Shown: positions 1 to 64,000 of the stretch, in pieces | Layout: every line of letters starts with the position of its first letter | How positions within the stretch are numbered: position 1 is the stretch's first letter | Assembly (NCBI GenBank): GCA_964016885.1 | Contig: OZ024747.1 | Location: 7,192,001-7,256,000, forward strand | Reading direction: 5' to 3' | From: Eledone cirrhosa | Lineage: Eukaryota | DNA length: 64,000 nt | Position numbers and translations under genes: made by a program | The notes under the pieces: model-generated | The model's input: the letters and a program-made list of their open reading frames with translations, nothing else | Database searches by the model: none | What the model was told of the DNA's origin: nothing

Positions 1-14352: not shown

Positions 14353-15878
14353 ATGGGGTGAAATATTAAGTCTTTAACCATTCTTTAACCCTTTAGCATT
14401 TACATTACTCTGTATTTACTATTCTATTTTCGCTGTAGAAGCTTTACCTCATATTGCCTTGCAATGTGGAACACTTCGTATCCCTGATCCTCACATCTCG
14501 TCAGCCTTGCAGCCAAATAGTGGGGCCTGCCCATCACCTATAAATTCAGACTACATCTCTCTTTTTGTTACAGTGCAGTTTAGTTCCCTTAGCACACTAC
14601 TTTGAATGGTGTCATCAGAAGGAGCCTTGATGCAGCCTGTGTTTCCCATCACAACTGGAGCCTGCTTACCTCACCCACGGTGATGGCAGATGCTCAAATG
14701 AGATAATTAATAATTTTAGTAAATCCTTCAAAATTGATTAATTAAAATAGTGTATTTGATTAGACATGAAAGGGTTAAGTAGATGACTGTTTACAACACT
14801 TGATTAGACATGAAAGGGTTAAGTAGATGACTGTTTACAACACTTCAAGAAGGTAAGGAGTGAGTGAGGAGGAGGCCAACTCTAACAAAGATTGTAGAGA
14901 AATGGTTAAAATGAATTTAGATAGCAATAGTTAAGAGAAGTTTAGTTAGTGGTGGAAGTTCAACAAAGAAAGAGGTGGTTGAAGAATGAAGTAGGTCTGT
15001 CATAAACATCTTTAGAAGGTTAAGGAACCTAGTCATTGCCAATTCTACTGGTACAATACATGAGTTGACAAACTTCACTGTTTATAAGATGATATTGATA
15101 TGTAGTAGAGGGAGAAAGAAGTGATTGAAATGGATAGGTGGATACCAGCTGGTTTAGATAGGAGTGGGGGGATTTGTAACTTTTGAAATAAAAGTGCATT
15201 TAGTTAGACTATTTGACCTATTTTTTTATTATTTATTGGGGTGTAGAATTTTTGTGAGTGAACAGTATGTCCGTGGATCTTACTTGAACTTTGTTGAGTG
15301 TTAGGGTGAGTGATGTGTTTGGTTTCTGTTTTATAAGAGAACTAGCACAATACTTGTCAAAAATAATGGGGTGTATAGTAAAAAACAAAAATCTTATTTA
15401 ATGATTCCTTGATTACAACTTTGCTTGAACCCCAAAATTTTACTTGACCTTCCTAATCTTCAACTTGTCTTTTTCTTCTTTCAACATGACAACCCATCTA
15501 ATCCATGCAAGCATGGAAAAATGGACATTAAATGATGATGATATATATATATATATATATAGACAGTAATAATAAATGTGAAGACTAATATCTGAAGAGG
15601 GCTCAATAAGGATTATATATAAACCCATAGAGCAAATATTTATTATAAGAATAGATTAAATTTTAAGCAAAGAATTGCGATTCTTTGCTTAAACTTTAAT
15701 CTGTTCTTATAAAAAAAAATATATATATATATATGTGTGTGTCTGTGTAAATGAAGTATTTCCGTCGGAAAGGTACAGTACAAAAGAGTGCTCGATGTAG
15801 GCTACAGAGCTTATTAGTTATGTAATAAACAACATAAGATAATTATTTCATTTACCAAATAAATAAATAAATAAATAA

Positions 15879-15917
<39 letters not shown>

Positions 15918-16378
15918 ATATAGATCCTCCTATTTATGAATACAGATCATATTTTAATATTTTCTTTCTTTTAATTTCAGATAATTCTGGCTGTGATCTT
16001 CATTGCAAAGTGTTCTCGCATGTCTACAAAGTAATCCAAACAAACAGAGGCAGGAAGAGAAATAAAAGCAATAAAACTAATAAAGGCAGTGAAGAAACTC
16101 AGAGAAAATCTTAATGTATTGTGTATTTTCCACTTGAATACAATCATTAGCCACCATTTTCTCCACTTGACTACATTGCAGTAACATACTTCGTCTTCCC
16201 CATCAGTGATTCTCACTGTTTGGGGTGTAGTGTTGTTGTTATTTTCATCAAATTGTGGTTGGACTGGTGGTCATTGAATGTAATATATTCAAAATCTTCT
16301 TTGGTTGTCTTCTTTCGGTAAACTACTTCCACTCATCCTCTTCAGTCCCTTATCTGCCGCCCTGTCTCCAGCACCAAT

Positions 16379-16482
16379 ATGAAGGTATATGCTCTCTCGG
16401 TCCTCTACAAAGGAGAGACCAAAGTTCGTTTATTGAAGGGCTGCTATGAATTGTCATCGTTTGGCTATTTCCAGCGATCAAC
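16379..16482 (+). CDS. YKT6: YKT6 coding exon 1 (longin domain start)
   Basis: ATG at 16379; translates MKVYALSVLYKGETKVRLLKGCYELSSFGYFQRS(T), matching the Ykt6 N-terminus (human MKLYSLSVLYKGEAKVVLLKAAYDVSSFSFFQRSS); donor GTAAGT at 16483; 104 nt. Confidence 0.97.
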
Positions 16483-16567
16483 GTAAGTAACCCTAGTCTT
16501 TTATTATTCTTTTATTTATTTTGGTAGGGTGTTGATTTCTATTTCTTTTAAAGAGTTTTCTCTTTTC

Positions 16568-16769
16568 TATGAGGGCTGACTGAAAAGTTCATAGGCTGAT
16601 TATGGAGGATTGATGCTAGAGCTGTGAAATCTTGCATGCATTAATTTCAACTCTTCTTATCAATAAGTGCATTGTTTCTTTCCAAGGACTATGTTGAAAA
16701 ATAAACCTCATTTGGTCATTCCATGAGAGTATCTTGGTCAGCCTATGAACTTTTCAGCCGACCCTAGTA
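16568..16769 (+). mobile_element. Mariner-type MITE
   Basis: TIR core ctgaaaagttcataggctga / tcagcctatgaacttttcag, TA flanks. Confidence 0.8.
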
Positions 16770-17043
16770 TTATGCTACTAATTATACAGATACCTAACAT
16801 TGTTAGCTTTAGGTTATAAACTTCTCACTAAGACTAATTGTCAACTTTTAGCATCATACCAACTTTCTACAGTATCATCTTGACTGAAAATTGTGTTTGT
16901 TTGGTTAAGATAATAAGCAACAAGTGTTTGGTTTGTGTGTTTATATTCAGCTAGCATCTCTGTTTTATTCTTCCGGAAGTGACACAATTCGTCATCCTCA
17001 TTTTAATGTCTGTTTTTTTTCATACTTGTATGGGTTAAACAGG

Positions 17044-17258
17044 TCCTTCTCAGCATCGCATCTCTCCACTCACCACGTTCCTTCTCAGCATCGCATCTCT
17101 CCACTCACCATGTTCCTTCTCAGCATCGCATCTCTCCACTCACCACGTTCCTTCTCAGCATCGCATCTCTCCACTCACCACGTTCCTTCTCAGCATCGCA
17201 TCTCTCCACTCACCACGTTCCTTCTCAGCATCGCATCTCTCCACTCACCACGTTCCTT
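17044..17258. repeat. 35-bp minisatellite, about 6 copies
   Basis: Unit tccttctcagcatcgcatctctccactcaccacgt. Confidence 0.95.
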
Positions 17259-17769
17259 CATCAACTTCTCTCTGTGAGTCTCAGTGAAGTATTTTTTGTG
17301 ACTGTTTGATTGTTGAAGACTTTTCTTTGCAAGAAGTTGTCGGAATACTTGAAAAAGTGGTAGTTGGTTAGGGAAAGATCCAGTGTGAGATGTGGCAGAC
17401 CTCTGGAGTGATGGTTGTGCAATTTGTGGTAGATTATTGACATGTAAGAGGTTTGGAGGACCTTTTTATTGGCAGTGCTGGACATTGACATTGCAATATT
17501 GGAAGCATTTCATCAGTTTCATTATAATACAGGAAACCTCAGAACTGACTTGAGTATATTTGTGTGTGTCTGTATGTATATGTGTATATATATATATGCA
17601 AACCTCACATATGTGAAACAGAAATGCACACATGCATGCACATGGAAACACATTCATGTACACACATAAATACATCCACATGCAAACATCACTCTGTTAA
17701 CATGTTTACCATGAAAGACTACCACATACTGAATGTCTATCCTCATTCTACTATTTCTCTGTTGTCCAG

Positions 17770-17852
17770 TGTCAAAGAGTTTATGGAGTTCACCAGTAGA
17801 ATTATAGTAGAACGTTCTAAACCATTCTCGAGATCTTCTGTCAAAGAACAAG
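17770..17852 (+). CDS. YKT6: YKT6 coding exon 2
   Basis: Acceptor ctctgttgtccAG, donor GTAGGT; VKEFMEFTSRIIVERSKPFSRSSVKEQ with conserved F39/F42; 83 nt, phase-compatible. Confidence 0.97.
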
Positions 17853-18934
17853 GTAGGTGCAGTTTCTTCTGTAAGGAATATGTTATGACATGTAAGCTGT
17901 ATTCATTTAAAGATTTGAATTATAGTAGAGACTTAGTATTATGTGGGAGACAGGTATATTGGTTGTTGATTTAGGGGCTGGTGAAAGATAGTTTAGGATC
18001 CACTTTACACTATACCAATCTGGCAGGGATAGGTACAATGTATGTGAACTGGAAGACTATGAGTTCAGTGTGTGTGTGTGTGTATGTGTACATTTTTATT
18101 TAGCCAAGGAAGGCACCACCCTGGACCATTTTTGCAAGATCTTTATGACCAGCTGAGGAGTCAGAAGAAATCACAACTTCGGGGTTATCCTTAAACTAGA
18201 AACCTGATCTGAATTCTTACATTAGAGTGGAGTCTGCTAGAAATGTTGTTAAACAGGTACAGTCTATTTGACAGGTTTCCACAGTTTCCATCTATCTAAT
18301 TACATTCACAAGGTTTAAGTTAACCTGAGGATATGGTAAAAGACATTTGCCCATAGTGCTGGGCAGTGTCATCAAATCTGAATCATTTGGTTGTAAAGTG
18401 AACTTAAGCAAAATATGAGAATGGGGTATGTTGTAGGACTAGCCTAATGCACATCCAGGGCCTTGAGTGTAGGGAGAATTTGATATAATTAATGTTATAA
18501 AGTTCAGTTGAACTTGTATCAGCCTTGTCAGTTGTTCTGGTAGAATCTAGTCCTAGAGAAGTAATATTGGTAAAATGTTTAGTAACTTGTCTGGAGGTGG
18601 GAGTAAAGTTCTGGGTATTTACAAAGTTGGTTTAGTCCCAAGTTGGCTCTGATTAAGCAGACTTATATTCAAAAACCATGGCCAGCCCACCTGTCTTTTT
18701 TCAGACATAATATATCTAAAACTATTCAATATGGCCTTCCTGTTTTAAGACAGTAAAGTTTCATTTAGAAGATATTTAACTGTTATTTTTAGCAGGATGA
18801 ATGACCACATAGATGGGCTGTCATTGGCATGTATTTACAAAGTAGAATCAGTTGTTGATAATTGTACATTGATATGTTTTAACACTTTTCTTTTTGTATT
18901 TGCCATTTAATTTTCTTCTTCCTCCCCATTTTAG

Positions 18935-19035
18935 ATTATCTCTGCCATGTTTACATACGAGGGGATTCATTAGCCTGTGTCATGATAGCAGACCACGAAT
19001 ATCCTCAGAGAGTGGCTCACACATTGCTCTCTAAA
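18935..19035 (+). CDS. YKT6: YKT6 coding exon 3
   Basis: Pyrimidine tract plus ttAG, donor GTAAG; DYLCHVYIRGDSLACVMIADHEYPQRVAHTLLSK; 101 nt. Confidence 0.97.
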
Positions 19036-21326
19036 GTAAGAACATCTTTCTCTCTTGATCCCTTCTTCTCTCTCTCTCAAAAGGTTGATCCCTGGAAAGG
19101 CATCCAGCCATAAAACATTGCCTCAGAAAGAATCCTAGGATGAGTATGATTAAACCTGCCTTAGGGTTCACTACACTAACCTCTGTTTTAGCTGAGAAAA
19201 TGGCCTTAAAATGCTTGTGTGTAACTTTTACATTCACTTTTCTTGCTTTTCGTTTTTGGCATGGGTTGGTGATCTGCATGATAAAAACACCCAGTACATG
19301 CTGTGAAGTGGTTGATGTTAGGAAAAGCATCTAGCCATAGAAAGCTTGCTAAACAAAGGGTTGGGAGGACCCCCTCAGTTCTGGCATGACAACTTCTATG
19401 CACTTGATAGAATGTATGACCATATGTAAGCAAGATGCAGACCCCTTTGCCTGTCAAGAGGACAGTAGCCCTGCTTCAGTGCTAAGTCGACCTGTCCAAC
19501 CCTTGCTAGCAAGGAAAAGAGGTATTAAACAATGATGATAATGATGTCTCTCCATTTGTCATAGTCATTCATCATCCCTTTTGTAAGGCTCAGAGATCAG
19601 CCTTGAATTATTTGGCAAGTCTTCACCCAACTCCTTTTCACAAGCCTTTCAAGTTTATACAGCACATACATCTCTCCTACATACTACCTTGCTAGTATGG
19701 AAGATGGACATTAAATGATGATGATGATACTACAGCCATTTACTCTGATGCAAACCTTTTCTCTGTTTTGCATGCTGGCATTACACATTCAGTGGAACAT
19801 GTTTACCCAAGCATCAGAGAAACCCTTTGTTACTAACAGAAGTAACAGCTCCCTGAACTATTCTACTTTTGCGACACTCACCTCCACTGTTAACTATACC
19901 TGTGCATCTATTTACACATCTAGTGTTTCTTCTCTGTCAGTGAGTCTGAGATCTCACTCTATACTGTATACATTAGGTATACAGTATAGAGTTTTATTAC
20001 CATATATACTTGAAAATAGTGTAATATTCACCTCCAAAGCCAAAATATATTAGTATCTCGTTTACGTAGAATTTGAAATTGGTGAAAATTGGGAAAATAT
20101 TAGCCTCGAATATAAACCGAACCCCACCAACACATTTTACCATTGATTTGTTTTGTCATATTTCTCAGCTTATATACAAGTATACACGGTACTTCCCTCC
20201 CAGATGATGGTAGAGCTTTATATCTTTCCTACTAACTAAAACTTTTGTCTTTGCTAGTTTAACTTTTTAGTCCTCTCAATTCTAAACTATGATTCCCTAT
20301 TTGGAACTTTTCTCCTAATTCTTCAATTGATTCAACTATGAGGACTGGCCCATGAGTGTGTAGTTCCCATAGATAACTGGTCGTAAACTCTTGTGGTATT
20401 TAGTTATCTCCCTTCCTTCTTGGTTCAAATACTGTTCTATATATTTTGGACAACTATAGACTTGTGTTGGTGATTTACATTATAAACGTACCTAGTGCAC
20501 TCTATAAACTGGTTGGTAAAAGGAAGGGCATCCAGCTGTCAAACAAAGGGTTGGAAGGACTGTTCAGCTGTGTCAAAGGTGTTGGTGCCATAATAAAATG
20601 CACTCAGTAGAGTGCAGGATCATATGTCAAACCCCCTAGCACACCTGGAGATCAGGGGCTCCGCTTGAATACTGACTGGTCTGTGATATGTTCAACCCTT
20701 GCTAGCATGGAAAATGAGATTTCTCTGTTTGTTTATTCAGCTGTCATCTTCCATATGTCCATATCTTCAAATGTTTTGATAGTTACTTCAACAATGGTAG
20801 ACAAAACTGTTTTTGAGTCCCTGATTAAATGGACCTATGACTATTCTAACCATAACTATCCTGTCTTCTTGTGATACTTTATCTCAGACTACATTATCCT
20901 ATATGTTCTTTTTATGGTAGTTTTTGCAGATGGTAGAGTGGGATTTGAAGATTTTGCTGCTATCTCTAACAGTATGAACAACCTTATAGAGGCTCCCTTA
21001 TTGCCTGAATATCTTGAAACAAGAACTATAGTTGATTCTAAGTAATTTTTTCAAAAGCATTGGAGGCTTGTCATATTGCCTTAGTTTGGTGCATGCCACC
21101 AGGCCTTCAGATAAGTGAAGTAGCCTTTGTTGGGGCTTTACTAATAGTTGTTAAGGATTTATTAAGTATTGTGGTTGGCAACTTAACAGCTTCAGCTTAA
21201 GAAAGGCAACAGATGTTGCATATATGCAAATGTGTGTGGGGCTCTGTCTGTGTTTCTGTATAGTTTTGTGTTCATTGCCTTTGCCATCTTTGTCTTACAT
21301 TATCATTAACCATTTGATAATTCCAG

Positions 21327-21385
21327 GTTCTTGATGACTTTAAACTCACAGTTCCTACTGAGAAATGGCCAACCATAACAGAGAG
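21327..21385 (+). CDS. YKT6: YKT6 coding exon 4
   Basis: ttccAG acceptor, GTAAG donor; VLDDFKLTVPTEKWPTITE(S); 59 nt. Confidence 0.93.
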
Positions 21386-21887
21386 GTAAGATCATGAGAT
21401 CTAAATTCACTTGTATTCTGTATAATATTTATGGTCATATTTCTTCTGTTTGGTCAGTCTGCTGATTGTTTGACCTCTTCAGTATGGCCAACTGTTTGGC
21501 CTACTTGGAACAGTAACAAAATCCCCATCACATTCTGCTGTCTTAAAAAAGCAAAGACATTGGATAATATAGTTCCTAATATACTAAAAGATGGGATGGT
21601 CATGGCTGGAATGATTTTGATCCCCACTCTGTTCTATTGAGGTTGACCTGAAGCTAAACATCAACAGGTACCCCATGGCATACTGTGAGAAAAGGTTGCG
21701 GTAGACCTATAGGGTCTAATTCAGTGATGTTTGCTAATGTGAACATCACAACAAAATCTATCTCATACTAAAGTTGGAACCACACAACTATTTGCTACAT
21801 TACCATTTATTAGTGACCGTTGCTCCATTGTTATCCAAAACATTCCTTTTTACTTTATTTATTTGTATTTATTTTTCTGTTTTTCAG

Positions 21888-21933
21888 TGAAGTAAATTTC
21901 CCCAAATGTGAAAAGTATTTAAATGATAGCCAG
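21888..21933 (+). CDS. YKT6: YKT6 coding exon 5
   Basis: ttttcAG acceptor, GTATGT donor; EVNFPKCEKYLNDSQ; 46 nt (59+46=105 restores the frame). Confidence 0.92.
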
Positions 21934-21979
21934 GTATGTATTACAACAAAACACTTTCACTTCGATCAATTGACTTTGT

Positions 21980-22222
21980 TTAACCCTTTTGATACCAAAC
22001 CGTTTGAAACCACCTTGGATTAATGATACAATACCTCTCATTTATAAAATATCTGTATATTAAAACATTCCATCATAATTTTATTTTAGAAATTTTTGTT
22101 AAATAATGTTCTAAATATCGGCTTATTACATAAAATTCCTCCAAAATGTTTGGTTAATTAAAAAAATTATTGAAACACATAGGCAGTGTATTTTATTAAA
22201 AATATGGTAATAAAAGGGTTAA
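21980..22222. mobile_element. piggyBac-type MITE (family 2)
   Basis: TTAACCCTTTTGATACC ... GGTAATAAAAGGGTTAA. Confidence 0.7.
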
Positions 22223-23124
22223 GGAAAAAGACTAATCCTTACCAATATGCCTTTGGTTTCCCTTCACTTTTCATCTTTTGGAGGGGAAGATTCCTGTCAG
22301 TTCTTCATTGTAATGGTCTCTGGTAGGTTGTCCTCATGTCCCATATTCTCTGAACCCTATTCTACTTCAGATTTAGATTACATCTCTCGCACTATTTTTT
22401 CTCTCTGTTATCGACCAAGTTCTTACCTCTAACTAGATACACATTGCCCCCTCCTTAAACTTCTGCACACAAGCGCCATCTACATTCAATCTAGAAACCT
22501 CATATCGAAGCTTGCATTACTTCCATGAAGATGGACTGTGAAACCTCTAATGGAGACATGTTGGCAAAATTTCTTTCAACTGCACCAAGACACAATTGCT
22601 GTAAATATGTACACACACACACACATAAGCTACATACATTTGATCTTCCACAATGCTGTTGCCACAAAAAAAGAGCACTGAGTCTACCCTGCATGCAGAT
22701 CTGGTGCCACAACAACAAAAGCACTAGATGAAACTACACATATACAGCATCAGTAAAACTTTATTCAAACATTTTGTTACATAATATAAGAAAAGATACG
22801 ATTGAAGTGAAAAGATACTCAGTGTTGTTTGATTCTTGATACAGTTTCCTGTCTTCTGTTGGCTGTTTTCTCAGGAACAGGTCTGAAAAAAGCTGGAAAC
22901 ATTTAGTTATGGTGTATACCATGCATCCCCAAAACAAACAAGCAAAAATGTGAAAAAAAACTGTGCAGTATACATGGAAGAATACAGGACAAATATTTCT
23001 AGAAATTCTTTCATGTTTTTTCTTTCTCTTTCATCAATTCCACTGTGATCCTTATTCTGTTTATTGCTGTTGTGGTCACTGTTACATTACTGCTGTCTTC
23101 TATGTCTGCTGCTCACCTCAAAAG

Positions 23125-23190
23125 AATCCACAAGAAACTGATGCTATGACCAAAATTCAAAATGATTTAGATGAAACAAAAATTATTTTG
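23125..23190 (+). CDS. YKT6: YKT6 coding exon 6 (start of R-SNARE helix)
   Basis: NPQETDAMTKIQNDLDETKIIL; weak ctcaaaAG acceptor, GTGAGT donor; 66 nt. Confidence 0.95.
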
Positions 23191-23775
23191 GTGAGTATCC
23201 TCTTTTGTTTGTCCTTAGTGTGTGGTGTTACAGTATTGCTGGGTTTATTTTAAAACTTCACAATTTTTGGTTTTGTTTCCATGTTTTGAAATTCTTCTCT
23301 AATTCTTTGACAGATTCATTACTATGGTAGCTAGATCATCAATATATAGACTTTCTTATGGACAGCAAGTTTTATACAAATACTGTGATTTTCTAATGAC
23401 TGCTAATTTGCTGTACTATTTCAGTATATTACTGGTACTTATTTTGTCGATCTTTAAAGAGTGACCTGTCAAATTGAGGATTTAACTATGTACCGGAAAG
23501 TGCTTTGTCTGTATCTTGTCATCCTACAGCAACAACAACAATAATAATTTCTAACAAGGCGTAAGGGTGTATAGTTGATTAGATTGACCAGATTTTATAG
23601 ATCCTAGAAGAATGAAAGCTAAAGTTGACTTCAATAAGAGTTGAACTCAGAATGTTGGTACATAACATCCACAATGTTTTGTTATCTATTAATAATTTAA
23701 AATAATTCTACAATAATTCTCCTTCATTTCAACCATGAGTGTAAAGTTTTCTTGGAACATTTTGTCTTTTTACAG

Positions 23776-23877
23776 CACAACACAATTGATGCCATTTTGG
23801 AGAGAGGTGAGAAGCTAGATGACCTTGTTGAGAAGTCAGAAGGACTGAGTACTCAGTCAAAATCTTTCTACAAAACA
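23776..23877 (+). CDS. YKT6: YKT6 coding exon 7 (R-SNARE motif)
   Basis: tttttacAG / GTAAGT; [34 protein letters not shown] with zero-layer R163 and S174; 102 nt. Confidence 0.98.
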
Positions 23878-24862
23878 GTAAGTTGGCTCTTTCTATGTTC
23901 TCTATATAATATGTATGTATGGATGGGCCTGTAACCTCTGGTGGAGTTCTAGGGCACCATAGTGATATATGGCATGTCTTGGGCACTTTAAAACTGGCAG
24001 AGCCCAACCCTTCTATAAGTCTGAATGCAGATTTCTTCAAGAGAGAGAGGGGGAGATAAAGGAAGGGAGAAAAAGACATAGGGGAAGAATTGAGCCCAGT
24101 ATTGCACTGGTACTTTTTTTTTTAGACCTCGAAAAGATGTAAAGCAAAGTTGACCTCAGTGAGATTTGAACTCAGAGAGCTTGAACAAATTCTGCAAAGT
24201 GTTCTGTTCGATGTTTTAACAACTCTGCCAATTCATCACCTTATTCTCTCTACATACCTTTGTATCATACCAGCTTTCTATAGAACACAGTTATTGGGAC
24301 TTATCTCAATGAACAATACTACATATCCATTCTATGACAATATAGGAGGTAGAAGTGATTATCTTTTTGAAAAATTTTTTTTTTTTTTTTTTTACAACTT
24401 TACTGGAATGGTCCCACAGCTCCTGAGGGAATCGTAGAGGTGCCATATGGCATACAACATTTCTATGGCATTTTAAAACCTGGTGGAGCCCATCTCCTCT
24501 CCAAGTCACAACACTGCAGATTTCTTCCAGAGAAGAAGTGAGAGTGTTACAAATATCTGTTGTCAATTACCTTCATTTAAATTTTGTTGTAATGATATAA
24601 AACTACCACAGCTCATTTACAGTCTGTACCCAGCTGTTTTATAAAGTTATTATTATTATTATTTTTTTTTTTTTTAGATAATCAAGAATGAGTTCACTAT
24701 TATAGAAGTTACAAAAAACCTCAAAGATACTCAAATATACCATCTATTCTTTGATATGCACCACTCTACAGCACCATGATATATCACATGAAGCTGTCAA
24801 ACCACATCATGCTATGCTATTTTACCTTAATCCACTTTGCTAGTGTTTACTATTTATCTATT

Positions 24863-25117
24863 ATTTCACATAATATTGGTCCATACCAAGTTGCTCTCTA
24901 CCACTATACCATACCCTGTTATATTGCAATGTAGTCATACCACACCACCCTACCTTATTTCACATAATATTGGTCCATACCAAGTTGCTCTCTACCACTA
25001 TACCATACCCTGTTATATTGCAATGTAGTCATACCACACCACCCTACATTATTTCACATAATATTGGTCCATACCAAGTTGCTCTCTACCACTATACCAT
25101 ACCCTGTTATATTGCAA
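24863..25117. repeat. 94-bp tandem repeat, about 2.7 copies
   Basis: cacataatattgg recurs at 24867, 24961, 25055. Confidence 0.92.
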
Positions 25118-25613
25118 TACATTCTACCATACTGTGCCACATCATATGGTTATACCTGAATCATACTTAACACATGAGACTATGTTGTGTTCTGCTATAA
25201 CATTACCACACCATACACAGTTCTAGGCAGTGAGTCGTTAGAATCTTAGCTAGAATGCTCTGTGCTATTTGTTCTGGCTTTCTGTTCTCTCAGTTCAAAT
25301 CTCACTGAGGTCAACTTTGAAATCCTAGTCTAGTACTAGGGTCGATTCGTCCTATATATTTCTTATTCACTTCCATTCTCACTCTATTCTTCTCTGGAAG
25401 AAATCTGCTGTATTCAGCCCTGGAGAGGATTGGGCTCCACCAGGTTTAAAAAGGCCCTAGAAATGCCATATGTCAATATAGCGTCTCTATGGCTCCTTCA
25501 GTTCACTCTGCCAAACTATAATATGCCGTAATATTTCACAGTACAACAGTAAAGCATCTTACACAATTTCTAAGAATCCAAACAACCTACACAGGCTTCC
25601 TCCAAATCAGAAG

Positions 25614-25832
25614 CCTCTTCAGGACATTACACATGACTGCAGTAGTCAGTACACAGTAGCCTACACACCTCCTCTTCAGGACATTACACATGACTGCAGT
25701 AGTCAGTACACAGTAGCCTACACACCTCCTCTTCAGGACATCACACATGACTGCAGTACACAGTAGCTTACACACCTCCTCTTCAGGACATTACACATGA
25801 CTGCAGTAGTCAGTACACAGTAGCTTACACAC
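25614..25832. repeat. 57-bp minisatellite, about 4 copies
   Basis: Unit cctcttcaggacattacacatgactgcagtagtcagtacacagtagcctacacacct. Confidence 0.92.
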
Positions 25833-26157
25833 CATATACACCCAGTGTGCATGTGATGATGATCCCTTGTGTTTCTGATATTGTAAGATCAATGGTGTCT
25901 GGAGATTAGCTTCTGTTAAGTCAACCTATAAAAGTAAGGTCAAACTGCTGGTTCCAGACAAACAATGACCTCACCAATATCTTAACATAACAGAAGTAAT
26001 AAGAAGACTTCAGCAGATACAGTTTCTCTGATATCTTAGATTCCTTGCTACAAGGCCTCAACTTCAATATCCCTAAGGATCTAAATAAAATCCTGCACAG
26101 ATTCTCTGTGAAAACCACATGGCTGCAGTATTATGCCAAGATGATATGTGTATACTC

Positions 26158-26467
26158 TTATATCCATATATCATTATATCCATATATCATTATATCCATA
26201 TATCCTTATATTCATATATCCTTATATTCATATATCATTATATTCATATATCCTTATATTCATATATCATTATATTCATATATCCTTATATTCATATATC
26301 ATTATATTCATATATCCTTATATTCATATATCATTATATTCATATATCATTATATTCATATATCCTTATATTCATATATCCTTATATTAATATATCCTTA
26401 TATTCATATATCATTATATTCATATATCCTTATATTCATATATCCTTATATTCATATATCATATTCA
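26158..26467. repeat. 16-bp minisatellite
   Basis: Unit tatc(c/a)ttatattcata. Confidence 0.92.
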
Positions 26468-26479
26468 TTTATACCTATG

Positions 26480-27440
26480 ATTATACTGACTCATGCTGTA
26501 GACTTATCTGGAATCTTAGACAGCAGAATGTCGAAATGTTTCTGGAAAAGGTCTACATCCACCTCGTGTTGATTTCTCAGTTTTTTTGGCAGCATATTAA
26601 AGAGCTGGAGGCCTTTGAACCTCAAGGTATTGCAGTATTTGGTCCTTACTCTGGATTTGGAGGAAGAGACCTTTGCCACTATGCAGTGACATCTTATTCA
26701 GGAGTTGCTATAGCTCTCAATGTCAAAGATTGATGCTAGATCTTCTAGTGTGTATATCACTGCATATCTTTCTCATTTTCACTTTAGGTGTAGAGTCTTA
26801 ATTTTTTCAGCCTCTCACAGTAACTCACCCCTTTCATTGAAGACAATCTTCTTCATATAACATTGTTGGATTACTTCAAGTTTTGCTGATAATTGAAGAC
26901 TGAGAGAGTAATAGTCCAAGCAGCTGAAGACAAATGTCCTGTACAGGACCAACATTGTTTTCTGGTCTTGAATGACCTTAGAATCCATCTGACCTGTGGT
27001 CTGAACATTGTGACCATTTTGAGTTCATTTTCAATTTCAAGCAGTATTTGCTTCAAATGGGATTATTCAGTCTTTTAATTGTATATTTAATTGATTTGAG
27101 ATCTTTGTTGTTTATCTCATATGGATCTTTCTATCTTTTGAAATCATATTTTTCTGTCTATTGGCCTGTCTTTCTGGAGCAACTTTAATGCATATGGTTT
27201 GCATTATTGTCATAAAATGGTTAAATTTTATGTGAATGTCTTGTTTCAGAATCTGTTTATGAATCCCTTTCCAGTTAACTTTGTAAAGTTTTAGCTGGAT
27301 AGAATGTGGGTTCTTCCTGTAGGCTGCTTATCTAGTTTCGCTCAGACCATATATTGTTAGTTCTATCTTATGGTCTGGAGTCACCTTTACAAAGCCGAAA
27401 TGATGGTAAAAGAATAGATTGATACACGTTCTTATCTTAT
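26480..27440 (-). mobile_element. CR1-like LINE remnant
   Basis: Minus-strand WILRSFKTR and RVRTKYCNTLRFKGLQLFNMLPKKLRN...FDILLSKIPD, typical CR1 ORF2 C-terminus; interrupted by stops. Confidence 0.65.
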
Positions 27441-27484
27441 TCTTTCGTTATTTATCTCTATATGTAACTCTGTATCTTCTTTTC

Positions 27485-27713
27485 TTAACCCTTTAGCATT
27501 TAAACTGGCCATATCCGGCCAGTATTCTTTCACCTCTTTCTGTTCAAACCAGCTGTAACCAGCCACTCATACTGACATTAAGGTATTGTTCTCAAAATAG
27601 GTAATATCAAAATCTCGTAGATTCGATATTATGTGAGATAATTATGTGAAATAAAGCCTTTACCACAAAAATACAATAGTAAATCTAGAGTAATGGTAAT
27701 GCTAAAGAGTTAA
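27485..27713 (-). mobile_element. piggyBac-type MITE (family 1)
   Basis: TTAA flanks, TIR CCCTTTAGCATT; other copies at 33035-33239, 36873-37094, 37268-37851, 39319-39490 (partial) and 47571-47784. Confidence 0.8.
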
Positions 27714-27803
27714 GTAATATGTATCACCAATACATGAGTTCTAACTTGGTTTGAAATCCAGCTTAGACTACGTGGACCAATATGTATATATGTGTACACA
27801 CAC

Positions 27804-28003
27804 TTAGGAGTTAGCTGAAAAGTTCATAGGCTGACCAAGATATTCTCATGGAATGACCAAATGAAGTTTACTTTCAACATAGCCCCTGAAAAGAAACAGG
27901 GCAGTTATTAATAAAAAAAAAGAAGTTGAATTTTATGCATACAAGATTTCACAGCTCTAGCATCACTTCATCATCAGCCTATGAACTTTTCAGGTAACAC
28001 ATG
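27804..28003 (-). mobile_element. Mariner-type MITE, inverted relative to 16568-16769
   Basis: Internal sequence is the reverse complement of the first copy. Confidence 0.8.
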
Positions 28004-28265
28004 TATGTATGAATCTGTGTATGTATGTGTGATGATCCCTTCAATTATCCTGATGGTTTTTTTTTTATGCATACACTCTTCTTTTTGTTTTGCTTGTTCC
28101 CTCAACTCTGCCTTATTTTCTACTAAATTCCTTACACAGTTGACCTCTTGACTGCCCATCAGGAAGTGGTAACAGCACACAGCAACAGTCCCCTCCCTTG
28201 GGTCATGCTTTTGTGTATCTTCAACTGTCAGGCCCCTAATGTCTTTTGTTTGTGGTTGCTTCCAG

Positions 28266-28472
28266 GTGAAACCCAGAGAACCAACACCTCTCCCCTCTGT
28301 TGAAGATCCCTTGGTCAAGACAGAACAAACTCATCCTTACGCTGACTACTCTGTCCGTGGTTGTGCTGCTCGTAAAGGCACCAATGCTGGTCGAAGCCGT
28401 AGCACTTCCCTCTGTGGTGACTGTAGTTGCCAAGCAGCCAACCGTTGTCTTCAGGCTGCTCGTAACTCAATA
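28266..28472 (+). CDS. YKT6: Candidate alternative in-frame YKT6 cassette exon (69 aa)
   Basis: cctaat branch-like site, tgcttccAG acceptor, ata|GTATGT donor, 207 nt, phase 0-0, stop-free; non-repetitive with many T-ending codons. Confidence 0.55.
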
Positions 28473-30062
28473 GTATGTTTAACTCTCCAACCCTTGCACG
28501 TAGTTCAGCTCTTCATCTCTCCTACTAGAGTTCTCTGTTATTATCAAGCTTCTCTCTCTCTCACTCTCTTGATTCGTGTTTGTTGGAGCATACTCTGAGC
28601 CTTTCGCTCTTGAGTTATCAAATATTTGTAGCTTAGTAGCTGCTTCTAATTGAGTATAACTGCCACAATTGCTTCCTTTTCAGTATAGTTAAATGACATT
28701 GCTTGGTCTATTCGTCACTGTTGTAGCCAACTCCATTTTGCCTCATTCTAATTGCTTCAAGCCTCTTGCTCTTCTCTCTCATTAGATATGCAATCACCAA
28801 CACGAATAGCCTAATTAATAGCACAACTACAGTCACCAATCTAACTTGAGTACCTGGCTCATCACATCTGCTAAACCTCTAACTTCACTATCTGTCTGAT
28901 AAGTGGTTATCTGCCTCAGCATAGCTAATATATATATTGACTCTGATGATATTCTTCAGTCACTGTCTTGATACCTGCTTCTTATATCTGTTATAGATGA
29001 CCATCCCATCTGGTTACCTGCCTCACCCTAACTACTGTAGATAACCACTTAGACACCTAGCTCACTATATCTATTACTCCCACAATGCCTGTATCTTTGC
29101 TTGGCTAAATGCTATCATTGTTGGTAAAATGTTATCATTTAGGTTAGCTTTTCTCTGTATCTCTGTGTGTGTGTGTGTGTGTCTGTGTGTGATGGGAGAC
29201 AAATTCTCTGGTATTCTAGGAGTCTGTGGTGATATTTACAAATATAAATTTTTTTTTTTACAGAATTTGTGTTTTAACATCCACTAGCATGCTGAGGCAC
29301 TGCAGAACACTTAATCTTTCATGTAGTAATTCAATGTTATGCAAGCTAGTCATTTGACTGACAATCTATATGCTATAGGTCTGCTTGATCAAAGCTGATT
29401 TGGAGCTATATAATAGCAACAACAACAACAATGATGGATGGTTTGTTAGAATTGCTTTCTAATGTTGTCTGCAAGTTCATGAAAGAATTTCAGTTTAGCA
29501 TAGTAAAGTAATGCTGCACACATCATGTGTATGTGTGACAAACTTTACTTCTCTATCATACATATTGGGGCTGTGTTGTATGCTAGTTAGTGTGATGAAC
29601 AGTACAGTGGAGGACAAGCCTTAGACCTATGACACCTATCATCAAAAGCTTATTAGCCATGACCATCATTTTTGTCTTATTTTCAGGCACACTACTCTGG
29701 ACTACATTATTCAGTGTGTCTCCTTTTAAGACAGTGTGTAATTTGAGGGAAATTTGGCTGTTATTTTTAACAGGTGGAGTAACCATATTGATATCCTTAG
29801 TTTTGGAATACTTCTTTGAAGAGAGGGAACTCGCTAAAATTTTGTTTGTTGATGAAATAAAGTACCAGTAGAGTCCTGGGTTCGATTTAATGAACACCCT
29901 CCCCCAAATTACTAGCTTTCTGCCAATATTAGAGAGAATTATATAGAAGTAGTTGTGTTGATAAATGGTAATACTAAATTCTGGTGAATGTCAAAAAGGA
30001 AGCCTCAGTTTATATGAAGTCTATATTATATAGCCAGTACTTTTTCTTTTCTATGTTTATAC

Positions 30063-30093
<31 letters not shown>

Positions 30094-30345
30094 CATGTGT
30101 GAATGTATATATGTGTGTGTGTGTGTGTGTGTTTATATACTTATATGAGAGCCCTCAGTTGTGTCAAAGACTTGACAACCTCTCTTATGTACTGAATGGA
30201 GCGTCGACCATACATAAGTGAGACACAAATCCCTGGCCTGTCGGGGAGATTCAGTGGCTCTACTTCAGTACTGACTTAGTCTATGTAGACTCGTCCAGCC
30301 CTTGATGACATTGATAATGATGTATATACACATATGTATATACAT

Positions 30346-30377
<32 letters not shown>

Positions 30378-30909
30378 ATATACACAGATATACATATTAT
30401 GCAAATGGTGTAAATGTGGTTGGTGTTAAGAAGGGCATCCAGCCGTAGAAAACCTGCCAGATAGTCCTATATGAGCGAGACACCTGACCAATTCCCGTCT
30501 AACCCATGCTACTGTTGAAGATAGACGTTAAACGATGATGATGATATACATACACACACATGTACATATATATATATATACACACACACACATGCATGTA
30601 CATATATATAGGCATATATATATATATATACACACACACACATATATGTGTGTATATATGGGGCTGGGCTTTAATTACTGTTCTCTCTGAGTTGTGAAGA
30701 TGTGCACGTACACAGAAAAAGTTAGATGTCTTGTTTGTGTTTGAAGTGAAGACATACTTTTGCCTGGAATAAGAAAAAAATTGCATAAGAGATGATTTCT
30801 GTGTACAATGTCATCTAGAAATTAAAGGTAGCATTGTATTGAGATGTGTTTTCAACACTTCATCCAAATGTATATCTCTATCTTATATATCTTTCTCTTT
30901 TGTTTGCAG

Positions 30910-30945
30910 GCTCGTAAAACAAACCAATGCTGTACACTGTTGTAA
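30910..30945 (+). CDS. YKT6: YKT6 terminal coding exon (CCaaX lipidation motif)
   Basis: tttgcAG acceptor; ARKTNQCCTLL-stop; the eight exons total 597 nt = 198 aa plus stop. Confidence 0.97.
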   Translation, partial: ARKTNQCCTLL

Positions 30946-31582
30946 CCACCAGAACTGCTGTGCTAGCTCTGATTTGGTAACTGGTGATACTCATCTTCCT
31001 CCAACCACCACCACCACCACCACCACCACTACTACTACTACTATTACTGACTGACTGAAGCTAAATTCATGCTGTCCCTTCTAAACTCTATTTCTTTGCT
31101 CCTCCCTCGCCCTACTGTCTTTACAGTGTAACTACCACCACCACCGTCACCATCACCATCTTTATCATCATCATCTATATTAACCGTTCCGGAACTCTAC
31201 TCTAGTTCTCTCCCTTCCTCTTTGTCGTCTCTCTCTCTCTCTCTCCACCCTTACCCTCCTTCTTTCCCTATTTGTTTCCTATTTTCCCTCTCATTCTTTC
31301 CATTTTCCACCTCTCTCTCTCTCCCCTATCTACCCCATTCTCTCACTCTCTCTCTCCCCCTCTCTCCACACACACACTTGGTCTCTCCCAGCTGTTTATA
31401 TCCCAACATATCTCCATTATTCCTTACACCCTTGCCCCTTCCTCCAGGAATATTCCACAGTTTGTCAAAAGAAAGACAGAAGAAATCAAAGGAAAAAAGA
31501 AAGCAACCAACCAACCAACCAACACTAATGACTGGGCATTAAATATACTAAATATGTGAATCTAATTGACAATAATATATTA

Positions 31583-31605
31583 AATAAATGAATAAGTAAA
31601 ATAAA
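31583..31605 (+). promoter_or_regulatory. Candidate YKT6 polyadenylation signals
   Basis: AATAAA at 31583 and 31600, about 640 nt after the stop; AT-rich context so specificity is low. Confidence 0.35.
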
Positions 31606-32312
31606 AATAATAATAATTTAACACAAATATTACTCCTCCACCTTCTCCTTCTCTAACTCTCAATCATTCACCATCATTATAGTTACCTCACCACCATGTC
31701 ATTGTGACTACCTTGTGGTGTTGGTGGCGGTGGGAGGTAGTAGTAGTGGTGGTGGTGGTGGTGGTGGTGTCTATTGGGGTGAGCCCTACTTGGGCTGTTT
31801 AGTGGAAACTTACAGATCAGTAGAGGATCAACAATGACTCGGTGTATATTTGTGTTGTGTATGATGTGAGAAAATGTAAAGTTAAGACCAACTCAATGTA
31901 CACACGTACACTGCATGTACAATCATGCTAAACACACAAGAATGAATATATATATATATATATATATATATGAATATAGAATATATATATATATACATAT
32001 ATATATGTATGGATATAAAATGTATATAATTATACTATATATATATGGATATAGAATATATATAATTATATCTACTGTGTGTGAATCTAATATAAATTTG
32101 TGTTTGTATTTGTATATATATATCTATAAATATGTGTATGTATGTATATTTATATAAATATATGTATGTATATATATTTATATATATATATATAAATATA
32201 TGTATGTATATATACAACACACATAAATAATTAAAAGTATTTCAAATTTGTCCTTTGTAAGTTTCTGATTATTTTGTTTTAATTATTTATATCTTATTAT
32301 TTACTTCACCAC

Positions 32313-32397
<85 letters not shown>

Positions 32398-32870
32398 AAA
32401 TCTATCACACACACTCCAATCTGTCACTCACTCTCTCTCTCTCTAAAATCTATCACACACACTCCAATCTCTCTCTCTATAAAATCTATCACACACACTT
32501 CTCTCTCTCTAAAATCTATCACACACACTCCAATCTCTCTCTCTATATCACATACTCAATTCTCTCCTATCTGCTACATACACTCCTCTCACATTCTATT
32601 AGATGTACACTCTCTATAATGTTCTGCCCCCCCCCCCCCCCCCCCCCCTCCTATATTCTCTCTCAAATGAATAATCAACACACAAATTCACCAGTACAGA
32701 ATGACAAAAAAAACTTATTGAATTTGAATTTTCAGATTCATCAAACCCATGGTAACTACAGAAATATATACACCCAGAATAACTATCTTTTCTTTTTTAC
32801 AAATGTTTACATTCAAATAAGTATATCGAGTTAGCTTTGCTAGGTTTAGAAATGTTGGCTATGTCATTCT

Positions 32871-33300
32871 TTAACCCTTTTATGACTACATTCCTAATGA
32901 AATACACTCTATTTTAATTAAGAATTTTGAGAGATTTACTAAAATTATTAATTATTTTGTTACTAAGATAGTAACTTAATGTAAGGTTCTTATATGAAAT
33001 TATGTTGGAAGATTTTAATTTAAATTGGAAACCTTTAACCTTTTAGCATTTACATTACTCTATATATATACTATTTATGGTAAACACTTTATCTCACATA
33101 ATATCGAATCTATGAGATTTTGATGTTATTTATTTTGAGAACAATACCTTAACATAAGTATGAGCAGCCGGTTACAATCGATTTGAACAGAAAAGGGATT
33201 TCTGGATGGATATGGCCAGTTTAAATGCTAAAGGGTTAAAATCGGTTTTATTTCATAGAACCAGAGCCATTTCTAGCTGGGCTGGTAACTAAAGGGTTAA
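32871..33300. mobile_element. piggyBac-type MITE family 2 containing a nested family 1 copy (33035-33239)
   Basis: Two concentric pairs of TTAA-CC(C/T)TTT...AAAGGG-TTAA ends. Confidence 0.75.
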
Positions 33301-34349
33301 TAGCAACTATTTCATTCTCAGATTGCTTTGGTACTCTGTTTTTCTTGTTATATTTTAGCTTGGGAATGGTGGGCAGAATTAATTATCTTCATGAAATAAA
33401 CCCCCCAAAAAATTAAATAATTTTGCTTTACAACTCCACAACAGTGCTGCAAATATTGAATGTCAACTATATTCTTTCAAATATTGCAACAATAGAGGTA
33501 CAAAAACTAGTGCATTGTGTTTGTGTGTGTAGTTTGATATATGTTTGTGGTGTGTAAATTACATATTTGAACCAAAAGGTTTTATACAAGCAATCTTTTT
33601 GGTTGACTCTACTCATTGAATTGAGAATATCATCATCATTTAATGTCCACTTTCCCTGCTGGCAAGGATTGGATGTGTCTACATAGACCAAGTCAGTACT
33701 GAAGCAGGGCTACCAACTTCCCAGACAAACTGAAGTGTCTGTATCCAGCTTATGTACAGTCATATCATGTGCAGAAGAGAAGTTGTCTTTTGACACAAAC
33801 TAAAGAGTTCTCCTAACCTGTTTTTTGGCAAGCTTTCTATGGTGGGATGTCCTTAACACCAACCACTTTTGTTGTTTAATCTCGCGTCAGTCTTGATCAA
33901 GCAGACTTACCCATCATCAAAGGTATTCCATCTGTGGCCTTCACATTGTTTCTTGTGTACAAATAACTCAGAACATATCCAAAATATCCAGTTGGCTTGA
34001 AGCTTCCTTTGTGGCCACTTTTTTTCCATCTCTTGGCGTATTTTACCCAATTTTTAAAGTTATTATTTATAGTATAGTAAGTACTGTTACAGTTATTTTC
34101 TGCATCTAGGATTCCCACATTTTAAAATACGAAATTACCCAACACTTCAATAATTTAAACAGTAAAACCCTGCTTAACACTAATTTGTTATAATGCTCTT
34201 TTTTTTTTCTTGAAGACAATATTTTAAGTGGAATAGAACTACTTTATTGAAATAATTGTATGCTAATGTATAATTTATGATTCACACTTCTACATACTTC
34301 CACATATATCTGAATTATTCATACAATTTGTTATCTATTATGAGTGGAA

Positions 34350-34760
34350 AGTAGCAATTTCAAGATGTTGAGAGAAAAAAAAACCATTACACTGCAAATA
34401 TTGAGGTGATTGGAAGCTGGCAAAACTCAAACATATGTGGGGAAATCTTTAAATTTGGCCTCATCAACGATTAGGAAAATACAAATAATAAAACCTGTTA
34501 CCAAGATGACTTCATTTTCATCAAAGAAAGTGACACGATCAAGAAGTAAATTTTGGAAAAATAAAGAGTATCTTTCTAAATGGGTGGACAATGAAACAAA
34601 ACATGGCATTAAGCCAGCTTATAATGCAATAACTAAGGAGCAGCTTCAGACATTTATAAGGTGATATCTTAGAATTCACAGCAAACAGATTAGTTTTAAC
34701 ACTTTTGATACCCATCTGGCCAAAAACCTACTCTGGTTCTATGAAACAAATCCATTTCAT

Positions 34761-34792
<32 letters not shown>

Positions 34793-35830
34793 CCCCTTTC
34801 CAAAAATTGCTGGCCTTGTGCCTTAATCAGATACCATTATTATTATTATTAATTTGCACAGTGATCTTCTTATTAACACTGGATCCTTTAAATGTAAGAC
34901 ACTAAAGAATTCAGAGATAAATATTTGAAATATCACTTTAAAAGATATTTCAAAATTCGAACTGTCTTGGTATTTGAGTGGTACAGCTGCAGGTTATATA
35001 ATTATGTAACTGTCAATTTTAAATGACAGAATTCAATCCCCAACCACCACAAGAAGAAAACTGTTCATTCCCTGTGTTCTTCAGCTTTGCTAGGCTCAGG
35101 CTTTCCAACCATGGTGCCAAACGTTTGTTCTTGGCGTCTTTTTGCTTTAAAGATTCAAATGACATCATATAACCTATACAACATTCTCTATTGAAGCTGC
35201 ATGTGCAGACAATTAGGTAACCAAGAGATTTTCCCAGTTTTTTTTTTTTTTTTAGAGTGTCATTCACCAACTTGTATTCAAGGTAGATGAAACGGGTTTT
35301 TCTGGGCAAGAATGTCATCTTGAACTTTCATCTCCAAAGAAGAAAAACATCCCCTTTGTGTTTGAAGGTCAAAGAGACTGTTTACACTAATATTAGTTGA
35401 TACTTAAGGAGCCTTCATGCTGAAGCTACTGCTGATTTATCATTCAGAAACACCACGACCATTGAAGGAAATATAAATGTATCTGCCTGAGAAATATTCA
35501 TACATTGGTTTTGTTAATACTTTTGTCAAACTGAAAAAATATTGTGAAGAATAAGACCTAAGGCATAACTGGTGACTGATGATATGCCAGGCTCTACCTA
35601 GAATATTCCAAGGTACTGTCAGTGAGTGATAATACACCAGGGCTCATCTAAAATATTCCAAGGTGCTGTCAGTGTGTGATAATACACCACAGCCTCCTAC
35701 AATATTCTAAGATGGTGTCAGCAAGTGATAATTCACCAGGCCCCATACAGAATATTAACACCCTTTCTGTTGGAGTAGTTCACCTAACACCAGATACCAC
35801 TTCCTTACTCCAACCTGTGGATCAACATGA
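34350..35830 (+). pseudogene. Fragmented Tigger/pogo transposase
   Basis: CENP-B-like HTH (VGKSLNLASSTIRKI) at 34.4 kb, VFKVDETG at about 35275, TTSLLQPVDQ at about 35795; many frameshifts and insertions. Confidence 0.7.
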
Positions 35831-36231
35831 AATTTTTAGTTTCAAGTTTTACTAACTTTGTTGCTCTTAGAAACAATTTTTTGGAAAAACAAACCACTGA
35901 GCTAAGTAATCTATCAAGGACCTTTGAAAATAACAAAGGAGTCTGGGATAAAGTAATCAAGAAGTGTTTGGAAGGAGCTATGATCAGAAGCATGCAGTGA
36001 CTTCCTAGTATTTGAGGAGAAATAGTACTTTTGAGCTAAGTAATGAAAGGAGAATGTTAATGTGGAAGATTTGGAGGAGGTAATCGTCATGGTAAAATGT
36101 TATCTGTCAAAGATCAGCAAGAATGACCTCTGCAACACATCCAAAATGAACCTGAAGACCCTACTATAGAATCAGTCGTATGAGAAATTCATACTATTGA
36201 ATTCCTCTGTAATTGTATCACCAATAAGGGT

Positions 36232-36418
36232 GGTGGTGGTTTCGCAGAATCGGTAGAGCGTCAGACACCATGCTTTGCAGCATAGAGTTATGGCTCTTTG
36301 CATTCTGAATTCAAATCCTGCCGAGGTTAACTTTACCTTTCATCCTTACGGGGGTCAATAAAATAAAGTACCAGTAATGCACTGGGGTAATTGCTGGCCT
36401 TGTGCCAAAAGTAGAAAC
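36232..36418 (+). mobile_element. tRNA-derived SINE (family A)
   Basis: Same consensus. Confidence 0.85.
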
Positions 36419-38924
36419 ATTATTTAGAATTACTCTGATTGGGAGGAAAGCTGTATTTTGGACATAATACCTTGCTTCATGAGAGCCCCTAGCCAGTATC
36501 TGGGAGATACAGGGTTCAAGTCCTCATAGCAGCCAATGGCAACATCTTTTTCTGTCTTTAAGGGTCTTCACTCTATTTTATAGCATGAGAAAACCACTCT
36601 CTATAAAATGCATTCTTTGAAAAGCAACCAATGTACAAGGAGAAAGCACAGACTGTCAGATACAACTTTAGTATTATTCCTCATTGTTGCTTCTCAACTA
36701 AATTAATTGTGAGTAGATCTTCACACTTGAGATTAAAGTTAATTGATTTAACCTGGTTCATCATTTTATAACATTAAATCTCAACGACTTAAACTTCATT
36801 TCTGATTACATTATAACGAGAAGATGGAGCATGATATCACATTATGTATGCTTTTATAAGATTATCAAGTACTTAACCCTTTAGCAATTACATTACTTTA
36901 TATATATATTTACTATTGTATTTTCATGGTAAAGGTTTTATTTCACATAATATCGAATCTATGTGATTTTGATATCATATATTTTGAAAACAATACCTTA
37001 ACATCAGTATGAGTGGCCAGTTACGGCTGGTTTAAACAGAAAGAGGTGAGAGAATTCTGCCTGGTTATGGCTGGTTTAAATGCTAAAGGGTTAAAGTCTG
37101 TGACAGAATGTTTCTGAATTATTTTGTTGTTTGGTGATGTCTGTTGTCATTCGTGTGTGTGATGCTATTAAAAATAACCTATCAAGCTGGTATTTCTCAA
37201 CCTATGATATATTAAAGTCACTCCATATAGTGTTGTTTCATTTAGTGTTGCTTTGTTAGGAATACATTTAACCCTTTAGCATTCCCATTACTGGAGGTGC
37301 CACGGCAAAAAAAGCACCCAGCCCACACTGTAAAGTGGACGTGTAGGCGCCACGGAAAAAAAGCACCCAGCACTCACTGTAAATGAGGTTGGTGTTAGGA
37401 AGGGCATCCAGCTGTAGAAATCAAGCCAGAATCAGTTCTGTATGAGCAAGACAAGGTCAGCCGACCAGACACTGCCCACAACAGGACAACCCGTCTAACC
37501 CATGCTAGCGTGGAAGAACGGACGTAAAACAGTGATGATGATGATGGTGATGATTACTCTATATATATTATTATATTTTCACGGTAAAGGCTTTATCTCA
37601 CGTAATATTGAATCTATGAGATTTTGCTAAGTTCAAATCCCGCTGTGGTTAGCTTTGCCTTTCATCCTTACGGGGTCGATAAAATAAAGTACCAGTAATA
37701 CATTGGGGTAATTGTTGGCCTTGTGCCAAAAGTAGAAACAATTATTTATTTTGAGAACAATACTTTAACATCGGTATGAGCAGCCGGTTACAGCCAGTTT
37801 GAACAAAAAGAAGTGCGAGAATTCTGGCCGGTTTAAAGGCTAAAGGGTTAAGACATCAAGTATTACAAAACACACACACACATATATACATACACACACA
37901 CATACATACACACACACACATACAAACACACACATAAAGGAGAGAGCGCATTAGATAATGTAGTCCTAGATACCTCAATAAAAAAAAGACTGGATTGTTA
38001 TGACTGGAAGGCCATTCATTAGAAGCCTGCTTATTCACAACTGATTTGGAGTAAAACAGCAACAACAACACTCAATACTGATTATCTCTTTCTCAAGATT
38101 CAGTTCACAGTTTACCATTAATCAATTAAACAGATCTGATTTCATTCTTCTCTTCTCCTTTTCCATCTTTTTCAAGTAAACCATATATTTTCCTCCCTCT
38201 CCCACCTTTGTGGTATCATTCCAAATTGTTTTAACATATGTGTAGAGTAGAGCTGTAATATATATATATACATGTACAGCTATCTTTGAGTGTAGTAGAG
38301 CTGTCATATATATATATATACATGTACAGCTATCTTTGTGTGTAGTAGAGCTGTCATATATATATATATATACATGTACAGCTATCTTTGTGTGTAGTAG
38401 AGCTGTAGTTGAATATACACACATGTAGCAGCTGTAGTTATATATACACACATGTAGCTGTAGTTATATATACACACATGTACAACTATCTTTGCTTGTG
38501 TGGAGTAGAGCTGTAGCTATATATACACACATGTAGCTGTAGCTATATATACACACATGTAGCTGTAGCTATATATACATGTACAGCTATCTTTGCTTAA
38601 CTGTTTCATTCACTCAAATACTCATTCATGCAATCAGTGTAAATCTTTCAGTCTGTGAATGAGAAATTATAATCCATTGTTATCAATGATTTTTGATTTT
38701 GCTACTCACTTGCTCTCTCTCTGTACATAGTATGTGTGTAATGTGTAATGTGTATGAATGGTTGAATGTGTGTGACTGTGTATATAAATACATGTATCTG
38801 TATATACATACATACGTACATATATATTTATACATACATACTCATACACACACACACACACATACATATATATATATCATCATCACCATTTAATGTCCAT
38901 GTTCCATGCTAGCATGGGATAGAT

Positions 38925-39250
38925 TTACAGTGTGGGGCCGTGCCTCTCTATGGCCATAATCTACAGAGACACCTTTATGCCATTAGATGGTTTCTAGAGG
39001 AACTATATGGTCCTAACAGCCAATGAGTTCAAGGGTAGATTTACCCAGCATGTACACTCATTTAAGTGCTGGAACAGGGAGAACTGTATTGCCCTGTTTA
39101 CTTTTATATAAAGGCTCCATAAGCAAGGGCACAACACCCCCAGCATCAAATGGTGCATTCTAGACAGAGCCCACCATACTGCCCTGGGGGATACAACTGT
39201 CAACTCTGCCACAACAACCTACAATAGCCATCAACAGGAAATCTGACCTA
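38925..39250 (+). mobile_element. Degenerate Penelope-like element GIY-YIG endonuclease fragment
   Basis: Piecewise translation NEFKGRFTQH..SF ... PSIKWCILDRA.. ... CQLC matches the C-terminal endonuclease signature of Penelope/Naiad elements; frameshifted. Confidence 0.55.
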
Positions 39251-39778
39251 AACACTTTGCTGCCACCAGAGAAACACCCGGTTAACCAACTAGACCTGGA
39301 CATCCAGCCAAGACCTCTTTAACCCTTTAGCATTTAAACCAGCCATATCCGGCCAGAATTCTCTCACTTCTTTCTGTTCAAACTGGCTGTAACTGACCAC
39401 TAATACTGACGTTAAGGTATTGTTCTCAAATAAATAATAACAAAATGTTATAGATTCGATATTATGTGAGGTAAAGCCCTTACTGTGAATAGTATATGTA
39501 GAGTAAACTCAAGTGTAGATGTGGGGAAAACAGCTTAAACCAGCATGACACCTACTAAAAGTCACCGCAAACATCAATTGAACATTTATCCCACCAGCAA
39601 CATTGCATACACAGAGGGAAACCCACCAGACACACTGAGAGTCACTAAGGAGCCAATGTTAGCAGATTCTACAGGAATAAATGATGCCACTAAAATACAA
39701 ACTTCCTCATGCTGCCAACCACTTACCACCACCACCACCACCACCACCACATCTCAACTAACTAATGGTGACATTAGG

Positions 39779-39966
39779 GGCGGTGGATTGGCAGTATCGG
39801 TAGTGGGGTCGGGCACCATGCTTTGACGCATAGAATTACGGCCCTTGCCATTCTCAGTTCAAATCCTGCCGAGATTAACTTTGCCTTTCATCCTTATGGG
39901 GTCGATAAAATAAAGTACCAGTAATGTACTGGGGTAATTGCTGGCCTTGTGCCTAAAAGTAGAAAC
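39779..39966 (+). mobile_element. tRNA-derived SINE (family A), near full length
   Basis: GGCGGTGGATTGGCAGTATCGG...CAGTTCAAATCC...AGTAGAAAC. Confidence 0.88.
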
Positions 39967-40074
39967 AATTGTTATAAATGTCTGACTGACTAGCAATGTC
40001 TTTACATGTCATTGTAATCAGGTGAGTAGAAACAATTATTATCATGACTATATATATGTATATATATATATGTA

Positions 40075-40509
<435 letters not shown>

Positions 40510-40616
40510 GGTGTTAGGAAGGGCATCCAGCCGTAGAAAACCTGCCAGATAGTCCTATATGAGCAAGACACGGTCACCCGACCAGCCTTGCTTCAAGTGG
40601 AAAATGGACGTTAAAC

Positions 40617-40654
<38 letters not shown>

Positions 40655-41108
40655 CTCCCAAACCCCATTCTCTGCCCTGTTTACCTTTCTTACAATATAC
40701 CTGTTAATACAAATACTAAATTTCCACATGATCTGTTGATTGCTCTTTTCTTTTGCTTCTACTCCCAACTATGTATATATATATGTGTGTGTTTGTGTGT
40801 GAGGGTATATATATATATATATGTATATATACCCTCACACACACACACATATATATATATATAGGTAGAACACTGGAAGGTAATATCCGTAGTGGCAGAG
40901 CACTCAGTCCATGGGACGAGTTAGGTAACCACTTCTATATATATATATATACAGTATATATACCCTGATACATAAACACATACACAGTCTAACCCATGCT
41001 AGCGTGGAAAGTGGACGTTAAACGAGGACGAGGATATATATATACACACAGTTGGGACTACAAGCTAAAGAAAAGAGCAATCAACACACACATACACACA
41101 TATATATA

Positions 41109-41185
<77 letters not shown>

Positions 41186-55593: not shown

Positions 55594-55778
55594 GGGCTCC
55601 ACGTGAAGTGGGTTCCACGTGAAGTGGGCTCCACGTGAAGTGGGCTCCACGTGAAGTGGGCTCCACGTGAAGTGGGCTCCACGTGAAGTGGGTTCCACGT
55701 GAAGTGGGCTCCACGTGAAGTGGGCTCCACGTGAAGTGGGCTCCACGTGAAGTGGGCTCCACGTGAAGTGGGTTCCAC
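55594..55778. repeat. 16-bp minisatellite with 11 CACGTG E-boxes
   Basis: Unit ggg(c/t)tccacgtgaagt. Confidence 0.95.
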
Positions 55779-56299
55779 TTGGACTAGGAGCACGTTCTAT
55801 TAAAGTCAAATAAGCCTCGTCGGAGAGTAAAAAAAAAGAAACTCCTTCAGAGATATGATCTGTCTCTGATTATCATGGCTGAGAACACTATGGTAGCTGG
55901 ATCATTAAACCATTTATATGAGTTATTAGGCCCATAGGTAAAAATACAGTGCTGGACAGGGGCGCAATTTCATTGCTTACCATAGGCGTTATTTTCCCTA
56001 GTTGTGCCTCTGGCGACTAGGAAAAACGTCAGGAATGCTAGCAGCAAGAATGATCCTCCATTTCGTCAACGTAAAACACACAACGAGAATTGCATTAACA
56101 TAACCAAAACACATCATACTCTTTGACACGAATAATCGAAAGGCAATTGATGGACCCCGGTGGCAGATGCACGAGCAAAGCTACAATTCAATCTTTGATG
56201 AACCCGAACGACTACGAACTATTTCATCCTAAACAGATTTGTGTCGTTTTCCAGCAACACTTTGCCATTATCACCACCATCTCTCGGCAAAAGACGCAG

Positions 56300-56860
56300 A
56301 TATTGCGAAAAGCCGATAACAATACTTGAGATATGGATGGCAGGATGTGTTTCTATAAGGAGCGAATCTCCTGCCCTGGGTGATCTGCCCTGTGAGCAGT
56401 ACGTACGTATATATATACCAGACTTGATTGCCGATGTCTTGATAAAGGTCTGCAGCAACTGACAACAGAATTATTGAATTCCCAGTTCTGTGAGTCTGAG
56501 AGTAGTTGAGCTACTGAGAAAAGACGCTGGCAAGGGAAACGTAATTGATAATTTCTTCTTCCATAACTCTACTGAACACAAAGTTTAAAATGTTGGTCAA
56601 GATGCTAGCCAAGAGGTTCTGTGCTTGTGGTCAGTATGATCCCGAGCAGATTGTCTCACTGTACAGCGGCATCGCTCGGTGGTCAGAGTAAATAGCCAAC
56701 TTTCGACAATGTTTCGAATCACACGATCGATCCGTCAGAATTGTCCTCTCTCGTTCCTTCTATGTACTGGCTCTCAAGATACTACTGTGGAAACTGACGT
56801 TATTGAGAGGCATCTTGCCAGTAGATTGATGAGAGACAACTGCGAGGGACCACTTGCCTA
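56300..56860 (+). mobile_element. Tx1/L1-like RT remnant
   Basis: ITLLNTKFKMLVKMLAKR and SIRQNCPLSFL resemble RT motifs PITLLNxDYKILAK and SVRQGCPLSPL. Confidence 0.6.
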
Positions 56861-57073
56861 GTGGTCAGAGTGACCGTAGCTTTTTTGTGAGGTTTTTCCA
56901 CGAATGGCCCTCGGAGTGTTCCCCCTTTTTGGGGGAAATTTCCTTTGTTCTAATTTTAATATTTCCTTTGTTTTGATGTTTTATTTTTACTCGTAAAGCC
57001 CACACACCTACACACATACACACACGCACACATACATACCCACACATACCTACACGCACATACCTATACACAC

Positions 57074-57104
<31 letters not shown>

Positions 57105-57722
57105 TACCCCCCCCCCCCCACACACACACAAAAACCAACAAGCGGTATTGTCCTTTATTGTCTTCAATGGTTTCCTTTTTGTTAACCCCGTGTACAAAGG
57201 TGATATTTATTAAACATTTAAACAAACAATATACTGTAGTTATAATAAACAGGCCAAAAATAACTATAAGAACGGTAAGCTTGAATATAAAATAAACATA
57301 GCGTGTTTTATTTACAAAAGAACCAATACAATGGGAACTAAGTTCAATCTTCATGCTGTATATACAAATCACTTTCAGTAGTAATATTAAACTCTGAAGA
57401 ATTCGTTTAGAATGAATCAGTGACGTAGTTCAACGAATTTCCACTATGATCGGTAAGTCTGAATCAGCCATCTGTTCAATGATATAAACGCCATATTGCC
57501 GAGAGCTTGTGGGGAGTTATATCCGCTAAGGTTCATTTCTGAACAATACCGCATATGTTTACACGTGGATCAATATTGTAAATTGTAGGAAACTAGTAGT
57601 GACAGTCTATCTTGGCAATTAATGAGTAGACACTGTTAAGAAGTGAAATAGAATGTTTTGTCTCGCGGGAGAGGGAGTATATATTTATGTAGAGAGACCT
57701 ACATCACTTTACTGACTCTGCA

Positions 57723-57792
<70 letters not shown>

Positions 57793-58639
57793 TCACTCTT
57801 TCTTTCTCATCTCTCTCTCACCTCTCTCTCTTTCTCCCCTTCTCTCTCTTTCTTTCTTAACTCTGTCATCCCTCCCCCCTCTCTCTTTCTCCGCCCTCTC
57901 TCTCTCTTTCTTTCTTTTTCGACTCTCTCTCTCTGTATATATTTTATCTGCGTGACCTTATCTCTCTCTTCTTTCTATTTCTTCTTTGTTCTCTCCCTTT
58001 CTCCCTCTTTCTTCTCTTCCATTCTCTCCTTGTTTTTCTCGCTCTCGTTCACTCATCTTCTGCTTTCCTCTCTTTTCCCGCCTTTCATCCCTTATAATCC
58101 ATAAGCAGCAAAACTTTTTTTGTTTAGCTCCGCCAATCAACTACATTCCTTTGACGAAAGTCTAAATTTTTCCATTTTTCTAGCCTCAATTTGTAGCACA
58201 TTTTACTATTCTATTTATATTAATCCAGCCTTATGCTTGCTATCTATTTATTTCTAGTCATAATATTTTCATGTATTTATCTCGGTTTTTATTAAAAGAC
58301 ACTAATAAATTGTTCTGTCCATTGTTTGTTGTGTTATCGTCTCACATGCTTCTTACCAATAGAACAGTTCTCCAGTTTGTGGCACAAACTGGCATTACAA
58401 GTGTTATACCACTTCAATTCTGGTGAGGTAGAGATGCAGTTGTCTGTTCCTCTCATTCAACTGTTTTTTTTTTGTTTTGTTTTTTTTCTGTGTGAATTTC
58501 TTGCTGATACAATGTATATGTATGTATGTGTGTGATTACCCATCTATCTATCTATCATCTATCTATCTATCTATCTATTTATCTATTATCTATCTGGCTG
58601 CCTGCCTATCTCCTGAAGTTGAGGGTTGTTCTATCGACG

Positions 58640-59717
58640 GGGCATTAAACAACCCATTTGTGGCGCCTCCCCCCTATTGGGGATTTCGATTATAATTGTT
58701 TGTTTCATATTTGTACAAGACTGTATGTAAAATACCCGGCATCTGTCTTTGTTTTATCCCCTTTTCTTGTGCGCCCTTGTGGCAAATAAAGAAATCTATC
58801 TATCTATCTATCTATCTATCTGTCCCCTTCTTTTGTGCCCCTGTGGCTAATAAAGAAATATATCTATCTATCTATCTACGGGGAAACTCTAGGCGTAGAG
58901 GAAGACGAACTGGTCAGTCTGTTCGGTAGGACATTCCGCCCGGGACCGATGGACAACTTCCAAAAGTCCCTGGCCTGGCAGTGCTACCGAGGAGCTCTAC
59001 CCGTTCGAGCTCTACAGACACGGGCGCCCGGGTAGGGATCCCTCGAAAAAGATCTGTCCGAGATGCATGCGGGTCGAGGAAACCGTCGCGCACGCATTCG
59101 AACACTGCCCGGGCGTTACCGACCTGTGGAGCTACGCAGAACGACTACTCTCGCGGGTGGGACAAATCCGGTTGACCACCAAGTCCATTATTACGATCAA
59201 ACCGCCACCCTCCTTCAAAAACTAAGGAGAGGCGGGTTTCCTCTGTGTAATGGCTATGGTGTAAGAGGTTATATGGTGGACGAGGCTGAAAGGGCTGAGG
59301 TCAGAATTCTTTCTCTCCGGCGAACAACTGGTTCGCTTCTTCAAATATCTCTTTAGAAGAAGAATCCGGATGGAGAGAGAGGTGCTGAACCCCGCAAATT
59401 TTACGAAAGGTGGGTGAATGTGGCAAGAATGGCCCGAGTGGTTGGGCCTTCTCTCTATATAAACCTGTAGGTTGAGGGAAAAGAGGAAGAGAGGAAAGGA
59501 GCGCTCGCTCTTCGTGTTCCTGGAGATGAGGGTTGTACATTTTTTCGGGGTGTGTACAACCCATGTGTAACGCCTCCCCCTATTGTGGATTTCAATTGTT
59601 ATTTGTTATTTATTTATTAGTTCTATTTTTATACGCTTGTATGTAAACTCCCCACTTTGTATTTGTATTTGTCCCCATCTTTTGTGCCCCTGTGGCAAAT
59701 AAAGAAATCTATCTATC
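58640..59717 (+). mobile_element. Three tandem 5'-truncated Tx1-like LINE 3' ends in a (TCTA)n tract
   Basis: SLAWQCYRGALPVR and ETVAHAFEHCP (CCHC region); the terminus gccc(c/t)tgtggc.aataaagaaat.tatct occurs three times. Confidence 0.7.
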
Positions 59718-59719
59718 TT

Positions 59720-59764
<45 letters not shown>

Positions 59765-59770
59765 ATATAT

Positions 59771-59952
59771 ATAGGAAAAGTATGACCCCGACGGCAGAGC
59801 TCAAGCCGTTTCGACGGCTATTTCTGGCGTCCAGAAATAGCCGTCGAAAAGGCTTGAGCTCTGCCGTCGGGGTCATACTTGTTCCTATTACCCACTCTAC
59901 TACCCTAAGTATTGAGTACTTTGGTGCGCTATGGTCCATCTGGTTCATTATC
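59771..59952 (+). mobile_element. Penelope-like pLTR fragment with fold-back palindrome
   Basis: 50-bp arms (59778-59827 / 59831-59880, 1 mismatch) followed by a tail shared with 53811-53936 and 50010-50082; flanked by (TA)n. Confidence 0.6.
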
Positions 59953-60035
59953 ACAATTCCTTTATATATATATATATCGTTATAAAAATAAAATAGACAA
60001 ATAAAGGTCAAATTCGAATGAAACCCAAATCTGTT

Positions 60036-60095
<60 letters not shown>

Positions 60096-60407
60096 CTTCG
60101 AAACAAGGATGAACGAAACAATAACAACACCACCAACAACAACAACAATAGTAACACTTATTATTGTTGTTATTATTTGGGTTTGATTATAATTCAATAA
60201 AGAAAGAAATATAATTAGATTCAGACGACTTTCGCATTCTGATGAAAGATGAAACAAGAGAAATACTGTTGAAATACTGTTAAATGTTTTCTCAACATAT
60301 ACACAGGTTAGGGAGTGTAGAGTTCGTTTATAGAGAGTTTAATTCTGATTGTTCTTTATTTCAAATAATATAAACACTCAAGCTGCTGTTTGTGAACGTA
60401 TATTTAG

Positions 60408-60447
<40 letters not shown>

Positions 60448-61099
60448 GTGTGAGTGTATGTGTGTGTTTGTACGCGCGTGTTTTTGTGTGTGTATGTATG
60501 TGTGTGTTTGTGTTTGAGTTTGTGTGCTGTGTGTGTGTGTGTGTGTGTGTGTGCATTTGTGTGTATATGCGTTTGTGTTTGTGTGTAGGGGGGGGGGGAT
60601 TGGCAGTACGAAGTTTCAGATATAACTGTTTCTACTATTGGCACAAGGCCAGCAAATACTCAGTACATTACTGGTACTTTATTTTATCGACCCCGTAAGG
60701 AGGATGAAAGGCAAAGTTAACCTCGGCGGGATTTGAACTCAGAATGGCAAGGGCCGTAACTCTATGCGTCAAAGCATGGCGTCCGACCCTCTACCGATAC
60801 TGCCAATAACATTCTTTATAAAGCGAGCGGACCGAGTTACAAATTGTCGTCTGCATTGCACATCCCTACAACCTTGAAATTATTCCATTTTATTTCATCC
60901 AACCATACCTAACTACTTATTATTTAAGTAGTTGGATGTGAGTTAATTTGATCAAAATAATCAAATATTAGCGATCTAAGGCTGATATGTAATATATACG
61001 ATGAAACACGTGTGTTACGCAATAAATGTTATTCCCACTCTTCTGGATTGTAATGTTTTAAATAATAATTTTGTAAATTTATATATATATATATATTCT

Positions 61100-61830
61100 T
61101 CTATACATCCGTTTCCGGTGTCATGGCAAAGTTCCTCATTGCTCTGTCTAGCATTGCCGTCTGAATTGCCCCCTGCCCCAAACCCGGTGTCATCTTCTCA
61201 AGAACATCCTTCAGTGTGGTGCTTGGTTTCCCAAACTCTGCCAGAAGGTTCATTGTGTCGTTTCAGATGTCCGGCTAATGAGCCTCCTACGCCAGAAAGG
61301 CGAAAGCGCGAGCTATATAGCGATTTGTTTGTGTACTCCAGGACATGTTCTGGACATCCGGGTGAATGTACCATTAATCGACTTTGTGAGTATTTCTATC
61401 GGTGTTCATGATTCACATCCATAGAGGAAAATGAACTCAACCGTGGCTTTGAATAGCCTCGTTTTTTTTTTTTTTTTGTGGGTTTCTTGATCGGAGACAC
61501 CCATACCTTTGATAGGGAGTTGAGAGCCCCTTCCCCTGTCTATCCTGGTATCCACATCGTGCTCTGTGTTCTTAAAACTACCAAGATACAAGTCCTTGAC
61601 TTCCCAAATCTCCGAACTGCCTAGTACATGCACCTCTTTATTTGACGTTGCGTTGAGATGCATGGATTTTGTTTTGCCAACATTCAAGAAAAGTCCAACG
61701 GACTGTGCTGCAATCTCCCCTCTGTGTAGCATTTCCTCAGCTTCTTTGCAGATGTTTTCCAGGAGAGCTATGTCATCTGCGTAAGCCATTTCAGGTAGAA
61801 TTTGCTCCGAACATCGGCTGCTTTGTCTAC
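61100..61830 (-). mobile_element. LINE reverse transcriptase remnant (RTE-like)
   Basis: [10 protein letters not shown]...[10 protein letters not shown]...YLGS...[17 protein letters not shown]; frameshifted. Confidence 0.75.
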
Positions 61831-61915
61831 TTTTCATCAGCATTATTCCATCTGATATGCCTTGATTGTGCAATGCGTAATGCCATTGCACCATCAGACT
61901 AAATATATATATATA

Positions 61916-62092
<177 letters not shown>

Positions 62093-62097
62093 ATATA

Positions 62098-62272
<175 letters not shown>

Positions 62273-62749
62273 TGTTTACAATTATTTCAATTATAATTAA
62301 GATTAATAAAATATAATTATTACATTTATAATTATAATATTTCTCCTTTAATTTTATTTGAAAAACGTGTTAATTTTTCAGGTCAATATTGTTTCTTTGT
62401 TTCTTTTTTGTTTTATTGTTGTTGTTTTGTTAATATTTGAAGATTACCTCTTTAATATTTGTTATATATTAGTGTTTTATTATGGAATAAAACAGTAAAA
62501 ATTCTCTATTATATATTATTTTATAGTATAAGGTTTCTATTTGATATAATTAAATAGTACAACGTCTCTATTTTATATAGTACAATAGTGTAATGTATAT
62601 TTTATGTAATGGGATAATGTAAGGTGTATCAGTTAAATAGTACAGGGTATCTAGTTAATGTAAGTAGATAGAGCTAGGTCTCTATTATATGTAATTTCTA
62701 TTTGATAATATTAAATAGTGCAGGGTTTTTATTATATGTAATTAGGTTT

Positions 62750-62900
62750 TACTAGATCTCTGTCGGCTGGAATTTGCAGACGACATGGTGTTACTTAACT
62801 CGGCATAAGGTGATCTCCGACTTGCACTCGAAAGGTTTGATGCCGAGTGCTGCATGGCTGGAATGAAAATCAGTGCTGCGAAAACTGAGACACTCCCCCT
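62750..62900 (+). mobile_element. RTE RT fragment
   Basis: LEFADDMVLL...LERFDAECCMAGMKISAAKTE with internal stop. Confidence 0.6.
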
Positions 62901-63266
62901 CTCAAGGAAGCTTGCACAGTGCACTAATGCGCCAGCTTCAGCATTCAGTAATCAGAAGAAAGGGAGTAGGAGATGAAGATGCTGATAATGGTGGCAGCGG
63001 TGATGATGGGGACGACGACGACGACGACGACGACGAAGAAGAAGAAGAAGAAGAAGAAGAAGAAGAAGAAGAAGAAGAAGAAGAGTTCTGATTCCCTCAA
63101 AGCAGCAGGTTTCAGAGGCTAGATCGTTCTAATGCGTAGCGACATCTGCTCGGTGGTCAGATCAAATGGCTACCTTTTGGAACCGTTTCATATCGTGCAC
63201 TCAGTCCGAAACAACACTTATGAAACGAGAGAAATACGCTATCTGTAAGATAGCGAGTTCGCACTA

Positions 63267-63304
<38 letters not shown>

Positions 63305-64000
63305 TATGTAGTGGGGAGGGGGGCATGAAGCAAGGCATTCCTTGTTTTGGGTTTCCAGCAATTCCTTTTCAGTCCATTCATCTACATTATTTTCTACCTC
63401 TATTTTCTCTGTATTATGCTGTTTCATGCCTTTATTTTATCTTACGCTTGTTAATTTATTTTTATCTAACTAATCTTTTTTTACCCCCTTTATATTTTTT
63501 TCCAACACTCGACTTCCTCAATCCGTTTCCTTCCTTACTTCATGCTGTCACTCTTTTTATCTCATCTTCCTTTTCGTTTCCCCTATTCCACCTCCATTAC
63601 CCTTTAGTATTTTACTTCTATTTTAAACACCTATTTCTCTTCAGTCTGGTCCTTTTTTTTTTTTATTTCTTTGCGCTTTCTTTCCCATTCCATTATACTC
63701 CTTCCACCCTTTTTACTACCCCTCTCTCTCTTTCTCCGCTATCTCCCCCCTCTCTCTCTTTGTCTTCCCTTATTTTCATTACTTATCTAGTATATACAGT
63801 CTCTCTTCTCTCTTTTCTCGTTGTGGATTGGTAGAGCGTCCGATAGATGACATTGCAGCGTTTGTTCTGACCCTTTACATTCTGAGTTCAAATCCTGTCA
63901 AGGTCAGTTTAGTCTTTCATCCTTCCATAGTTGATAAAATAAAATAAAATACCAATCAACTACTAGGTTTCATTTAATCAACAGCCCCCCCCCCCCAATA

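What the first reader, a model, noticed from the sequence alone, without database searches (positions are those of the whole stretch)
28266..28472. Hidden in-frame cassette exon that would put a 69-aa Cys-rich spacer between the Ykt6 SNARE helix and its lipid anchor
Seen: in the 7-kb last intron there is a unique, stop-free 207-nt segment with a branch-like cctaat, a ttccAG acceptor and a GTATGT donor, in phase 0-0 like the flanking exons. It encodes VKPREPTPLPSVEDPLVKTEQTHPYADYSVRGCAARKGTNAGRSRSTSLCGDCSCQAANRCLQAARNSI. Known: canonical Ykt6 is about 198 aa, its CCaaX lies directly after the SNARE motif, and the prenyl group docks in the closed longin-SNARE fold. Inference: a 267-aa isoform would uncouple zippering from the membrane or disturb autoinhibition, and its five extra cysteines (CGDCSC cluster) could be palmitoylated. 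I know of no such Ykt6 isoform.
Basis: partly seen in the sequence, partly recalled or inferred. Interest (0 to 1): 0.8.

Follow-up and report, generated by a model that had tools for sequence, protein, structure and literature searches.

The report
Octopus-lineage long Ykt6 splice variant
The last intron of this octopus gene for the membrane-fusion protein Ykt6 holds an in-frame extra exon whose counterpart is already in database gene models of two Octopus species, and splicing it in, likely in a minority of transcripts, would put about 70 predicted-floppy residues between the protein's zipper and its lipid anchor, likely making a version that holds membranes but fuses them poorly.

Summary
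Observation confirmed, and the exon is very likely real. RefSeq has YKT6 isoform X1 of Octopus sinensis (267 aa, the predicted length) and O. bimaculoides (273 aa). Both carry an orthologous insert with the same two boundaries. All three indels among the three inserts keep the frame, none has a stop, and 49 of 68 columns are invariant. So it is on record as a gene model, although three paper searches found no description.

No junction was seen. In four laid runs the contigs over the exon cross the acceptor unspliced at low depth, and the junction to exon 8 was not tested.

Best reading: a minor, probably regulated octopod cassette giving a still-prenylated but poorly fusogenic Ykt6 with a likely second, S-acylated anchor. 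Main rival: RNA-level conservation with a tolerated filler peptide. New variant of a known kind.

The parts
16379..16482 (+). Ykt6 coding exon 1 (ATG at 16379)
   Evidence: joined coding exons differ from the Octopus 198-aa protein at 14 of 198 residues
17770..17852 (+). Ykt6 coding exon 2
18935..19035 (+). Ykt6 coding exon 3 (longin domain)
   Evidence: Pfam PF13774 E 1.3e-07
21327..21385 (+). Ykt6 coding exon 4
21888..21933 (+). Ykt6 coding exon 5 (its donor is also GTATGT)
23125..23190 (+). Ykt6 coding exon 6 (start of the SNARE motif)
23776..23877 (+). Ykt6 coding exon 7: SNARE layers -2 to +6 with zero-layer R163; ends at T187, phase 0
   Evidence: Pfam PF00957 E 2.6e-08; single match in own genome
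28221..28265 (+). Conserved 3' end of the upstream intron part: branch-like cctaat (28235-28240), pyrimidine tract, acceptor AG
   Evidence: contigs of three other organisms align from 28221 or 28233 and not further upstream (table 8)
28266..28472 (+). Cassette exon, 207 nt, phase 0-0, 69 aa; orthologous to the inserts of XP_036365068.1 (69 aa) and XP_052828627.1 (75 aa)
   Evidence: tblastn of both inserts hits exactly 28266-28472, E 2.6e-26 and 2.2e-28
28413..28430 (+). CGxCSC cysteine cluster, the three cysteines invariant in 3 of 3 species
28473..28478 (+). Donor GTATGT
   Evidence: both RefSeq inserts end at the matching residue
30910..30945 (+). Ykt6 coding exon 8: layers +7 and +8, CCTLL lipidation motif and stop

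Best explanation
The segment is an in-frame cassette exon conserved between this octopod and two Octopus species, likely included in a minority of Ykt6 transcripts under splicing control, and its inclusion would give a long Ykt6 that is predicted to stay prenylated but likely fuses membranes poorly, acting as a membrane-held tether or placeholder R-SNARE. Shown: exon anatomy, orthologous inserts with the same boundaries, frame-keeping indels, insertion between T187 and A188, intact CCTLL end. Predicted: about 60 disordered residues followed by a basic helix that runs into the old tail. Inferred steps: (1) the longin domain and SNARE layers -7 to +6 are untouched, so the closed body, its prenyltransferase contact sites and N-terminal zippering with Q-SNAREs should remain; (2) layers +7 and +8 are replaced by V-K-P-R, so zippering would stop early and about 70 residues of slack would absorb the pull on the lipid anchor; (3) the CGxCSC cluster plus the basic helix, 21 residues before the first C-terminal cysteine, could be S-acylated and give a second anchor, shifting the protein from cytosol to membranes.
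For: RefSeq X1 models of O. sinensis (267 aa) and O. bimaculoides (273 aa) have the insert at the same site with the same first and last residues, two accessions each. Three indel events, of 1, 6 and 1 codons, no stop, 49 of 68 columns invariant. Rough neutral chance: 3 of the 12 intronic-repeat indels shown (of 73) are 3 nt long, giving 0.016 for three, times 0.40 for no stop, about 0.006. DNA contigs of three other organisms over 28221/28233-28390 (28359 in one) have net length changes of 0, 0 and +18 nt and differ at 17 of 155, 8 of 124 and 13 of 167 sites, against 9, 9 and 11 differences for the 22 synonymous sites of exon 7 (Fisher p 1e-3, 9e-5, 4e-6). Low silent divergence and a length divisible by three mark regulated alternative exons in vertebrates (PMC2784930, PMC1201369; abstracts). 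Six columns differ in all three species where 2.2 are expected under even rates (p 0.027), which suggests some sites are constrained. Numbering equals human Ykt6, and Thr187-Cys195 is the tail that enters GGTase-III while the closed body binds PTAR1 through other surfaces (PMC9141697 section 5). AlphaFold2 of the 273-aa form: pLDDT under 50 for residues 174-251, helix 249-266. Inserting 3-9 residues after the SNARE motif of synaptobrevin-2 lowers liposome fusion with length (PMC7815645, one results section). A non-fusogenic role for Ykt6 has a precedent in Drosophila (PMC5937789, passages). SNAP-25's S-acylated cluster is CGLCVCPC (search listing).
Against: No junction into the exon was among the 15 of 123 joints shown. 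The exon-7 bin depth is fully explained by one contig in each of 4 runs, and the one contig over the exon in each run bridges the acceptor unspliced, at depth 2.4-4.4 against 11-179 for exon 7 (contigs drop rare forms and depth is a poor measure). In the run that matches the window letter for letter, two unique intron pieces have the same depth (3-3.5), so that contig looks like background pre-mRNA. The insert differs at 12 of 69 residues between two species whose 198-aa form is identical (p 4e-8) and at 14 of 68 against 14 of 198 for the window (p 0.005). The two O. vulgaris records and the one Argonauta record lack it. O. bimaculoides X2 shows another, frame-shifting exon at the same junction, so stray exons get annotated here. 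I could not see the evidence behind the RefSeq models. The DNA alignments stop at 28390, where a mismatch cluster begins, so their divergence is biased low, and the neutral yardstick is one exon. The amphipathic moment of the final helix is not above shuffles (p 0.05-0.16). The AlphaFold model is weak (mean pLDDT 60.6, pTM 0.48) and says nothing on the closed state.
Confidence: 0.5

Rival explanations
1. The exon is real and spliced in at a low or regulated level, but selection acts on the RNA (splice sites, regulatory elements, frame). The peptide is a tolerated filler, and inclusion simply diverts transcripts to an inactive or short-lived Ykt6, an in-frame off-switch, or has no effect.
For: Most DNA differences are amino-acid-changing: at least 9 of 13 and 12 of 17 if the runs encode the RefSeq-like peptides (inference). 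12 of 69 residues differ between two Octopus species against 0 of 198. Conservation is highest next to the acceptor (10 of 10 first residues) and extends into the branch region. Only unspliced low-depth contigs were seen. A 2026 paper lists O. bimaculoides YKT6 with dN/dS 1.11 against its sister species (PMC13669787, passage); whether that model includes the exon is unknown (supplement unreadable).
Against: Three of three indels keep the frame and there is no stop; an off-switch would be made more easily by a frameshift. 15 of the last 21 residues, with the three cysteines, are invariant. Site-rate unevenness p 0.027.
Confidence: 0.33
2. The segment is mainly the start of a retained or terminal piece: splicing uses the 28266 acceptor (or none) and reads through the GTATGT donor to the stop at 28596-28598, giving a Ykt6 that ends in a hydrophobic tail without the CCaaX motif.
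For: The frame stays open from 28173 to 28598. All four contigs over the region are unspliced at the acceptor. In one run 103 letters past 28390 did not lay on the stretch, unexplained.
Against: Both RefSeq models leave the exon at the residue matching 28472 and join exon 8. No AATAAA or ATTAAA in 28473-29600.
Confidence: 0.1
3. It is a conserved non-coding element or a decayed mobile-element piece that gene-prediction pipelines picked up from stray splicing; no meaningful isoform is made.
For: Pseudo-exons of this kind occur by chance (62% of shuffles for any, 8% for 180 nt or more). A second stray exon is annotated at this junction. The minus strand downstream is purine-rich with short open frames.
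Against: Same boundaries in three species, frame-keeping indels, no stops. No second copy in the own genome, no Pfam family, no Rfam match near a family threshold, folding weaker than shuffles (z +1.58), no long inverted partner in the window.
Confidence: 0.07

Closest known systems
RefSeq YKT6 isoform X1 of Octopus sinensis (XP_036365068.1, XP_036365069.1; 267 aa) and O. bimaculoides (XP_052828627.1, XP_052828628.1; 273 aa)
   Same: Same exon: same insertion point, same first and last residues, 50 of 68 and 54 of 68 residues identical to the window's peptide.
   Different: Predicted gene models with no description found in three paper searches. The window's species is as far from Octopus as Argonauta is (14, 14 and 15 differences in 198), so the exon is older than the genus.
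Canonical Ykt6 (human 6J74 and 6J7F, rat 3KYQ)
   Same: Longin domain, R-SNARE with R163, 198 aa with identical numbering, two C-terminal cysteines.
   Different: The long form loses layers +7 and +8 from the helix and moves the lipid tail about 70 residues away. The octopod motif ends CTLL, not CAIM; a final leucine usually favours GGTase-I (recalled, untested).
VAMP7/SYBL1 splice isoforms (longin family)
   Same: Alternative splicing reshapes a longin R-SNARE (PMC3123573; abstract and passages).
   Different: Those arise by exon skipping that removes domains or shifts the frame; here a new exon is added in frame and the anchor is kept.
SNAP-25 S-acylated cysteine cluster and linker
   Same: C-G-x-C-x-C spacing just after a SNARE motif, in a flexible region (SNAP-25 motif from the listing).
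   Different: Three cysteines, not four; no sequence homology (no PDB hit at E 10); no VVASQP-like site downstream by eye. A six-residue pattern is a lead only.
Tomosyn and amisyn, decoy R-SNAREs (recalled)
   Same: An R-SNARE motif that can enter a complex but is not coupled to a membrane.
   Different: Those are separate genes; here the decoy, if it is one, is a splice form of the working SNARE and keeps a lipid anchor on a leash.

Membership tests
Ykt6 (longin R-SNARE) | N-terminal longin domain | tested here: met
   PF13774 on exon 3 and on both long isoforms
Ykt6 (longin R-SNARE) | R-SNARE motif with zero-layer arginine | tested here: met
   PF00957 residues 136-187; R163; 1:1 alignment with human Ykt6, E 2.9e-75
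Ykt6 (longin R-SNARE) | C-terminal CCaaX, no transmembrane helix | tested here: met
   CCTLL at the end of the short and long forms
Ykt6 (longin R-SNARE) | Unbroken SNARE helix through layers +7 and +8 up to the lipid anchor (long form) | tested here: not met
   A188 and T191 are replaced by V and R with a proline between (layer offsets recalled from the VAMP2 scheme)
Ykt6 (longin R-SNARE) | Closed longin-SNARE fold that hides the lipid (long form) | tested here: inconclusive
   AlphaFold2 model has pLDDT about 50 over the SNARE part, pTM 0.48
Ykt6 (longin R-SNARE) | Double prenylation of the two C-terminal cysteines | not testable with these tools
   Tail Thr187-Cys195 and PTAR1 contacts described in PMC9141697; the tail from A188 on is kept
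Conserved modular cassette exon | Length divisible by three, symmetric phase, no stop | tested here: met
   207 nt, phase 0-0; orthologues 69 and 75 codons
Conserved modular cassette exon | Same exon in inclusion and skipping forms in other species | tested here: met
   RefSeq long and 198-aa models in 2 of 3 named Octopus species; the evidence behind the models was not visible
Conserved modular cassette exon | Reduced silent divergence in the exon and its flank | tested here: met
   6.5-11% overall against 41-50% at exon-7 synonymous sites; rough, one reference exon, first 41 codons only
Conserved modular cassette exon | Junction reads on both sides | tested here: inconclusive
   None among 15 of 123 joints shown; contigs only; exon 8 lay outside the stretch laid
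Conserved modular cassette exon | Tissue-switched inclusion | not testable with these tools
   Runs are coded and carry no tissue label
SNAP-25-type S-acylated cluster | Clustered cysteines C-G-x-C-x-C | tested here: met
   CGxCSC invariant in 3 of 3 species; pattern only
SNAP-25-type S-acylated cluster | Four cysteines and a downstream zDHHC17-binding motif | tested here: not met
   Three cysteines; no VVASQP-like site downstream in the aligned inserts (by eye; motif from the listing)
SNAP-25-type S-acylated cluster | S-acylation in cells | not testable with these tools
   needs acyl-biotin exchange or click labelling
Exonised transposable element | Related copies elsewhere in the genome or a transposon protein match | tested here: not met
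   One match each; no transposon family; the genome search skips very common words, so an old repeat is not excluded

The most novel reading that the evidence does not exclude
Octopods evolved a new exon that turns the universal fusion SNARE Ykt6, by a tissue-controlled splice switch, into a dual-anchored non-fusogenic form: a SNAP-25-like acylated cluster on a long leash that holds Ykt6 on membranes and parks Q-SNARE complexes half-zipped, a home-made decoy cut from the working SNARE itself.
Probability: 0.25. Interest if true: 0.7.

Novelty: new variant of a known kind. Interest (0 to 1): 0.45.

Why it matters
Ykt6 is almost invariant in length: all intact cephalopod and other animal forms aligned here are 198-199 aa, and its lipid tail follows the SNARE helix directly. 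A conserved natural isoform that breaks this coupling would be a ready-made test of whether Ykt6's roles need force transfer to its anchor, a question raised by the Drosophila finding that fusion-competent complex formation may not be its main function. It would also be a worked case of a lineage-specific exon added to a core trafficking gene in octopods. It may explain an odd published dN/dS above 1 for octopus YKT6. Against this: the isoform is already in RefSeq, may be rare, and its function is untested.

Tried and rejected
Searches with the 69-aa peptide alone found nothing: longer proteins, 13 candidates, none at E 1; 1.84 billion representatives, none at E 0.001; metagenome contigs, 402 pattern matches, none confirmed; PDB none at E 10; Pfam none; Atlas best score 0.83, below its bar, and no usable hit for the O. 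bimaculoides insert. Searches were false negatives, since the orthologue is in the collection and was reached through exon 3. A search with the O. bimaculoides insert returned only the O. sinensis form among 33 candidates, so no squid, cuttlefish or other mollusc counterpart was found, which is weak evidence of absence. No contig covered 28391-28472 in the four runs laid (depth arithmetic); contigs do not show absence. The stretch laid ended at 30200, so the 28472-30910 junction is open. Origin by duplication of exon 8: a 22-nt look-alike at 28368-28389 scores 29, below an unrelated window at 32 among 249 windows, rejected. Structured RNA, snoRNA or miRNA: four Rfam matches far below their thresholds, folding z +1.58, rejected. 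Editing-type inverted partner: longest hits 15 and 19 nt, rejected. Antisense gene or retro-element frame: unique, no family, not supported. The extra exon of O. bimaculoides X2 has no tblastn match in the window. Amphipathic helix: not significant. A zDHHC17-type motif: a QP-ending look-alike in one species only, upstream of the cysteines, rejected by eye. Earlier findings of this scan: two look-ups, both empty. The supplement of PMC13669787 could not be read; it may show whether its YKT6 model includes the exon.

Full report
Observation. The segment is as described: acceptor ttccAG before 28266, donor GTATGT after 28472, cctaat at 28235-28240, 69 codons without a stop. The host gene has eight coding exons from 16379 to 30945 and gives 198 aa; exon 7 ends and exon 8 starts in phase 0, and inclusion gives 267 aa. 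An exon-7 search gives one match in the genome, and the segment and its downstream flank give one match each. The anatomy alone is weak evidence. A crude splice-site rule finds 5 in-frame stop-free pseudo-exons in this intron, from 2 acceptors; 62% of 300 shuffles hold at least one and 8% hold one of 180 nt or more.

The exon exists in other octopods. Searches with the peptide alone failed. A search with exon 3 returned 24 proteins of 25 candidates, the best two being Octopus RefSeq isoforms of 233 and 267 aa. Of the 15 members of the four clusters looked up, two carry the insert: O. sinensis X1 (267 aa) and O. bimaculoides X1 (273 aa) (one 116-aa member was not read). tblastn places both inserts exactly on 28266-28472. 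The 198-aa form is one identical sequence in O. vulgaris, O. sinensis and O. bimaculoides. The two O. vulgaris records, the one Argonauta record and the more distant 198-aa cephalopod forms have no insert, and a search with the insert found nothing beyond the same cluster among 33 candidates. The window's species differs from Octopus and Argonauta by 14 residues each, and those two by 15, so the exon predates the genus Octopus; the tree does not resolve the order. RefSeq X models are pipeline predictions, usually built on RNA-seq introns (recalled); I could not see their support.

How it evolves. The three inserts align with 49 of 68 ungapped columns invariant, no stop, and three indel events of 1, 6 and 1 codons. 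A rough neutral chance for this is 0.006: 3 of the 12 indels shown for intronic repeats (73 in all) are 3 nt long, and simulated neutral change to 22 amino-acid differences leaves no stop 40% of the time. The RefSeq models are selected for an open frame, but contigs from three other coded organisms agree: net length change 0, 0 and +18 nt, with 6, 6 and 24 gap letters, the numbers that the two RefSeq inserts require (they may be the same species, so this is not independent). Those contigs differ from the window at 17 of 155, 8 of 124 and 13 of 167 sites, while exon 7 shows 9, 9 and 11 differences for 22 synonymous sites (Fisher p 1e-3, 9e-5, 4e-6). This assumes the exon-7 differences are silent, uses one reference exon, and covers only the first 41 codons, because two alignments stop at 28390 where a mismatch cluster starts and one contig ends at 28359. 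At protein level the insert is fast: 12 of 69 differences between two species with identical short forms, and 14 of 68 against 14 of 198 for the window. Low silent change with high replacement change is the pattern of regulated alternative exons in vertebrates (PMC2784930 and PMC1201369, abstracts only). It supports a real exon more than it supports a precise peptide function. One 2026 paper lists O. bimaculoides YKT6 with dN/dS 1.11 against its sister species and itself warns that such ratios are noisy (PMC13669787, passages). That would fit a gene model with this exon, but the supplement could not be read.

RNA evidence. Four runs were laid on 23700-30200, all as assembled contigs, three guessed to be RNA and one of unknown kind. 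Exon 7 is covered by one contig per run at depth 73, 11, 152 and 179. The region of the cassette is covered by one contig per run at depth 4.4, 4.1, 2.4 and 3.1, each bridging the acceptor with 33-74 intron letters, that is unspliced. No joint from exon 7 into the cassette is among the 15 of 123 joints shown. In the run identical to the window, unique intron pieces at 29418-29605 and 29610-29936 have similar depth, so its cassette contig looks like pre-mRNA. Contigs drop rare forms and tissues are not known, so this shows only that skipping is the main assembled form in these runs. The junction to exon 8 lay outside the stretch.

What the protein would do. Octopod and human Ykt6 align one to one. 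With R163 as the zero layer, F184 is layer +6, A188 is +7 and T191 is +8 (offsets recalled from VAMP2). The exon enters between T187 and A188, so it cuts the SNARE motif rather than following it, and puts V-K-P-R in place of the last two layers. That point is also the start of the tail Thr187-Cys195 that reaches into GGTase-III, while the closed body is held by PTAR1 through longin surfaces (PMC9141697, section 5 read). Prenylation should therefore remain possible (inference). AlphaFold2 on the 273-aa O. bimaculoides form with a 23-sequence alignment gives pLDDT under 50 for 174-251 and a low-confidence helix at 249-266; mean pLDDT 60.6, pTM 0.48, no statement on the closed state. In synaptobrevin-2, 3-9 inserted residues after the SNARE motif already lower liposome fusion (PMC7815645, abstract and one results section), while very short linker changes are tolerated (PMC2185554, passages). 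About 70 residues should uncouple zippering from the anchor (inference). Three cysteines in CGxCSC are invariant, the other two are not, and the C-terminal 39 residues carry a net charge of +6 to +7 in all three species. The spacing matches the start of SNAP-25's acylated cluster (search listing), a lead only. Ykt6 acting without a fusion-competent complex has a precedent in Drosophila (PMC5937789, passages).

Alternatives. An RNA-level exon with a filler peptide is the strongest rival (0.33). A read-through or terminal form ending at 28598 is possible because the frame stays open, but no poly(A) hexamer follows within 1.1 kb and both RefSeq models use the donor. A non-coding element or stray exon is unlikely; Rfam, folding, repeat and inverted-partner tests were blank, although O. 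bimaculoides X2 shows that a frame-shifting exon is also annotated at this junction.

Novelty. The isoform is in RefSeq and UniRef. I found no paper on it: 'ykt6' with 'alternative splicing' and 'isoform' gave 56 papers, 20 listed, none on a Ykt6 isoform by title or abstract start; 'ykt6' with 'octopus' gave 5, 3 listed, one opened; 'ykt6 isoform' gave 0. Closed-access journals are not covered. My odds: exon truly spliced in some octopod tissue 0.85; peptide under selection for a function about 0.5; the full decoy-with-second-anchor mechanism 0.25. Verdict: new variant of a known kind, interest 0.45.

Noticed in passing
window 30910-30945: The octopod Ykt6 motif ends CCTLL and the other cephalopod forms end CCVLL or CCVIL, against CCAIM in human. 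A final leucine usually directs GGTase-I rather than farnesyltransferase (recalled), so the first lipid may differ from mammals.
   Followed up: no
P0002 (XP_052828629.1), residues 188-233: O. bimaculoides isoform X2 has a different exon at the same junction that shifts the frame of exon 8 and removes the CCaaX motif; no match for that exon in the window.
   Followed up: partly
P0027 (CAI9733247.1): An O. vulgaris model of 281 aa continues past CCTLL with 83 further residues; no match in the window. Probably an annotation artefact.
   Followed up: partly
window 28368-28389: A 22-nt stretch inside the cassette resembles the start of exon 8 in the same orientation, but scores no higher than an unrelated part of the window.
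   Followed up: yes
window 28390-28391: Contigs of two other organisms both stop aligning at 28390, at a GT; one has 103 further letters that did not lay on the stretch. A mismatch cluster explains the stop, but an inner donor (124 nt, frame-shifting) in those species is not excluded.
   Followed up: partly
window 15981-16378 and near 13692: An acceptor-like tttcAG at 15980 and another near 13692 suggest non-coding 5' exons; each RefSeq X1 protein has two accessions, which would fit alternative 5' ends.
   Followed up: no
window 855-1211 (+) and 58899-59222 (+): Open frames with weak zinc-finger matches (zf-met E 0.001; zf-RVT E 0.0011, both under the curated cut-offs), likely ends of decayed LINE elements.
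   Followed up: partly
window 24060-24180, 25260-25430, 27480-27710, 27810-27990, 29850-29890: Intron 7 holds several high-copy repeats with very deep contig cover in the laid runs, plus tandem arrays near 24860-25120, 25620-25830 and 26150-26470.
   Followed up: no
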